64,000 bases of DNA from Coriobacteriales bacterium. GTDB lineage: Bacteria; Actinomycetota; Coriobacteriia; Coriobacteriales; Atopobiaceae. This document shows positions 1 through 64,000 of this stretch, one piece after another. The stretch spans positions 6,186-70,185 of the forward strand of contig JAUMWN010000002.1 in the NCBI GenBank assembly GCA_030529625.1, read 5' to 3'. Position numbers and translations under genes: made by a program. The stretch's first letter is position 1, and each line of letters starts with the position of its first letter. The notes below the pieces were generated by a model, which did no database searches, was not told the origin of the DNA, and was given only the letters and a program-made list of their open reading frames with translations.

Positions 1-186
1 CCGGCACTCGCGGCCATGCGTGTGTGCCGCACGTTCAAGTCGGTTACCATCTGCTCCTCGGCAATCGCCGTGACGTGCGCGCTGTTGGGCATGTGCATCT
101 CCATGCTCACCAACACGCCCGTGGGCTCCACCATCGTGGTGCTCGACGCGGTCGCCTTTGCCCTGTTTGCCTTCATTGGACGCTAA
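1..186 (+). CDS. C-terminal end of a metal ABC transporter permease (ABC-3/ZnuB-like), 5' end outside the window
   Basis: Frame 1 reads ...LGMCISMLTNTPVGSTIVVLDAVAFALFAFIGR* with TAA at 184-186. This hydrophobic C-terminus is typical of ABC-3 permeases. It is not in the ORF track because it has no start in the window. Confidence 0.55.
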   Translation, partial: PALAAMRVCRTFKSVTICSSAIAVTCALLGMCISMLTNTPVGSTIVVLDAVAFALFAFIGR

Positions 187-214
187 GGCACACGGCTGCT
201 TTCGTCTTTCGTGC

Positions 215-281
215 GTGTCCGTTTGGGAAGAACCTATGAGACACGTACGTGTCTCATAGGTACCTCTTCCCAAACGGACAC
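215..281. repeat. Palindromic element, family GTGTCC-N4-GGGAAGAGG, between convergent genes; likely a bidirectional terminator
   Basis: GTGTCCGTTTGGGAAGA...TCTTCCCAAACGGACAC arms enclose an inner palindrome, ACCTATGAGACACGTACGTGTCTCATAGGT. Related copies lie at 8243-8344 and 39815-39917. Confidence 0.65.
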
Positions 282-295
282 GGTCTGGCGCGTAA

Positions 296-2332
296 TTACA
301 GTTCGGCGCGCAGGTCGTCCAGCAGCGGGCCGCCCTCGCCGCGACGCCAGTACATCCAGCCGCTCTGCCCCGCGGGCGTGGCGCCCTGCGAGGTGAGGAA
401 CCGCTCGTAGGCCGCGGTGGGATCCTCGAACATCTCGCCGTTGGCCAGCATAATCTTGCCCGTTGAGGTAACGGTCGCCTTGCCCGGGTGCATGGGGCTC
501 ACGCTCACCAGCGCGTCGTCCATCTCCACGAGACCCGCCTGGAACAGGTCGGCAAAGCTCACGTCCTTGGTTGCCGCCGCACGTTTGGACAGGCGATACG
601 CACGACCCGCCCCCTCGGGCAGCTGCGGGATAGCCCAGATCTGGAGCGCCAGCGACGCCAGGCGCTCAGTGCGGTCCCGCATGTGCTCGGGCGTCCAGGC
701 GTCCTCATCAAGCACGCTGGCGCTCAGGGCAAGGCCGTCTGCGGCCAGGCGCTCGCGCTTTTGCACAAAGTCGCCCTCCTGCAGGTCGAAGCCGGCCGAG
801 GTGAGCGAGAGGTTACCCAGGCAGTTGATGCCGTCCTCAAAGGAGCGCTCGGGCGAGGCACCCAGCATGGCCACCCACGACGCGTCGTCAAGTGCGCCCA
901 TGGGCATGATGTGCTCGATTGTCCAGTCGCGAGGCTCCATGCGCGCGCCGTCGCGCAGGTGCTCCTCGATGCGTGCCAAAAGGAAGCGCCCGCCGGCAAA
1001 GTTTGCCATGTCCCGGCGCGTGAGGGCGTGCACGAACTCCGCGTCGTTGGGGAACCGCCGTGCTGTGCCGGCCTCGTTGAGCAGCATCGCGTTGAGGGCC
1101 TCCACCACGTCGCCCTCCTCGGCGCGTACGGCATCGATGCGCGCGATGAGCGACGAGAAGAACGGCGCGAGCGTGCTGCCCGCGCAGTCACACACGGCCC
1201 GCCGCAGCAGGTAGCTCTCAAGTGCGGCCACCAGCTCCAGGAACTGGGCACGCGAGAACTCCTTGTGCTCGTAACCGTCATACAGGGCCACCAGCAGCGG
1301 ACGCACCGAGGGCTCTCCCAGCTGGTCGATGCGCACGAAGGCGCGCCCCAGCTCCACGTCGTCCACCTCGCCGTTTACCACCGCGGCGTAGTAGCGCGCG
1401 AAGCGCTTTATCTTGAGGCTCAGGTTCTTCATGCGGTCGTTCTTGTGGTAGCTGTTAAACAGCACGTAGCGCTTAAACGCCTGGTACACGTCCACCTTGG
1501 CCATGGACGTGGGCGCGTGCATGATGGTGAGGTAGCTGCGCAGGAAGTCGTCGAACGCCGCGTCAAAGCGCTCCACGCCCAGAATCTGCTCGATGGGCTG
1601 CCAGTAGGTGCGGTACAGCGCCGGCTGCTCCTCCAGCGAGTAGCTCATCAGCACGAAGTTGCGCACCAGGTCGGCGTTGGACAGGTCCTTGCCCGTCGCG
1701 TTCATGGACTCAAAGATGAGCTGCGGGTCGTCCTTGCCCTGCGAGAGCGCGATTGCCACGACCTCCAGCTGGTGCAGGCCCGCCCACACGGCCGCCACGT
1801 CGTCCAGCGCCTCCACGCGCCTGTCGAAGTACGCCAGGTTGCTCGCCAGCCGCGTGGTCGGGTCAAGCTCGGGCGTCTCGCCACGGCCCAGGGCGTCGAT
1901 CACCGCGCGATACGCCTCGCGGTCCGTCTTGGACAGCGTGAGCTTGTAGTAGTCGTCGCCCGTGCGAAAGCGGTTGGTGAGGTAGCCGCTCACCAGGATC
2001 TCCTTTGCCGAGAAGGGCAGCTCGCGCTCGGGGTGACGCTGGGCAAAACGCGCAAGGGCCACCAGCAAAAGCGATATGGTGGTAATGCGCTGCTGGCCGT
2101 CAATGAGCAACAGCGGCGCCACGCCCTCGCCCGACACGGAGCCGTCCTGGATGGTGACGATCGACCCGGTAAAGTGCACCGTGGACCTGCCCCTGCCCGT
2201 GGCCAGGATGTCGTCCCACAGCTGCGCGCACTGGGCCTCTCCCCACGAGTAGGGACGCTGATACACCGGAACCACAAAGCGCACGTTCATCTCGCTGATA
2301 AGACCGCAGATCTTGCGGGAATTGGCATCCAT
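296..2332 (-). CDS. DUF262/DUF1524 (GmrSD-like, ParB-type NTPase plus HNH-like nuclease) protein with an extra C-terminal domain
   Basis: ATG at 2332 is preceded by GGAGG. It has the motifs PVYQRPYSW and IDGQQR (DUF262) and the WTIEHIMP...GNLSL His-Me finger (DUF1524). The C-terminal ~110 aa end in GWMYWRR and resemble DUF4357/RAMA. Residues upstream of 2332 in the 1012-aa ORF are antisense to the binding-protein gene. Confidence 0.8.
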   Translation of the reverse strand: MDANSRKICGLISEMNVRFVVPVYQRPYSWGEAQCAQLWDDILATGRGRSTVHFTGSIVTIQDGSVSGEGVAPLLLIDGQQRITTISLLLVALARFAQRHPERELPFSAKEILVSGYLTNRFRTGDDYYKLTLSKTDREAYRAVIDALGRGETPELDPTTRLASNLAYFDRRVEALDDVAAVWAGLHQLEVVAIALSQGKDDPQLIFESMNATGKDLSNADLVRNFVLMSYSLEEQPALYRTYWQPIEQILGVERFDAAFDDFLRSYLTIMHAPTSMAKVDVYQAFKRYVLFNSYHKNDRMKNLSLKIKRFARYYAAVVNGEVDDVELGRAFVRIDQLGEPSVRPLLVALYDGYEHKEFSRAQFLELVAALESYLLRRAVCDCAGSTLAPFFSSLIARIDAVRAEEGDVVEALNAMLLNEAGTARRFPNDAEFVHALTRRDMANFAGGRFLLARIEEHLRDGARMEPRDWTIEHIMPMGALDDASWVAMLGASPERSFEDGINCLGNLSLTSAGFDLQEGDFVQKRERLAADGLALSASVLDEDAWTPEHMRDRTERLASLALQIWAIPQLPEGAGRAYRLSKRAAATKDVSFADLFQAGLVEMDDALVSVSPMHPGKATVTSTGKIMLANGEMFEDPTAAYERFLTSQGATPAGQSGWMYWRRGEGGPLLDDLRAEL

Positions 2333-2512
2333 GCTGCCTCCAATCCACGTACGGGCATCACCAAGAGCATACCGCAAAGTGGGGAGGGCGCTGCCAACCC
2401 GACCGCCAAACGTAAACCATCGGTTAAGGCTTTTGTTGCGAGAATCGCACACCTTGACGGCATCGCTAGGATTAGGCATCGGTATGGTTATCCACAAACA
2501 AGGGAGAACATC

Positions 2513-3325
2513 ATGAAGCTTCGTCAGTTTGGTGCCGCTCTTGGCGGAATGCTGCTCGCAGCATCGCTCGTTGCCTGCGGCGGATCGCAGAGTAGCGACA
2601 CGGCAACCACCCAGAGTGCCGACTCCACCGAGCCCGCCAAGTACAAGATCGAGACCGACGTGGCCTTCGCTCCGTTTGAGTACCTGGGCAAGAGCAACGA
2701 GTACGAGGGCATCGACGTGGACCTGCTCGCGGCCATCGCCAAGGACCAGGGCTTTGAGTACGAGCTCGACCCCGTGGGCTTTGACGCGGCGCTCCAAAAC
2801 GTGCAGTCCGGCCAGGCCGACGGCGTAATCGCCGGCGCGAGCATCACCGAGGAGCGCAAGGAGGTCTTTGACTTCTCCGATCCCTACTACGACTCCACCG
2901 TATGCTGCGCCGTCAAGGCCGACAGCAACATCAAGAGCTTTGAGGACCTCAAGGACAAGAACGTCGCCACCAAGACCGGCACCATGAGCGCCAAGTGGGC
3001 CGAGAGCCTCAAGGACCAGTACAACTTTACCACCACCGAGTTCAAGGACTCCGACATCATGTACCAGGACGTGACCTCCGGCAACTCCGTCGCCTGCTTC
3101 GAGGACACGCCCGTTATGAAGTACGCCATCAGCACCGGCAGCGTTGACCTCTCCGTGATTGAGGAGGCCGACGCCAAGAGCGAGTGGGCCACCCCGTATG
3201 GCTTCGCCGTAAAGAAGGGCCAGAACGCCGAGCTTCTCAAGAAGTTCAACGACGGCCTTGCCAACATCAAGAAGAACGGCACGTACGACGAGATCGTCAA
3301 CAAGTACGTGAAGGCCGACAAGTAA
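2513..3325 (+). CDS. Amino-acid ABC transporter substrate-binding lipoprotein
   Basis: MKLRQFGAALGGMLLAASLVACGG is a lipobox signal. The family-3 SBP body includes DVAFAPFEY and GFDAALQNVQSGQADGVIAG. It is followed by permease and ATPase genes. Confidence 0.9.
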   Translation: MKLRQFGAALGGMLLAASLVACGGSQSSDTATTQSADSTEPAKYKIETDVAFAPFEYLGKSNEYEGIDVDLLAAIAKDQGFEYELDPVGFDAALQNVQSGQADGVIAGASITEERKEVFDFSDPYYDSTVCCAVKADSNIKSFEDLKDKNVATKTGTMSAKWAESLKDQYNFTTTEFKDSDIMYQDVTSGNSVACFEDTPVMKYAISTGSVDLSVIEEADAKSEWATPYGFAVKKGQNAELLKKFNDGLANIKKNGTYDEIVNKYVKADK

Positions 3326-3342
3326 GTAGCGCATGTACCTGC

Positions 3343-3427
3343 GTCTCCGAGCGCGTCGCGCACGCGCTCGGAGACGATGCGAAGCCGCTTTTGCGCAGGG
3401 CGCCTAAAACGGCTTCGCATCGTCTCC
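3343..3427 (+). promoter_or_regulatory. Intercistronic mutually exclusive hairpins between the SBP and permease genes
   Basis: Stem A pairs 3343-3355 with 3363-3375 (13 bp). Stem B pairs 3370-3387 with 3410-3427 (18 bp). Both need GGAGAC at 3370-3375. Confidence 0.5.
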
Positions 3428-3455
3428 GGGAACGACGAAGAGAAAAGGATCTCGC

Positions 3456-4115
3456 ATGACGGATTTCCTCGAACTGCTCCAAGAGTCGATGCCGTTGCTT
3501 CTCAACGGCTTGGTACTCACCCTAGAGCTGTCCGCTGTCTCGTTGGTGATCGCCATGGTGCTGGGCATCCTGGCCTCGCTCATGGGCATGGCCAAAAACC
3601 CCGTGCTGCGTGGCATCAACCGCGTGTACGTGGCCATCATCCGCGGCACGCCGCTGCTGGTACAGGGATTCTTCATTTACTTTGGCATTACCGGCCTGCT
3701 CAACATTCGCATCTCGGCGTTTATGGCGGGCGTGATTGCCCTCTCGCTTAACGCGGGAGGCTACCTCTCGGAGATCTTCCGCGGCGGCATCCAGGCCGTG
3801 GATCCCGGGCAGCGCGAGGCGGCTCGAAGCCTGGGCCTGTCCGCACGCCAGACCACGTGGCGCATCATCATTCCGCAGGCCATTCGCATCTGCATTCCCT
3901 CGGTGGTCAACCAGTGGTGCATCACCATTAAGGACACCTCCATCATCAGCGTCATTGGCCTTGCCGAGCTCACCAAGGTGGGCCAGCAGATCATCGCGCG
4001 CACATACCGCTCCTTTGAGGTGTGGATCATCGTGGGCATTATGTACTTCATAATTATTTACCTGCTCACCATTCTTGCACGCTACGTCGAGAGGAAGGTG
4101 TCACTCGATGGCTAA
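3456..4115 (+). CDS. Amino-acid ABC transporter permease (His/Glu/Gln/Arg family)
   Basis: 219 aa with the EAARSLG-type EAA loop ([24 protein letters not shown]) and multiple TM segments. Confidence 0.9.
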
Positions 4116-4845
4116 GGTAGAGATTCGCGGCCTGCACAAGTACTTTGGCAAGAACGAGGTCCTCAAGGGCATCGACTGCGACATCCAAGCCGGCGAGGTC
4201 GTGTGTGTGATTGGTCCCTCGGGATCGGGCAAGTCCACGTTCCTGCGCTGCATCAACTGCCTGGAGGAGCCCACGAGCGGCACCGTGATGGTTGATGGCA
4301 ACCTCATGGATGCCGATGCCAAGAACATCGACGAGCTGCGCGAGGACGTAGGCATGGTGTTCCAGCAGTTCAACCTCTTCCCACACCTCTCGGTTATGGA
4401 GAACATCACCATCGCGCCGGTGCTGCGCAAGAAGATGAGCAAGGAGGAGGCCGAGCGCGTAGGCCTGGAGCTGCTTGAGCGCGTGGGCCTGGCCGACAAG
4501 GCAAACGCCATGCCCAACAGCCTGTCGGGCGGACAAAAGCAGCGCGTGGCCATTGCCCGTGCGCTTGCCATGCATCCCGGCCTCATGCTCTTTGACGAGC
4601 CCACCAGCGCACTGGACCCCGAGATGGTTGGCGAGGTACTCGACGTTATGCGTCAGCTCGCCGAGGAGGGCATGACCATGGTGGTGGTCACCCACGAGAT
4701 GGGCTTTGCGCGTCAGGTCTCCAGCCGCGTGCTGTTTATTGACGAGGGCGTGATTGCCGAGGAGGGCACGCCCGACCAGGTGTTTGGCAACCCGCAGAAC
4801 CCCCGCACCCAGAGCTTCCTCAACAAGGTCCTCGAGGCCTCGTAA
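4108..4845 (+). CDS. Amino-acid ABC transporter ATP-binding protein
   Basis: [14 protein letters not shown] start overlaps the permease stop. It has Walker [10 protein letters not shown], signature [15 protein letters not shown] and Walker [13 protein letters not shown]. Confidence 0.9.
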
Positions 4846-4868
4846 CCCAGCGAATTCACCGTAAGGAT

Positions 4869-4937
4869 GTACTCGGGGGACAGTCCCCTGTGTTTAGGGG
4901 ACTGTCCCCTAAACACAGGGGACTGTCCCCCGAGTAC
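4869..4937. repeat. REP-like palindromic repeat, family GGGGACAGTCCCC (three units)
   Basis: GTACTCGGGGGACAGTCCCCTGTGTTTAGGGGACTGTCCCCTAAACACAGGGGACTGTCCCCCGAGTAC. The same family recurs at 14208, 28992, 31261, 34110 and 59590/61351. Confidence 0.85.
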
Positions 4938-4940
4938 AAC

Positions 4941-5945
4941 TTACAGCAAAGGGCCCAGGATGGGCACGTGGCGAAGCAAGCGCGTGGTTAGCGCGGAGGC
5001 GGCAAGCACCACCGCAAAGAACACCGCCTCGAAGAGGACGGGCGGCCACAACAGCGCGTCCACGTAGCGCAGCACCAGGTGGATGAAGATGGGGTGCAGC
5101 AGGTAGATGCCAAAGCTGTCCTGGGCAAGGGCGTTTGCCAGAGAGCGCTCCTTTAGTGGCTCGTCGCCGCAAATCCTGCGCACCACGAGCAGGATGCTTG
5201 CCCCGTAGATGCTCGCAAAGCAGCTCTCGTGCATGTACACAAAGCACTGGCTGCCCCAGCCCACCGCAAGGCCCCAGGTGCTCACGCCAAGCATTGCCGC
5301 CAGCGCGGCCGCCCCTGCCGCCACAGACCACGCCGAGCAGTGCTTGTCTCGGAGCCAGTCGCCAATGAGCACGTTGACCAGGCCCACGACCACGCCCCAC
5401 CACACGCTGCTGCGCCAGCTTCCGTACTGTCCCGGCCAGGCAAGCAAGCCCCAGATTGCCCCCAGGTCCAAGAGCGTGGGCACCACCATGGTGACCACGA
5501 ACAGCACAAGCGCCAGCGCATGCACGCCACGGCTGCCAACCTTGCTGCGCAGAAGCTCAACAAGGGGAATGAGCAGATACACGAACATGAGCGCGTACAC
5601 GTACCACAGATGATCCCAGCTCCGTGCCGTGAGCACGTCGACGACGGCGTCGATTGCCACACCAATGCCCAGCGGCATGCCCTCATCCAGGTAGTACAGC
5701 GTCTCCTCAACCAGGGAGAAGGCCACGCCCAGCATGAGTAGGACCAACGCCATGCGCCATGCATGGCGTCCTGCCCTGCGCCACCCAAACGGCCGCGAGG
5801 GGTCGAGTGCCAGATACCCCGAGACCATAAAGAAGGCAGGCACCGCCCATCTGCCACAGACGATGCCACCCAGTATGTAGACGCTTTTGCGCGTGGCGTC
5901 TATGTCGGTCGTCTGATATGTGCTCACCGTTACGTGCAGCAACAC
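4941..5945 (-). CDS. Acyltransferase family 3 (OafA/YrhL-like) membrane protein, start uncertain
   Basis: Multi-TM protein with VPAFFMVSGYLA. The conserved N-terminal motif KRIGWIDLVRALGACAI is encoded in frame upstream of the first canonical start (GTG at 5945). Confidence 0.75.
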   Translation of the reverse strand: MLLHVTVSTYQTTDIDATRKSVYILGGIVCGRWAVPAFFMVSGYLALDPSRPFGWRRAGRHAWRMALVLLMLGVAFSLVEETLYYLDEGMPLGIGVAIDAVVDVLTARSWDHLWYVYALMFVYLLIPLVELLRSKVGSRGVHALALVLFVVTMVVPTLLDLGAIWGLLAWPGQYGSWRSSVWWGVVVGLVNVLIGDWLRDKHCSAWSVAAGAAALAAMLGVSTWGLAVGWGSQCFVYMHESCFASIYGASILLVVRRICGDEPLKERSLANALAQDSFGIYLLHPIFIHLVLRYVDALLWPPVLFEAVFFAVVLAASALTTRLLRHVPILGPLL

Positions 5946-6007
5946 GATGGCGCACGCACCCAGGGCACGTACCAGATCGATCCAACCAATGCGCTTTGAC
6001 GAAGCGG

Positions 6008-6550
6008 CTATTCTTGTGCCTCTTCCTTGGCCGTCTCCTCAGCTGCCTGGTCTTGCTCCTCCTCGGGCAGCTCGCCACGGCGACGGTTGCGCTCGCGAAT
6101 CTCGTCGGGCGTGAGCACGTCCTCAATGCGCAGGTTGACGCCAGCAATCTCCAGGCCCGTCATGCCTGTTACCTGGTCTACGACGACCTTCTTTACGTCG
6201 TCGAACACCTGCGGCGCATAGGAGCCGTACTCCATAAAGATGGCGATGTTCACGCGCACCGAGCTCTCGGGGGTAACCTCAACCGTCACGCCCTTGCGAA
6301 TGTCGCGGGCGCCAAACGCGTCCTGCACGCGGTTCACAAAGCTGCCCTTCATGCCCACCACGCCGGGCACCTCACGCACGGCGATGGCCACGATCTTCTC
6401 GATAACCCCGTTGGAGAAGGTAAGCGAGTCCTCACTTGCCAGATCCTCCTCCGAGTCGGCAGTGGCAACGATGTCCTTCGTCTCCTCGTCGGTGGCAAGC
6501 GTCGCGGTGACCTCGACCTTCTCCACCTGCTCGTTGGCGTTGTTGCTCAT
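6008..6550 (-). CDS. asp23: Asp23/Gls24 family envelope stress protein
   Basis: MSNNANEQ start follows AGGAGCGG. It has the FSNGVIEKIVAIAVREVPGVVGM and GLEIAGVNLRIEDV motifs. Confidence 0.85.
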   Translation of the reverse strand: MSNNANEQVEKVEVTATLATDEETKDIVATADSEEDLASEDSLTFSNGVIEKIVAIAVREVPGVVGMKGSFVNRVQDAFGARDIRKGVTVEVTPESSVRVNIAIFMEYGSYAPQVFDDVKKVVVDQVTGMTGLEIAGVNLRIEDVLTPDEIRERNRRRGELPEEEQDQAAEETAKEEAQE

Positions 6551-6607
6551 AACCGCTCCTTTCACAATCAATCGCGTTGCTACCACAACACAATACCAAA
6601 CTACGGA

Positions 6608-7333
6608 CTAGCGTTGTTCTCGCTCGTTGGAGAACAGGTTGCGAATCGCTCGAATAATCTTGGGATCCCCGTCAAAGATCTGTCCCACGGCGATGCCCAC
6701 TACAATGAGCACGCACACAAACAGCATGCGCACGAACCCAAAGGCAAATACCAAAAGCGCCAGCACGATTGCCACGATCGCGCCATAGAACGCGTACTCG
6801 TGGCCCGGAAACGTACGATGCACCCATCCGGAGGCGGCACGCTTGGCATCCTTAAACGTTGGTCCCTGCGATGTGCCCTTGGCCTGGGTGTCCTGGTTGG
6901 CCTGCGACTGGCCCCCAGTCTGCGTGTTGGCCTGCTGCCGTGCCTCCGGCTCCTCCCACTCGTAGGTGGCGGTGTCCTTTGCGTACTCCTGCGCGGTGGG
7001 TTCGTCTGGGTCCTGAGCAGCGTCGGGCGTGTCGTTTGAGACCACAATCGTGGGACGAGGGGCCTTGGCCTGGGATGCGGGGGGCTTTTGGGCTGGCGCC
7101 TTGGGTGCGGGTGCGGGTGCGGGCGCGGGCTCGGCCTTTGGTGCGGCCTCAACCCTGGGCGCAGGCACCTTGGGTGCGGGCTTGGCCTCTGCCTTGGGCG
7201 CGGCTTCTACCTTGGGCTTGACTTGCGGCGCGGTGGACACGGAAGGCTCGGCGGACTCAGGCTGTGAGGTGGTGCTTGATGCCTCGATCTTCATGCGAGG
7301 GCCCTTGCCCTTTCCTACGGTGCTGCTTGCCAT
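6608..7333 (-). CDS. DUF2273-type small membrane domain protein with a long Pro/Ala/Lys-rich N-terminal extension
   Basis: The C-terminal segment is YAFYGAIVAIVLALLVFAFGFVRMLFVCVLIVVGIAVGQIFDG. It lies between the amaP-like and asp23 genes. GGAGG precedes the ATG at 7333. Confidence 0.7.
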   Translation of the reverse strand: MASSTVGKGKGPRMKIEASSTTSQPESAEPSVSTAPQVKPKVEAAPKAEAKPAPKVPAPRVEAAPKAEPAPAPAPAPKAPAQKPPASQAKAPRPTIVVSNDTPDAAQDPDEPTAQEYAKDTATYEWEEPEARQQANTQTGGQSQANQDTQAKGTSQGPTFKDAKRAASGWVHRTFPGHEYAFYGAIVAIVLALLVFAFGFVRMLFVCVLIVVGIAVGQIFDGDPKIIRAIRNLFSNEREQR

Positions 7334-7336
7334 GCG

Positions 7337-8134
7337 CTACACCTCCTCCACGACGTCGAGCGAAAGCGTGGCCTGCTCGTCCTGCGCAGCTTCGGGCGTC
7401 TCTTCGGCCTGCACGGCCTCGGACTCAGTGGACGCCTGCTCTGCTTCGTCATCGTCTTCCTGGACATGCTCGGGGGCCGCGACCTTGGTCGCTTCATCGA
7501 CACTTGTGTCTGCAGACGAGGCCATGGGGACGGTGATGTCGCCCGTTGCGGGGACGGGTGGCTGCTCCTCATGCGCGGCCTGTTCGCTGGCAGTCTCCAC
7601 GTGGATGAGAGAGTCATCCATTTGCTCGGGCTCGGTGAACACTACGTCGATGGACTGCACCGAGTCGCCGCACACGTGCGAGAGGCCCTCTGCAAGCAGT
7701 GCATAGAGCTCCTCGCCACGCTGAATCACGTCTATGGGCCTGCGCGGCCTCACGCGCACAAACACGCGCACATGACCGCGCTTGCGCGCCCGCACCGAGA
7801 CGGACGCGGCAACGCAGGTGCCATCCGACTCAACGATGTGCTTGGCCTGGGAGGCGATGGCTGCGCGAGAGACGGTAATCTGCCCGCCAGGAACCTCGGC
7901 CACCACGGTCTCCCTGGGGTTGCGCGGCGTAAAGAGCGACATGAGCACACAAATGAGCGAACCCGCTCCCGAGATGCACACCAGAACCTCGAGCGTAATA
8001 AAGAACCACCTCAGCTCGAGCATACTGCGAAAGCGCGGGGTCCATGGGCCAACCCATGTGAGCGAGAGGGCCCCAAGCGCGAGGATGCAGGAGATTCCAA
8101 ATACGAAAAGGCATAGTCTTTTGAACCAACTCAT
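7337..8134 (-). CDS. amaP: Alkaline shock response membrane anchor protein AmaP-like
   Basis: MSWFKRLCLFVFGISCILALGALS N-terminal TM segments. It is the first gene of the asp23 operon and has an acidic C-terminal tail. Confidence 0.7.
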   Translation of the reverse strand: MSWFKRLCLFVFGISCILALGALSLTWVGPWTPRFRSMLELRWFFITLEVLVCISGAGSLICVLMSLFTPRNPRETVVAEVPGGQITVSRAAIASQAKHIVESDGTCVAASVSVRARKRGHVRVFVRVRPRRPIDVIQRGEELYALLAEGLSHVCGDSVQSIDVVFTEPEQMDDSLIHVETASEQAAHEEQPPVPATGDITVPMASSADTSVDEATKVAAPEHVQEDDDEAEQASTESEAVQAEETPEAAQDEQATLSLDVVEEV

Positions 8135-8242
8135 ACGCCTGTCACCTTCCCCGTCCAAGGGCGGCACTCCCGCCGCCCACAGAATCAAGGATACCCTTAC
8201 TCAGGCGTTCCATACAGCCCAAATCGGATAAGCGTGAAGCGT

Positions 8243-8344
8243 GTGTCCGCTAGGGAAGAGGTGCCGTTGGGACACGTCCGGCAACCGTTGCGCGACGGGG
8301 TGCTCGGCCTAGTGTCCCGAAGGCACCTCTTCCCTAGCGGACAC
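8243..8344. repeat. Palindromic element, family GTGTCC-N4-GGGAAGAGG (23-bp perfect arms)
   Basis: GTGTCCGCTAGGGAAGAGGTGCC (8243-8265) pairs with GGCACCTCTTCCCTAGCGGACAC (8322-8344). The inner part contains GGGACAC...GTGTCCC. Confidence 0.75.
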
Positions 8345-8370
8345 GTACAACAGATAAGCTGCCGTATGCC

Positions 8371-9777
8371 CTACTCCAGCTTGCTGGGGTCGCCACCGGC
8401 GTTGACGACCTCCATCATGCGTGCCAGCTCCTCCTCATCGGCGACCACATAGCTTATGCCGTCAACCTCGGCGGGCGTGGCGGGCACCGAACAGGAGTAG
8501 ATGGTGGGGTTGGAGAGCTTGAGCCGCAAGAAGAGCGGCGCGAGGTTGTAGCAACGCAGGTCGGTGCCAATGAGCTCGCCCATCTTGTCCAGAGCGCCGG
8601 GCATCTCTGAGGGCGAGAGCGAGAGCATGCGGTTCATGAGCGACGTGAGCAGGATGCGCTGGTTCGCCTGCCGTTGGAAGTCTCCGTCCGTAAAGCCATA
8701 GCGGGTACGTGCCCACAGCAGCGCGTCCTCACCATCCAGGGTCTGGGTGCCCTCGTCCAGGACGAGGCCCGTGTACTCGGGGTCGTACACCGAGACCGGC
8801 ACGTTGACCGTCACGCCCCCCAAGTAGTCCACCAGATCGGCCAGCTCCTCAAAGTGGACAACCGCCACGTGGTTTATGGGCACGCCCGTAAGCCGGGAAA
8901 CCGCCTTCACGGCACCTCCGGCGCCGCCAAACGCGTAGGCCGCGTTTATCTTTTGGGTACCCTGCCCCTCTATCTCAACCATCGTATCGCGCGGGATGGA
9001 CACAAGTGTGAGCTTGGCCGCCAGGAAGTCCACGCGAACGAGCATCATGGTGTCGGTGCGCGAGTAGGTGTCTCCCTCGCGTGCGTCGGAGCCGAGTGCG
9101 AGCACGTAATAGGGCATGCCGGGAATCTCCCAGGCGAGCTTGCCGCTCAGCGTCTGCTGCTCGCTGGGAGAGAAGGCCAGCTTCTCGTCGATGGGATGCG
9201 CGACAAGCCAGTAGACACCCACCACGATGGCCACGAACACGAGTAGCTTGGCCAAGAAGCCAAACCGGTGACGGCGACGCGGCCGGCGCTGGCGCGGCGC
9301 CTGCCCACGCGCGGCACCCTGCGGCACGTACGGCTGCTGTGGTTGGGGGCTCGGCGCGTACTGCGCAGGCGCGCTGGGTGCCTGCTTGCGCTTGAGCTTG
9401 CGGTCCTTGCGACGCAAGGGGGCATCCGAGCGCACGGCCGTATCTCCTCGCAGCGCCTCGCCATAATTGGACCGCACCATCGTCTTGGGAAACGCCTCGG
9501 TGGATTGCACGGGAGGCTGAGAGGAGACAAAGGTGTCCTCAACCATCCCAAACCCATCGGATCCGATGGCGTCGATGGGGTCTATGTCATTGTCTTCATG
9601 TGCCTCAAAGAGCGGCTTAACCGATTCCTCGCTGGGGATTTGCGGTAGGTTGTTGTCCAGAGTGCTGTCGTTTTCCCACGGGTCAATTGCGTCGTAGTCT
9701 TCGTAGGGATTGCGCTTAATCACACACTCACCCCGATTCTGGTACGTTTTTTGGTAGGAATGGCGTTGGAACCCCAT
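8371..9777 (-). CDS. LCP (LytR-CpsA-Psr) family cell-wall glycopolymer ligase
   Basis: YVLALGSDAREGDTYSRTDTMMLVRVD and LVSIPRDT motifs follow a single TM segment. The start is uncertain: ATG 9777 or GTG 9723. Confidence 0.85.
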   Translation of the reverse strand: MGFQRHSYQKTYQNRGECVIKRNPYEDYDAIDPWENDSTLDNNLPQIPSEESVKPLFEAHEDNDIDPIDAIGSDGFGMVEDTFVSSQPPVQSTEAFPKTMVRSNYGEALRGDTAVRSDAPLRRKDRKLKRKQAPSAPAQYAPSPQPQQPYVPQGAARGQAPRQRRPRRRHRFGFLAKLLVFVAIVVGVYWLVAHPIDEKLAFSPSEQQTLSGKLAWEIPGMPYYVLALGSDAREGDTYSRTDTMMLVRVDFLAAKLTLVSIPRDTMVEIEGQGTQKINAAYAFGGAGGAVKAVSRLTGVPINHVAVVHFEELADLVDYLGGVTVNVPVSVYDPEYTGLVLDEGTQTLDGEDALLWARTRYGFTDGDFQRQANQRILLTSLMNRMLSLSPSEMPGALDKMGELIGTDLRCYNLAPLFLRLKLSNPTIYSCSVPATPAEVDGISYVVADEEELARMMEVVNAGGDPSKLE

Positions 9778-9833
9778 TGTAGACAACCGCTGGACACGCG
9801 ACACAATCCGCACAATTGCCGCCTCCAGCAACT

Positions 9834-9908
9834 GGGAAAAGGGGCCAAAGCCCTTTTCCCACGCACACCATGCGCCAAAATGAGAAAAGGGGTTTGGCCC
9901 CTTTTCTC
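9834..9908. terminator. Two tandem GC hairpins of the GGGAAAAGGGG...CCCCTTTTCCC family
   Basis: GGGAAAAGGGGCCAAAGCCCTTTTCCC at 9834-9860 and GAGAAAAGGGGTTTGGCCCCTTTTCTC at 9882-9908, at the 3' end of the J-domain gene. Confidence 0.5.
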
Positions 9909-10860
9909 AGCGGTTCTCGGGCGTGATGCCGCAGCGCTCCAAGAGGCGACGGCGAATGAGCAGGTAGGTGGCCTCTACGCGCTCTGAGAGCGCAGACGTC
10001 CACACGTTGATGAGTCCGCCGTGCACGAACGCGGCCAGTGTGTCGAACGCCAAAAGTCCCCCCAGCACGCCAAACACGATCTTGAGCGGCAGCGCCTCGG
10101 CAGCAAGGCAAAGTGCGATGAGAAACAGCGCGATGGGCGCGAGCAGCACCGAGTACACCTGGTTACGCAGGAGCTTGTACAGCGCACACCCATACGACGA
10201 GCTGCGCGGGCGCAGGTCCACGTAGCTGCTCGTCACCCACGACACCAAGCCGTTGAGCACCTCGCGTACAAAGCCAGAAATGTGGCCCGAAACCGCCTCG
10301 TACACCACCAGATACGTGGGATACACGATGGCGACAACCAGCCCGGCCACATCCAGGAGCGTCCATTCTCCTGCCGGGAAGAAGCGGGCCTTGTTGTGGT
10401 CGAGCAACGGGAACGTGTTCCACCACAACAGCACGAAGAGCGCCACGAGCAGCACGCGCAACACCACGGGGCCCAGCAGCACGCTACGAACGCTGAGCGG
10501 GGGCTTTTCCATGGACGGCTCGCTGCTCCAGCCCTCGGAGGACTCCCAAATGTTCTGATCGGCATAGGTCTGGTAGAAGTTGCTACCCGAGGCAGCCTGC
10601 CCGGCGGCCACGCCAGACGAGACGGTACCCCAACCACGCTCAATCACGGCATTGGGCCGACCGTCGAACAGCGGCTTAAGCGTATCGTTTGCCTTGTTGG
10701 CCTCCACCATCAGCCGTTGCGCGGTCTGCTCGTCGTAGCCATACTTTGCCGCGCCATCGGGGTGATAACGACGGGCCAACTTGGTGTAGGCCCGTCTTAA
10801 GTCGCGCTTGGTATACCGACGAGGCAGCCGGAGAATCTCCTCGGCTGCCTCCTTGCTCAT
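9907..10860 (-). CDS. J-domain (DnaJ-like) membrane protein
   Basis: KRDLRRAYTKLARRYHPDG (HPD motif) is followed by several TM segments. I prefer the ATG at 10860 over the TTG at 10872. Confidence 0.75.
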   Translation of the reverse strand: MSKEAAEEILRLPRRYTKRDLRRAYTKLARRYHPDGAAKYGYDEQTAQRLMVEANKANDTLKPLFDGRPNAVIERGWGTVSSGVAAGQAASGSNFYQTYADQNIWESSEGWSSEPSMEKPPLSVRSVLLGPVVLRVLLVALFVLLWWNTFPLLDHNKARFFPAGEWTLLDVAGLVVAIVYPTYLVVYEAVSGHISGFVREVLNGLVSWVTSSYVDLRPRSSSYGCALYKLLRNQVYSVLLAPIALFLIALCLAAEALPLKIVFGVLGGLLAFDTLAAFVHGGLINVWTSALSERVEATYLLIRRRLLERCGITPENR

Positions 10861-10875
10861 TTCCTGCCGCAAGTG

Positions 10876-11673
10876 CTACTCCGCTTCGAGCGCCTCTGCG
10901 ATCTCGTCGGTTATGTCCATGGTGTTGTACACGTTCTGGACGTCCTCAAGGTCGTCCAGGCGGTCGGCGAGACGCTGGACCTTCCGAGCGTCGGCAACGC
11001 TCACCTGCGTGGGCGTGGTGGGAACACGGGTGAGCTCGGAACCCTTAACGGTAATGCCCTGCTCCTCCAGACCCTTCTGCACCTCTTGGATGGCGTCGTA
11101 GGCGGTCCACACGATCCACTCGTCGCCCGCGTCCTCGTAATCGTCGCCGCCAGCCTCGGCCACGGCCATCATGAACTCGTCCTCGTCGGTGGCATTCTCA
11201 CGGTCGGGGATGCGCTTGTCATCGCTCTTGATTACCTTCTCGACGGCGATGGAGCCCTTGCGCTCAAACTGGAAGGCGACCGAACCCGAGGTTCCCAGGC
11301 TGCCGCCAGAGTGGGTAAAGGCCGAGCGCACGTCTGCCGCGGTGCGGTTCTTGTTGTCGGTGAGGCACTCCACGTAGAAGGCCACGCCAGCGGGGCCATA
11401 GCCCTCGTAGACGATCTCGCTGTACACGGCAGCATCGGAGCCAGAGCCAAAGGCCTTGTCGATGGCTGCCTTAATCTTTGCGTTGGGCATCGACACCATG
11501 CGGGCGCGCGCCACGGCGGCTGCAAGCGAAGCGTTGTTGTCCGGGTTGGGATCCCCGCCAACCTTGGCGGCAACGGTAATGTTACGCGAGAGCTTGGAGA
11601 AGAGCGACGAGCGCTTGGCGTCGATCGCGGCCTTCTTGTGCTTTGTGGTGGCCCACTTAGAGTGTCCGGACAT
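10876..11673 (-). CDS. yebC: YebC/PmpR family DNA-binding transcriptional regulator
   Basis: MSGHSKWATTKHKKAAIDAKRSSLFSKLSRNITVAAKVGGDPNPDNN is a canonical YebC N-terminus. Confidence 0.9.
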   Translation of the reverse strand: MSGHSKWATTKHKKAAIDAKRSSLFSKLSRNITVAAKVGGDPNPDNNASLAAAVARARMVSMPNAKIKAAIDKAFGSGSDAAVYSEIVYEGYGPAGVAFYVECLTDNKNRTAADVRSAFTHSGGSLGTSGSVAFQFERKGSIAVEKVIKSDDKRIPDRENATDEDEFMMAVAEAGGDDYEDAGDEWIVWTAYDAIQEVQKGLEEQGITVKGSELTRVPTTPTQVSVADARKVQRLADRLDDLEDVQNVYNTMDITDEIAEALEAE

Positions 11674-11886
11674 GCGATCTCCTTACTGATTGACTCACAA
11701 ACATAGCTATGCTAGCGGAAACGCCCCTCATAGAAAAGTGTCAACGCAAAAAAGGCATCCGGGTTGCCCGTTTGGCGTGTCCAAAAGGAAAGATGCCCCT
11801 CCTCATTCGGCCGCTTCTGCCCTTCTCGGCAACCCAGCGCGTGTACAATGGGTATCTGCTATGGGTCCGCAACGAAAGGAGCACCT

Positions 11887-12567
11887 ATGGACCAACGCGA
11901 AGTGATGCTCAACCAGCAGCAAACTGCACCCATCATCAGCCGACGCCTGTACAACCTGCTCACCTTTGGCTTGGTGACCGTGTCGTTCGTAATCCTGTGG
12001 GGCACCTACCTGTTCGCCTCTGGCGGCGGGCTTGAGCGCATGCTCTCGGGCGGCGCGGGCATCATCACCCTCATCGTCTCGTTTATTGCCACCATCGCTG
12101 GCATCGTCCTCATGTCTGTGGGCAAGAAGAAGCAGAGCGTTGGCCTGTCACTCGCGGGCTACGTGCTGTTCTCGCTCACCTTTGGCATCAGCGTCTCGCT
12201 GGTGCTCGAGCGCTACAACATTGGCACGATCTCGTACGCGTTTGGCATTACCGCCTGCATCGCGGGCATCTTCCTGGTTGCCGGCGTCACCTTCCCCAAC
12301 TTCTTTGCCCGCATTGGCGGCATCCTGTGCCTGGGCCTCATTGCCACCATCGTGGTGGAGTTCGTGGCCATCGTGTTCCTCCATGCCGACCAGACCATCT
12401 TTGATTACATCGTCATTGTGCTGTTCTGTGGCTTCCTGGGGTACGACTCCTACCTCTTGGCGGTCGACGACCCCACCGTGCCCAACGCCATCTTCCACGC
12501 CTCCAACATCTACCTGGACATCGTAAACATCCTGCTGCGCGTGCTCGATCTCTTGGACAACAAGTAA
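11887..12567 (+). CDS. Bax inhibitor-1/YccA family membrane protein
   Basis: ATG at 11887 follows AAAGGAG. It has 7 TM segments and the C-terminal IYLDIVNILLRVLDLL motif. Confidence 0.75.
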   Translation: MDQREVMLNQQQTAPIISRRLYNLLTFGLVTVSFVILWGTYLFASGGGLERMLSGGAGIITLIVSFIATIAGIVLMSVGKKKQSVGLSLAGYVLFSLTFGISVSLVLERYNIGTISYAFGITACIAGIFLVAGVTFPNFFARIGGILCLGLIATIVVEFVAIVFLHADQTIFDYIVIVLFCGFLGYDSYLLAVDDPTVPNAIFHASNIYLDIVNILLRVLDLLDNK

Positions 12568-12576
12568 CGGCGCGTC

Positions 12577-14184
12577 ATGGCAGAGATGAAGCGGCCCAAG
12601 CATTTTGCCGCACCCAAAGAGGTGACGCCCGAGCCAGAGGTGGTCCCTGAGGCTCCCAAGCAGGTCGAGCTCGAGCAGGCCGAGCGGGCGGTTGACCGCG
12701 CGTTTTCCACCGGAAAGGCCGACCGCGCGGCCATCACCCACCAGGCCCAGCTCGACGCTGAGGAGGCCGTGACCATGGCCGGCATCGCCATGGCGTCCGA
12801 CGCTGAGGCGGACGAGGCCACACGGCTCGCCGTGATTGCCGCCGGCATGAGCAACCGCTACAAGGCCAGAGAGGCCCGCGAGCACGAGCGCCTGGCGCGC
12901 AACAAGGCCAAGGCCGACCATGTGGCGGCAACCAAGGCGGCCAAGAAGGCCTACGAGGCGATCAAGTTTAGCGACCCCTCCAAGCTAGGTTTCGTGCGCT
13001 TTGTTGAGGTCCTCTTCCTGGGCCAGATCGTGCTCACGCTGTTCTCGCTCATCTTCACCTCGCGAAACACCGTGATCTACAACTCGGCAAACGTCTCCGA
13101 GTGGATTCTGGTTGTGCTGGAGTCCGTCGCCTTCTACTTCTTCGTCAACCGCTACAAGGTTGGCCGACCGCTCGTCATGGGCATCGCGGTCTTTTGTGCC
13201 GTGGCGCACATAGTGTCGTATGTCCTCAGCAGGGACAGGACGCCTGTGGCCCTTGCCATAAGCATCGCAATCTATGCGTTTTTGTTCTGCTACTTTGCGT
13301 TCTCGCCGCGCGTAAAGGCGGTGCTGGTAAACGACCTGTCGTCCGACAAGGGCACCGCCCGTGACGAGACCTTTGTGATCGACCGCAAGAGTTGGCCGTT
13401 CTACCGCAACCTCATCATCTACTTTGTGGTGTTCTCGCTTTTGGGCCACTGGATGGAGGCTGGCATGTGCCAGTTCATTCGCTTGGGCTTGGTGAAGGGC
13501 ACCTACGACCCCAACAACACCATGCTCTGGCGCGACTGGCTCTACCCCTACCCCATGGAGGGGTTGGCCGTGGTACTCATTGCGCTAATTCTGTACCCCG
13601 TCTTTGCCAAGATGCGCGAGAAGTTCTCCAGCCACTTTGCGCCCTACATCGCGAGCTTCGCGTGCAACGCGTTTGCCTGCGCGGTGATCGAGTTCGTTGG
13701 CGGCATCCTGGTTAACGGCAACCACCAATACTGGGACTACTCCAACATGCCCTGCAACCTCATGGGACAGATCTGTTTGCAGAACACCTTGGCGTTTGGC
13801 ATCGTGGCCTCCATCATCACGTGGTGGGTGTATCCCGCGATGGAGCGCTGCATCGCCCGCGTGCGACCAGCCATCATGAACATCGTGTGCGTGGTCGTAG
13901 CCATTGTGGGCGGCATCCTGTTCTCGCTCTACGCCATCAATCCCCCGGCAGGTGTGAACCTATCCAAGGCGGAGCAATACGTGGAGAATGCCGCCGAGGA
14001 CGACCTTCTGCACGTCTCGGTCGTGGGCAACACGCTCACAAACGACGTGGATCGCGCGCAAAAGCAGCTCGACAACGGCCGCGACATCCCCGCCGACCAG
14101 CGCGACCGCCTGCAAAACGACCTCAACCGCATACGGGAGGACGTGGCCCAGCTCAACAGCGACTTGGGCAATACAACCCCGTAA
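12577..14184 (+). CDS. Membrane protein with a putative ABC-transporter type IV (CmpB/DUF1113-like) domain, flanked by coiled-coil tails
   Basis: The core includes LLGHWMEAGMC...YWDYSNMPCNLMGQICLQNTLAFG. The N- and C-terminal regions are charged. Confidence 0.6.
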   Translation: MAEMKRPKHFAAPKEVTPEPEVVPEAPKQVELEQAERAVDRAFSTGKADRAAITHQAQLDAEEAVTMAGIAMASDAEADEATRLAVIAAGMSNRYKAREAREHERLARNKAKADHVAATKAAKKAYEAIKFSDPSKLGFVRFVEVLFLGQIVLTLFSLIFTSRNTVIYNSANVSEWILVVLESVAFYFFVNRYKVGRPLVMGIAVFCAVAHIVSYVLSRDRTPVALAISIAIYAFLFCYFAFSPRVKAVLVNDLSSDKGTARDETFVIDRKSWPFYRNLIIYFVVFSLLGHWMEAGMCQFIRLGLVKGTYDPNNTMLWRDWLYPYPMEGLAVVLIALILYPVFAKMREKFSSHFAPYIASFACNAFACAVIEFVGGILVNGNHQYWDYSNMPCNLMGQICLQNTLAFGIVASIITWWVYPAMERCIARVRPAIMNIVCVVVAIVGGILFSLYAINPPAGVNLSKAEQYVENAAEDDLLHVSVVGNTLTNDVDRAQKQLDNGRDIPADQRDRLQNDLNRIREDVAQLNSDLGNTTP

Positions 14185-14207
14185 TCCTCACCCATCCGTA
14201 CTCGGGG

Positions 14208-14285
14208 GACACACCTCCGTACTGGGGGGACAGTCCCCTAAACTCAGGGGACAGTCCCCTGAGTTTAGGGGACTGTCCCCCCAGT
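14208..14285. repeat. REP-like repeat, GGGGACAGTCCCC family
   Basis: GTACTGGGGGGACAGTCCCCTAAACTCAGGGGACAGTCCCCTGAGTTTAGGGGACTGTCCCCCCAGT. Confidence 0.85.
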
Positions 14286-14291
14286 TTCAGT

Positions 14292-14678
14292 TCAGGGGAG
14301 GGTCGTTGCGGAGCCGTACTGGCGGACGTGGGCCTTAATCGCGTTAAACGTCTCGTCGCTCATGTAGTGCTCGATGCGGCACGCATCGTCGGCGGCAGTC
14401 TCCGCGCTCACGCCAAGGTTTTGGAACAGCTCCGTGAGCACGACATGGCGCTCGTAGATGCGCTTTGCGCACTCCTCGCCTGCCTTGGTGAGCCGCAGCC
14501 CGCCGTGCTCGTCCACCACAACGTAGCCGTCCCGCTTGAGCAGCCCAAGGGCACGGCTCACCGACGGCTTTGAGAACCCCATGCGCCTGCCAACGTCAAT
14601 CGCCCGAACGTCGGGAGACTCCTGGGACAGGACATAGATCGTCTCTAGATACATCTCGCCCGACTCATGCATTGCCAT
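14292..14678 (-). CDS. DtxR/MntR family metal-dependent transcriptional regulator
   Basis: MAMHESGEMYLETIYVL...RAIDVGRRMGFSKPSVSRALGLLKRDGYV is an HTH followed by a dimerisation/metal-binding domain. Confidence 0.85.
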   Translation of the reverse strand: MAMHESGEMYLETIYVLSQESPDVRAIDVGRRMGFSKPSVSRALGLLKRDGYVVVDEHGGLRLTKAGEECAKRIYERHVVLTELFQNLGVSAETAADDACRIEHYMSDETFNAIKAHVRQYGSATTLP

Positions 14679-14804
14679 ACGGCATACCCCCGATTTCCCT
14701 TGGTGACTGAGAAAGAGCTTACCACAACCGCACAATCCCTTTGAGTAATACAAACCCGCGCGCGCGCATTCCCTCTGCACAAAGTCAACACATGGCAACT
14801 CTCA

Positions 14805-14834
14805 AAGTTAGCCATTGTAAACTTATGCTATACT
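14805..14834 (+). promoter_or_regulatory. Candidate promoter (extended -10 TGCTATACT) overlapped by an 8-4-8 palindrome AAGTTAGC-CATT-GTAAACTT
   Basis: TATACT at 14829-14834 is preceded by TGC. The palindrome at 14805-14824 shares AGTTAGC with the box at 15000-15021. Confidence 0.4.
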
Positions 14835-14925
14835 GCTCGTCGTCAGCAACGGGGCGCACCCTCGTCCCACATAACAGGCGGACAATGAGGTTCCTCTCCC
14901 TTCCCTCACACACCGCATCTGGCAC

Positions 14926-14961
14926 GGCGCCTCGTCTCCCCCACGAGGCGCCACTTTTTTT
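14926..14961 (+). terminator. Intrinsic terminator closing a ~120-nt leader or small RNA
   Basis: GGCGCCTCGT-CTCCCCC-ACGAGGCGCC forms a perfect 10-bp stem, followed by ACTTTTTTT. Confidence 0.7.
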
Positions 14962-14999
14962 GAGTCCCTTCCCTACTAGCGCTTCTCACCAACTGGTGT

Positions 15000-15021
15000 A
15001 TAGTTAGCGTATGCTAACTAT
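15000..15021. promoter_or_regulatory. Perfect palindrome ATAGTTAGC-GTAT-GCTAACTAT, candidate DtxR/MntR-type operator
   Basis: It lies 16 nt upstream of the ABC ATPase ATG (15037). The half-site TTAGC/GCTAA resembles DtxR-family iron/manganese boxes. Confidence 0.5.
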
Positions 15022-15036
15022 TGATTCGGGGGACGC

Positions 15037-15744
15037 ATGAACGACGGCTTTGTATCCATCGAGGGCCTTAGCAAGCACTACGGCGAAGGCGACGCCAAGG
15101 TCGAGGTACTGCGCGACATAACCACCACGATCGAGAAGGGTGAGGTGTGCGTGCTGCTTGGCCCCAGCGGCTCGGGCAAGTCCACGTTCCTCAACCTGGT
15201 GGGAGGCCTCGAGCCCGCAGATGGGGGCAGCATTCGCATTGGCGACACGCAACTCACCACGCTTTCTGGCCACGACCTCGTTGAGTACCGTCGATGCACA
15301 CTGGGATTCGTTTTTCAGTTCTACAACCTCGTGAGCGATCTCACAATACGTGAGAACATCGAGGTGTGCGCGTACCTCTCGCCCTCCCCGCTTCCCCTTG
15401 ACGACCTGCTGCATTCGCTGGGGCTATGGGAGCACCGCAACAAGTTTCCCAGCCAGGTCTCAGGTGGCCAGCAGCAACGCTGCGCCATCGGTCGCGCCCT
15501 GGTAAAGAATCCCAGTCTGCTCCTGTGCGACGAGCCCACCGGAGCGCTGGACTACAACACCTCCAAGGAGATCCTGGAGCTTATGGAGCAGGTGAACCAG
15601 CGCTATGCGTGCACCATCGTGATCGTCACCCATAACGACGCCATCAAGCACATGGCCCACCGCATCCTGCGGCTGCGCGACGGGCGCCTGGTGGAGGACG
15701 CGCGCAACGACGACGTGCGCCCGGCCGCGAGCCTGGAGTGGTAA
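15037..15744 (+). CDS. ABC transporter ATP-binding protein (MacB/LolD-like)
   Basis: Walker [10 protein letters not shown], signature [15 protein letters not shown] and Walker [13 protein letters not shown]. Confidence 0.9.
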
Positions 15745-15746
15745 GC

Positions 15747-18700
15747 ATGAGCAATCCCCTCCACCGGCGCTACCCGCGCGAGCTGCGCAACAATCTAGGC
15801 AAATACCTGGGGCTCTTCCTCATGATGGTGTTTGCCGTCTCGTTTACCAGCGGCTTCCTTTTGGCGGCGGGCAGTATCGAAACCATCGTAAACAGCATGA
15901 GAAACGACTATCACATCGAGGATGGGCGATTTGTGTGCGACTTTGAGCCCAAAGACGAGGCGCTCGATGCGGTGCGCGCCCTGGGCGTAACGCTGTACGA
16001 GGACTTCTACAAGCAGGTGTCCCTTTCGCTGGATTCGGCAGACAAGGCGCAGGACATCACCGCGCGCGTATACGGCAGCCGCGACGAGGTGAACCTCCCC
16101 TGCTACGCTCAGGGACGCGCCCCCCAGGCCGCAGACGAGATCGCCTTCGACCGCGTGTTTTGCGAGAACCACGGGCTCTGTGTGGGCGACGCTGTCACGA
16201 TCGCCGGCAGACCGGCCACCGTGTGCGGTATTCTTACCTTTCCCGACTACCAGGCGCTCTTTGAGGACAACGGCAGCTTTATGTTCAACGCCATCACCTT
16301 TACGGTGGCCCAGATGAGCGACGAGGGATATGCGGCACTGGGCAGCTCGGGCGAGACGTATGCCTACGCCCTTGCGTTTGACGACGCAAGCCTCACACGA
16401 GCCCAAAAGACCGACATCGAGGAGGACATAGCTGACGCGCTGGACGATCACGACGCGCTCCTGAGCGACCTTATTGACGCCGACGACAACCAAGGTATTG
16501 GCTATGCGCTTGACGACGTGCAGGGCGACCAGGCCATGTGGACGGTGCTGCTGTTCCTGCTCGTCGTAATCATGGGGTTTGTCTTTGCCGTGCTCACCGG
16601 CACCACCATCGAGCAAGAGAGCTCCGTGATTGGCACGCTGTTGGCAAGTGGTTGGCGCAAGGGCGAGCTCGTGCGGCACTACCTGCTCCTGCCCGCCCTC
16701 ATAGGGCTGCTCGCCACCTGCGTGGGCCTGGTCACGGGCATCTGGGTCCTGTGCGATCCGTTTAAGGACCTGTATTATCACAGCTACAGCCTTCCGCCCT
16801 ACCACACCATATGGGACTGGCGCATCGTAATCCTTACGGCGGTCCTCCCCTACCTGCTGCTTGTGGGCATCACGCTGCTGGGACTGGCGCGCAGCCTGCG
16901 TTTTACCCCGCTTCAGTTCCTGCGTCACGAGACGGGCGGCAAGCGGGGCGGCGGGCGCATCCGGCTTCCCGAGCGCCTTCGCTACGTCACGCGCTTTCGC
17001 CTGCGCGTGATCCTGCGCAACGCCAGCCACTTTGCCACGCTGTTCTTTGGCATTCTCTTTGCCAGCCTGCTGCTCTTGTTTGGCCTGTGTATGCTGCCGG
17101 TTGTTGACAACTACGCCCAGGCGCTGCGGCAGACGGTGGCAGCTCCCCACCAATACGTGCTCAAGACGCCACTGGAGCTGCAAGGCACCAGCCAGGAGCG
17201 CGACCGGTACGCGGCCGCGCTGCGCATTGCCGAGGACCACGCCCGCATCGAGCGCAACCAGGACTCCGTGGATGCGCTCGACCGTCTGCAGGACAACGAC
17301 GAGTTACTGGACGCCCTCGAGCGCCTGCAGGACAACGATGAGCTGATGGATGCGCTCGAGCGCCTGCAGGACAACCAAAAGCTCGTAGACGTCGCCCGCC
17401 GCCTGCGCAACAACCAAGAACTGCTAGACGCGGCCAAGCGCCTGAAAAACAAGCACGACCTCATGGATGCCGCCAAAAGGCTCGAGGACCAGCAGGACCT
17501 GCTGGATGCCATCGAGCGCTTGGAGGAGGAGCAGGACCTGGTGGACGCAATGGAGCGACTGCAGGACCAGCCAGACGTGGTGGAGGCGGCACAGCGCATG
17601 GCCGCCGGCGCGCCCACCCCGCAGGACATGGCACTGCTCGCGGCCGCAGACGACCAGACCCGTACTGACCTCGAGCTTGCTTCAGAAATCGACGAGCAAA
17701 CGCAGGACGACATCGAGCTCGTATCGGACGTGGACGAGCAGACCCAGGCCGACCTGGAGCTCCTGGAGGACATCGACGATCAGACTCGCGACGACCTCGA
17801 CCTCCTTACCGACGTGAGCGGGCAGACCCGCGACGACCTGGAGTACCTCGCCGACCTGGACACCGCCACACGTGACGACCTCTCGCTGGTCACAGACGCC
17901 ACGGGCCAGACCAAGCAGGACCTCGAGCTGCTCATGGACCTGGAGGGTTCGCCAAAGGACGACCTCGAGCTCGTGCGGGACATGGACCAGGACCTCGTTG
18001 ACGACCTGCGCCTGGCGGACAAGATCGACGAGGACGCGCACGTGGTGAACACGCAGGCAAACGACCAGACAACCATCGAGCAAGCCGAGAAGTACGCGGT
18101 AGCCAGCATGGAGGTGGAGCGTGCCTTTGGTGGCGAGGCAGAGACCATATCGGTGTATGGCATCCAGCCGGGCAGCGCCTACTGGACCAACATGCCCGTG
18201 GCCGACGGAACGGCGGTCGCGGGACGCGGGCTCATCGAGAAGACCAAGGCCGCAGTGGGACAGAGCGCCTTGCTCCATGACCCGCGAAAGGGAGAGGACC
18301 ACGAGGTGCGCATCGCACAGCAAACCACCAACGCGGCCGACACATCGCTGTACCTCTCGCTTGACGACTTCAATCGGCTGTTCAATAACGACACCGACTA
18401 CTTTAACGCCTGGGCAAGCGCCGACGAGCTGGCGCTTGACGGTAGGTACGTCGCCTCCTCGATCGTGCCCGAGGACATGGACGACATCAGCAACCAGATG
18501 CGCGAGTCCATGGGCAACATCATGACCATGATGATGCTGATGGCCGTGCCCATCTACCTCGTGCTGGTATACCTGCTCACCAAGACGGTGATCGATCGCA
18601 GTGCGCGCTCCATCAGCTACATGAAGGTGTTTGGCTATCACGCCAAGGAGGTGGACGGCCTGTACATCCGTCCCGTAACCGTGTTTGTGCTGGTGAGCCT

Positions 18701-18914
18701 CATCGCAAGCATCCCGCTCATCATTGGGCTGCTCACGGTCCTGCTCACGGTCGTGTTCATGCGCTATTCGGGCAACTTCCCCATTAGCATCCCCGCTGAC
18801 CGGCTCGCGCTGCTGGTGGTGGTGGGCATGGCAACGTATGCCGTGGTGGCCGCGCTGCACGTGCGACGCATCCGCCGCGTGCCCCTCTCACTCGCCCTCA
18901 AGGTCCAAGAGTGA
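15747..18914 (+). CDS. Double FtsX-domain ABC permease (1055 aa) with a long acidic tandem-repeat insertion
   Basis: MSNPLHRRYPRELRNNLGKY start and two four-TM FtsX modules. The repeat region at 17271-18026 lies after the fifth TM segment. Confidence 0.85.
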   Translation: MSNPLHRRYPRELRNNLGKYLGLFLMMVFAVSFTSGFLLAAGSIETIVNSMRNDYHIEDGRFVCDFEPKDEALDAVRALGVTLYEDFYKQVSLSLDSADKAQDITARVYGSRDEVNLPCYAQGRAPQAADEIAFDRVFCENHGLCVGDAVTIAGRPATVCGILTFPDYQALFEDNGSFMFNAITFTVAQMSDEGYAALGSSGETYAYALAFDDASLTRAQKTDIEEDIADALDDHDALLSDLIDADDNQGIGYALDDVQGDQAMWTVLLFLLVVIMGFVFAVLTGTTIEQESSVIGTLLASGWRKGELVRHYLLLPALIGLLATCVGLVTGIWVLCDPFKDLYYHSYSLPPYHTIWDWRIVILTAVLPYLLLVGITLLGLARSLRFTPLQFLRHETGGKRGGGRIRLPERLRYVTRFRLRVILRNASHFATLFFGILFASLLLLFGLCMLPVVDNYAQALRQTVAAPHQYVLKTPLELQGTSQERDRYAAALRIAEDHARIERNQDSVDALDRLQDNDELLDALERLQDNDELMDALERLQDNQKLVDVARRLRNNQELLDAAKRLKNKHDLMDAAKRLEDQQDLLDAIERLEEEQDLVDAMERLQDQPDVVEAAQRMAAGAPTPQDMALLAAADDQTRTDLELASEIDEQTQDDIELVSDVDEQTQADLELLEDIDDQTRDDLDLLTDVSGQTRDDLEYLADLDTATRDDLSLVTDATGQTKQDLELLMDLEGSPKDDLELVRDMDQDLVDDLRLADKIDEDAHVVNTQANDQTTIEQAEKYAVASMEVERAFGGEAETISVYGIQPGSAYWTNMPVADGTAVAGRGLIEKTKAAVGQSALLHDPRKGEDHEVRIAQQTTNAADTSLYLSLDDFNRLFNNDTDYFNAWASADELALDGRYVASSIVPEDMDDISNQMRESMGNIMTMMMLMAVPIYLVLVYLLTKTVIDRSARSISYMKVFGYHAKEVDGLYIRPVTVFVLVSLIASIPLIIGLLTVLLTVVFMRYSGNFPISIPADRLALLVVVGMATYAVVAALHVRRIRRVPLSLALKVQE
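17271..17582 (+). repeat. 8 x 39-bp in-frame tandem repeat (13-aa unit DAxxRLQDNxELL)
   Basis: DALDRLQDNDELL DALERLQDNDELM DALERLQDNQKLV DVARRLRNNQELL DAAKRLKNKHDLM DAAKRLEDQQDLL DAIERLEEEQDLV DAMERLQDQPDVV. Confidence 0.85.
17649..18026 (+). repeat. 9 x 42-bp in-frame tandem repeat (14-aa unit DxQTxDDLELLxDx)
   Basis: DDQTRTDLELASEI DEQTQDDIELVSDV DEQTQADLELLEDI DDQTRDDLDLLTDV SGQTRDDLEYLADL DTATRDDLSLVTDA TGQTKQDLELLMDL EGSPKDDLELVRDM DQDLVDDLRLADKI. Confidence 0.8.
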
Positions 18915-19058
18915 GCAGGACAGGCACGAGAACCGTTGCTTAGCAGGCCCCGCGAACTCATTCGCATCTCACCGCAAACTCATGCGTATCTCGTGGTACT
19001 TTGCGTTATGGTAGTGATGACGGCAGGTTTTTTATTTGGCGGGCATGGGAGGCATGCC

Positions 19059-19964
19059 ATGGTCCTTATCCTCATTAAGCAGATCGTGGTCATGATTGCC
19101 ATGATGGCGGTGGGCGTTATCCTGTACAAGGTGGGCCAAGTGGATGAGAAGGGCATTGGCCAGCTCTCCAACATCGCCCTGTACGTGGCGACGCCCTGCG
19201 TGGTGATTCAGTCGCTTGCCATCGATTTCGATCGCGAGCGCCTTACCCTTGGTGGCCTCTCCCTGGCGTTCTTTGCCGCCATTCTACTTGTGTCGGCAAT
19301 CATCGCGCGCTTTGGTTGCGGCAGGGCCGACCGCGTTGGCGCCTTTGCCGTGGTCTTCTCTAACTCGGGCTTTGTGGGCATCCCGCTTATCCAAGGCATC
19401 TTGGGCGACGAGTACGTGTTCTATGTGACCATGACCTTGGTCGTGGGCACCGTGGTGTTTTGGACCTATGGCACCTACCTCATGAGTGGAGACAAGAACG
19501 AGGTCTCGGCAAAGAAGATCGTAACCAACCCCAACCTCATTGCCGTGGTCGTTGGCCTGATCCTGTTCTTTGCCCCCATCAAGCTGCCTTTTATTGTGAC
19601 CAAGGTGCTGCAGGGTATGGCCAACATGAACACCGGCCTGGGCATGATCATCCTGGGCGCTACCTTGGGTGCCTCCAACATTGGGCTCATGGTTACCGAC
19701 AAACGCCTGTACAAGGCCATCGCACTGCGTCTGTTGGCCGTACCGCTGTTGTGCATCCCGCTGCTCATGCTCATGCCTGCGCCCTCTGAGGTACGCATGG
19801 TCCTGCTCGTCGTCGCGGCGGCGCCGGCAGCGTCTGCCACCTCCATGCTCGCCCTCAAGTACGGGGCCGACTACTCGTATGGCACGGGCCTGGCCATTGG
19901 CACGACCATCATCTCCATGCTCACGATGCCGGCCGTGCTCGCTCTCGCCACGCAAATCCTGTAA
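19059..19964 (+). CDS. AEC (auxin efflux carrier) family transporter
   Basis: About 10 TM segments. ATG at 19059 follows GGGAGG. The start is uncertain; the ORF opens at 18936. Confidence 0.75.
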   Translation: MVLILIKQIVVMIAMMAVGVILYKVGQVDEKGIGQLSNIALYVATPCVVIQSLAIDFDRERLTLGGLSLAFFAAILLVSAIIARFGCGRADRVGAFAVVFSNSGFVGIPLIQGILGDEYVFYVTMTLVVGTVVFWTYGTYLMSGDKNEVSAKKIVTNPNLIAVVVGLILFFAPIKLPFIVTKVLQGMANMNTGLGMIILGATLGASNIGLMVTDKRLYKAIALRLLAVPLLCIPLLMLMPAPSEVRMVLLVVAAAPAASATSMLALKYGADYSYGTGLAIGTTIISMLTMPAVLALATQIL

Positions 19965-19992
19965 CCCACTCACGCAAAGGAGACTCACTACC

Positions 19993-20679
19993 ATGAAGCT
20001 ACAGCTCACCCTGGACCACGGCAAGGACTTCGAGATGCTGCGCATTGTGGACGCGATGGCGGGGGTCGTCGACATCATCGAGATAGGATTTCCGCAGGTA
20101 ATCACCTTTGGTCTTACCATGGTCCAGGAGATTCGCAGGCGCCATCCCAACATCTGCCTGTGCGTGGATGCCAAGGTATTCCATGGCGGAACCGGCGTGA
20201 CCACGCGCTGCTTTGACGCGGGCGCCAACATTGTGACCGTGCTCTCCGGCGCGCCCGATCCCGTGATTGCCAAGATGGTGCAAAAGGCAGAGGCCTACGA
20301 CGGCAAGATTATGTGCGACATGGCCGCCACGCCCAGCGCCGTAGGCAAGCGCACGGCCGAGGTCGACCAGCTGGGCGTGGACTATGTGATGGTTCCCAGC
20401 GGATACCGCCCCGAGTACGACTACGATCTGGAGACCGCGCGACGCCGGTGGTTTAGGCCCAAGGTGCGCCCGCTCGATCTGGCAGCCGTGGCAAAGCGCA
20501 ACCTGCTCAACGCCAAGCTTGCTGTGCACACCGGCATCAACGAAGAGAACATTCGCGACGTCGTCGCCCTCGGGCCCGAGCTGGTCCTTGTGGGCAGCGG
20601 CATCTTGGACGCCGCAAACGACGAGGAGCGCGTGGCCAAGGCCCGACGCCTCGAGCGCTACCTGCCGTTTGAGGGATAG
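19993..20679 (+). CDS. Orotidine-5'-phosphate decarboxylase/HUMPS family protein (hexulose- or keto-gulonate-6-phosphate type)
   Basis: MKLQLTLDHGKDFEMLRIVDAMAGVVDIIEIG...DAKVFHGG...VLVGSGI has a TIM-barrel OMPdecase-like pattern. Confidence 0.65.
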   Translation: MKLQLTLDHGKDFEMLRIVDAMAGVVDIIEIGFPQVITFGLTMVQEIRRRHPNICLCVDAKVFHGGTGVTTRCFDAGANIVTVLSGAPDPVIAKMVQKAEAYDGKIMCDMAATPSAVGKRTAEVDQLGVDYVMVPSGYRPEYDYDLETARRRWFRPKVRPLDLAAVAKRNLLNAKLAVHTGINEENIRDVVALGPELVLVGSGILDAANDEERVAKARRLERYLPFEG

Positions 20680-20711
20680 CCGGGTCGTACTCGGGAGATA
20701 GTCCCATGAGT

Positions 20712-21194
20712 TCAGGCGGGGCGTGTTACGCCGAGCTCGAGGCAGTGCCGCTCCTCGCCGTCGATAACGTAGGTCTCGCGCTTGCCCGTCTGAGCAAAGC
20801 CGATGGCCGCATAGCACGCGCGGGCGGAGACGTTGTCCTCAAAGACGACCAGCGTAACCCGTGTGGCCTGGTAGAGCTCAAAGGCAAACCAGAGACCCAA
20901 ACGCAGCATGGCCTTTCCCACACCCGCGCTGCGCCTGTTGGGATCCACGAGCACGTACCCCATGCGCAGCTCGTCTGTGGCTCCGTTGGGGTTTCTCGTG
21001 GTAAAAAAGCCAACGGCATCGTCGCCGTCGATGGCAGTAAAGCGCATCATGTCGCTCATTTTGGCAAACTTGTCTGGCGTGATGGGGTACGCGCCCAAGG
21101 TACCTGCGGTCCATTTGTAAAAGGTATCCTCGCTGTCGCACCAAGAGAGGACCTGCTTCTCGTCCGATGCGATGTAGGGTCGAATTCGTATCAT
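20712..21194 (-). CDS. GNAT family N-acetyltransferase
   Basis: MIRIRPY start follows GGAGGAGA. It has the acetyl-CoA motif RRSAGVGKAMLRLGL. Confidence 0.85.
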   Translation of the reverse strand: MIRIRPYIASDEKQVLSWCDSEDTFYKWTAGTLGAYPITPDKFAKMSDMMRFTAIDGDDAVGFFTTRNPNGATDELRMGYVLVDPNRRSAGVGKAMLRLGLWFAFELYQATRVTLVVFEDNVSARACYAAIGFAQTGKRETYVIDGEERHCLELGVTRPA

Positions 21195-21398
21195 GTCTCT
21201 CCTCCAACAGCCTGCGCATCTTTTTGTGTATGCCACCACGATGATAACAGCTGCCCCCACGGTCATAAGCAGCATTACCCATGGGGAAGCACGTAGCCAC
21301 CGGAGAAGTTATACACAAAGCCCACGAGCGATGAGATGATGGCGTTTGACAGTTGCGCTATGGCCAACTGAGCTAACAACGCCCCGCATCCCCCACTG

Positions 21399-22079
21399 TT
21401 AGGCACGTAGGAAGAGCGCAATGAGCCATATATAGCAGACGGTCTTGGGAATCATAAGCATGCCGAGGGCGGGACGATCGCGTGTATAGAGAACAACACC
21501 CATGTAACAGGAAAAGCTCACGACGACGAGACCTGCAGGCAGCCAGGCACCGTAGCATGCGACAAGATAGACGACCGTCACGACGCCCATGGCCAAAAAT
21601 GGCACGTTACGGTAGATGCCCCAGCTGTGGCTTCCATCCCCGTCGAACCAACGGTTTTGCGGAGGGAGGCAAAGCGCTATGCGCAGGATCGCCAAGACAA
21701 TGAGGACGGTGCGCACCCATGAGGGGGCGGGCGTGGCGGAGAGCCCCGGGCCGAGAGCCATGGCGTCAAACAGCAGGATATAGAACAGCGTCATAGTCAC
21801 CGACGACACCAGGTTGCCCAATCCGAGCCAGAAGTTCCGCCTGCGCCGCTCGTCCTCGTCTCTCGTTTTTCCGCGGATGTTGTGCAGAATCCGCGGAACC
21901 AGGTGAAAGGCGTCGCCACAACCCAGAAGGAACGTCATCGCCGCGCAGGCCCATGAGTAGCCCGTCATATCGGTTTGCGTACGCCAGACAAAACACAGTC
22001 CCGCCAACAGCGCAAACACAAGATAGCCCGCACAGAAGACGCTCTCGCCAACCCTCATCCCCAAAGGCTTCTCGTCCAT
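21399..22079 (-). CDS. Hypothetical multi-pass membrane protein
   Basis: 226 aa with about 6 hydrophobic segments. I recognise no family. Confidence 0.5.
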   Translation of the reverse strand: MDEKPLGMRVGESVFCAGYLVFALLAGLCFVWRTQTDMTGYSWACAAMTFLLGCGDAFHLVPRILHNIRGKTRDEDERRRRNFWLGLGNLVSSVTMTLFYILLFDAMALGPGLSATPAPSWVRTVLIVLAILRIALCLPPQNRWFDGDGSHSWGIYRNVPFLAMGVVTVVYLVACYGAWLPAGLVVVSFSCYMGVVLYTRDRPALGMLMIPKTVCYIWLIALFLRA

Positions 22080-22385
22080 AATCGTCCCTTTCTAGAGGTG
22101 CGAAGCAAGCCCAGCATGGTCCCTCTTCGGCTTTTTCGCTGATATTCGTTCGACAGCGCCTGATCTTCCGCAACCACTCCCCCAATAATAGCGGCACAGT
22201 TCCAAAACCTGTGGGTGGGCCAGGGATAAAACTCGGCCCAATGAAAACCGTTGTGCGTAGTATGGATGCTTGCGGTAGAGGCAAACCACAGACGGCCAAT
22301 CCACCAGCAACGGCCGTACCGCGACGTGACAGGTACCACGGGTATGGCTACGATGAGAAGAGAGTCCAGACCGAAGGGAGCAACC

Positions 22386-22934
22386 ATGCCACACATCCTG
22401 CTTGTTGTTGGATCGCTGCGCAAGGAGTCGTTCAACCGCCAGCTTGCGAATGCCATTACAGCACAGCTCGAGGACAAGGCCGAGTGCCGCGAGCTGCGCT
22501 ATGACGACCTGCCCTGGATCAATCAGGACGAGGAGTTCCCCGCGCCTGCTGCCGTGCAGCATGCACGTGACGAGCTGGCCTGGGCAGACGGCATCTGGTT
22601 TGTGTCGCCCGAGTACAACGGCTTCTTCCCCGGCGCCGTAAAGAACCTCATCGACTGGCTGAGTCGTCCCGTGGTCGCCGGTGACTACAGCACCGTTGCA
22701 ATAGCGGGCAAGGCCGCAACGGTGAGCGGTGCCGCCGGCAAGAGCGGCTCGCGCACCATGCAGGGCAACCTGTGCAGTCTGCTTGAGGGCGTGCGGGCAA
22801 GTGTGATGGCAGAGCCAACCGTTGGTGTGCAGATTCCCGGACCCTCTTGGGCCTCCAACGTGCTGGAGCTGAGCGATGCCGACCAAGCGAGCATCGTCGA
22901 GCAGGTCGCGGCATTCCTAGAGTTCATCGCGTAG
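22386..22934 (+). CDS. NADPH-dependent FMN reductase
   Basis: MPHILLVVGSLRKESFNRQLA...GIWFVSPEYNGFFPGAVKNLIDWLSRP. Confidence 0.85.
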   Translation: MPHILLVVGSLRKESFNRQLANAITAQLEDKAECRELRYDDLPWINQDEEFPAPAAVQHARDELAWADGIWFVSPEYNGFFPGAVKNLIDWLSRPVVAGDYSTVAIAGKAATVSGAAGKSGSRTMQGNLCSLLEGVRASVMAEPTVGVQIPGPSWASNVLELSDADQASIVEQVAAFLEFIA

Positions 22935-22992
22935 CATCGGCGGGGGCACCCGCTTGCACACAAGAAGAGGCACCGAAAACCCGGCACACTCG

Positions 22993-23880
22993 CTATACCC
23001 CGCGCACGATCATGCCGGTGTACAGTGGCACCTCAAAGAGGTCCTGGTAAAGCGCGCACTTGCACAAAAAGAGGAAGCGGATGTTCTTGCCGCGGCCCGA
23101 GAGCGTCTCGTAGTTGGCAAGGCCCTTTGACACCACAAGGTCCGAATCAGCCAGCGCACGCAGCGTCCGCTCGTTGACGTGCGCGGGGCTGGTGCCCGCG
23201 AGGTCACTTCCGTTGCCAACCACCTCGACCAAGGCGTCGAGACCCACCTCGTGCGCATCCTCCAGCGTCGCGTCGTTGGAGGTGGGGGCACCGCGCACGA
23301 TTGCCGTAAGACACACGCTGGGATTGGCCCGCAGAATCTGCGCGATGAGCAGCTTGTCGAACACTATCTCGCCACAGTTGTCGGTAAGGTAGGCGATGGT
23401 GCGTGCATTGGTAATGCGCTCCTTGAGCTCGTCGAGCGCCGCCTGGTTAAGGTCCATGGACTGGGCATCCTCCACGAGCTGCAAGAGCTTTGCCTCGCTC
23501 ACGTCTCCCGTTGGCCCAAAGTCAATAAAGTTGCCCACCAGGGCACAACGAATTGCCAGGTCAAGCGGGTCGTCGCTCTTACCCATGCGGCAGACGATCT
23601 GGTCCTCAAGGCCCATCACGAGCTGGTTGAAGTGATGCTTCACCTGGGTATAGTCGCGTTCTATGCCAAACATGTCGCGGAGCAGGTGGTTCAGATGATG
23701 GCCGATCTCGGGCGCCGTCATAGTCTGGGATCCATCGGCCACGATACGCAACACCTGGCGCTGGTAGCTGGCACACGTGCGCCAGGGCACGTTGTCAGGA
23801 CAGGCGTCGAGGTACTTGTCCACCATGCAGCGCATACAGCGCGGACTGAGCCCATCCCCCGTTATCTCGTCGGTCGTCAT
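22993..23880 (-). CDS. DUF89 / ARMT1-like damage-control phosphatase
   Basis: The ...YLTDNCGEIVFDKLLI...SKGLANYETL... pattern is typical of DUF89. Confidence 0.75.
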   Translation of the reverse strand: MTTDEITGDGLSPRCMRCMVDKYLDACPDNVPWRTCASYQRQVLRIVADGSQTMTAPEIGHHLNHLLRDMFGIERDYTQVKHHFNQLVMGLEDQIVCRMGKSDDPLDLAIRCALVGNFIDFGPTGDVSEAKLLQLVEDAQSMDLNQAALDELKERITNARTIAYLTDNCGEIVFDKLLIAQILRANPSVCLTAIVRGAPTSNDATLEDAHEVGLDALVEVVGNGSDLAGTSPAHVNERTLRALADSDLVVSKGLANYETLSGRGKNIRFLFLCKCALYQDLFEVPLYTGMIVRGV

Positions 23881-24136
23881 CGCTTGTCACCTCTCTTGGC
23901 TGCATCACCTCACGCCAAAGACCATTATCCACAATCGGCACCACGCACAGCATTGGGACCCGTACACAGTTGCGGCCAAAGCGGGCCAACGGGTGCGAGG
24001 GGCACGTGCCCGAGGTACGGCCAAGTGTCGGCATCGTTGCAACTCTTGGCGGGAAATGGCTCCATGCACACACGCGACGATGCCATACTGGCTCTTAACC
24101 AGCGATTTGCGGTATGCCGCAAGAAAGGAGCCCGTC

Positions 24137-24982
24137 ATGCTCGCCGACTATCACGTTCACTGCATGTTTTCCGACGACTCCTGGTACATCCCCGAGAAGG
24201 TCGTGGAGGACGCCTGGAAGAACAACCTGGAAGAAATCTGCTTTACCGACCACGTGGACTACGGCGTGAAGCCCGACTGGGAGGAGGCGCTTTCGGCCAA
24301 GGTGATGGAGGGCCAGCGAGTGGTGAACGTGGACTATGCGGCGTATTTCCCTTGCATCGCCGACCTGCGCGAGCGATGGGCGGACCGGATTCGCGTGAAG
24401 GCCGGCCTGGAGTTTGGCGTGCAGACGCATACGGTTGGCCAGTTTAGTGCGCTGTGGGAACGCTGGGCCAACGAGCTGGACTTCGTGCTGCTCTCCATTC
24501 ACCAGGTGGGCGACCTCGAGTTCTGGACGGGCGAGTTCCAGCAGGGCCGCAGTCAGGAGATATACAACCGCGCCTACTATCAGGAGCTTTACGATGTAGC
24601 CACCAGCTTTGCGCACTGGAGCGTGCTTGCACACGTGGACCTTATCAAACGCTACGACCCGGCGGGCATCCTGGACTTCCCGGCCAACCGTGACCTGGTG
24701 GCCGCCACGCTGGAGCACACGATTGCCCAGGGCAAGGGCATCGAGCTCAACACCTCGAGCGTGCGCTACGGCCTTACCGACAGTCAGCCCGCGCGCGAGA
24801 TCCTGGAGCTGTATCGCGACTTGGGCGGCACCATCATTACGCTGGGATCGGACTCCCACGCCCCAGAGCACCTGGGCGCCTACATCCGTCACTTCCAGCA
24901 CTACCTCGCAAGCCTTGGCTTCGAGGGCTTCTGCACGTACGACAAGATGGTGCCCACCTTCCACCGCTGGGACTTCGCGTAG
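24137..24982 (+). CDS. PHP-family histidinol-phosphatase (HisJ type)
   Basis: MLADYHVHCMFSDDS...FTDHVDYG...GSDSHAP metal-binding motifs. RBS is AAAGGAG. Confidence 0.85.
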   Translation: MLADYHVHCMFSDDSWYIPEKVVEDAWKNNLEEICFTDHVDYGVKPDWEEALSAKVMEGQRVVNVDYAAYFPCIADLRERWADRIRVKAGLEFGVQTHTVGQFSALWERWANELDFVLLSIHQVGDLEFWTGEFQQGRSQEIYNRAYYQELYDVATSFAHWSVLAHVDLIKRYDPAGILDFPANRDLVAATLEHTIAQGKGIELNTSSVRYGLTDSQPAREILELYRDLGGTIITLGSDSHAPEHLGAYIRHFQHYLASLGFEGFCTYDKMVPTFHRWDFA

Positions 24983-25042
24983 GAAGCGCCGCACGCTCGC
25001 GCCCCGTGGGCCGCTTCGAGGAGTGCGGGGGCGTCTTCCCGG

Positions 25043-25636
25043 CTAGCCACGCGCGAGCATGGCAGAAAAACGTTCCAGCACGCGAGCCGTCACACCCCAA
25101 ATCACAGGGTCGGTTTCCTCGTAGAAGAGCACCTCGTGGGGTCTCGTGCGCCACGCATACGCCCTTCCACCGGGCACAAGCTCCCAAGGGAAGTCGTTGG
25201 GATAGCGCGGCTCGTACGCAACGCGATATGCCGTGGGCTCGTGCTGCATGAGCCAGTCAAGCGAGACGCAAAACGTGCGGTCGACCTCTTCGGGCGAGAA
25301 CGTCCCCTCGTAGCCCGAAAGCGTTGCCACGAACACGTACAGGGGCAGACCTCCCGGCCCCTCCAGACGACCCATCGGGGCAAGTACCTCCAGCTGGTGG
25401 GGCTCCACCAGCAACTCCTCACACGTCTCGCGGATGGCTGCGTCCAGCGGCTCCTCCCCCTCCTCAATGCGCCCGCCAGGAAGGCAGACCTCACCTGGCT
25501 GAACGTCCAAGGTCATGGCGCGCACCTCCAGCAGCACGGCAAGCCCGTCCTCGCCGGGTACGAGCGGAATCACCACGGCAGCGCCTTTGCTTTGCGGCGT
25601 CGCGGCCAGGGCATTTTGTACCTGCAGCACATCCAT
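25043..25636 (-). CDS. NUDIX hydrolase (CoA pyrophosphatase-like)
   Basis: MDVLQ start follows GGAAGGAGG. The Nudix box is LPGGRIEEGEEPLDAAIRETCEELLV. Confidence 0.8.
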   Translation of the reverse strand: MDVLQVQNALAATPQSKGAAVVIPLVPGEDGLAVLLEVRAMTLDVQPGEVCLPGGRIEEGEEPLDAAIRETCEELLVEPHQLEVLAPMGRLEGPGGLPLYVFVATLSGYEGTFSPEEVDRTFCVSLDWLMQHEPTAYRVAYEPRYPNDFPWELVPGGRAYAWRTRPHEVLFYEETDPVIWGVTARVLERFSAMLARG

Positions 25637-25780
25637 GCGCCCCTCCTTCCCACGCCATGGCGACAGACGCGTCGTAAACGGTATGCATTGGCCTCTATTG
25701 TTCCACAGTTTCATGTGTCCGATTGGGAAGCGGTGCCTTTGCAGGACATGCGCACGAACGCACAACAGCCGGGCCAACCC

Positions 25781-25943
25781 AAAAGTGGACAATTTTTCGT
25801 ATACGGCTGGCTGCCAAGTGCGAAAACGCAAGTGTCTACAAGAAAATTGTCCACTGTATATTTTAGCTAGTGGACAATTTTTCAATGGGACGTGACATTG
25901 TCCCAGTTGGCATTGCGACACCCGGAAAAAAATGTCCACTTTT
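25781..25943. repeat. AT-rich nested inverted-repeat island with 4-5 copies of AAAA(T/A)TGTCCACT
   Basis: Outer arms are 25781-25797 and 25927-25943. Inner arms are 25843-25855 and 25869-25881, with spacer GTATATTTTAGCT. The core TCCCAGTTGGCAT lies at 25901-25913. Confidence 0.75.
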
Positions 25944-26078
25944 CCTGACGTGACGCAACTGCCGGGGTGCCCATACGTACGTCCCAGCACCTTTGGGACA
26001 CGCGCGTGCCCCAAATGCACCTCTTCCCAAGCGTACACAGCGCATCGGTCCCCCGCTCCGTTTTGTGGTATAACGCGG

Positions 26079-26888
26079 TTGACGGCTCATACGAGTGACC
26101 ATGCCAAAGACCTGGAGGGGCTGCCCGTGGATTCGATTCCGTTCCTCGACGAGCGTTACCCAGTTCGTACGATCTGTGCCGACGACACGGACCTGCAGCG
26201 CTACGACTGCCTGCACACACGCAGTGCGATTCGCGCGGCATTGGATGACTACCTGCACATGCCCCTCAAGCGAGTCGTGCCCGCCCTGCAGGCCCGCACG
26301 GGCAACGTGCTGGCAATTAACGGTGAGAACGACCAGGAGGTCAAGGTCTTTGCGGAAGCGACCCATGAGGCACCAGCCGACAAGTACGATGCCGTGGTCA
26401 CCTCAGTTCCCGGAATCCTTGTATACGTTTGGGCGGCAGACTGCCTGCCGCTCTTTCTCTACGAGCCCACCACGCACGTCGCGGCCATCGCGCACTGTGG
26501 CTGGCAGTGCATCTGCAACGCAATCGTGCCCAACACCCTCGCGGTGATGTCCACACGCTTTGGCGTGAACCCCGCACACGTGGTTGCCGCCTTTGGACCC
26601 GCCATCTGTCAGCGTTGCTGCGAAGTGGACGAGAGACTGGTCGAGTCCTTCTCCGAGCGCTTCTCGGCAGACGAGCTGAGCAACATCTTTAGGCCAGGGC
26701 AGCACGGCAAACGGTTCTTGAGCCTAAGCAAGGCGGTCACCTACGACCTTGTGCACGCAGGTATCGGGCCAGATCAGTGCTTTGACACGGGGATTTGCAC
26801 CTACGAATCCCCCATCCATTCCTCCTATCGAAGGGACGGACTGGTGGGCCTCGACAGGCAGCTAATCTTTGGCATCGTCCTTAAGTGA
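26079..26888 (+). CDS. pgeF: Polyphenol-oxidase/laccase-domain protein (YfiH/PgeF family), start uncertain
   Basis: DCLPLFLY, AIAHCGWQ, FGPAICQRCCEV and SYRRDG motifs. The ORF opens at 25932, but that region is the repeat island. TTG 26079 is one in-frame option. Confidence 0.7.
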   Translation: MTAHTSDHAKDLEGLPVDSIPFLDERYPVRTICADDTDLQRYDCLHTRSAIRAALDDYLHMPLKRVVPALQARTGNVLAINGENDQEVKVFAEATHEAPADKYDAVVTSVPGILVYVWAADCLPLFLYEPTTHVAAIAHCGWQCICNAIVPNTLAVMSTRFGVNPAHVVAAFGPAICQRCCEVDERLVESFSERFSADELSNIFRPGQHGKRFLSLSKAVTYDLVHAGIGPDQCFDTGICTYESPIHSSYRRDGLVGLDRQLIFGIVLK

Positions 26889-26927
26889 CAGTAGGTCTCA
26901 CTCGACCGTCGGTCTCACGCGACGAGA

Positions 26928-27311
26928 TTACACCGTAATCTCGATGTTGATGCCCTCCCAGCCGAGCAGCGAGGTCTCGTAGTAGCCGTCGCCGGTAACG
27001 CGCGGGCCAGAGAGAATCTCGTAGCCGCCGGCGCGCAGGCGCTCGGTGAGCTCGTCCACAGCCGCCTCGCTGCCTAGCGCGAAGGCCATGTGCGTGTAGC
27101 CGTGGCTCATCGTGGCGCTGGAGGCGTCCAACAGACCGGGACGCGTCATAATCTCGAAGCGCGGACCTTCGTCAAGACGCAGGAAGTTGGTGCGCAGGCC
27201 GGTCTTGGGATTGTGGTAGGTCTCGTCTACCTCAGCCCCAAAGTAGTCGTGGAAGAACTTGGCGGCGCCCTCGAGGTCGTGGACGTGGATAGCAAGGTGG
27301 TCAATCTTCAT
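26928..27311 (-). CDS. VOC/glyoxalase family protein
   Basis: MKIDHLAIHVHDLEGAAKFF...HMAFALGS... Confidence 0.85.
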   Translation of the reverse strand: MKIDHLAIHVHDLEGAAKFFHDYFGAEVDETYHNPKTGLRTNFLRLDEGPRFEIMTRPGLLDASSATMSHGYTHMAFALGSEAAVDELTERLRAGGYEILSGPRVTGDGYYETSLLGWEGINIEITV

Positions 27312-27409
27312 ACGGCGGCTCCTCTCGCTGGAAATGCGATGCTACGTACTGTATCAATAAGAGGTGCACAGAGACACACACTCGCAAACGGTATCGCAAA
27401 CGACGACAA

Positions 27410-28093
27410 ATGGGGGGTACGCGCATGGCATGCGTTGACGCTACCTCAGGTACGGTAATCGTGGGAACCTGCGGCAGTGCCGCGCCGGTCGTGTTTGTAA
27501 TCGACTCGCCCGAGCACCCGTTACCCATCGACTCGCTTGCAAGAATGCGCGGAGTCACCATCGCGAGCGTGCCCGTTCGCGACTGGGCCAACGCGCTCAC
27601 CCCTTGGCCCGCAGCTGGTCTCTACCGAGAAGATCCCGCCTTTGGTGGACAGGCGGACGCCACGCTCGACGAACTTCTCACCCAGGCGATTCCTGCCATT
27701 GAGGCAGCACACGGGCTCGTACCTGCCGCCCGCGCCATCTGCGGGTATTCGCTTGGCGGACTCTTTGCGCTGTATGCCCTTACGCACGCGGATGCCTTCG
27801 TGGCCTGTGCATGCGTGTCGGGGTCGGTTTGGTACGAGGGCTGGGTGGAGCACCTCAGCCAGCTGCCTTTGGACCTGTCCGGGCGCTACGCGTTCCTCTC
27901 ACTGGGCACCAAGGAGCGGCGGGCGGCACGACCGCTGCTCAAGACCGTACAGGTGCGCATGGAGACCTGCACGGACGTTTTGCGCGAGCGCGGCTGCACG
28001 GTGGACTATCGCACCAGTCCGGGCAGCCACCTGCAGCACGTTGATGAGCGCCTGGACGCGGGGCTTGCGGCGCTGGATGCGTTTTTGGCGTGA
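27410..28093 (+). CDS. Alpha/beta hydrolase (esterase D / enterochelin-esterase-like)
   Basis: Nucleophile elbow GYSLGG. An alternative start is ATG 27425. Confidence 0.7.
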   Translation: MGGTRMACVDATSGTVIVGTCGSAAPVVFVIDSPEHPLPIDSLARMRGVTIASVPVRDWANALTPWPAAGLYREDPAFGGQADATLDELLTQAIPAIEAAHGLVPAARAICGYSLGGLFALYALTHADAFVACACVSGSVWYEGWVEHLSQLPLDLSGRYAFLSLGTKERRAARPLLKTVQVRMETCTDVLRERGCTVDYRTSPGSHLQHVDERLDAGLAALDAFLA

Positions 28094-28115
28094 CTCAGCG
28101 CCGCCGCGTAGTGAC

Positions 28116-28910
28116 TCAGCGCTCTCGCGGCACGCCTGGGACGTCGTCAAGGTTAAGACGCGTGTAGGGCGCCACGGCACGCAGCGCCGCGTTGCGGGCC
28201 TCTCGCACGTGGGTCATCTCCTTGAGCACAAAGCGCATCTTTGCCCACGTGCCGTACTCGCCAATCTGCGTGAGCAGAATCCAGGGATCACGCTCCAGCT
28301 CGGCGACCTCCTCGATGGCCTCCTTGGCCAGACGCTCCATGGTTTGGATGGTCTCGTCTATGTCGCGTGTGTCGTTGGTAAACGAGAGCATGGTGGCAAC
28401 CAGGTGAGCTGGCTCGATCTTCTCAATCTCGCCCGAGTTGATTGCCGAGTTGGGGATGGTGTGGACGTTGTTCTCAAAGTCCTTTACCACCGTCTGGCGC
28501 CACGTGACGTCCAGCACCATGCCCTCGGTGGAGCCAATAATCACATGATCGCCCGGCTGGACGAGCTTCATGATGGTAACCTGCAGCCCGCCAATAAAGT
28601 TGGAAATGGTGTCCTGCAAGCCAAGGGATAGCGCCACGCCGCCAACGCCAAGGGCCGTTACCAGGGCCGCGACGTCAATGCCAAAACACATGGACAGAAT
28701 AAGCGTGCCGCCAATCGCCCACACTCCAACGCGCGCGATGTTTACAATCAGGGTGCTCGACTGCAGCGGGATGGATTCGGCGGAGAGCAGCTTGCGCACC
28801 AAACGCGACACGGCGCGGGCCGCCAGAATCGTAAACACGAGGAGCACGATTGCGACCACGATGGCATGGCCGCTGCTGGTGTCAATAAACTCGCGAACCC
28901 ATCGTTCCAT
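28116..28910 (-). CDS. Small-conductance mechanosensitive channel (MscS family)
   Basis: MERWVREF start follows GAGGGAGG. TM3 includes GLQDTISNFIGGLQVTIMKLVQPGDHV. Confidence 0.85.
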   Translation of the reverse strand: MERWVREFIDTSSGHAIVVAIVLLVFTILAARAVSRLVRKLLSAESIPLQSSTLIVNIARVGVWAIGGTLILSMCFGIDVAALVTALGVGGVALSLGLQDTISNFIGGLQVTIMKLVQPGDHVIIGSTEGMVLDVTWRQTVVKDFENNVHTIPNSAINSGEIEKIEPAHLVATMLSFTNDTRDIDETIQTMERLAKEAIEEVAELERDPWILLTQIGEYGTWAKMRFVLKEMTHVREARNAALRAVAPYTRLNLDDVPGVPRER

Positions 28911-28991
28911 GGTTGCCTCCCTCGCAGTAATGCGGACCCCTCCGACCGCTCCCACCCACGGTTTGATACTACCTCAAGTGCGGCCGCGCTG

Positions 28992-29052
28992 CCCACATGT
29001 ACTGGGGGGACAGTCCCCTAAACACAGGGGACTGTCCCCCCAGTACATGTGG
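28992..29052. repeat. REP-like repeat, GGGGACAGTCCCC family
   Basis: CCCACATGTACTGGGGGGACAGTCCCCTAAACACAGGGGACTGTCCCCCCAGTACATGTGGG. Confidence 0.85.
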
Positions 29053-29184
29053 GCACACAGTGTTCACTGGTTGGACACAGGGGTTTTGTCGCTGGTACAC
29101 GTGGCCGACTCAAGCTCGCAACAGACGCGCAATGCGGGCGGCACACCATGGAGGCACTCGTTGGCACGGGAGAGGGAGGCTTCC

Positions 29185-30015
29185 ATGGACGTTACGCAGG
29201 TTGAGAGCTACAACAGGCAGGTGGCCGAACTGCGCGCTCAGCGCGACCGCGACTACGACGAGTACGAGCGTGCCGGGCGCATTTGGGGCCTCGTGCCGCG
29301 CGAGCGCATCACGCGCATTACCTTTGAGCGCGTGAGCAGGCAGGTCGTTGACGGCTACCTCTCCATGGAGGACATGACCACCACCGTCTCGGACGTCTTG
29401 GACTCCTATGGCATCGACGGGGCCATTCCCTCCTCGTACATCCATCCGGTTATTCCCGGCTCCAAGATTTGCGGGCCGGCCGTTACCATCCGCAACATTC
29501 CCGTGCGCAAGACCCCCACGCAGGGCGCGCACGACCACGACTTTATTGCGATGAGCACGCGCGACATCTACTACCTGGGCGAACCCGGAGACGTGCTGGT
29601 GAGCGACTTTGGCGGGAACCTGGAGGTCTCCAACATGGGCGGCCAGAGCTGCACGGTGGGCATGAGCTGCGGCTTTGCCGGAAACATCGTCAACGGTTGC
29701 TGCCGCGACGTGTCCAGCATCCGCGAGATGGGCTATCCCGTGTTTAGCGTGGGCACCACGCAGATTACCGGCAAGTACCGCATGGAGTGCGTGGAGATGA
29801 ACGGTCCGGTAACCCTGTGCGGAAAGCTCGTGGAACCGGGCGACCTCATGCTGGCAGACGACTCCGGCGTGTGCATCGTACCCTACAACCTGGCCGAGAA
29901 GGTCCTTGAGGAGTGCATAGACATTGCCAAGTCGGAGGAGCGCATGCGCGAACTCATAGAAAGCAAGGCACCCATCAGCGAACTGCGCCCGCTCTTCCGC
30001 TCCCGGTACTCGTAG
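29185..30015 (+). CDS. RraA / 4-hydroxy-4-methyl-2-oxoglutarate aldolase family protein (long form)
   Basis: GPAVTI...GDVLV...NMGGQSC...GCCRDV...GYPVFS...PGDLMLADDSGVCIVP. Confidence 0.7.
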   Translation: MDVTQVESYNRQVAELRAQRDRDYDEYERAGRIWGLVPRERITRITFERVSRQVVDGYLSMEDMTTTVSDVLDSYGIDGAIPSSYIHPVIPGSKICGPAVTIRNIPVRKTPTQGAHDHDFIAMSTRDIYYLGEPGDVLVSDFGGNLEVSNMGGQSCTVGMSCGFAGNIVNGCCRDVSSIREMGYPVFSVGTTQITGKYRMECVEMNGPVTLCGKLVEPGDLMLADDSGVCIVPYNLAEKVLEECIDIAKSEERMRELIESKAPISELRPLFRSRYS

Positions 30016-30129
30016 GCACGGCACCGCTCATCGAGAGTCCTCGCGACACACAGACGTCTGCGTAACCCGCATGCCTCCAAAGGATAGAATTGCGACAACG
30101 GCTAGTTGCGTCCAAACCAGAGAGGCGGG

Positions 30130-31233
30130 ATGACGATGAAGATGAAGGCTGCGGTTACTTGGGGCGTTGGCGAGCCCTTCCAGATTGAGGAAGTTGAGCT
30201 GGCCGATCCAAAGGACGACGAGATCCTGGTAAAGATTGCCGCGTGCGGCGTGTGCCACACCGACGAAGCCGCCAAGGCGCAGGTCATTCCCGTGCCGCTT
30301 CCCGCCGTGCTTGGTCACGAGGGCTGCGGCGTGGTAGAGGCCGTGGGCAAGAACGTGAGGGAGTTCGCGCCCGGAGACAAGGTGGGCATCTCCTTTGGGT
30401 TCTGCGGTGAGTGCCGCAACTGCAGGACGGCGCATCAGCATGCCTGCGAGAACTTTAACGCCATCAACTTTGGCGGCGTGATGCCTGACGGCACCACGCG
30501 GCTCTCCAAGGACGGCAAGCCCCTGGCCACCTTCTTTGGCCAGTCCTCCTTTGCCGAGTATGCGGTGGTGAACGCCTCCAGCGCGGTAAAGCTTCCCGAG
30601 GGCGACTTCGACCTCAAGCTGTTCGCGCCGCTTGGCTGCGGCATCCAGACTGGTGCCGGCGCGGTGCTCAACCGGCTGCGTCCCGAGTTTGGCTCCAGCA
30701 TCGCGGTGTTTGGCTGCGGCACCGTGGGCATGAGCGCCATCATGGCCGCAAAGATCGCCGGCTGTCAAAAGATCATTGCCGTGGGCGGCAACCCCACCAG
30801 CCTCGAACTCGCGCTGGAGCTTGGCGCCACCCACACGGTCAACCGCAAGGAAACCGACGACATCGTGGGCGACATCAAGGCGATCACCGATGGTGGCACC
30901 GACTACTCCATCGACACCTCCGGCGTGCCCGACTTCGTGAAGAAGGCCCTGGCCAGCTGCCGCTTCATGGGGACCTGCGTGATTCTGGGCGCCACGGGGG
31001 ACGTGACCTTTAACATCCAGCAGGAGCTCATGGGAGAGGCGAAGAGCCTCATTGGCATCGTGGAAGGCGACGCGATTCCCAAGCTGTTCATTCCCAAGCT
31101 TATCGAGTACTACCAGGCGGGCCTCTTCCCGTTCGACCGCCTCATCAAGTTCTATCCCTTCGAGGAGATCAACCGCGCCTTTGAGGAGTCCCACTCGGGC
31201 AAGTGCATCAAGGCCGTGCTCACGATGGAGTAA
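30130..31233 (+). CDS. Zinc-dependent alcohol dehydrogenase
   Basis: ACGVCHTDEA, GHEGCGVV, CGECRNCRT and GCGTVG motifs. Confidence 0.9.
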   Translation: MTMKMKAAVTWGVGEPFQIEEVELADPKDDEILVKIAACGVCHTDEAAKAQVIPVPLPAVLGHEGCGVVEAVGKNVREFAPGDKVGISFGFCGECRNCRTAHQHACENFNAINFGGVMPDGTTRLSKDGKPLATFFGQSSFAEYAVVNASSAVKLPEGDFDLKLFAPLGCGIQTGAGAVLNRLRPEFGSSIAVFGCGTVGMSAIMAAKIAGCQKIIAVGGNPTSLELALELGATHTVNRKETDDIVGDIKAITDGGTDYSIDTSGVPDFVKKALASCRFMGTCVILGATGDVTFNIQQELMGEAKSLIGIVEGDAIPKLFIPKLIEYYQAGLFPFDRLIKFYPFEEINRAFEESHSGKCIKAVLTME

Positions 31234-31260
31234 CGCTAGGCAGCATTAGACGAGCAACGC

Positions 31261-31307
31261 GACCCCACATGCACTCGGGGGACAGTCCCCCGAGTGCATG
31301 TGGGGTC
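31261..31307. repeat. REP-like repeat, single unit
   Basis: GACCCCACATGCACTCGGGGGACAGTCCCCCGAGTGCATGTGGGGTC is a palindrome. Confidence 0.85.
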
Positions 31308-31317
31308 GCATCGTCGC

Positions 31318-31968
31318 TCAAAACTCGGCCGCGCGAAGCACCTTTTGTGCCTGGTCACGCTCGCCCTTGCTGATCAGGGTGTTTGCGATTGCGGTAAGGC
31401 CGCGGCTGACCTCCTGCTTGGGGTCGGTCGCCTCCGGGTACACCCGTGAGACAAACACGGCCATCGACGCGTACAGGTTCGCCGGCGTCTTCTCATCCAT
31501 GCCCTCGTGGAGGTAGTCGAACATGCACTTTGCACACAGCATGCCGGCCCGCTCGTTGCCCAGAAGCTCCGCCTGGTGAAACAGCCGCGCCGCCTCCACG
31601 TAGTCCTGCGGCACCCCAAGCCCGCGCGCACGGAAGCTGGCGAGGTTGTACAGCGCGACCTCGTTTTGCTCGAGCTGCAGCACGCTCGCGTAGGCCTCCA
31701 CCGCCGACTCGTAGTCGCCTGCGTTGAGCGCCACCTGACCCAGCACGAGCAGCGAGCTCACGACCTCCTCGGGAGTCATGGGCTTGTCGTGATGGTGGCC
31801 CTCGTGCCCGTGGTGGTGTGCCGCGTGCCCCTCGTGGGCGTGCTCCCCGGCACGCACATCCTCGGCCGGCTGGCCTCCTTGCGCTTGCGCAGCGTCCATC
31901 TGCATCTCCCCCACATCCATCGCCGTCTGGGCCTTGTCGGCCCCCGCGTCTTTTGTCATAACGCCCAT
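31318..31968 (-). CDS. Sel1/TPR-repeat protein with a His-rich N-terminal tract
   Basis: HAHEGHAAHHHGHEGHHHDK is followed by Sel1-like ARGLGVPQDYVEAARLFHQAELLGNERA. Confidence 0.6.
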   Translation of the reverse strand: MGVMTKDAGADKAQTAMDVGEMQMDAAQAQGGQPAEDVRAGEHAHEGHAAHHHGHEGHHHDKPMTPEEVVSSLLVLGQVALNAGDYESAVEAYASVLQLEQNEVALYNLASFRARGLGVPQDYVEAARLFHQAELLGNERAGMLCAKCMFDYLHEGMDEKTPANLYASMAVFVSRVYPEATDPKQEVSRGLTAIANTLISKGERDQAQKVLRAAEF

Positions 31969-32281
31969 AGTAGCATCTTGGGCGTAGACGCCGTGTACGA
32001 TTTGACGTTGTATGGGATCCCTACCGTGCGCGATTTCTGGTGAGAATTGCGCACGGCAGGGACGTGATTCGACGTGGAATTGTGCACGCCGCACGCGCCA
32101 TCCGCGACGCCCACGCCCGTCTCGCCAGGCGTCCGCACACGGGCCAATCGCATGCTTTTGCCCATTGGCTTTTGCGTGTATCTGAGGACAACATCGCGAT
32201 GATGCATAATGAGTGTAATCACGAACGGATCGGCGGGCACTCCAGCGGCCGCACAGCCCATGCGAGAACGGAGATGCGAGT

Positions 32282-34093
32282 ATGGACAACACCTTGAACA
32301 CGCAAAACTTTTATGCCGGCGAGGAGTTCTACGCGCATCACATGCTTGGCTGCCTGCGCAACGAGAGCGGCGGGGCCACCTTTAGGACCTTCGCGCCTGC
32401 GGCAGAAGGCGTGGAGCTGGTGCTCAACGACGAGGTCCTGCCCATGGGCAAGGTTGCCGACGGCAACTTTTGGGAGGCGTACGTGGCCACGGTAAACGCG
32501 GGCGACGCATACGAGTTTCGCATCTGGCACGGCGGGACCTCCGTTGACCACTGCGACCCCTACGGCATGCAGATGGAACTGAGGCCTGCCCACCGCTCAA
32601 TCGTTGCCGACCTTACCCACGAGTGGCACGACGCGGACTGGATGGCCTCGCGCGACACCTGCCGCGACAAGCCCCTCAACATCTACGAGCTGCACATGGG
32701 TTCCTGGCGCAAGCACTCCTTAGACCAGCCCTCCGAGGACCCAGCCGATTGGTACACCTACGACGAGCTGGCCGGCCCGCTCGTGGAGCACCTCACCCAG
32801 CTGGACGTTACCCACGTGGAGTTCCTGCCGCTCACGGAGTACCCCTTCGACGGCAGTTGGGGCTACCAACCCACGGGCTTCTACGCAGCCACAAGCCGCT
32901 ACGGGACGCCCACGCAGCTCATGACGCTCATTGACGCGCTGCACCAGGCAGGCATTGGCGCCATCCTGGACTTCGTACCCGTGCACTTTGCCCTCGATCC
33001 ATGGGCACTGGCCGACTACGATGGGACTCCGCTCTTTGAGTACCCCAACGACGCCGTAGGCGTAAGCGAGTGGGGAAGCCGCAACTTTATTCACTCGCGT
33101 GGCGAGACCTGCTCATTCCTGCAGAGCGCGGCCAACTTTTGGCTGGGAGCCTATCACTTTGACGCGCTGCGCCTGGATGCTATCAGCCGTATCATCTACT
33201 GGCAAGGCGACGAGACGCGCGGCATAAACGGTATGGCCATGGACTTTGTGAAGACCTTCAACTCCGGCTGCAAGTCGCTCAATCCCGGCACGTTTATGGT
33301 GGCCGAGGACTCCACCAACGTGCCTGGCACCACCAAGGCCGTGGAGGAGGGTGGCCTGGGATTCGACTACAAGTGGGACATGGGCTGGATGCACGACACG
33401 CTGGACCTCTTCCAAAAGACGCCCGACCAGAGGTTAGACAACTACCACGAGCTCACTTTCTCCATGGACTACTTTGGCAACGAGCGCTACCTGCTGCCGC
33501 TCTCCCACGACGAGGTGGTCCACGGCAAGGCCACGATTGCCAACAAGATGAGCGGTGCGGATCTGGACGTTAAGCTCGCTCAGGCGCGGACGCTCTACCT
33601 GTACATGTTCTGCCATCCCGGCAAGAAGCTCAACTTTATGGGAAGCGAGGTCGCCCAGCTTCGCGAGTGGGATGAGAATCGCGAGCAGGACTGGTTCATG
33701 CGCCAATACCCCGCGCACGAGGCCTTCTTCCAGTTCTTCTGCGAGCTGGGATGGCGCTACCGCAACGAGCCCGCGCTGTGGGACCTTGACTACGACAAGA
33801 CGGGCTTTGCGTGGCGCGAGTCCTCTGGCCAGACGGACGTGGTGTATGCCTTTGAGCGCACGTCGGCCGCAGGCGAGCGGCTGCTCTGCGCCTTCAACCT
33901 CTCGGACGAGGACCTTATTGGCAGGAGCATCACGATTCCGCAGGCCACGACGGCTACCATGCTGCTCGACACCAGCTGGCAGCGCTTTGGCGGCATGACG
34001 CCCGACGCGGACGACGAGCAGATCGCAATCGCCGACGGCACGCTCGCACTCGACCTTCCCGCCTTTGGCGGCGTCCTGCTTCGCATCGACTAA
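32282..34093 (+). CDS. glgB: 1,4-alpha-glucan branching enzyme
   Basis: 603 aa with GH13 motifs DFVPVHF, HFDALRLDA, FMVAEDST and LPLSHDEVVHGK. Confidence 0.9.
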   Translation: MDNTLNTQNFYAGEEFYAHHMLGCLRNESGGATFRTFAPAAEGVELVLNDEVLPMGKVADGNFWEAYVATVNAGDAYEFRIWHGGTSVDHCDPYGMQMELRPAHRSIVADLTHEWHDADWMASRDTCRDKPLNIYELHMGSWRKHSLDQPSEDPADWYTYDELAGPLVEHLTQLDVTHVEFLPLTEYPFDGSWGYQPTGFYAATSRYGTPTQLMTLIDALHQAGIGAILDFVPVHFALDPWALADYDGTPLFEYPNDAVGVSEWGSRNFIHSRGETCSFLQSAANFWLGAYHFDALRLDAISRIIYWQGDETRGINGMAMDFVKTFNSGCKSLNPGTFMVAEDSTNVPGTTKAVEEGGLGFDYKWDMGWMHDTLDLFQKTPDQRLDNYHELTFSMDYFGNERYLLPLSHDEVVHGKATIANKMSGADLDVKLAQARTLYLYMFCHPGKKLNFMGSEVAQLREWDENREQDWFMRQYPAHEAFFQFFCELGWRYRNEPALWDLDYDKTGFAWRESSGQTDVVYAFERTSAAGERLLCAFNLSDEDLIGRSITIPQATTATMLLDTSWQRFGGMTPDADDEQIAIADGTLALDLPAFGGVLLRID

Positions 34094-34109
34094 CTTTCTG
34101 GATGTGCAG

Positions 34110-34238
34110 GGGTAGACAAAGGGGACTGTCCCCCGCGTCTACCACTATGCGCGGGCCTACAACTGTGCCGCGGTAGGTAGACTCGGGGGACTGTCCCCTT
34201 TGTCTACCTGTACTGGGGGACTGTCTCCCGAGTTCATA
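34110..34238. repeat. Composite REP-like repeat cluster
   Basis: GGTAGACAAAGGGGACTGTCCCCCGCGTCTACC ... GGTAGACTCGGGGGACTGTCCCCTTTGTCTACCTGTACTGGGGGACTGTCTCCCGAG. Confidence 0.8.
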
Positions 34239-34668
34239 CGCCCAGCAGTCGTTTGCAAAAGCGCACGCCGAGGTGCATCTGACCCTCGACCTCTCGCTCC
34301 TCGACCGCGCAGCGATACCCGCGGCTGGAGAGCTGGCGCATGGCCTCCTCAACGATGCGTTCCGCCACCCAGCGCTCGTTGCAGGCGCCGGGCATCACGA
34401 CGTCTCCCATGCTCCAGTACACCTGCAGGCCGCAGTCTTCGCCCTTCTCGGCGCACAGGCGCCGGCCGGCATCGCCTGAGCGCACGAAGCCCTCGTCGTC
34501 GAAGAGACACCACACGCAGCCTGAGGCATCCAACCACCCCCGCGTCTTTCCGCGCGGCAGCCCATACACCACTTGCTCGAGCTTGGTGGCCACGTACGGT
34601 CCAAGGGCCTCGTTGAAGACCTCCCGGTTACGGTTGGCACAGCTCACAAGGTTGGTCTCCCCCATCAT
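34234..34668 (-). CDS. Hypothetical protein (144 aa)
   Basis: An ORF with no family I recognise. It may or may not be expressed. Confidence 0.35.
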   Translation of the reverse strand: MMGETNLVSCANRNREVFNEALGPYVATKLEQVVYGLPRGKTRGWLDASGCVWCLFDDEGFVRSGDAGRRLCAEKGEDCGLQVYWSMGDVVMPGACNERWVAERIVEEAMRQLSSRGYRCAVEEREVEGQMHLGVRFCKRLLGV

Positions 34669-34795
34669 TCACCCCCGTCATGGCGTCCTGCGCGTCCGGT
34701 GCGTTTCCCACCAGTGTATGCCAACGGCGCCACAGAGACGGTGCGGAGCGGCGCGGGTATACTGGTGCCAGGTTCCACGCACGGAAAGGAGAGTC

Positions 34796-35338
34796 ATGAA
34801 GCTGCTCATTGCGTCCGACATCCACGGGGCAGCCGATGCGTGCGCGTCGCTCGTCAAAGCCATCGAGACCCACGAGCCCGACCGCGTCGTGCTTCTTGGC
34901 GACCTGCTGTACCACGGTCCGCGCAACGACCTGCCTGCCGACTACGCCCCCAAGCGCGTGATCGCAATGCTCAACGCGCATGCCAACCGCATCGTGGCGA
35001 TTCGCGGCAACTGCGAGGCGGAGGTGGACCAAATGGTGCTCGACTTCCCCTGCATGGCAACGTACAACCAGATTTTTGACCCAGCGACCGGGCACGTGCT
35101 GTTTTGCACGCACGGCCACGTGTACGGGCCCGGCCTGCACAATAGCGCACGCAACCTGCCCAACCTCGCGCCCGGAGACGCCATCGTGTACGGACACACC
35201 CACATTAAGGTGAGCGAGGAGAGCGAGCAGATGCCCGGCGTTTGGTGCTTCAACCCCGGCAGCGTGGGCATTCCCAAGGATGGCACCGCCAGTTTTGGCA
35301 TCTACCAGGACGGCTGTTTTACTCACTGTCTGCTATAG
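34796..35338 (+). CDS. yfcE: YfcE-family metallophosphoesterase
   Basis: MKLLIASDIHG...LLGDLLYHGPRN...RGNCE...THGH...GHTH. Confidence 0.85.
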   Translation: MKLLIASDIHGAADACASLVKAIETHEPDRVVLLGDLLYHGPRNDLPADYAPKRVIAMLNAHANRIVAIRGNCEAEVDQMVLDFPCMATYNQIFDPATGHVLFCTHGHVYGPGLHNSARNLPNLAPGDAIVYGHTHIKVSEESEQMPGVWCFNPGSVGIPKDGTASFGIYQDGCFTHCLL

Positions 35339-35403
35339 GCGGGCACAACGCAGTGGCCATGTCATCCGACAGGAGCGATCCAGCTACGCTGAGAAGAGAC
35401 GAC

Positions 35404-36099
35404 CTACTCCGCAAATGCCGCGCGCGCCGCGTCTAGGTCGACTGCCCAGCGGTTGGGAACCCCCGACCCGTCCAGACCGCCACAGTCCAGGCCGTCAAAG
35501 TCCTGCTGGTAGACCTCAACACTGGAAAAGACCCCGTCCTCCCACTCATAGACGTAGGTCATGCAGTTGGTGTTGGCCCGCGGACCATTAAACGCAAAGC
35601 CCATCACCTGCATGTAAAAGTGCACGAGAGAACCGCCCGATCCCACGACCAGCACGTTGCGCACGTCTGGGTTGGCCATAATCTCGCTCATGCACGAAAC
35701 GATGCGCTCGTTAACCTGCGCGTCGCCCTCGCCACCGGCCGCACTCATCACCAGGCCGCGCATTTGCAACAGCCCGCCCGGACCAAATTCCGGCTCGATA
35801 AAGTCGTCCTTGGCCTCGAAGATGCCAAAGCCGCACTCACGCAGTCCTTTCTTGCGCTCATAGGGCTTGACCTCGCCAAACGCGGTCTGGCACACGAGCT
35901 CCATTGTGTCACAGCAGCGCTCGGAGGTGCTAGAGTAGAAGTGGTCGAACACGACGCCACGACGCTTGAGCTCCTCGCCGGCGATTCGGCACTGCTCCAC
36001 GCCGCGCGGCGTGATGGGCGAGTCACACCACCCCTGGCTCTTGTGCTGGACGTTAAATAGGGTCTCGCAGTGGCGCATGGCATATAAAAGCTTTTTCAT
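35404..36099 (-). CDS. Histidine phosphatase (phosphoglycerate mutase) family protein
   Basis: YAMRHCETLFN carries the RHG-type motif. Confidence 0.85.
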   Translation of the reverse strand: MKKLLYAMRHCETLFNVQHKSQGWCDSPITPRGVEQCRIAGEELKRRGVVFDHFYSSTSERCCDTMELVCQTAFGEVKPYERKKGLRECGFGIFEAKDDFIEPEFGPGGLLQMRGLVMSAAGGEGDAQVNERIVSCMSEIMANPDVRNVLVVGSGGSLVHFYMQVMGFAFNGPRANTNCMTYVYEWEDGVFSSVEVYQQDFDGLDCGGLDGSGVPNRWAVDLDAARAAFAE

Positions 36100-36137
36100 G
36101 ATGGACCTTCTCTGTTGGGGACTAACCCTATACTACG

Positions 36138-36590
36138 CTACTTGCCCTGCTTGGCCAGCCAGCGTCGGTGAGACACGACACGCGGCGCGGTCATGGAACG
36201 CGGCTCGTCAGGGAAGGTGACCACGTTTTGGGCGCCGTTGCGCCACAGCTCCAGTACGTCTTCGGCCTCCTCAACGAAGTTCTCGATATCCACCAGGCCA
36301 TACATGCGCATGGGCAGCACGAACACGGGGATGCGGAGCTTGCCCTCCTTGGCCGCCGTTGCCGCCGGGTACTCCAGGTGCGGGCACAAAAGCGCCACGT
36401 CAACCTCGTCCTGACGGTCGCGCTGCACGCCCGCCGAGAAGGCCGACTCGGCGCCATAGAGGTTCGCAAAGGGAATGAACTCCAGGAACACCTCGTCTTC
36501 CAGGCCCTTCTCCTTGAGCTGCTTGTTGAGGTGTGCCGCCATGGTGCTCGACGAGAACCCTCCCCCACAACAGATGGCAATGCGAATCAT
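36138..36590 (-). CDS. PTS lactose/cellobiose-type EIIB domain protein (orphan)
   Basis: MIRIAICCGGGFSSSTMAAHL has an active-site Cys loop. There are no adjacent IIA or IIC genes. Confidence 0.65.
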   Translation of the reverse strand: MIRIAICCGGGFSSSTMAAHLNKQLKEKGLEDEVFLEFIPFANLYGAESAFSAGVQRDRQDEVDVALLCPHLEYPAATAAKEGKLRIPVFVLPMRMYGLVDIENFVEEAEDVLELWRNGAQNVVTFPDEPRSMTAPRVVSHRRWLAKQGK

Positions 36591-36867
36591 GCCGCTCCCC
36601 TTTCGCCAGACGCACTCGAAAGGACGGGGCGGACTCGTGAGCGTACAGCCGCCCTTGTCTCATGTAATTATATAGCCCGACGCCACAAGCTGGCACTTGT
36701 TGGCCTCAGCGGGGGCCGCGTGCCGCGCCGATTTGGTGGCACGAAACTCTTGGGCCTCATGTAGAATGTTCCAAGAAGCACATACGACCAAGGAGGCCTT
36801 CTCTGCACCATGCACCTGCGCTTTGCTTCACCTTGCCGCACGTCTTGTCACCCACGCCTCGTGTAGC

Positions 36868-37983
36868 ATGAACGTGCTGCGGACCATCCGCAATTACTTC
36901 TTTTACTGCGGAATCGAGAAAGACGAATACAACGCGATAAAGCGAGACGCATATGCCTCTAACTTCGAGGTGTGGCGAATCCTTCACTTCCTTATGGCTG
37001 CGGTGTTTGGTGCTCTGTTCATTGGCTCGCTACGCTATGGCCTGATGAGGGCAAACGGCTGGCTATACCTGCTGGCGTTCGTCTATTCGGTAATCGCCAT
37101 CGTCCCCTTCTTTGTCCTCAAGAAGGACTCGATTGTCGCGCAACTTCTCATCTATCTATCGATTTCCCTGCTGTTCCTGTTTGGCTGCTTCCTTTCCATG
37201 AGCAGGCCCGACACCCCCGCGGTGACCTTTATCGCCTTCTTGCTAATCACGCCCATGTTTATGATCGACAAGCCGTTCTTTATGGCCATCGAGCTTGGCG
37301 TCGCGGCCACCGTGTTCCTGCTGTGGGGGTATAGCGTAAAGCCGTACGACATTTGGCTGATCGACTTTGGCAACGTGGTTGCCTTTACCGTCGTGGGTGT
37401 CTTTCTCAACGTGATCGCCAATTCGCTTCGCATTAAGGAGTTCGTCCTCACGCGGGAACTCAGCATCCAAAAGGACACGGACGATTTGACGGGACTCAAG
37501 AACAAGGGGGCCCTGACTAGGGAAATCAACCAGTTTTTGGCCGACGAGTCGACGGACCAGGGGATTCTGTTTGTGATGGATATCGACCGGTTCAAGTCGA
37601 TCAACGACACGTACGGCCACGACGTGGGAGACGACGTGATCCGCCAGCTTGGCGGCTTCCTTGGCAAGGCGTTTACCGCAGACGAGATCGTGGGCCGATT
37701 TGGCGGAGACGAGTTTATCGCGTTCATCACCAACGCCGACAGCCCGGACGCCGCCCCGCGGATTGCCCACGACGTCGTGGAGGGCGCATCGCAAGGCGTC
37801 GTCCTAGCAGGCGGCGAGCAAAGGATAAGCCTGAGCATTGGCGTTGCCCTCTACCACGGCGACGAGACTAACTATTCCGAACTCTTTAAGAAGGCCGACG
37901 TCGCCCTCTACGAGGCAAAGGCAGATCCGGAGCACCGGTATCGCATTTACGAGGGTCAAGAGGCACTCCCTAGCGGGGAATAG
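36868..37983 (+). CDS. Membrane-anchored diguanylate cyclase (GGDEF)
   Basis: Five or six N-terminal TM segments, then DDLTGLKNKG...DIDRFKSINDTYGH...RFGGDEFIAF. Confidence 0.85.
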   Translation: MNVLRTIRNYFFYCGIEKDEYNAIKRDAYASNFEVWRILHFLMAAVFGALFIGSLRYGLMRANGWLYLLAFVYSVIAIVPFFVLKKDSIVAQLLIYLSISLLFLFGCFLSMSRPDTPAVTFIAFLLITPMFMIDKPFFMAIELGVAATVFLLWGYSVKPYDIWLIDFGNVVAFTVVGVFLNVIANSLRIKEFVLTRELSIQKDTDDLTGLKNKGALTREINQFLADESTDQGILFVMDIDRFKSINDTYGHDVGDDVIRQLGGFLGKAFTADEIVGRFGGDEFIAFITNADSPDAAPRIAHDVVEGASQGVVLAGGEQRISLSIGVALYHGDETNYSELFKKADVALYEAKADPEHRYRIYEGQEALPSGE

Positions 37984-38052
37984 GGACTCGGGTAAGAGGC
38001 GTCCCATGGCAGTAGCCCACCGTGCACACTAATCGTCCGAGAAGAGATGAAT

Positions 38053-38097
38053 GGGACTCGGGGGACATGCCTCAAAGAGGTGTGTCCCCCGAGTCCC
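38053..38097. terminator. REP-variant hairpin directly downstream of ChW surface protein 1
   Basis: GGGACTCGGGGGACATGCCTCAAAGAGGTGTGTCCCCCGAGTCCC. The same variant follows the paralog at 40570-40605. Confidence 0.6.
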
Positions 38098-38146
38098 GTT
38101 TGACCGTGACACTCTGGGGATACTCCCAAGAGTCTGGTCAGTGCCT

Positions 38147-39676
38147 CTACAGTTTGGCGTATTCCTGGAGGTACCTCTGGGTGACGCCGTTGTAGGTTTT
38201 GCCGGGAGCGTCCGAGCCCTTCGGGACAATCACGACCTGAATCGCCTCGGCGCGGCGGCTCATGCCCGTGGTGCCAGCGGGCTGACCGTTCTCCGCCCAG
38301 CCCATCCAGCCTAAGCGCTGGGAGTGCACGCGGTAGCGTATGTCGAAAATGTCCGCCGCCTCCCCGGTGAGGCGGATCTCAAAGGCCTCCGCGCGAAGCG
38401 ATTGGCCAGTGGTGCCGGACACCTGGCCGTCGGACTTCCAGGTCTTCTCCCAACCAGACTTCTGCAAGTGGCAGCGGTACTCTATGCCGCCCGAAATGCT
38501 GTTGGGAAGCTTGAGCGTGAGCGCCTCGAGCCGGCGCGACTTGCCAACGGTGCCAGCGCCGCCGTCGTCTGCCACGGAATCCATCCAGCCCGCGCGCTGC
38601 ACATGCGCGGTGACGGTGGGTGCCGTCACGGGCGGCGGCGTAACGGACACCACGCATTTACCGGACTTGCCGCTGCCGTCATTCGCCGTAGCGGTAATGT
38701 ACGCCCTGCCGACGGCCACGGCGGTGACCTTGCCGTTGGCGTCGACCTTGGCGACGTCATCGTCGTCGCTCTTCCACGTGACGGTCTTGTCGGCTGCGTC
38801 GTCAGGCGTGACGATCGCCTTCAGCTCCTTCGAATCGCCTACGGCGATGGACACCGTCGCCGGATCGACCGTTACGCCCGTGACCGCAACGATGGCGGTG
38901 GTCTGTACCCACTTCGACTTGTCCCAGCTCTCGTAGGCTTTGCCGGTAACGTCTACATCGTTCTTCTCGTCTGCACCGGCCTTGACGTTGATACCTGCAC
39001 CGATCGTCACGTTGCCGCCGGGAGCACTGATGCCGCCAGAGTTTTCTTTCCCATTGGCGATGGCAGTGACGGTGCCGCCGTTGATTGTTATGTTTTGGGC
39101 CCTAATGCCGCCACCCATGCCAGTGGCGATCAAACTACCGCTGCCGGTAATGATGATGCTGTTGCTGCCTTCCGAAGGGTCATAATCAATACGGCCAGCA
39201 ATGCCAAATACTGTGGCTTTGATGCTGTTGCTGCCCTTAAGTTCGATGGTCAGGTCTCCACCGCCCGAGTACTGGATTCCACGATCACACTCTGGAGAGA
39301 GCTGTGTACCGTCGAAGGTGTAGCCATTGAGCGTCAAAGTGCCACCGCCACCCGCAGCGGGCGTGAAGCTCACCTTGCCGTCGCCAAAGACGTTGCCAGC
39401 GTTATCGCTCGTTACCTGCGTGCCGCCGACCCTAAGGCCATAGTCCTTCACCTCACCCACTAGGCCATCCTGCACCGTCACCACTGGCTCCTCAGCGATG
39501 ACGTCCTCGCCCTGCACGACGGCCACCGGCTCCACGGCGCCCTCCGGTTCGACCTCGACCTCGCCGGCCAGGGCGATAGCCGGGCACAGCCCCAGCACCA
39601 TCACGAGTGCCGCGAACAGGCTCAGCACGAACCTGCGGAGCGACCTCCCCTCGAACGACTGCTCCGCACTTCTCAT
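38147..39676 (-). CDS. Secreted surface protein: beta-helix-like region, Big_2 domain, three ChW (clostridial hydrophobic W) repeats
   Basis: Signal peptide MRSAEQSFEGRSLRRFVLSLFAALVMVLGLCPAIALA. Big_2 includes VTGVTVDPATVSIAVGDSKELKAIV. ChW repeats include HVQRAGWM...GTVGKSRRLEAL and HSQRLGWMGW...GTTGMSRRAEAIQV. Confidence 0.85.
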   Translation of the reverse strand: MRSAEQSFEGRSLRRFVLSLFAALVMVLGLCPAIALAGEVEVEPEGAVEPVAVVQGEDVIAEEPVVTVQDGLVGEVKDYGLRVGGTQVTSDNAGNVFGDGKVSFTPAAGGGGTLTLNGYTFDGTQLSPECDRGIQYSGGGDLTIELKGSNSIKATVFGIAGRIDYDPSEGSNSIIITGSGSLIATGMGGGIRAQNITINGGTVTAIANGKENSGGISAPGGNVTIGAGINVKAGADEKNDVDVTGKAYESWDKSKWVQTTAIVAVTGVTVDPATVSIAVGDSKELKAIVTPDDAADKTVTWKSDDDDVAKVDANGKVTAVAVGRAYITATANDGSGKSGKCVVSVTPPPVTAPTVTAHVQRAGWMDSVADDGGAGTVGKSRRLEALTLKLPNSISGGIEYRCHLQKSGWEKTWKSDGQVSGTTGQSLRAEAFEIRLTGEAADIFDIRYRVHSQRLGWMGWAENGQPAGTTGMSRRAEAIQVVIVPKGSDAPGKTYNGVTQRYLQEYAKL

Positions 39677-39814
39677 GAGTCGCTCCCTTCTCGCGGGTCT
39701 GCCCGTAGATGAATAGACGCTTAAGACTCTACCATTCCTTAGCTGTAGCACGGCATGGTAATAGCCCAGGTGAAACCTAGGGGATACTCTCCCAGTTCCG
39801 TCTGGCCGTGACTG

Positions 39815-39917
39815 ATGTCCAAAAGGGAAGAGGCACTTTTGGGACACTGGGTAGGGCCATGCCATACCGCAAAGGTTGCTGGATGTGTTCCAAAGGTGCC
39901 TCTTCCCTTTTGGACAT
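39815..39917. repeat. Palindromic element, family GTCC-N4-GGGAAGAGG (22-bp perfect arms)
   Basis: ATGTCCAAAAGGGAAGAGGCAC (39815-39836) pairs with GTGCCTCTTCCCTTTTGGACAT (39896-39917). Confidence 0.75.
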
Positions 39918-39958
39918 TCCCGCGAGTGCTCTAGACATCGATGGTTTTCTCAGATACC

Positions 39959-40120
39959 CGTTCACTCGCGTAATTGGGGTCAGTGTTTGAATTCCGAGGC
40001 TCTTTTCTCCGTATGGCGAAAACGAGACCCGCAAAACCGCAGGTCAGGAGCCCGACAATGCGGCCCCGTATATACGGAGCCCGGAATTCCATACACTCAT
40101 CCCCATCTCACGAGTGAACG
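39959..40120. repeat. About 160-bp imperfect long inverted repeat (MITE-like or structured RNA)
   Basis: CGTTCACTCG...GAATTCCGAGGCTC...CTCCGTAT on the left matches ATACGGAGCCCGGAATTCC...CGAGTGAACG on the right. The arms are about 75% complementary over about 55 nt. Confidence 0.5.
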
Positions 40121-40257
40121 GCACCTCCAGAAAACCGCCCGGACCACCACACGTGGGCATCCGCAGCTAAGAGCTCCCCAAACTGTACAGATAAGACCGG
40201 CCTTATCTGCAGCCCTCCTGCAAAGCCGCAGGTCACAGGTCTGTTTGTAAAGAATCC

Positions 40258-40305
40258 GCAGTTAGGGGTGCCCTTACCTGTACAGGTAAGGGCACCCCTA
40301 ACTGC
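40258..40305. repeat. Perfect 48-bp palindrome
   Basis: GCAGTTAGGGGTGCCCTTACCTGTACAGGTAAGGGCACCCCTAACTGC. Confidence 0.85.
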
Positions 40306-40529
40306 AAGCTCATCCCTTTGTCCCGTCAGCTGAAGAGTCTGCCGAAAACTTCCGTGGTGGGCCGCCGGGCGCGGGGGGGGTTGTGGCGCGCGGGAGGGGG
40401 GTGTTGATTCTCCGCGAAGATATGCTGAGAACTGCACTGGTGCATAGATTATCTGCGCACCGCTGCAGTTTTCGGCAAACGTCGACGCCGGACCTGTGCA
40501 TCACTGCAGATTCCAGCGGATCCCGAGTT

Positions 40530-40605
40530 GGGAAAAGGGGTCTGGCCCCTTTTCCCAGGTGAGAGGACACGGGGGACATACCTCGAAGAGGTGTGTCCCC
40601 CGAGT
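40530..40605. terminator. Two hairpins downstream of ChW surface protein 2
   Basis: GGGAAAAGGGGTCTGGCCCCTTTTCCC at 40530-40556 and CGGGGGACATACCTCGAAGAGGTGTGTCCCCCG at 40570-40605. Confidence 0.55.
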
Positions 40606-40616
40606 ACGGCTTGGCG

Positions 40617-42187
40617 TTAGCGCGTGGCCCACTTCTTGACGAAGGCCTTGGCGTACTGCTGCGTGACGCCCTTGTACGTGGCGTCTGGCGCCGGCGCGTC
40701 CTTCTTCACGAGCACGACCTGGATCGCCTCTGCGCGGCGGCTCATGCCCTGCGTGCCTGCCTCCTCGCCGTTCTTGGCCCAGGCCATCCAGCCGATGCGC
40801 TGCACGTGGACGCGGTAGTAGACGTCGTAGGCGTCCTTTGCCTCGCCGGTAAGCTGGATCTGCACGGCCTCAACGCGGCGGGACTTGCCCGTGGTGCCCG
40901 CGGCGGTGCCGTCGATGACGGGGTCCATCCAGCCGATGCGCTGCACGTGGGCGGTGACGGAGGCGTCGGGGACGACCACCGGCTCTTCCTTCTTCTCTTC
41001 CTGCTTCTTGAAGTTGGCCGTGGCGGTGACGTCGGCGGCGCCCATGGTGAGCGTGGTCGTGGCGTTGTCGAGCTTGGCGCCGTCGCCCTCAAGGGTCCAG
41101 TTGACGAACTCGTACCCGTCGGTCGCCGTGGCGGTGAGGGTCACGATCGCGCCCTCCTCGGCCTTCTCCGCGCTCGCCTCAACCTTGCCGCCCTCGGCCG
41201 GGTCGGCTTTCACGGAGACGGCATACGTGGACACCGGGAACTGAACCTTCTTGTATTCCAGCGTCTGACCCTCATCGTTGACGGCGATGGAATTTCCGGC
41301 ACCCGTTCCCGCCGCGTCCGACCAGCCCAGGCCAGCGACGGCGTTCGTCACCTTCGTGTTCTTATCAAAGGCTCTGGTGCCACCCGACGCGATGAATTTG
41401 GTGACGTCCTTTCCCACAACCACGCCGTTTATGGCGGAGATGCCGTTTTTGCCACCCGTGGCAGTCACCTTGCCGCCGGTGATTGCAACCGTGCCATATG
41501 ATACGATGCCTTTTTCGTTACCTTCGGCGGTCACCTCGGCGTTGCTAATGGTGATGTTGGAGTTAGCTCTAATGCCTATCGAGTATTGCGAACCTTTGGA
41601 GATGGCGGTAACCGTGGCGTTGTCTTTGATGGTGACCTCAGACAAGTAGCTGTAGACGCCGTCGAAGCCACCCTCTGCGGTAAGGGTACCGTCGCCGCTT
41701 ATGACGATGCCTTTCTCATACGAATAAACGCCTTCATCTTTGGCCCTGACGCTGTTGTCGCCGACGAGCACGATGGTCAGATCCTTTTCTTTGCCCGTGT
41801 AGTCGATTGCCTTATCGGTATTCGAAGTATCGTCGAAGGTGTAGTTGGTCAGCGTCACGGTATTGCTGTCCGGGTCGTAGCTGGCGGTGCCAGTTTTCGT
41901 TGCGCCTGCTGCTGCCGGGATGTCTGTCTTGTTGGTAACCGACACCTGCGTGCCGCCAACCCAGAGGGGATAAAAATCCGCCTGCACCGAAACCTCGGGC
42001 TCCTTCTCGCCGACGCTCTCGATCTGTACGACGGCCACCGGCTCCACGGTGCCCTCGGGCTCGACCTCGACCTCGCCGGCAAGGGCGACCGCCGGGCACA
42101 GGCCCAGCACCAACACCAAGGCCGCGACCAGGCTCAACGTGAGCTTACGGAAACCCCCCCCCCGAACGTATGTTTTGCGCTTCCCAT
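40617..42187 (-). pseudogene. ChW-repeat surface protein paralog, frameshifted at a G10 tract (phase-OFF state or assembly error)
   Basis: The ATG at 42187 has the same leader and RBS as the paralog, but is out of frame by 1 nt with the long ORF after the homopolymer. The body has a beta-helix-like region, a GGKVEASAEKAEEGAIVTLTATATDGYEFVNW B-repeat-like domain and ChW repeats HVQRIGWM. Confidence 0.75.
42154..42163 (-). repeat. Homopolymer: G10 on the coding strand (C10 on the + strand)
   Basis: Counted directly: aaaCCCCCCCCCCgaacg. Confidence 0.95.
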
Positions 42188-42338
42188 GAGCCGCTCCCTT
42201 CTCGCGGGACGTCACGCCCGCATTGGAGTGAATATAGACAGTGGAAACACAACCATTTCCCACGGCTCCTGACGCTGCGGGGGCGCAGTGAGACGGGTGA
42301 GCGGTGGGAGCTGGGTAGACGTAGACTCCCTCTGCAAG

Positions 42339-42700
42339 CTCCTCGCCAATCACCCTGCCGTGACGAAGGCAACTGTGTACCCGCGCATCGGCTCGGTCGT
42401 TGTGTGTTACGACAGCCTGGACGCGAGCGCTACGCGGAGGTGGAGTACGTGGTCGCGCACGGCCTTGCGTCGTCTCTGGAGGGCATGCGTGTGGTGCTGG
42501 GGTTTGCGCACGTGGTACTGCTCACGGGCGGCAACCAGCAGTCGGCGGGACGCATCGCGCGCGAGGTGGCCGACGTGACGCTCACCGAGTCCGACCTGTT
42601 CTCGCTCATTCGCCCGCGCAAGCTGAGCATGAGGCTGATGGACCGGCTGGACGCAAGCTATCGCGCCATCATGCTGTGGAACTCGGCTGCCCGCGTGAGG
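42339..42700 (+). pseudogene. Heavily deleted remnant of a heavy-metal P-type ATPase
   Basis: An HMA-like piece, LLANHPAVTKATVYPRIGSVVVCYD, shifts frame into YAEVEYVVAHGLAS. It then joins directly to VVLLTGGNQQSAGRIAREV-ADVTLTESDLFSLIRPRKLSMRL, which is P-domain fragments fused together. Confidence 0.5.
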
Positions 42701-42950
42701 CGGGGCGGTTTTAGTTGCCGCAGAATCACATTTTGGGCGCCTCGGGGTTGGGCTGCGGGATGGCCGGCCTTCTCACCTGCGCTTTTGTTGCGGCACGGCA
42801 TGGCGCGCAGAACGGTTTTAGTTGCCTGCTAGTTATCATGTGGGACGTTGGGCTCTAGCCAACGGCCACGTGGAGGTACGTCGATGAGCAAGAGTATGCG
42901 CGAGTACGGCGCGACGACATAGGCATCGTCGGGAATGGGCTACGCGCTTC

Positions 42951-44171
42951 CTACGGGCGTATTCTGCGAACTTCTCCGCTGCTTTTTGCCCTCAGGGGAA
43001 CAGATGCGCGTAGCATCTTGGCGAGCTCGGTATGGTGGACAACCGGCAAAGCGGCGAGCTCTTTGGCCTGTTCTCGAACAAAAGCATCCAAGCAGGCAAC
43101 CCTGCGTCTTCCTGCCAACACGTTTCCCACGATTCCACGTGACGCAACGCGCTCGAGCATCTCCTGCTGGACCTCCCCCTTAATGCGCCCAGCCAGTTCC
43201 AGGAAGCTGGTCCCTCCAAAGGCAGGCGCCCTAAGACTGGCCTCAAGCATAAACTGTTTCTCATCATCATCGGCGACGTTGGGAAAGAGACTCCTACCAT
43301 TATCGAAGATAGGCGCCAAGCCAATCGCCTTCCCAGTAGCATTATCTCGAAGCACCCCAAAGTTCGTGAGGTGCCTGTCGGTGTTGCAAACGAGTGCGTC
43401 GAAGACAAGCATGCTGCACACGTCTTCTAAACACGCAGCCCCCATCTCGACACACCAACGCAGCACACCCGCAAGACCCGTCTCGCCCGTTGCCACGGCA
43501 AAAGGCACATACGAGACCTGCTTGGATGCAAAGTTCTCGCATGTCGAGCAAGTCTCGCCATCCCATGATTCAATGCTGTAGGCAACGGCGTCAAGACCAG
43601 CATCGCGCGCAATCAATGAGGCAAGGTACTCTGACACGGGCTCGCCAGGCACAAAGCCATCCGTCGAGCCCTTATAGAGTGTTCTCACGTCGTTAACGAT
43701 TCGCCAGCCCTTTCGCAGGGTGCCGTCAGTCGTGAGCTCCGGCGTATTGCCATGCAAGTCGGCTACGCTCGGCTCCCTTGCGACTGCCAGCGCACCAATG
43801 GCCTCGCTAAAGGGGTTGTCGTACAGGTTGAAGTCGTCGAAGCGCCCCGTAAAGCCTCTGGGCACGACCCAATAGGAGTCGTTGAGCGAGAGACCCATGC
43901 TTGTTCGGTACAACGCCTCACGGTCCCCAAGCTCAAACCCCAAGCTCCTGCAAATCTGCGTGGCGTTCTTCCTGTTGGTGGGAATAGAGCGCGTCTCGAG
44001 CCAAGTCCAGACTCCGTCCGCATCGAGCGAGATGCCGCAAGGCATAAGGTCCCATGCATCGTCATCAAAGTCGACCACGGTTACCTCTGGGCCAAAGGGC
44101 GTGTCGTCGATTGAGAACTCAACGAGACATCTGTCGAAGAGCCTCAGCTCGTAGTATCGCCTGCCTGCCAT
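42951..44171 (-). CDS. hipA: HipA-family serine/threonine kinase toxin
   Basis: MAGRRYYELRLFDRC start. The catalytic loop is VCNTDRHLTNFGVL. The ATG lies 2 nt after the hipB-like stop. Confidence 0.85.
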   Translation of the reverse strand: MAGRRYYELRLFDRCLVEFSIDDTPFGPEVTVVDFDDDAWDLMPCGISLDADGVWTWLETRSIPTNRKNATQICRSLGFELGDREALYRTSMGLSLNDSYWVVPRGFTGRFDDFNLYDNPFSEAIGALAVAREPSVADLHGNTPELTTDGTLRKGWRIVNDVRTLYKGSTDGFVPGEPVSEYLASLIARDAGLDAVAYSIESWDGETCSTCENFASKQVSYVPFAVATGETGLAGVLRWCVEMGAACLEDVCSMLVFDALVCNTDRHLTNFGVLRDNATGKAIGLAPIFDNGRSLFPNVADDDEKQFMLEASLRAPAFGGTSFLELAGRIKGEVQQEMLERVASRGIVGNVLAGRRRVACLDAFVREQAKELAALPVVHHTELAKMLRASVPLRAKSSGEVRRIRP

Positions 44172-44173
44172 GA

Positions 44174-44395
44174 CTAACCATGCTCCCGAATCACGAGGCC
44201 CATCCCAAGATAGCTGGCGTAGCGCAGTATCTTTCCGTAGGCGACCGTGTCGCGTCCGTTCTCTATCTCCGAGACGAGCCGATGCGAAAAGCCGAGGTCT
44301 GCCGCGGCCTTTGATTGAAGAATGCCCAAGTGCTTCCTGCGGTCGCGCAGGGCGTGCCCCAAGTCGGTTCCTTCCCATATGGGCGTTTCCGTCAT
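44174..44395 (-). CDS. hipB: XRE-family HTH antitoxin (HipB-like)
   Basis: LGHALRDRRKHLGILQSKAAADLGFSHRLVSEIENG. Confidence 0.8.
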   Translation of the reverse strand: MTETPIWEGTDLGHALRDRRKHLGILQSKAAADLGFSHRLVSEIENGRDTVAYGKILRYASYLGMGLVIREHG

Positions 44396-44410
44396 CGCGG
44401 CTCCTCTTGG

Positions 44411-44483
44411 ATGTACGTTTGCGTACATTATGAACAGAATTTACGTATACGTGAAGTATAGGATAACTTTACGCATGTGTAAA
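44411..44483. promoter_or_regulatory. AT-rich hipBA upstream region with three TACG/CGTA palindromes
   Basis: ATGTACG-TTTG-CGTACAT at 44411-44428, ACGTATACGT at 44443-44452 and TTTAC-GCATGT-GTAAA at 44468-44483. Confidence 0.45.
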
Positions 44484-44582
44484 CTGAGACGTGCGATGGT
44501 AGTGTTTGGGGACGCATGCGGGGCAAAAGCCGCCGTCATGTGTCCCCAAACGCTACCAACGCCAACCGCGCGACCGTCTTGC

Positions 44583-45437
44583 TCAGCACATGAACGCGGG
44601 CATCACGTCCTCGGTCCCGCGCTCGTTGCACAGGCGCGCGGCCTCTGCAATCTGCTCCAGGGCAATGGCCACGCCGTCGTCTGCGGAGGCACCAATATGC
44701 CAGCGAGCCGCAGCCTTGGCGTTGTCGTTGGCGTTGGCAACGGCGCACGAGTTGGTCACGTACGAGAGCATCGTGAGGTCGTTGTCCGCGTCGCCAAACA
44801 CGCACACCTCGTCGGGCGTGAGGTTGAGCGTGCGCATGAGCTGCTTTACGCCCTCCACCTTTGTCCAACCCTTGATGGAAACGTCCAGCCAACGATCGAC
44901 GGTGTTGGGAAAGTCGAGCTCCGGGCAGACCTCGGCAAGCTCCGCCTGCAGCTCCTCGAGCTCAGCCTGGCTTCCCATGCAAATGACCCCGGCCTTTCCC
45001 ACAGGATACACAGGCAGCCGCTCGTGCCACATCCCGCCCGCGAGAAAGGCGCGATTGTACATCGAGCCCAGCTCCTCGCGCGAGACGCCCACCCAATCGC
45101 CAAGGCCATCCGAGCGATACGTCACGAACGCGCAGCCGGGACGTTCGGCCACCATACGCTCGGCCTTGCGCAAGGGTTTCTCATCAAGGCTCCGCTCAAA
45201 GACCAGCGACCGCAGGTAGTAGACCTTTTGGCCGTTGACCGCGACGGCCGTGTTGTAGCAGCTGCGGTCTCCGCCAAAGAAGCTCGCGAGCTCGGCGCGG
45301 TCTCGGCCGGTCGTGGGGCCAAAGTCCACGCCCTGCTCCTGGCAGGCGTGAATGGCGTCGATGGTGCGTTGCGAGACGCGCTCCCGGCCAAACGGGATGA
45401 GCGTGTTGTCCATATCGGAGAGCGCAAGCTTAATCAT
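44583..45437 (-). CDS. Cof-type HAD-IIB phosphatase
   Basis: MIKLALSDMDNTLI...GDADNDLTML. Confidence 0.85.
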   Translation of the reverse strand: MIKLALSDMDNTLIPFGRERVSQRTIDAIHACQEQGVDFGPTTGRDRAELASFFGGDRSCYNTAVAVNGQKVYYLRSLVFERSLDEKPLRKAERMVAERPGCAFVTYRSDGLGDWVGVSREELGSMYNRAFLAGGMWHERLPVYPVGKAGVICMGSQAELEELQAELAEVCPELDFPNTVDRWLDVSIKGWTKVEGVKQLMRTLNLTPDEVCVFGDADNDLTMLSYVTNSCAVANANDNAKAAARWHIGASADDGVAIALEQIAEAARLCNERGTEDVMPAFMC

Positions 45438-45675
45438 GAGTAGATCCTTTCTGTCAGCCGCACGAGGGGCGGTCAATCGGCGCGTTGCGAATGCGATGGT
45501 TTCCATGGTACAGGACCTTGCTGCAAACGGCATGCATGAAGAGGTAGCGCGAAGCAGAACTCTTCACGGGCAGACCAGATTCGTGCTGGCGTCGGTAGGA
45601 TTGCCGAAGCTTGCGGTCCTCTGGGTCTCGAATGTGTTAGCATAAGCTAACTGCTTGAGACGATCGAGGAGCCCC

Positions 45676-46275
45676 ATGTTGCTCTCAGCCAAGAAGTTCG
45701 ACCCGCTCATCGCTGCCCTGTGCGACCGCTTTGGCACAGACGATGCGGCCAGGATCTGGGTGGACGCAGAGCAGCGGCTCGAAGGACTGATTGCCACCAC
45801 GGCCGACCTGAGCGACGGGGAGCGCATGCATGCCGAGGGGTTTATCTATCCCATGTGCGCGCTGTTCCTAGCCATCGCGAATCGCTGCGGACGCGAGGAG
45901 GCGAAGCAAATCTGTGCCAACTTCATGCGCCAGACGGCGCTGGCCAAAGGCGAGGCGCTGCAAAAGCTGCTGCGGGCGCCTGGCATGCGGAGCGTCTTTA
46001 TGAAGCTCTTTGGCATCATGGGTCGCCGCCTCTTTGGCGAGAAGGCCGGCTTTGAGCAGCACATACACGAATGCACCACCAGACGCCTGCGCATGGACAT
46101 CCTTGCCTGCCCGTATCTGCGCCACTGCACCGCCGCCGGTGCGCCAGAGATTGCTCCGCTGTTTTGCGCCAACGACGAGTACGCGTACGGCAACCTCCCC
46201 GGCATAACGTTCCAGCGCAGCGGCACGCTCGCGAATGGCGCCGAACGCTGCGACTTCCTGCTGACGAGAGCATAG
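45676..46275 (+). CDS. L-2-amino-thiazoline-4-carboxylic acid hydrolase family protein
   Basis: C-terminal CPYLRHCTAAGAPEIAPLFCANDEYAYGNLPGITFQRSGTLANGAERCDF. The ATG follows GAGGAG. Confidence 0.65.
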   Translation: MLLSAKKFDPLIAALCDRFGTDDAARIWVDAEQRLEGLIATTADLSDGERMHAEGFIYPMCALFLAIANRCGREEAKQICANFMRQTALAKGEALQKLLRAPGMRSVFMKLFGIMGRRLFGEKAGFEQHIHECTTRRLRMDILACPYLRHCTAAGAPEIAPLFCANDEYAYGNLPGITFQRSGTLANGAERCDFLLTRA

Positions 46276-46410
46276 GCCAGATGCCAAGGTTTTCCAATAC
46301 CTGAGACCATGTCCACTACGCGGCATGTCCCGCTCGCGTTGAGAAGTGTATTTTTGGCAGGAGCTTAGGTCGCTAGTCCTCAAGTGCTTGAATACGGGCG
46401 GACGCTTTTT

Positions 46411-46587
46411 GTTGGGATCGCGAGTCGTGCCACGGAAGGCAGGCTGCTTCTGCCGGGATTGCGAGTCGTGCCACGAAATCTGTTGAAATCGAGAGTGGTG
46501 CCTGTCACGACTCGCGTTCTCGGCAGATTTAGTGGCACGACTTGCAATCCCGGCAGATTCTTTAGCACCACTCGCATTCTCGGCAGA
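46411..46587. repeat. Composite MITE-like element built from direct and inverted GCGAGTCGTGCCAC units
   Basis: GGGATTGCGAGTCGTGCCAC...GTGGCACGACTTGCAATCCC. A second, shorter copy lies at 53848-53996. Confidence 0.75.
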
Positions 46588-46759
46588 TGCCCGCCCAGCG
46601 ATGGGCGGATGGTTCAAAATACCGATCCTCTCAACACGAATCGGTGAAAACAACTTCCAGCCCTGCCAATGTGGACGCATCGCTTGCGCCCATGCCTTAC
46701 CTCAAGTACAAAGATTCCCAACCGATGGCACGCAGAGGCTCGCCAGCTTGGCGGCGTGG

Positions 46760-47178
46760 GCAAGCCGGACATGTACTTCGACTTCGACCTGTACTACGAC
46801 GAGGCCGGCATCAAGGCCACGGCAGCGTCGAGCTACCTGGCCGCCATCCAGCGGCCAAGCTTTGAGGTGTACGGCGAGCGCGGCACGTTTATAAAGGTCG
46901 AGAAGGACCAACAGGAGCGCGACCTCAAGAAGTTCTACCTGCCGGCCGGCCACGACGACTTTGGCCTGGACACGCCCGAGCAGTACGGTACCCTGCGCTA
47001 CTACGACGAGGACGGCACCTTCCACGAGGAGCGCGTGGAGACGGTGCGCAGCACCTACTCGGCCTTCTACGAGGCACTCTACGAGACAGTTGCCAACGGC
47101 GCGCCCCAGCTCGTCAAGCCGGAGGAGACCATCGCGCAGCTGCGCATCCTGGAGGACGCGACCAAGGATTTGAGGTAA
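46760..47178 (+). pseudogene. 3' fragment of a Gfo/Idh/MocA oxidoreductase
   Basis: Only the C-terminal domain is present (FEVYGERGTFIKVEKDQQE...STYSAFYEALYETVANGAPQLVKPEE). The Rossmann N-terminus is absent, and the repeat element lies upstream. Confidence 0.6.
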
Positions 47179-47182
47179 GACC

Positions 47183-47705
47183 ATGGCAGACAAGACCATC
47201 GCCCCCCAACGAGGCGCGCAAGGCACAAAAGGTGCTGCTGGAGCAGGAGCGCGTGCTGCGCTACGAGAGCTTCGATGCGGTTCGTGCCCTCGAGTTGGGC
47301 ACCATCGCCGCCCGACTCGCGCCCGAATACGACGAGACCTACACCGTCACCATCACGCGCGAGAGCGACGCTGCCACGTGGTTTCAGTGGCTCGCCGATG
47401 ACAAGGGCGAGCGCAACCTCATGTTCGCGGCAGGCAAGCGCAACGCCACCGTGGCGGCGGGCCATGCAAGTCCGTGGCCCCAGCTCGAGGTGCTGGCAAA
47501 CGGGAGGTCGTTGGACGAGGTGTGGGCCAAGGTGCCCGACGAGGTCGCCTCGTGTGGCGCCTTCCCCATCCGTGTGGGCGACGAGTGGGTGGCAACGCTT
47601 GCCGTGAGCGGCCTGCACAACGGACTCGACCATGAGGTCGTGCTGCGTTCGCTGGAGCAGGCACTTGGCAAGAAAGCTCCGCGCTGGGACGCGGATGTTG
47701 CATAG
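47183..47705 (+). pseudogene. UPF0303 / heme-degrading (DUF336-like) protein with an apparent +1 frameshift at a C6 run
   Basis: The ATG at 47183 (RBS GAGG) is in a different frame from the conserved body NEARKAQKVLLEQERVLRYESFD.... Removing one C from 47202-47207 joins them. GTG 47232 is an alternative, weaker start. Confidence 0.6.
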
Positions 47706-47748
47706 GGCAAGTCACAGACGGTAAGGTATACGAAAGAAGGGAACGCAC

Positions 47749-47830
47749 ATGAAGGTTGGCGTCGTGGGAACGGGCATGATTACAAGGATGGTATGCCCCA
47801 ACTTTAGGGACTGGGACATCGGCGTGGCGG
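47749..47830 (+). pseudogene. 5' fragment of a Gfo/Idh/MocA oxidoreductase
   Basis: MKVGVVGTGMITRMVCPNFRDWDIGV is a Rossmann N-terminus with an RBS. It then runs into the GltD-like gene region with no further homology. Confidence 0.45.
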
Positions 47831-47858
47831 CCGGCCCCCGCAAAAGAGAGGAGACACC

Positions 47859-49073
47859 ATGGCACTGCACATCGTCGAGGAGGCGGAGCGCTGCCTCAAC
47901 TGCAAGCGGCCCCAATGCCAGAAGGGGTGTCCCGTCGGCACGGCCATTCCGCTGGTAATCCAGCTCTTCCGCGAGCGCAGGCTGGACGAGGCCGGGGCGC
48001 TGCTGTTCCAAAACAACCCCATGAGCGCGGTGTGCTCGCTCGTGTGCAACCACGGCGCGCAGTGCGAGGGCCACTGCGTGCTGGGGCGCAAGGGCACGCC
48101 CGTGCACTTTAGTGCCATCGAGCACTACGTGTCCAGCGCCTACCTGCATCGCCTGCGCATGGAAAAGCCCGAGCCGTGCGGCAAGCGCGCGGCCGTAATC
48201 GGAGGCGGCCCGGCAGGCCTGGTCGCCGCGCTTAGGCTCGCACAGGTGGGCGTGGACGTGACCATATTCGACGCCAACCCGCGCCTGGGCGGCATCATGC
48301 GCTACGGCATCCCGGAGTACCGCCTGCCCAAGGACGAGATCGACCGCTACCAGGCGCTGCTCGTGAGCCTGGGCGTAAGAATACGCCACAACACCTCCAT
48401 TGGCGCCTCGCTGCTCATAGGCGACCTGTTCCGCGACGGCTACGACGCTGTGTTCGTGGGCACCGGCACCTGGCGCGCGCAGACCCTGGGCGTCGACGGC
48501 GAGGCGGGCGGCAACGTGCTCTTTGGCCTGGACTACCTGAGGAGCCCCCAGACCGCCGAGATAGGCGAGCGCGTGGCCGTGATCGGCGCGGGCAACACGG
48601 CCATGGACGTGGCACGCACGGCGTTTCGCCAGGGGGCCAATGAGGTTACGCTGTACGCGCGGAGCAAGCACGTGTCGGCGAGCTCCGACGAGCTGGAGTT
48701 CGCGCTGCTCGACGGCTGCGAGCTCGTGCAAGGCAAGGCCATCTGCGAGATCAACGAGCGCGGGCCGGTGTTCCGCACGGCCATCTTCGACGAGGACGAC
48801 AAGGTCGTGGGCTACGAGGAGGAGCTGGACCAGGTGGAGTGCGACACGGTGATCGTGGCCGTCTCCCAGAAGCCCAAGAACAAGCTCATCCAGACCACCG
48901 AGGGCTTGGAGGGCGACGAGCGCGGGCTGCTCGTGGTGGACGAGCGCGGCATGTGCACCGTGCCGGGCGTCTTTGCCGCAGGCGACGTGGTGACCGGCCC
49001 CAACACCGTGGTGCACGCCGTTGCCGCCACCAAGGTGGCCGTGGAGGGCATGCTGGAGTACATGAGAGTATGA
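47859..49073 (+). CDS. GltD-like NAD(P)H-dependent FAD/Fe-S oxidoreductase (glutamate synthase small-subunit family)
   Basis: CLNCKRPQCQKGCPVGTAIP, CSLVCNHGAQCEGHC, VIGGGPAGL and RYGIPEYRLPK motifs. Confidence 0.85.
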   Translation: MALHIVEEAERCLNCKRPQCQKGCPVGTAIPLVIQLFRERRLDEAGALLFQNNPMSAVCSLVCNHGAQCEGHCVLGRKGTPVHFSAIEHYVSSAYLHRLRMEKPEPCGKRAAVIGGGPAGLVAALRLAQVGVDVTIFDANPRLGGIMRYGIPEYRLPKDEIDRYQALLVSLGVRIRHNTSIGASLLIGDLFRDGYDAVFVGTGTWRAQTLGVDGEAGGNVLFGLDYLRSPQTAEIGERVAVIGAGNTAMDVARTAFRQGANEVTLYARSKHVSASSDELEFALLDGCELVQGKAICEINERGPVFRTAIFDEDDKVVGYEEELDQVECDTVIVAVSQKPKNKLIQTTEGLEGDERGLLVVDERGMCTVPGVFAAGDVVTGPNTVVHAVAATKVAVEGMLEYMRV

Positions 49074-49077
49074 GCAC

Positions 49078-49380
49078 ATGGCCGTCCTAGAAAGGCTCAG
49101 GCGACAGCAAGGTTTTACCGAAACAGAAAAGGTGCTGGCAGACTACGTCCTTGCGCATGCCGACATGATGGCATGCATGAGCATATCGCAGCTCGCGGAG
49201 GCAACGTACAGCTCCAACGCGAGCATCGTGCGCCTGTGTCGCAAGGTGGGCATCGACGGGTACCGCACCTTTAGGATGGAGGTCGTCTCCGAGCTGGAGC
49301 GTCAGCGGTCGCGCACCTGGACCGAGAGCATGGAGGCACGCGAGCGTTACAAACAGAGTACCTTGGCCGGTCTTGAGTAA
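49078..49380 (+). CDS. RpiR/MurR-family HTH domain only (SIS domain missing)
   Basis: FTETEKVLADYVL...SISQLAEATYSSNASIVRLCRKVGIDGYRTFRM. The protein ends at 100 aa. Confidence 0.65.
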   Translation: MAVLERLRRQQGFTETEKVLADYVLAHADMMACMSISQLAEATYSSNASIVRLCRKVGIDGYRTFRMEVVSELERQRSRTWTESMEARERYKQSTLAGLE

Positions 49381-49398
49381 CGCTGCGAAGCAAAACTC

Positions 49399-49893
49399 CT
49401 AATGGATACTCGTCCCGATGGCTTGGGCCTCTTCCTCCTTGCCGGCACCAAGGACGGTGCCGAGGTCGGTCCAGCCGAGGAACTTGGTGAGAATGCCGTA
49501 GAAGTCGAGGGCCATGGTGTAGTCGCTGCCGCGTGCAGTCATGAGCAAAGTGCACTGCTTTTGCAGGCTCTGCCAACCAATCTGGTTGCCCAGGGCGAAG
49601 AGCCTGTCGAATACCACCTTGCGCTGGCCAGTGATGGTGCCCCAGAACACGACGACGTCAGCCCAAAGCACATCATCGTAGATGGTTGCCATGCCCTCGT
49701 CCTTCTGCACGCATCCGGCATGGGTCCTAAGGCACGAATCGCACCCGATGCACGGCTTGATGCCCATCGATGTGATGCAGTCCTCTCTGACCTCGTTGCC
49801 GCCCTGCCTGGCCCCCTCGATGAGCGCGTTCATCAGCGAGGCGGTAGCACCGTTCTTCCGGGGCGATCCATTGAGGATAAGCACGCTCGACAT
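49399..49893 (-). CDS. Flavodoxin-like fold / iron-sulfur flavoprotein-type NADPH-dependent FMN reductase
   Basis: MSSVLILNGSPRKNGATASL...CIGCDSC... Confidence 0.8.
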   Translation of the reverse strand: MSSVLILNGSPRKNGATASLMNALIEGARQGGNEVREDCITSMGIKPCIGCDSCLRTHAGCVQKDEGMATIYDDVLWADVVVFWGTITGQRKVVFDRLFALGNQIGWQSLQKQCTLLMTARGSDYTMALDFYGILTKFLGWTDLGTVLGAGKEEEAQAIGTSIH

Positions 49894-50082
49894 CTCGTCT
49901 CCTTCCCGTGGGGCCGCTTCTCATACACTCACACAGTATAGGGCGCAGGGTTATAGGAAGCATGGCCCATCGAGCCGCGAACTCAAGCCTGATTGGGGTA
50001 ACGGAGTGGACGCGCACATGCGCACGTCGGACCGACGCCGCCCCACATCCTGCGTTGGCCAGCATGATGTCCGTTTAGAGAA

Positions 50083-50245
50083 AATAGTTGCCAATCGACG
50101 GAGACACTCCAGGCTCCATCTGGGATATGTCCGATATTTATGTGACGATTGGCAACTGGCTAAAATACGCAGTTGCCAATCGTCACATAAATTACGGTAG
50201 AATCCCAGTTGGCATCACAAACAAGCGCGTCGATTGGCAACTATT
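50083..50245. repeat. AT-rich nested inverted-repeat island with four copies of GTTGCCAATCG
   Basis: Outer arms are 50083-50100 and 50228-50245 (18 bp, perfect). Inner arms are 50136-50158 and 50170-50192 (23 bp, perfect), with spacer GCTAAAATACG. The core TCCCAGTTGGCAT lies at 50203-50215. Confidence 0.8.
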
Positions 50246-50506
50246 CTGCGGTTTGCGCGACGCTCAGCAATCTTGGCGTGAGCTAATTCCCATACAAGCA
50301 TGCAACCGCCCACGTCTTGATAAGCATTGCGCAACATGCACTCCGCCCCGTCCGTCATACCCGAGATATTGGCACTTCTTTTTTCAGCGGATGTGGGCAA
50401 ACCCGCGTGGTGTACGAAACAAACTTCCCGTCTACCCGGACGCGACTCGTTGGGCGCGCTCTGTGGCCTAGTGTGGAATTGTCAGCCACACCAATCGAGG
50501 GAGCGT

Positions 50507-50612
50507 GAAAGCCATACAGGACATCGCCGATGCCGTCGTGTTCGTGTGCAAGCAGTCCGCCCGCACAAGCCGCGTGATGGAGATGAGCCTGGCCCCCATG
50601 GTGGGCAACTAA
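50507..50612 (+). pseudogene. Possible 3' remnant of an SDR oxidoreductase
   Basis: ...AIQDIADAVVFVCKQSARTSRVMEMSLAPMVGN* resembles an SDR C-terminus. There is no intact upstream ORF. Confidence 0.35.
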
Positions 50613-50645
50613 TATCATCGAGGCAGCAACAGGAAAGGGAATGTC

Positions 50646-50978
50646 ATGAACACTAACCATGTAGAGCGGGCGCATTCTATTCACAGCACCGGACGCAGCT
50701 GCTCCACCTCCGTCTACCAGGCGTTTGCCGACGTTAACCGCGCGGGAGGAACTGCGTCTGCACCACGCAGCATCGAGGGCAAGTGCGGGGCACTGCTGGC
50801 GGCACGACAGGTGCTGGCCGACATGGGCGTCGACGCTCAGGACGATCTCGAGCGCCGCTTTAGGGAGAGGTTCGGCCACGTGCGGTGCGACGAGCTGCTG
50901 CGCACGCGCTTTGCATGCGGCGAGTTCGTGGTCGAGGCTGCGCGTCTGGTGGACGAGTACCTAGGCGCAACGACGTAA
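50646..50978 (+). CDS. C_GCAxxG_C_C family protein
   Basis: CSTSVYQAF...GKCGALLAA...CDELL...CGEFV. Confidence 0.65.
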   Translation: MNTNHVERAHSIHSTGRSCSTSVYQAFADVNRAGGTASAPRSIEGKCGALLAARQVLADMGVDAQDDLERRFRERFGHVRCDELLRTRFACGEFVVEAARLVDEYLGATT

Positions 50979-51006
50979 GGTTTTTCGGATGACAAGGAGC
51001 AACGCC

Positions 51007-51633
51007 ATGGCAGACGCGAACAACATGACCGAGGCACAAAAGATGGAAGCTGGGCTGGAGTAACGACGCTTCACCGACCGGGAGCTGGGCGGGCGGCGGC
51101 ACAACGCCATCACCACCGTGGAGCGCTACAATGCCATCGGCGCGCTGGACTTCGCCGAGCAGGAGCGCTTCGTGGCTGAGGAGCTGTTTGGCTCGGCCGG
51201 CGTGGGTGCCTCCGTGCAGCAGGGTTTCAACTGCGACAACGGGCGCAACATCCACGTGGGCGACCACCTCATCATCAACTACGGCTGCACCATCCTGGAC
51301 GTGGCGGAGGTCACCATGGGCGACTGGGTGATGATCGGACCGCACGTGCTTATCTCCACCGTCAACCACCCGCTCTCCCCGCGCGGGCGGCGCAACCGCC
51401 TGGGTGTGGCCGCGCCCGTGCGTATTGGCGATGACGTGTGGGTAGGTGGGCACGCCACGATCCTGCCCGGCGTGACCATTGGCGACGGCGCCGTAGTGGC
51501 GGCGGGGGCCGTGGTCACGCACGATGTGCCTCCCTACACCGTGGTCGCCGGCGTGCCGGCCCGCGTGATCCAGCAGATCGAGAACGACCTCGGCGGCTGG
51601 GTGGAGGACGAGCTGCTGGAGCAAGAGGCTTAG
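51007..51633 (+). pseudogene. maa: Maltose/galactoside O-acetyltransferase (left-handed beta-helix) interrupted by an in-frame TAA
   Basis: MADANNMTEAQKMEAGLE-TAA(51061-51063)[12 protein letters not shown]...ERYNA is one continuous frame. Hexapeptide repeats and [10 protein letters not shown] follow. Confidence 0.7.
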
Positions 51634-51811
51634 GGACGCGATTTTGCCAAGTGGATAGGCTCCCGTCCATCTCGCACACGCGACACATCTTAGCTGGAAC
51701 CCGCCGTCTGCGACCCCAGCTCACTGCCTTCGTGGATGCGTGGTGTCCGTCCTTCTGCGTTCGTGTCATAATAATTGTAAGTATATACGCACGTGGGGAG
51801 AGGAGAGCCGC

Positions 51812-53794
51812 ATGTACGAGAAACTGTTCGAGACCGTAACGATCAACGGCATGGAGGTACCCAACCGCCTGGTGTTTGAGCCCATGGGCAACTACTACGC
51901 CGAGCTCAACGGCGACGCCAGCCAGCGTGACTGTGACTTCTACGCCGCACGCGGCGCCGGTGGCTGTGGCCTCGTGATTACCGAAATCTGCTCGGTCAAC
52001 CGCACGACTGGTCGCGGCGACGCCCGCAACCTGATTATCGACAACGACGAAGCCATCCCCAGCTTCCGGCGCATGGCCCAGGCCACGCAGGCCACGGGTG
52101 CCAAGTTTGCGGTAGAGATCTATCACCCTGGCTGCCAGGGCGTCCCGGCCCTGTGCGAGGATGGCATGACCGTGAGCCCCTCTGGCCAGGAGTCCAAGCT
52201 CACCCATGCCCCCACGCGCGCACTCGAGCACAACGAGGTGCTGGCGATTATCGACGACTTTATTCAGGCGGGCATTCGTGTGTGGAAGAGTGGTGCGGAT
52301 GCCGTCGAGCTGCACGCCGCGCACGGCTACCTGCTCTGCCAGTTCCTCTCGCCCTACACCAACCACCGCGACGACGAGTTTGGCGGTACGACAGAGGGCC
52401 GCGCGGAAATCATGCGGCGCATCATAGCGGGCATACGCGAGGGCACCGCACCCGACTTTCCCATCATCGTACGCCTGACGGCCGACGAATACCTACGTTG
52501 CCTGGGCATCGACGACGGCATTACACTGCCGCTGGCCGTGGAGTACTGCAAGCTGTTTGAGGCATGGGGTGCCGACGCGATTGACGTCTCGGCTGGCAAC
52601 TACGAGACCATGAACTGGGCGTGGGAGCCCGTGGGCTTCGATGAGGGCTGGAAGAGCATAAACGGCAAGACCATCGCCGCCGCCGTGAGCATTCCCGTTA
52701 TTGCCTGCTCGGTCGTGCGCCACCCCCAAACCGCGATGGATCTTATTGAAGGCGGCGTGTCCATGGTGGGCTCCGCTCGCCAGTTCTTCGCTGATCCCTG
52801 CTGGGGCAAAAAGGTCCGGACGGGCCACGACGAGCAGATTCGTCCCTGCATAAGCTGCATGCGCTGCATCGAGAGCCTCATGGCCGCCCACGAGGACCCG
52901 TTTACCCCCATGGTTTGCTCGGTGAACCCCGAGGCCGGGCGTGAGTGCGACCTTGCGCCGCTAGAGAAGGACGGCGACGGCCGCAAGGTCGTGGTCGTGG
53001 GCTCTGGCCCGGCGGGACTCGAGGCGGCAAAGGTCCTGTCGAGGCGCGGCTTTAACGTCGTGGTGCTCGAGCGTGCCGATCGCGTAGGTGGTCAGCTGGT
53101 GTTTGCCGCCAAGCCGCCCAAAAAGTGGCGTCTGGACTGGCTTATCGAGTACTACATGACCGTCCTTACGGGTGCGGAGGCCGCAGGGTATGGCAAGGTC
53201 GAGCTACGTTGTGGCGTGGAGGCCACGGCCGATGTGATTGCTGCTGAGAAGCCCGTGGCGGTGATATGGGCTGCCGGCTCCGAGCCCGTAAAGCCCGCAT
53301 CGATTCCGGGGCTGGACAGCGAGTTCGTGCTCACACCGCCCGAGGCGATCATGGCGAACCCGCCACTGACCGGCGAGAACGTGGTGGTCGTGGGCAGCGG
53401 TATGACCGGCATCGAGGTAGCCGAGATGCTCTCCTCCAAGCAGGACTGCCATGTGGAGCTCTACGAGATGGTCGAGCAGATTGGCCCGGGCATTTTCTTC
53501 CAAAACATGATTGACATCATGGGCCGCCTGGGCGTAACCGACACGGGCATGCATCCTGGCCACAAGCTGCTTGAGGTCGCCGACAAGGTCGCCGTGTTCC
53601 AGACTCCCGACGGCGAGCGCGTGGAGGCGCCGTTCGATCACCTGGTACTGAGCCTGGGCATGAGGCCAAACACCGCGCCCGCATGGACCGAGGAGCTGGG
53701 CGTACCCGTGCTGGTTGCCGGCGATTCCGCTGGCGTCGGCCGTATTCAGGAGGCCGTGACTGGCGGCTGCGACACCGCTCGCTCCGTGAGGTAA
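51812..53794 (+). CDS. OYE-domain + 4Fe-4S + FAD/NAD(P) oxidoreductase (2,4-dienoyl-CoA reductase / BaiH / ene-reductase-like)
   Basis: TIM-barrel motif HAAHGYLLCQFLSP, cluster motif CISCMRC...C and the dinucleotide fold VVVGSGPAGLEAA. 660 aa. Confidence 0.85.
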   Translation: MYEKLFETVTINGMEVPNRLVFEPMGNYYAELNGDASQRDCDFYAARGAGGCGLVITEICSVNRTTGRGDARNLIIDNDEAIPSFRRMAQATQATGAKFAVEIYHPGCQGVPALCEDGMTVSPSGQESKLTHAPTRALEHNEVLAIIDDFIQAGIRVWKSGADAVELHAAHGYLLCQFLSPYTNHRDDEFGGTTEGRAEIMRRIIAGIREGTAPDFPIIVRLTADEYLRCLGIDDGITLPLAVEYCKLFEAWGADAIDVSAGNYETMNWAWEPVGFDEGWKSINGKTIAAAVSIPVIACSVVRHPQTAMDLIEGGVSMVGSARQFFADPCWGKKVRTGHDEQIRPCISCMRCIESLMAAHEDPFTPMVCSVNPEAGRECDLAPLEKDGDGRKVVVVGSGPAGLEAAKVLSRRGFNVVVLERADRVGGQLVFAAKPPKKWRLDWLIEYYMTVLTGAEAAGYGKVELRCGVEATADVIAAEKPVAVIWAAGSEPVKPASIPGLDSEFVLTPPEAIMANPPLTGENVVVVGSGMTGIEVAEMLSSKQDCHVELYEMVEQIGPGIFFQNMIDIMGRLGVTDTGMHPGHKLLEVADKVAVFQTPDGERVEAPFDHLVLSLGMRPNTAPAWTEELGVPVLVAGDSAGVGRIQEAVTGGCDTARSVR

Positions 53795-53847
53795 TACGTA
53801 TGAAAGGGGGCAGGCTGTTTCGGCATCCTGCCCCGCGGGCGCTTTCA

Positions 53848-53996
53848 GTTGGAATCGCGAGTCGTGCCACGGCGGGTGGCTTTTCTGCTGGGATTGCGAG
53901 TCGTGCCACGGAATCTGTTGAAATCTCGAGTGGTGCCAGGCATCTGGCACGACTCGAGATTCCAGCAGATCCCGTGGCACCACTCGAATTCTCAGC
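53848..53996. repeat. Second copy of the GCGAGTCGTGCCAC composite element
   Basis: Colinear with 46411-46587 but lacking one unit. It abuts the 3' end of the dehydrogenase gene. Confidence 0.75.
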
Positions 53997-54906
53997 CCAC
54001 GAACTCCCGCACGTGGTCGATGGCCATGCGGGCGCGCGCGTCGAGCGCCTCCTGCGTGGCAAAACCAATGTGCGGCGCGATCACCGTGTTGGGCACACGC
54101 AGGATGGGCAGATTGGGATCGAAGGGAGGCTCGGTATCGAGCACGTCGAGGCCGGCGCCCGCGATACGGCCCTCCTCGAGCGCCGCCGCCAACGCGTCGT
54201 TGTCCACGACCGCCCCGCGGGCGGTGTTGATGAGAATGGCACTCGGCCTCATAAGGGCGATCTGCTCCGCCCCAACCATGTGGAAGGTTTCGGGCACGGA
54301 CGGCACATGGACGCTGAGCACGTCGCTCGCCACGCAGAGCTCGTCGAGCCCGACGTAGGTCACGCCGTCGAGAGGCCGCTGGGTGCGCGCGAAGCACAGA
54401 AGCCCCATCCCAAAGGCACGTCCCAACTCCATCACGCGTTGCGCTATGGCGCCGTTGCCAATAACGCCCAGCGTCTTTCCGTACAGCTCGCGAAAAGCGA
54501 GGCCGCCCTTGTCACCGCCCGTGCGCGAGCGCCGGTCACACTCCGGGAGGTGCCGGTAGAGCGAGAGCATCAGGCCGAAGGCCTCCTCGGCCACCGCCTC
54601 GGTGGAATAGCCTGCGCAGTTGATCACTCGTATGCCGTGCCTCTCGCAATAGCCCAGGTCCACATGGTCCAGTCCCGTAAAGGCCACGGAAAGTAGTCGC
54701 AAGTCCGGCGCCGCCCGCAGCACCTCGGCCGTCACCGGCGCGTTGGCCACCACGATGGCGTCGGCTCCAGCCGCGCGCTTGGCCAGCACGGCTGGATCCA
54801 CACTGCGCTCGGCGTAGTATTCGTACGTACAGCCCTTCAGCTGACCCATCAGCTCGTGTATCAACGCCTCGTCCACACCCAAGGGCTCGATGATCTTTAC
54901 GTTCAT
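53992..54906 (-). CDS. D-isomer-specific 2-hydroxyacid dehydrogenase
   Basis: GVIGNGAIAQ NAD fold, LINTARG, and the catalytic region PHIGFAT. Confidence 0.85.
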   Translation of the reverse strand: MNVKIIEPLGVDEALIHELMGQLKGCTYEYYAERSVDPAVLAKRAAGADAIVVANAPVTAEVLRAAPDLRLLSVAFTGLDHVDLGYCERHGIRVINCAGYSTEAVAEEAFGLMLSLYRHLPECDRRSRTGGDKGGLAFRELYGKTLGVIGNGAIAQRVMELGRAFGMGLLCFARTQRPLDGVTYVGLDELCVASDVLSVHVPSVPETFHMVGAEQIALMRPSAILINTARGAVVDNDALAAALEEGRIAGAGLDVLDTEPPFDPNLPILRVPNTVIAPHIGFATQEALDARARMAIDHVREFVG

Positions 54907-55006
54907 CGCACGCTCCCTTCCAGTGGCCCTGCCACTGCGTCACAATCCAACGAAGCGCCTTGTCCCGCGCGATGCACAGGTGCGCCCCGCCCAAGTTGGG
55001 GCGTCC

Positions 55007-55579
55007 CTACTTCATGAACACCTTACCTTCGCTCCACGCCTTTCCGACCCTCTCGCCCAGCTTGTAGTAGCTGTTGCTGAAGGACTCGTAGAAGATCATC
55101 CCGATCTTCCCCGTGTCGATCTTGCCGTCCTCGCCCAGCACGGACTCGTCCGCAGCCATGTTCACCACCCTGGCAAGAACCGTCGTGAAGTTCCCCGTCT
55201 CGACGAACTCGATGAGCTCGCACTCTATGACCACGGGGCTACCGACGATGATGGGGGCGTCCACGTGCTCGCTCCTCACGGCCCTCAGTCCCGTCCTCTC
55301 GAACTTGTCAGGCACCTTGTACCCGGAGACCGTCCCCAGGTAGTCGACCTCCCTCATCAGCGACTCGTTGGCGAGGGTGAGGGTGAACGCGCGCCTCTTC
55401 TCGATGTTCTCGTGGGTCTTCTTTGGCTTGCCGATGCAGCACGCCAGGTCACCGGCGTTGGTCCTCGCCACCTCGTGCAGGTTCATCACGTTTACCGTGC
55501 CGTCGTCGTTGTACGTTGCCGCCATCAGCACCGGGGACGCATACCCGTAAGAGAACGCTCTCGCTCCCAGGTCCTTCAT
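55007..55579 (-). CDS. Flavin reductase-like (FMN-binding split barrel) protein
   Basis: MKDLGARAF start follows GAGGAG. It includes PVLMAATYNDDGTVNVM. Confidence 0.75.
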   Translation of the reverse strand: MKDLGARAFSYGYASPVLMAATYNDDGTVNVMNLHEVARTNAGDLACCIGKPKKTHENIEKRRAFTLTLANESLMREVDYLGTVSGYKVPDKFERTGLRAVRSEHVDAPIIVGSPVVIECELIEFVETGNFTTVLARVVNMAADESVLGEDGKIDTGKIGMIFYESFSNSYYKLGERVGKAWSEGKVFMK

Positions 55580-55842
55580 TCTTACGCGCTCCTCAGGTCG
55601 AAGCATTTAGGCCAAAACCCATTCTTAGCTTGGCGACCATTCTACGACACGTGCGGGGTTGTGACAGGGACGGATATCGTTCGCGAAGGACAATGGCGCA
55701 AAACAATTGCTCGCTTCTCCAATAGCCGAAAGGTATCGCCCGCTAGAGAGTGCGCCACCTATCATAACTACGTAGTGGTCCCGTTGCTCCTTCCCATACG
55801 GAGTGTGATTGGTCAGTTGGAGACGTAATCAAGGAGGATACC

Positions 55843-57783
55843 ATGCCATACAAAAAGCTCTTCTCGCCCGCGAAGATCGCAAACCTTGAGCTCAAGAACC
55901 GCATCGTGATGCCTGCGATGGGCTGCTCGTTTGCCGAAAGCTCGGGCGAGGCTGGTCCCCGCATCATCAAGTACTACGCCGAGCGCGCCAAGGGCGGCAC
56001 GGGGCTCATCATCACCGAAATCACCCGCATCGACGACGAGACCGGCGTGGGCACACCCAACCAACTTGCCGTCACCAAGCCCTTCGTAATCGGGCAGCTT
56101 TCCAGGCTGGTCGAGGCCGTCCACGCCTACGACACCAAGCTGTTCGTACAGCTCCATCATCCCGGCAACCAGACCCCCAGCAGGCTGATCGGCGGCAGAC
56201 AGCCGGTCTCCGCCTCCGATGTGACCTGCAAGATCATTGGCGAGCAGCCCCGTGCGCTCACGACCGAAGAGGTCGAGGAGATGGTCAAGAAGTTCGTCAC
56301 CGGCGCGGTCATCGCGCAGAAGGCCGGTGTCGACGGCGTCGAAATTCACGGTGCTCACGGCTACCTGGTGAGTCAGTTCCTATCCCCACACACCAACAAG
56401 CGCACTGACAAGTACGGCGGCAGCTTCGAGGGTCGCATGCGCTTTGCCACAGAGATCATCATGGGCATTCGCACCTACTGTGGGCCGAGGTTCCCCATTG
56501 GCATCCGCATGAACGGCAGCGACTACCTCGACGACGGCATCACCGAGGAAGAGGCCATCGCGCAGGCAAAGTACTTCGAGAAGCTGGGGGTGTGCTACAT
56601 CAACGTCAGCTGCGGCACCTACGACTCCGGCTCCACAATTATCGAGCCAAACTTCTTCCAGGAGGGCTGGAAGAAGCACCTCGCGGCCAACATCCGCAAG
56701 GAGGTGTCGATCCCGGTCATCGCGGTCTGCAACATCAAGCACCCTTCGGTTGCCGAGCAGCTTTTGGAGGAGGGCGTCACGGACTTCGTCGGCATCGCTC
56801 GCGGTAACCTTGCCGATCCCGAGTGGGGCAACAAGGCGAAGCGCGGCGAGGACAGGCTCATCCGCAAGTGCCTCGGCTGCATGGAGTGCTTCCGCATCCT
56901 CAACGACGGCCTACCGCTGGGCTGCACGCTCAACCCCGTGCTCGGCCGCGAGTTCGAGTGGGGCGACGACCAGCTGGTCAAGAATGGCGACGGCCGCACG
57001 GTTGCGGTCATTGGTGGTGGTCCGGCGGGATTCGAGGCGGCCCTCACGCTGCGAAAGCGCGGATTCCGGGTCGTGCTGTTCGAGGCGAAGGACCGCATCG
57101 GCGGCACGGTAGCGCTTGCCGCGGTGCCTCCCTGCAAGGCCATGCTCGGTGAGCTCATCGACACGATGGAGGCGCAGCTTGAGCAGGCGGGTGTCGAGGT
57201 CCGTCTGGGCGCCCCAGCGACGGTCGAGGCCGTGCGGGAGACTGGTGCGGAGGCCGTGTTCATGGCCGCCGGAGGCAGGCCCATCGTGCCCACCATCCCC
57301 GGCATCGAGAAGGCAATCACCGCCGAGGACGTGCTTGCGGACAAGGCGAAGGTGTCTGGCGACGCTGTTATCATTGGCGGAGGCGTGACTGGCCTCGAGA
57401 CGGCCGAGACGCTTGGCAAGGACCACAAGGTCACAGTCGTGGAGATGCTCGACAAGGTTGGCGGCAACCTCTACCCCAGCATTACGATGCACCTCGCGCA
57501 GGAGATTGTGAAGGCAGGTGGCTCCATCGCCAAGGGCAAGCAGCTCGTGTCTGTAACGGACGAGGGCGTTACCGTAAAGGGCACCAAGACCGGGGAGAAG
57601 ACCGCCATCCCCGCGCAGACCGTGATATTTGCGATGGGCGTCCGCCCGAACCGCCCGGAGTACGAGGCGTTCAAGGACGCCTTCGACAACAGGCTCATCC
57701 TCGTCGGCGACACCGCCCGCCCGGGGCAGATCTTCGATGCACTGCACAGCGGGCACGACCGAGCGTTCGTCTACGGGACGTAA
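55843..57783 (+). CDS. Second OYE-domain + 4Fe-4S + FAD/NAD(P) oxidoreductase paralog
   Basis: RBS AAGGAGG. Motifs are HGAHGYLVSQFLSP, CLGCMEC...C and AVIGGGPAGFEAA. 646 aa. Confidence 0.85.
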   Translation: MPYKKLFSPAKIANLELKNRIVMPAMGCSFAESSGEAGPRIIKYYAERAKGGTGLIITEITRIDDETGVGTPNQLAVTKPFVIGQLSRLVEAVHAYDTKLFVQLHHPGNQTPSRLIGGRQPVSASDVTCKIIGEQPRALTTEEVEEMVKKFVTGAVIAQKAGVDGVEIHGAHGYLVSQFLSPHTNKRTDKYGGSFEGRMRFATEIIMGIRTYCGPRFPIGIRMNGSDYLDDGITEEEAIAQAKYFEKLGVCYINVSCGTYDSGSTIIEPNFFQEGWKKHLAANIRKEVSIPVIAVCNIKHPSVAEQLLEEGVTDFVGIARGNLADPEWGNKAKRGEDRLIRKCLGCMECFRILNDGLPLGCTLNPVLGREFEWGDDQLVKNGDGRTVAVIGGGPAGFEAALTLRKRGFRVVLFEAKDRIGGTVALAAVPPCKAMLGELIDTMEAQLEQAGVEVRLGAPATVEAVRETGAEAVFMAAGGRPIVPTIPGIEKAITAEDVLADKAKVSGDAVIIGGGVTGLETAETLGKDHKVTVVEMLDKVGGNLYPSITMHLAQEIVKAGGSIAKGKQLVSVTDEGVTVKGTKTGEKTAIPAQTVIFAMGVRPNRPEYEAFKDAFDNRLILVGDTARPGQIFDALHSGHDRAFVYGT

Positions 57784-57868
57784 TCGCCCACATGGCAAGG
57801 AGCTGCCTCCGAGCGGCTCCTTATCAGCCATACTGGCAACCCGCAAGGACAAGACAAAGAAGGAGACA

Positions 57869-58225
57869 ATGGCATTAATCACGAGCGTGCTGGCGACCCT
57901 AGTTGCCCTGGAGTTTTTCTTCATCATGTATTTGGAAACCATCGCGACCACATCGGACCTCACGTCCAAGGTCTTTGGGATGGCCAAGGAGGAGCTTGCG
58001 CGGAAGTCCGTGAGCACCCTATTCAAGAACCAGGGCGTCTACAACGGGCTGATTGCCGTACTGGTCCTGTTGGCGGTATACGTGTTCGCCAGCAAGGCGG
58101 CCGTGATAGTGCTTATGTGCTACATCATCCTGGTCGCGCTGTACGGCGGCGCCACGAGCAGCCCAAAGATCATCCTGACGCAGGGAGGCCTGGCCATCCT
58201 CACGCTCATTTCCTGCGTATTTTAG
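57869..58225 (+). CDS. DUF1304 family membrane protein
   Basis: 118 aa, 4 TM segments, with FKNQGVYNGLIA. Confidence 0.65.
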   Translation: MALITSVLATLVALEFFFIMYLETIATTSDLTSKVFGMAKEELARKSVSTLFKNQGVYNGLIAVLVLLAVYVFASKAAVIVLMCYIILVALYGGATSSPKIILTQGGLAILTLISCVF

Positions 58226-58264
58226 GACCATATAAGCGCAAGGGGGGTCTCGCGCGCGACCCCC

Positions 58265-58612
58265 TTATGCGTCGAGCCACTCCTCGCCCCAGGCCTTCAT
58301 GGCGAGCAGGACCTTATCGAAGGCGCGCGCCTTGTCCGTGAGGGAGTACTCCACCGTCACGGGCACCGTGGGCCTGGCCTCCCTATGGACGATGCCGTTT
58401 TCCTCCAGGTGGCGCAGCGTGTCGGTGAGCGACTTGGTGCTCACGCCAAGCGCCCGCTGCAGCTCGTTAAAGCGCATGGTTCCCACGTGCAGCTGCTCCA
58501 GCACCAAAAACGACCACTTGCCCGAGAAGACCTCTGTGACCCCGCGCACGCTGCGCAGACACACGGCGTCGTAGGCCGCGACCGGCTCGACACCCACTCT
58601 CTTCTCCGCCAT
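58265..58612 (-). CDS. HxlR-family transcriptional regulator
   Basis: FSGKWSFLVLEQLHVGTMRFNELQRALGVSTKSLTDTLRHLEENGIV...VEYSLT. Confidence 0.85.
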   Translation of the reverse strand: MAEKRVGVEPVAAYDAVCLRSVRGVTEVFSGKWSFLVLEQLHVGTMRFNELQRALGVSTKSLTDTLRHLEENGIVHREARPTVPVTVEYSLTDKARAFDKVLLAMKAWGEEWLDA

Positions 58613-58625
58613 GGACACCTCCTTT

Positions 58626-58652
58626 GAGAAAAGGGGCCAGACCCCTTTTCCC
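58626..58652. repeat. GGGAAAAGGGG-type hairpin inside a divergent promoter region
   Basis: GAGAAAAGGGGCCAGACCCCTTTTCCC lies 14 nt upstream of the hxlR-like ATG. Confidence 0.6.
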
Positions 58653-58788
58653 ACTTTCACTCTTACGCTTTAGAGTATAAAGCAGCTTTAGGTCGTGAAA
58701 CGAGCTGTGTGATAAGTGCGTTCTTTACGTTGCAGCACCCGTGGTGCACACTCTGTTGCAGGACAACCGAAACAGATGGGAGCATCAC

Positions 58789-59565
58789 ATGAGCAACGTG
58801 GCACCGGTAGTGTTTTGCGGGCACGGGTCGCCCACCAACGCCATCGACGCGAGAAGCCAGGCCCGCGTGGGCTGGCGCGAGGCCGCGGCACGCCTTGGCA
58901 AGCCAAAGGCCATACTGGCGGTCTCGGCACACTGGGCGACGCGTGGCACCTGGGTGAGAACCGCGGCACAAAACCCCCAGATCAACGACATGTACGGCTT
59001 CCCAAAGGAGCTCTATCAAGTCCAATACAAGCCGGCGGGCGCGCCGGAGGTCGCCATCCGCGCGCTGGAACTTCTGGGAGAAGACGCGCAGGGCACCGAG
59101 GAGTGGGGCATCGACCACGGCGTATGGTCGGTCCTGTGCAACATGTACCCCATAGCCGATGTTCCCGTGGTCATGATGAGCACCAACGTTAAGGCGAGCA
59201 CCGAGGAAGCCTTCGCCCTAGGACAGCGACTCGCGGCGCTTCGCGACGAGGGCGTGATGATTCTTGCCAGTGGCAACGTGGTACACAACCTCGAGCTCGT
59301 GGATTGGTCTAACGCGAAAGGGGAAGCTTGGGCGGACGCCTTTGACTCGACAATCCGCGACGCCGTGACCCAAGGGCGGTTCGACGTGGCCCTGGGCTAC
59401 CAGGGGCTCGACGACTGGCAGCTAGCCGTCCCCACCAACGAGCACTACCTGCCCCTGCTCGTGGCACTCGGCGCAGTGCGCGTGGGCGACCACGTGGGCG
59501 TGTTCAACGACTACCGGGAGCTCGGCTCGATGTCCATGACCTCCTACGCCTTCTGGCAGGAGTGA
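58789..59565 (+). CDS. Class III extradiol dioxygenase (LigB/YgiD, 4,5-DOPA dioxygenase-like)
   Basis: VVFCGHGSPTNA...SAHW...IDHGVWSVL...SGNVVHNL. Confidence 0.8.
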   Translation: MSNVAPVVFCGHGSPTNAIDARSQARVGWREAAARLGKPKAILAVSAHWATRGTWVRTAAQNPQINDMYGFPKELYQVQYKPAGAPEVAIRALELLGEDAQGTEEWGIDHGVWSVLCNMYPIADVPVVMMSTNVKASTEEAFALGQRLAALRDEGVMILASGNVVHNLELVDWSNAKGEAWADAFDSTIRDAVTQGRFDVALGYQGLDDWQLAVPTNEHYLPLLVALGAVRVGDHVGVFNDYRELGSMSMTSYAFWQE

Positions 59566-59607
59566 CGCGACGCTCTCCAACCCACATCCGTACTCGGGAG
59601 GCAGTCC

Positions 59608-61350
59608 CAATGCCACGGACTTAAGCTTTTCAGCACGACCCCCCTTCGGGCCGGCGGTCCGAACATCACCCGAGCGCTATTTGGTTGTGCTGGGATTCCC
59701 TGTGGCATCACCCGTCCCTTGGCTGGGGTCGGCTTCGGTGTCTTCCGGCCCGGCGGGTCCTGGACCGCCAGTGCCGGCGTGGTTGCCGGCGCCCGCGCCC
59801 GCGACGCGGGCGTGCGGCGCTCAGCCGCGGTAGGGGAAGCTCGGCGGCCTCTGCGGCCGCTTTCGCCTGGGGGCCTTCCTCCCGCGTCGGACGCTGTGGG
59901 CGTGTCGCGCGCACACGGCCTCGAGGTCGACGCGCCGGCCGAGCATCTTGCGCCTCATTCCCCGGAAGGCCACCGACCTGTCGGTCGCCCGCTCGTGCCT
60001 GGGGCCCGGCTCCGGGTCCGGTATGTCCGCCATGCCCAGCGAGCAGCAGTTGTAGCAGACGATGCTGCCCCACATCTCGTGGGCGGCGAGCCTCGGGTCG
60101 CGGGTCCTCGGGTCCCTCATCCCGACGTTGTGCTTGAGGTCGCGTATCCTCAGCTCGACCTTCCAGCGGACGCGGTAGATCTCCTCGAGGTCGGAGGGGG
60201 CGAAGGCGTCCCTGGGGAGGTTCGTGACGAGGTTCAGCCAGCGGTCCCCCTCCTCGTTGGGGTCGCCGTCGTCGGCCGGCAGCGCGACCCTCACGACGCG
60301 CAGGCGCATCGGGTACTCGGCGAAGGAGCGGTCGGGGATGGCGTCGAGCGGCGTGCGGCCCTTCACGACCCTGTACAGCCCCGGCTCGTCCGGCCGGCTG
60401 CGGTGCGCCACGCTCCTGGTCTTGGTCGCGATCACCTCGACGTCGAGGTCGAACTCGCCCTCGGGCGCCCCCGCGCCCAGCAGGCCCTCGGCGCGGGAGT
60501 CGCTGGCGCGTATGCAGAACGAGGCGCCGGCCTCGATCATGTGGCAGAAGACGTTGAGGGTCGCGTAGTTGCGGTCGGCGGCCCACAGCGCGGCCAGGCG
60601 CGTGCCGTCGGGCGCGCGCCCCGGGTAGAAGCGGTCGACGATCACGTTGAGCGCGGCCGGCTCGTTCGACTTCCTGGCGCCCTGCGCGACCGCGTCCTCG
60701 AAGGTGTCGCGCACGGGGTCGTAGGCGAGGGTCGGGTGCATCTCGTTGTGCCAGAACCTCCCGACCCCGTTCCTGATCCTCGTCGACTCGTCGTCCGAGG
60801 CCGGCATGGGGATCCCGGTGCCGTCGGCGAGCATCAGCCTGTAGGCGCCGAGGTACGGCACGACGTCCCACTTGCGCAGGAACGTCGAGTTGAGGAGCCG
60901 CATCGCGCCGTCGTTGAGCTTGCGGCGGGCCTTGCAGTATGAGGAGACGCCCGGCGTCCCCCCCGTCCAGCCGAGGTGGTCGAGCAGCTCCGTCCCGATG
61001 GAGTGGCAGTCGCGCGTGACCAGCGCGTGGAGCAGGCTGCCCAGCGGCAGGAGCCTGCGGCGCGTGAAGTCGCGGGTCGGGTCCACCGCGCAGAGCCACG
61101 GCTGCGCGGCGACCTCCGCGATCGACCGGTCGAGCCGGTGGACCGAGAGATCGGATGCAAGCATGGTTGGTACCTCCGTTTCCGTTGTCGTCCGGGTGCC
61201 GTGCGGCATCCCCACTTCAACGGCCCGGAGGGCCGAAAGCACAATTTTATTATAAAACGTTGACTATTCCGCAAGCGGTAGGCTCAGGGCCGCAGGCGGC
61301 ATGCCACTTGCGGCCAATACAGTTTGAGTTAGCTTAAGTCCGTGGCATTG
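59608..61350 (-). mobile_element. Complete IS4-family insertion sequence (1743 bp) with 20-bp perfect terminal inverted repeats and a 9-bp target duplication
   Basis: The inverted repeat CAATGCCACGGACTTAAGCT lies at 59608-59627 and, inverted, at 61331-61350. AGGCAGTCC is duplicated at 59599-59607 and 61351-61359. GC content is clearly higher than in the flanks. Confidence 0.85.
59821..61164 (-). CDS. IS4-family DDE transposase
   Basis: MLASDLSVHRLDR start follows GGAGG. The YREK-type signature is YRVRWKVELRIRDLK. 447 aa. Confidence 0.85.
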   Translation of the reverse strand: MLASDLSVHRLDRSIAEVAAQPWLCAVDPTRDFTRRRLLPLGSLLHALVTRDCHSIGTELLDHLGWTGGTPGVSSYCKARRKLNDGAMRLLNSTFLRKWDVVPYLGAYRLMLADGTGIPMPASDDESTRIRNGVGRFWHNEMHPTLAYDPVRDTFEDAVAQGARKSNEPAALNVIVDRFYPGRAPDGTRLAALWAADRNYATLNVFCHMIEAGASFCIRASDSRAEGLLGAGAPEGEFDLDVEVIATKTRSVAHRSRPDEPGLYRVVKGRTPLDAIPDRSFAEYPMRLRVVRVALPADDGDPNEEGDRWLNLVTNLPRDAFAPSDLEEIYRVRWKVELRIRDLKHNVGMRDPRTRDPRLAAHEMWGSIVCYNCCSLGMADIPDPEPGPRHERATDRSVAFRGMRRKMLGRRVDLEAVCARHAHSVRRGRKAPRRKRPQRPPSFPYRG

Positions 61351-61411
61351 AGGCAGTCCTCCCGAGTACGGATGTGAGCATCACCGCCGTCAAGCGTTAG
61401 GTTATCTCGAC

Positions 61412-62833
61412 TCAACGTGTCGCCACCCCAGTGACTCCGGCAACGCGGCCAGCTTCCAGGCGGAGCACGCACGTGCAGCACCGTCGCACCAAGTCGGGGT
61501 CGTGCGTAACCACAAAGACGCTAGCCTTGCCACGTAGCGACCGCAACAGCGCCGCGGTGCGCTCCATGCTGGCAAAGTCCATGCCGCTCGTGGGCTCGTC
61601 AAAAACCAGCAGGTCCTTGTTGGAGAGCAATGCCGATGCTACGGCCACGCGTTGCTTTTGGCCGCCCGAAAGGCTCATGGGATGTCGGTCGGCAAGGTCT
61701 GACAGCTCGAGCGCCTCGAGCATGTTTGCAACCTGCTCGTCGCCCGCGTCTGTTCCCAGTCGCAGCTCCTCGTCGACCGTCTCGCAAAACAGCTGGTGGT
61801 TGACATCCTGCATGACCATGTAGGAATGCTTGGCAAGTGCACGCCTCGTGCGCCGCACGCCACTTGTCTCCACACACGCCTTGCTCTTGCGTAGCTGTCC
61901 GCACAGGCTCTTGGCAAAGGTGGACTTGCCCGCCCCATTGGACCCCACCACCGCAATCACCTCGCCTGCAGGCAACGCCAGCTCGTCTATGTCGAGCGCC
62001 TGGACACCCCCGTACGCATACCGAAAGTCGCGCAGGGTCATGTGCCTACCAGCACCCGAGGCATGCCCCGCGTCCATGGGAACGAAGTCCGAGGGCGCGT
62101 TAATCGAGCGCAGGCCATGCACACGAAAGTCATCATCTGTGAATCGTGCAAAATCCTCCATGGGAAGGTCGAACGCAACCCTGCCGTTCTTCATGCACAC
62201 CACCCGGTCGCAGACGTCGCGCAACCAACGCAGGCGATGCTCGGCAATAACGATGGTCTTGCCCCTCGCCTTCCACTTTCTCAGCTGGCCGGCAAGGTCG
62301 TCAATCGAGGCGAGATCGAGGTTGGAGCTGGGCTCGTCGAGCACGAACACGTTGGGGTGAAGGGCAGCAACCGACGCACAGGCTATCTTTTGCTTTTCCC
62401 CGCCAGACAACGCAAACAGGCTGCGCGAGAGCAGGTCCTCGATTCCCATGTCGTTGGCTGCCTCGGCCACCCGCAAAAGAATCTCGTCCTTGGGCATGCC
62501 CAGGTTCTCGCAGGCAAAGGCCAGTTCGCTCGTGCTGTCCACGCAAAAGAATTGGCTGCGCGGGTTTTGGAACACGCTGCCCACCACGCGGGACGTTTCG
62601 TACAACTCCGCGCGGGTGACGTCCAGGCCGTCAACACAAACGCTTCCCTCCATGTGGCCTTCGTAGTAATGCGGGACAAGTCCGTTTATAAGACGCGTAA
62701 GCGTCGTCTTGCCACTGCCGGATGCGCCGCACAACAGCACGCACTCCCCGTCCCCTATGGTGAGGGAAACGTCTTGCAACGACGGAATCTCGGCCCTGTG
62801 ATACCGATAGCTCACATGGTCTATGGCAATCAC
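61412..62833 (-). CDS. Fused double ATPase of an ECF/ABC transporter (EcfA1-A2-like)
   Basis: Two Walker A sites (GASGSGKTT, GSNGAGKST) and two signatures ([18 protein letters not shown]). The GTG start overlaps the upstream stop as GTGA. Confidence 0.85.
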   Translation of the reverse strand: MIAIDHVSYRYHRAEIPSLQDVSLTIGDGECVLLCGASGSGKTTLTRLINGLVPHYYEGHMEGSVCVDGLDVTRAELYETSRVVGSVFQNPRSQFFCVDSTSELAFACENLGMPKDEILLRVAEAANDMGIEDLLSRSLFALSGGEKQKIACASVAALHPNVFVLDEPSSNLDLASIDDLAGQLRKWKARGKTIVIAEHRLRWLRDVCDRVVCMKNGRVAFDLPMEDFARFTDDDFRVHGLRSINAPSDFVPMDAGHASGAGRHMTLRDFRYAYGGVQALDIDELALPAGEVIAVVGSNGAGKSTFAKSLCGQLRKSKACVETSGVRRTRRALAKHSYMVMQDVNHQLFCETVDEELRLGTDAGDEQVANMLEALELSDLADRHPMSLSGGQKQRVAVASALLSNKDLLVFDEPTSGMDFASMERTAALLRSLRGKASVFVVTHDPDLVRRCCTCVLRLEAGRVAGVTGVATR

Positions 62834-63585
62834 AACAGCACTCCAATCGGACCCACAAAAAAGACGTCGGCGACAAGCAGCGCCCAAGGAATCACGCATA
62901 GCGCCAAGAAGAGACAGTCCTGCGGCCTAAAGCCAATCTGGCAGATGTTCGTGCGCCTTGCGGTGCCACCAAGGCCGCGGGTGAGCGCTGCGGCAGAGAG
63001 CTCTTCGCCAATCCTCGCGCAACACGTCATAAGTGGCACCATGCGATACTCGATCGCCTTGGCCGCGTTTTTCCCGCCAAGACGAACGTCGCGCATCCTC
63101 ATGGCACAGCCAATGGAGGCAGCCTCGTCGGCAACGGTAGGAAAGAACCTAAACATCACGGACAGCGGTATTATCACCTTCTCGCTCACGTGCATCCGCT
63201 GCATGGCAGCCGTAAACTCGCTTACGGTAGTGGTGCTCATGAGGTATGCGCCCATGAGGATGCTTGGCAGGAAGCGATTGAGAATGGCACAGCTACCCAG
63301 CACGACAAACGCCAACACACCGCTGAGGTATGGGCTTACAAAGCGCATGAGCAAGGCAGACCCAGCGTAGGCGGCCAAACCAAACGCCGCCCACCGCCAC
63401 TTGCTCGCCAAGAGCAGCAAGAGGTACGGAAGCAACAGGACAAAGGGCAGCACCTTGTCCACGGCAGCGCCCCCTGCCCCTCCCAGGCCAAACACGGCCA
63501 CGGTAAAGAGCAGGAAGAGCTTGGTGCGAGGGTCCAGAACAAGTCCACCTCGCTGTCCCTCAAGCAAGAGCGCCGACGAGGCCAT
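62830..63585 (-). CDS. ECF transporter transmembrane (T) component, CbiQ/EcfT family
   Basis: About 5 TM segments with AMRMRDVRLGG (Arg-rich coupling helix region). Confidence 0.75.
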   Translation of the reverse strand: MASSALLLEGQRGGLVLDPRTKLFLLFTVAVFGLGGAGGAAVDKVLPFVLLLPYLLLLLASKWRWAAFGLAAYAGSALLMRFVSPYLSGVLAFVVLGSCAILNRFLPSILMGAYLMSTTTVSEFTAAMQRMHVSEKVIIPLSVMFRFFPTVADEAASIGCAMRMRDVRLGGKNAAKAIEYRMVPLMTCCARIGEELSAAALTRGLGGTARRTNICQIGFRPQDCLFLALCVIPWALLVADVFFVGPIGVLL

Positions 63586-64000
63586 TAGGCAATCCCCGCC
63601 CGTTCAAAGTGCTTCTTGAGCAGCTTCTGGCCAAGCAGGGCACCAAGTGCGCCACACGCAAAGCATGCAACAAGGATGAGGGGCGCGGTCCAGGGCTGCA
63701 TAACGGCCGTGAGCGTGCTTATGTATTCCTGCCCAAATGACTGCCTCGTGGAAAAGTATCCCTCGATGTTAAGGTAGAGCGGTATGTAGTTGCCAAATAT
63801 GAGCAGGCACAAGGTGGCATAGCTCAATATGCTCTTCGTCGCGCTTGCATAACCCCCGCTTCTTGCAATGCAGTCTGCCAAAAGGCCAAAGACGACGCCC
63901 AGGATGGCTGGCCAAAAACCCATGCCCGTAACAAACAGGAACAGACCAATAATAATACCCATGATGGTGATCATGCCAAACTTCTGTACCTTCGTGTAGA
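63585..64000 (-). CDS. Putative ECF S-component (MptD/Trep_Strep-like), 5' end outside the window
   Basis: Hydrophobic protein whose stop overlaps the EcfT ATG (TAATG). The frame stays open to the window edge. Confidence 0.55.
   Translation of the reverse strand, partial: YTKVQKFGMITIMGIIIGLFLFVTGMGFWPAILGVVFGLLADCIARSGGYASATKSILSYATLCLLIFGNYIPLYLNIEGYFSTRQSFGQEYISTLTAVMQPWTAPLILVACFACGALGALLGQKLLKKHFERAGIA

Follow-up and report, generated by a model that had tools for sequence, protein, structure and literature searches.

A long G tract in the signal-peptide codons of a Coriobacteriales ChW surface-protein gene as a candidate phase-variation site

Homopolymer switches described in other bacteria

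The pilin genes bbr_0113 and bbr_1889 of B. breve UCC2003 carry an intragenic G11/G12 tract, and replication slippage in this tract turns the genes ON or OFF (Penno et al. 2022, PMC9187656). Two ORFs there encode the Sec signal and the LPXTG part separately, and the downstream 'start' has neither a Shine-Dalgarno sequence nor a signal peptide (PMC9187656). On the basis of these features, the pilin tracts are the closest analogue of the tract reported here, which lies in a gene for a ChW-repeat protein within a 64,000-nucleotide stretch of DNA (hereafter the window). In both cases, a gut actinobacterium has a tract of G10-12 early in a surface-protein gene, where it splits off the Sec signal. 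In both, the reference genome has an out-of-frame length, neither a Shine-Dalgarno sequence nor a signal peptide goes with the annotated downstream start, and the number of G's sets, or in the ChW gene would set, the ON or OFF state. The proteins are different: the B. breve products are LPXTG pilins of a sortase operon and their tract is genus-wide, whereas the tract reported here belongs to a ChW-anchored beta-solenoid protein and to one sub-lineage. For B. breve, switching was established with maximum-depth sequencing, with strains engineered to be in frame and with mouse passage, while the ChW tract is known from consensus sequences.

Repeats within signal-peptide codons are familiar from Neisseria, whose opa genes have CTCTT repeats at this place. 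In the pilC gene of Neisseria gonorrhoeae and N. meningitidis, the codons for the signal peptide include a poly-G tract (Jonsson et al. 1991, as cited in PMC2193922), and poly-G/C tracts of 7 or more in Neisseria give ON/OFF frameshifting at 1e-2 to 1e-4 per generation (PMC2193922). The pilC and ChW genes are alike in that the repeat occupies the signal-peptide codons of a surface or adhesion protein. They differ in that the Neisseria species are Gram-negative pathogens with many such loci and proven switching, and the proteins and their export and anchoring routes are unrelated. Phase variants in homopolymer tracts (glpK 7C and others) have also been described in M. tuberculosis (bioRxiv 10.1101/717272, PMC10334774). 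The cases brought forward in these two sources resemble the ChW tract in concerning a member of the Actinomycetota without MutS-MutL, with reversible and adaptive frameshifts in short G/C runs. In contrast to the ChW tract, the cases that they bring forward concern genes that are metabolic or ESX-associated, with a tract length near 7 nt and evidence from thousands of isolates, and are not signal-peptide tracts of a surface protein.

The ChW repeat is presumed to mediate non-covalent attachment to the wall, where its ligand is unknown (PMC5817068). Like the cell-wall associated ChW (PF07538) proteins of Clostridia and some Actinobacteria, the tract protein has ChW repeats, two at its C-terminus, whose scores exceed the Pfam threshold. 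The ChW proteins described so far are mostly endolysins or hydrolases (PMC5817068), whereas the tract protein has a beta-solenoid passenger with no match to a catalytic domain. Our literature search found no report of phase variation of ChW proteins, and a full-text literature search found no paper on a phase-variable locus in Coriobacteriia. The mechanism considered here is already known from B. breve and from Neisseria pilC; what is new is the host class, Coriobacteriia, and the ChW protein family.

The tract, its reading frame and the encoded protein

The initial annotation of the window had described a G10 homopolymer that frameshifts a ChW surface-protein gene. Our homopolymer scan of the window confirms exactly ten G's at 42154-42163, and this is the longest homopolymer in the 64 kb; it is followed by a G8 at 40373-40380 (+) and by three runs of 7, with no other run above 7. 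The two longest G/C runs of the window both fall within the 4-kb ChW cluster. On the minus strand, the gene begins with CCCGCGAGAAGGGAGCGGCTC ATG GGA AGC GCA AAA CAT ACG TTC G10 TTTCCGTAAGCTCACGTTGAGC..., the tract starting 24 nt after the ATG at 42187-42185. As had been claimed, the frame from this ATG ends at TGA 42136-42134. This stop overlaps by two bases the TTG at 42137-42135 (cgTTGAgc), which is the start called by PGAP. The tract is an uninterrupted repeat within a coding region and lies in the range of unstable length, the instability threshold for G/C runs being about 7 or more (PMC2193922).

We rebuilt the gene in silico with 5-13 G's. G5, G8 and G11 give products of 521-523 aa, and every other length gives 12-18 aa, so that in silico the repeat number switches the frame on and off. 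The G11 product, MGSAKHTFGGGGFRKLTLSLVAALVLVLGLCPAVALA..., is 523 aa long and aligns without gaps to the signal peptide of the neighbouring paralog, in agreement with the initial annotation; a tract of G8 or G11 yields a preprotein of 522 or 523 aa. The earlier statement that one extra G restores the frame holds for G11 and is incomplete, as G8 (and G5) restore it too. The coordinates of the tract and of the associated features are listed in Table 1.

Table 1 Features of the tract gene and its surroundings in the window
Feature	Position	Strand	Description
G10 tract, uninterrupted (C10 on the + strand)	42154..42163	-	Codons 9-12, signal-peptide n-region; predicted slippage-prone site
17-codon frame read in the G10 state: MGSAKHTFGGGVSVSSR, then TGA	42134..42187	-	Direct translation; TGA at 42136-42134
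Translation start: Shine-Dalgarno-like GAGAAGGGAG (42203-42194), 6-nt spacer, ATG (42187-42185)	42185..42203	-	Sequence read directly
Conserved upstream motif GGAAATGGTTGTGTTTCCACTGTCTATATTCAC with TATATT -10-like hexamer (42236-42231)	42221..42260	-	Presumed promoter; near-identical in L003 and L036
ChW surface-protein gene body as annotated (P0001, Q4A01_00580, 506 aa)	40617..42137	-	Open, intact; in frame with the ATG only at G5/G8/G11
Signal-peptide hydrophobic core and ALA|G cleavage region (LSLVAALVLVLGLCPAVALA)	42078..42137	-	Conserved across the family; judged by eye
Passenger domain, predicted all-beta solenoid (P0001 residues about 55-270)	41328..41975	-	AlphaFold model, weak Beta_helix_3 match
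InlB-type B-repeat domain (Pfam Flg_new_2)	41001..41216	-	E 1.8e-17, above curated cut-off
C-terminal region with two ChW repeats, presumed cell-wall binding module	40620..40967	-	PF07538, E 2.7e-31; HVQRIGWM motifs at 40949 and 40808
Downstream paralog P0116, 509 aa, three ChW repeats and Big_2	38147..39676	-	Same leader and signal peptide; in frame; interrupted GAGGGGAGG replaces the tract
Second-longest homopolymer, G8 (C8 on the ChW coding strand)	40373..40380	+	In the 940-bp repeat-rich spacer between two ChW genes; link to the finding uncertain

The gene body is 100% identical to the PGAP protein Q4A01_00580 of the MAG 'Coriobacteriales bacterium', which starts MSLVAALV... from the TTG at 42137; in a collection of 5.8 billion proteins its cluster has one member from one contig. 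All 506 codons of the body are open, with no stop and no second frameshift, and the Pfam profiles are matched end to end. Apart from the tract frameshift, the window gene thus carries no disabling mutation of the kind expected in a pseudogene. The ChW profile (PF07538) matches over two stretches with a score of 107.5 bits against a cut-off of 22, which identifies the product as a ChW-repeat protein.

The features that would relate this protein to the cell surface are a signal-peptide-like N-terminus, recognised by eye, the ChW repeats and the InlB B-repeat. Read by eye, the in-frame preprotein has K5, R14 and K15 in a basic n-region, then a hydrophobic core of 15 residues and, for cleavage, an ALA|G site. 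A lipoprotein reading of the LGLC sequence was ruled out by eye because position -1 is Leu/Val and not Gly/Ala/Ser. The AlphaFold model, for which 15 family members served as input, predicts a confident all-beta solenoid with pLDDT above 90 over most of the passenger. A Foldseek comparison of the model with the PDB gave no significant match; its top entry, at E 0.2, was a beta-helix lyase-like protein. Upstream of the ChW gene lies an ORF remnant with no Pfam match.

The leader before ATG 42187, CCCGCGAGAAGGGAGCGGCTC, is common to the paralog, to RUG12554 (locus L003) and to GCA_978017355.1 (locus L036), and the Shine-Dalgarno sequence of the tract gene is AAGGGAG, 6 nt before the ATG. A motif similar to GGAAATGGTTGTGTTTCCACTGTCTATATTCAC also precedes the paralog and the family locus L002, and the motif at 42221-42260 is the presumed promoter of this 5' module. 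A sigma-70 consensus scan around the ChW gene found no promoter, a terminator scan was uninformative, and an Rfam scan of the whole window found no family.

The paralog lies about 1 kb downstream of the tract gene. Two statements of the initial annotation about it are borne out: the leader is common to ATG 42187 and to the paralog start at 39676 except for one G/A base, and the paralog has GAGGGGAGG, not a homopolymer, at the position of the tract. In the family alignment, the other members have 15 nt between the codons for Phe/Leu-8 and Arg-14, made up of an interrupted G-rich 9-mer and TCGCTC. G11 followed by TTTC is exactly 15 nt and colinear with the family, G8 followed by TGTC is one codon shorter, and G10 is one base short. 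By this comparison, the tract arose from the G-rich interrupted 9-mer that the rest of the family has kept. None of the six other family loci examined has an uninterrupted tract, which places the tract in one sub-lineage, and inspection of P0113/P0066 and P0092 found neither tracts nor frameshifts. The truncated 'L' start of P0008 was considered as an OFF allele and dropped, its ATG being in frame and the start a choice of the gene caller. The annotated N-terminus of P0004 (Q4A01_07785), from the same MAG as the window, is MDAWEEVAPWARAGPVR..., and 16 of its first 17 residues agree with the family leader translated in the +2 frame. The match implies that P0004 probably carries another 5' frameshift, one that is not at a homopolymer. 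Among full-length homologs of the tract protein, the closest reach about 50% identity, and most of these are from rumen MAGs (RUG12554, RUG13846).

A single G10 in a window of this size is not beyond chance. In dinucleotide-preserving shuffles of the window, a G10/C10 occurred at a mean of 0.18 per window and was present in 13 of 100 shuffles. The significance of the finding comes from the position of the tract and from the comparison with related genomes, and not from the run itself.

Tract length in related genomes

We scanned GTDB representative genomes, a collection that excludes the window's own MAG, with the conserved signal-peptide motif from a 6-sequence N-terminal alignment. Two loci were returned, one of which was L003 in RUG12554. 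L003 is 94.6% identical to window positions 42018-42686 over 669 bp, which cover the upstream region, the leader, the ATG and the first 55 codons. Its tract is G8 (L003 positions 3025-3032), followed by TGTCC, and the gene is in frame at this point (MGSAKHTFGGGVRKLTLSLVAALALVLGLCPAVALAGEVEVEPEG...). After codon 55, the bodies of the window gene and the RUG12554 gene are unrelated despite the 94.6% identity of the 5' module.

A protein search with the L003 ORF led to P0122 in GCA_978017355.1 (L036), whose annotated start lies inside the signal peptide. Here the same ATG and leader are followed by G6 and then TGTCC, and the frame is out, with a stop after 12 codons. L036 is 88% identical to the window over 897 bp. 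Both relatives are rumen-type Coriobacteriaceae MAG lineages. At the tract, two of the three lineages are out of frame (G10 in the window and G6 in L036) and L003 with G8 is in frame.

A three-way alignment of about 700 columns, at 97% mean identity, has indels at just two places, the tract (10/8/6) and a single non-coding base. When L036 and L003 are compared over 3.5 kb, no indel other than the tract breaks a reading frame; the rest are intergenic or net in-frame. Apart from the orthologous tract, about 40 kb of related loci contain no G/C run of 7 or more. The repeat number thus differs between conserved flanks, as in a contingency locus, the comparison being one of three lineages and not of strains of one species. 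The initial annotation had proposed a comparison of tract lengths in related genomes as a check on its claim, and the comparison gives G10, G8 and G6. Because the relatives have G8 and G6 against G10 in the window, the tract length is not fixed, and by these alignments the tract genuinely varies in length and is the hot spot for indels in this locus.

Ten G8 contigs of the RUG12554 lineage are near-clonal, with 0-1 differences in 2.5 kb, and their tract is invariant; they say little either way on tract variation. An exact-flank pattern around the tract had 0 matches in the metagenome contig collection, to which the sample of L001 does not belong. A DNA pattern for the family signal peptide had 31 matches in metagenome contigs, all of them unrelated (RnfE-like LGLCPALAV proteins and chance matches), and a protein search with the N-terminal 87 aa alone returned no match.

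The genes that carry the tract in the two relatives are otherwise damaged. The L003 gene is an internally deleted, 3'-truncated remnant of 240 aa of an L036-type gene, and in the L036 gene the reading frame is broken a second time, outside any homopolymer, shortly before the ChW part. A gene that is otherwise intact in its OFF state, as would be expected in a contingency locus, was found in the window; this is not the case in GCA_978017355.1, which has the second frameshift, and the RUG12554 gene is truncated.

Alternative explanations and a slippage model

One possible explanation for these observations is plain decay, in which the tract is a mutational hot spot and the gene a young pseudogene among dispensable ChW paralogs that are being lost. 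All three carriers of the 5' module are damaged at least at one point (G10 in the window, deletion and truncation in L003, G6 and a second frameshift in L036), P0004 in the same MAG implies another 5' frameshift away from any homopolymer, and the tract is not conserved across the family. Since the damaged genes of the relatives and P0004 fit a family that is often lost, decay at a hot spot is a real and serious rival. However, the body of 506 codons has no second lesion and has kept strong domain matches, and a single +1 slip restores the family-colinear product. Moreover, with a G10 and no known mismatch repair, frequent reversion is expected, and because reversion would be frequent, irreversible loss is not predicted for a tract of such length. 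The tract would still act mechanistically as a switch even if the gene were decaying. On balance, we think plain decay an unlikely explanation of the G10 allele.

A second possibility is an assembly or sequencing miscall in an intact gene whose tract is really G11 (or G8). Illumina chemistry struggles with long G tracts: Penno et al. (PMC9187656) report aberrant reads through G11-12 and a case in which the length in the database was not that of most of the population. A single sample underlies the MAG consensus, and G10 is just one base from the family-colinear G11. On the other hand, the window of 64 kb shows no other sign of indel errors. None of the roughly 11 runs of 6-7 nt within long, high-GC3 ORFs breaks a frame, and ten neighbouring ORFs that were suspected to be split halves are separate, complete genes with end-to-end Pfam coverage. 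As neither frame-breaking runs nor split genes occur elsewhere in the window, we reject a generalised indel error of the assembly. The independent assemblies of the relatives differ at the same site by 2 and 4 bases with indel-free flanks. Since these assemblies differ exactly there and the flanks have no indels, a real length change at the tract is demonstrated. Mixed reads would themselves support phase variation. The different lengths in the relatives and the otherwise clean window argue against a pure artefact of assembly, the alternative that the initial annotation had offered; we rate a miscall, such as a one-base miscall of a true G11, as distinctly improbable.

Finally, we hold it to be very improbable that the G10 allele is expressed anyway, by reinitiation at the overlapping TTG (506-aa product) or by transcriptional or ribosomal slippage on the G run: the two-base overlap of stop and TTG is the geometry of translationally coupled genes and PGAP called the TTG as start, but reading of the sequence found no Shine-Dalgarno sequence upstream of TTG 42137-42135, the MSLVAALV... 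product has no Arg/Lys n-region, which Sec signal peptides normally need, and structure in the RNA around the tract does not exceed that of shuffles (z +1.3), with no stimulatory element. A run of G's is not a typical slippery heptamer. Shuffled controls fold at least as well as 42100-42230 (-) does (z +1.32), so that the combination of a slippery run and a stimulatory RNA structure that characterises programmed recoding is not found there; recoding aided by RNA structure was rejected on this ground, and there is no basis for programmed recoding because the RNA around the tract is not unusually structured. In B. breve, the downstream 'start' is inactive and replication slippage is the mechanism (PMC9187656).

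We then propose a slippage model for the ChW gene. With roughly even confidence, we favour the reading that the G10 is a real slippage-prone ON/OFF site of a phase-variable ChW surface-protein gene that is currently OFF. The slipped-strand contingency locus suggested by the initial annotation gains from the length variation between related genomes and from a body with no further lesion, and loses from the otherwise damaged genes of the relatives, which fit decay. In the model, strand slippage during replication would lengthen or shorten the tract. At G8 or G11, initiation at the strong ATG and Shine-Dalgarno site would take ribosomes through a complete Sec-type signal peptide into the 520-aa protein (ON). 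The protein would then be exported, and its mature beta-solenoid and B-repeat would be held on the wall, presumably by the ChW repeats. With 9 or 10 G's (or 6 or 7), translation would stop after 12-18 codons (OFF), leaving at most a trickle of restarts at the overlapping TTG, whose product would have no positively charged n-region. The population sampled in the MAG would be mostly OFF and one +1 slip away from ON.

All analysed Coriobacteriia have neither MutS-MutL nor NucS (Castaneda-Garcia et al., PMC5290159). Because both systems are reported to be absent, slippage loops should go unrepaired, and the G10 would be highly unstable if this MAG also has no mismatch repair. Switching would then presumably be frequent and reversible within the population, and the organism may benefit from it. 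For the same reason, any long homopolymer in Coriobacteriia is predicted to be hypermutable, and the ChW tract locus would be a convenient place to test this. The case is neat and testable, with natural length polymorphism; its mechanism is ordinary.

A real switch would mean that surface variation in some uncultured rumen or gut Coriobacteriaceae is stochastic, as in mucosal pathogens and bifidobacteria, with a bearing on the pressures from phage, host immunity and adhesion in Coriobacteriia. The locus also has a consequence for annotation. In the PGAP annotation, the frameshifted gene passes without any flag as a 'normal' 506-aa protein whose start is a TTG within the signal peptide, and because of this start, both the secreted nature of the protein and its OFF state are hidden in databases. 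The same annotation problem has been reported for B. breve (PMC9187656).

It is also tempting to speculate that rumen and gut Coriobacteriaceae have a system of variable surface proteins, in which the conserved 5' module (promoter, Shine-Dalgarno sequence, signal peptide and EVEVEPEG linker) is recombined between different ChW-anchored passenger bodies, with the poly-G adding a stochastic ON/OFF state in one module lineage. We put this forward tentatively and regard it as doubtful. If true, it would give both Coriobacteriia and the ChW proteins their first described contingency-locus system, with a logic comparable to Neisseria Opa/PilC or Mycoplasma Vlp/Vsp.

As separate observations, three features of these sequences hint at a shuffled 5' module, namely the conserved module over unrelated bodies, the G/C runs in the ChW cluster and the 5' frameshift of P0004.

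Conserved 5' module and possible exchange of gene bodies

The 5' module of the ChW surface-protein gene, consisting of the upstream region, leader, signal peptide and EVEVEPEG linker, is 88-95% identical among three genomes, as compared over 42018-42686 (minus strand) of the window, 2503-3168 of the RUG12554 locus (L003) and 3224-4099 of the GCA_978017355.1 locus (L036). Past codon 55, the body of the window gene is unrelated to the L003 and L036 bodies. The conservation of this module in front of unrelated bodies suggests that passenger bodies are exchanged by recombination behind a conserved expression module. The RUG12554 gene P0121 (L003 3001-3723), found on 10 near-clonal contigs and encoding 240 aa, is a derivative of the L036-type gene (L036 4001-5210) that has undergone an internal deletion and a 3' truncation. 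The L036 gene carries a second frameshift at about 4915-4935, directly before its ChW repeats.

Upstream of the ChW gene, in divergent orientation, is what remains of another ORF (about 42290-42830 on the plus strand of the window; 2387-2785 on the minus strand of L003). It is ~95% conserved, is called as a gene of 117-132 aa in relatives and contains a VVMLTGDN stretch that by eye resembles P-type ATPases, while the Pfam search returned no match for it. Closely upstream of the ChW locus, a 475-aa ORF contains a HipA_C (toxin kinase-like) domain with a score barely over the Pfam threshold, and this ORF has a lower GC3 than the genes around it. Judged by alignment with L003 and L036, the segments 42951-44378 and 44182-46166 look like insertions.

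5' ends of other family members

P0004 (Q4A01_07785), a member of the same surface-protein family, is encoded on a different contig of the same MAG as the window. Its annotated N-terminus, MDAWEEVAPWARAGPVR..., corresponds to the family leader read in the +2 frame, as compared with L004 3015-3104, and thus the canonical ATG must be out of frame with the P0004 body. On this reading of the sequence, P0004 is the second case in the family of a frameshift near the 5' end. As far as the protein sequence indicates, the shift seems to be located in the hydrophobic core codons and not at a long homopolymer. For another member, P0008 (L001 364-415, JGI 3300037453), the called start is a TTG within the signal peptide, although 51 nt upstream there is an ATG in the correct frame that has a good SD sequence. 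Signal peptides of this family tend to be shortened by gene callers, with or without a frameshift.

Inverted repeats between the ChW genes and other loci

The two ChW genes of the window are separated by a 940-bp non-coding spacer (39680-40617) that is dense in inverted repeats and gave no match in Rfam. The 26-nt arms flank a G8/C8 tract at 40373-40380, the second-longest homopolymer in the window.

Repeats and ORFs of the window
Feature	Position	Strand	Description
Inverted repeat, 33-nt arms	39815-39847 and 39885-39917		94% complementary; spacer between ChW genes
Inverted repeat, 45-nt arms	39958-40002 and 40077-40121		Spacer between ChW genes
Perfect palindrome, 48 bp	40258-40305		Spacer between ChW genes
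Inverted repeat, 26-nt arms	40337-40362 and 40455-40480		Spacer between ChW genes
475-aa ORF	42951-44378	-	Closely upstream of ChW locus
104-aa ORF	49066-49380	+	Complete RpiR-type HTH_6 domain, without SIS domain

The 104-aa HTH_6 ORF may be a truncated regulator, and the next gene is on the opposite strand. Separately, a comparison of loci L037-L039 with L040-L041 (positions about 2285-3723) revealed that nagA-like (Amidohydro_1) and nagB-like (Glucosamine_iso) sequences form a single fused 386-aa ORF in some RUG12554-type contigs and two ORFs in others, with an indel near position 2908.
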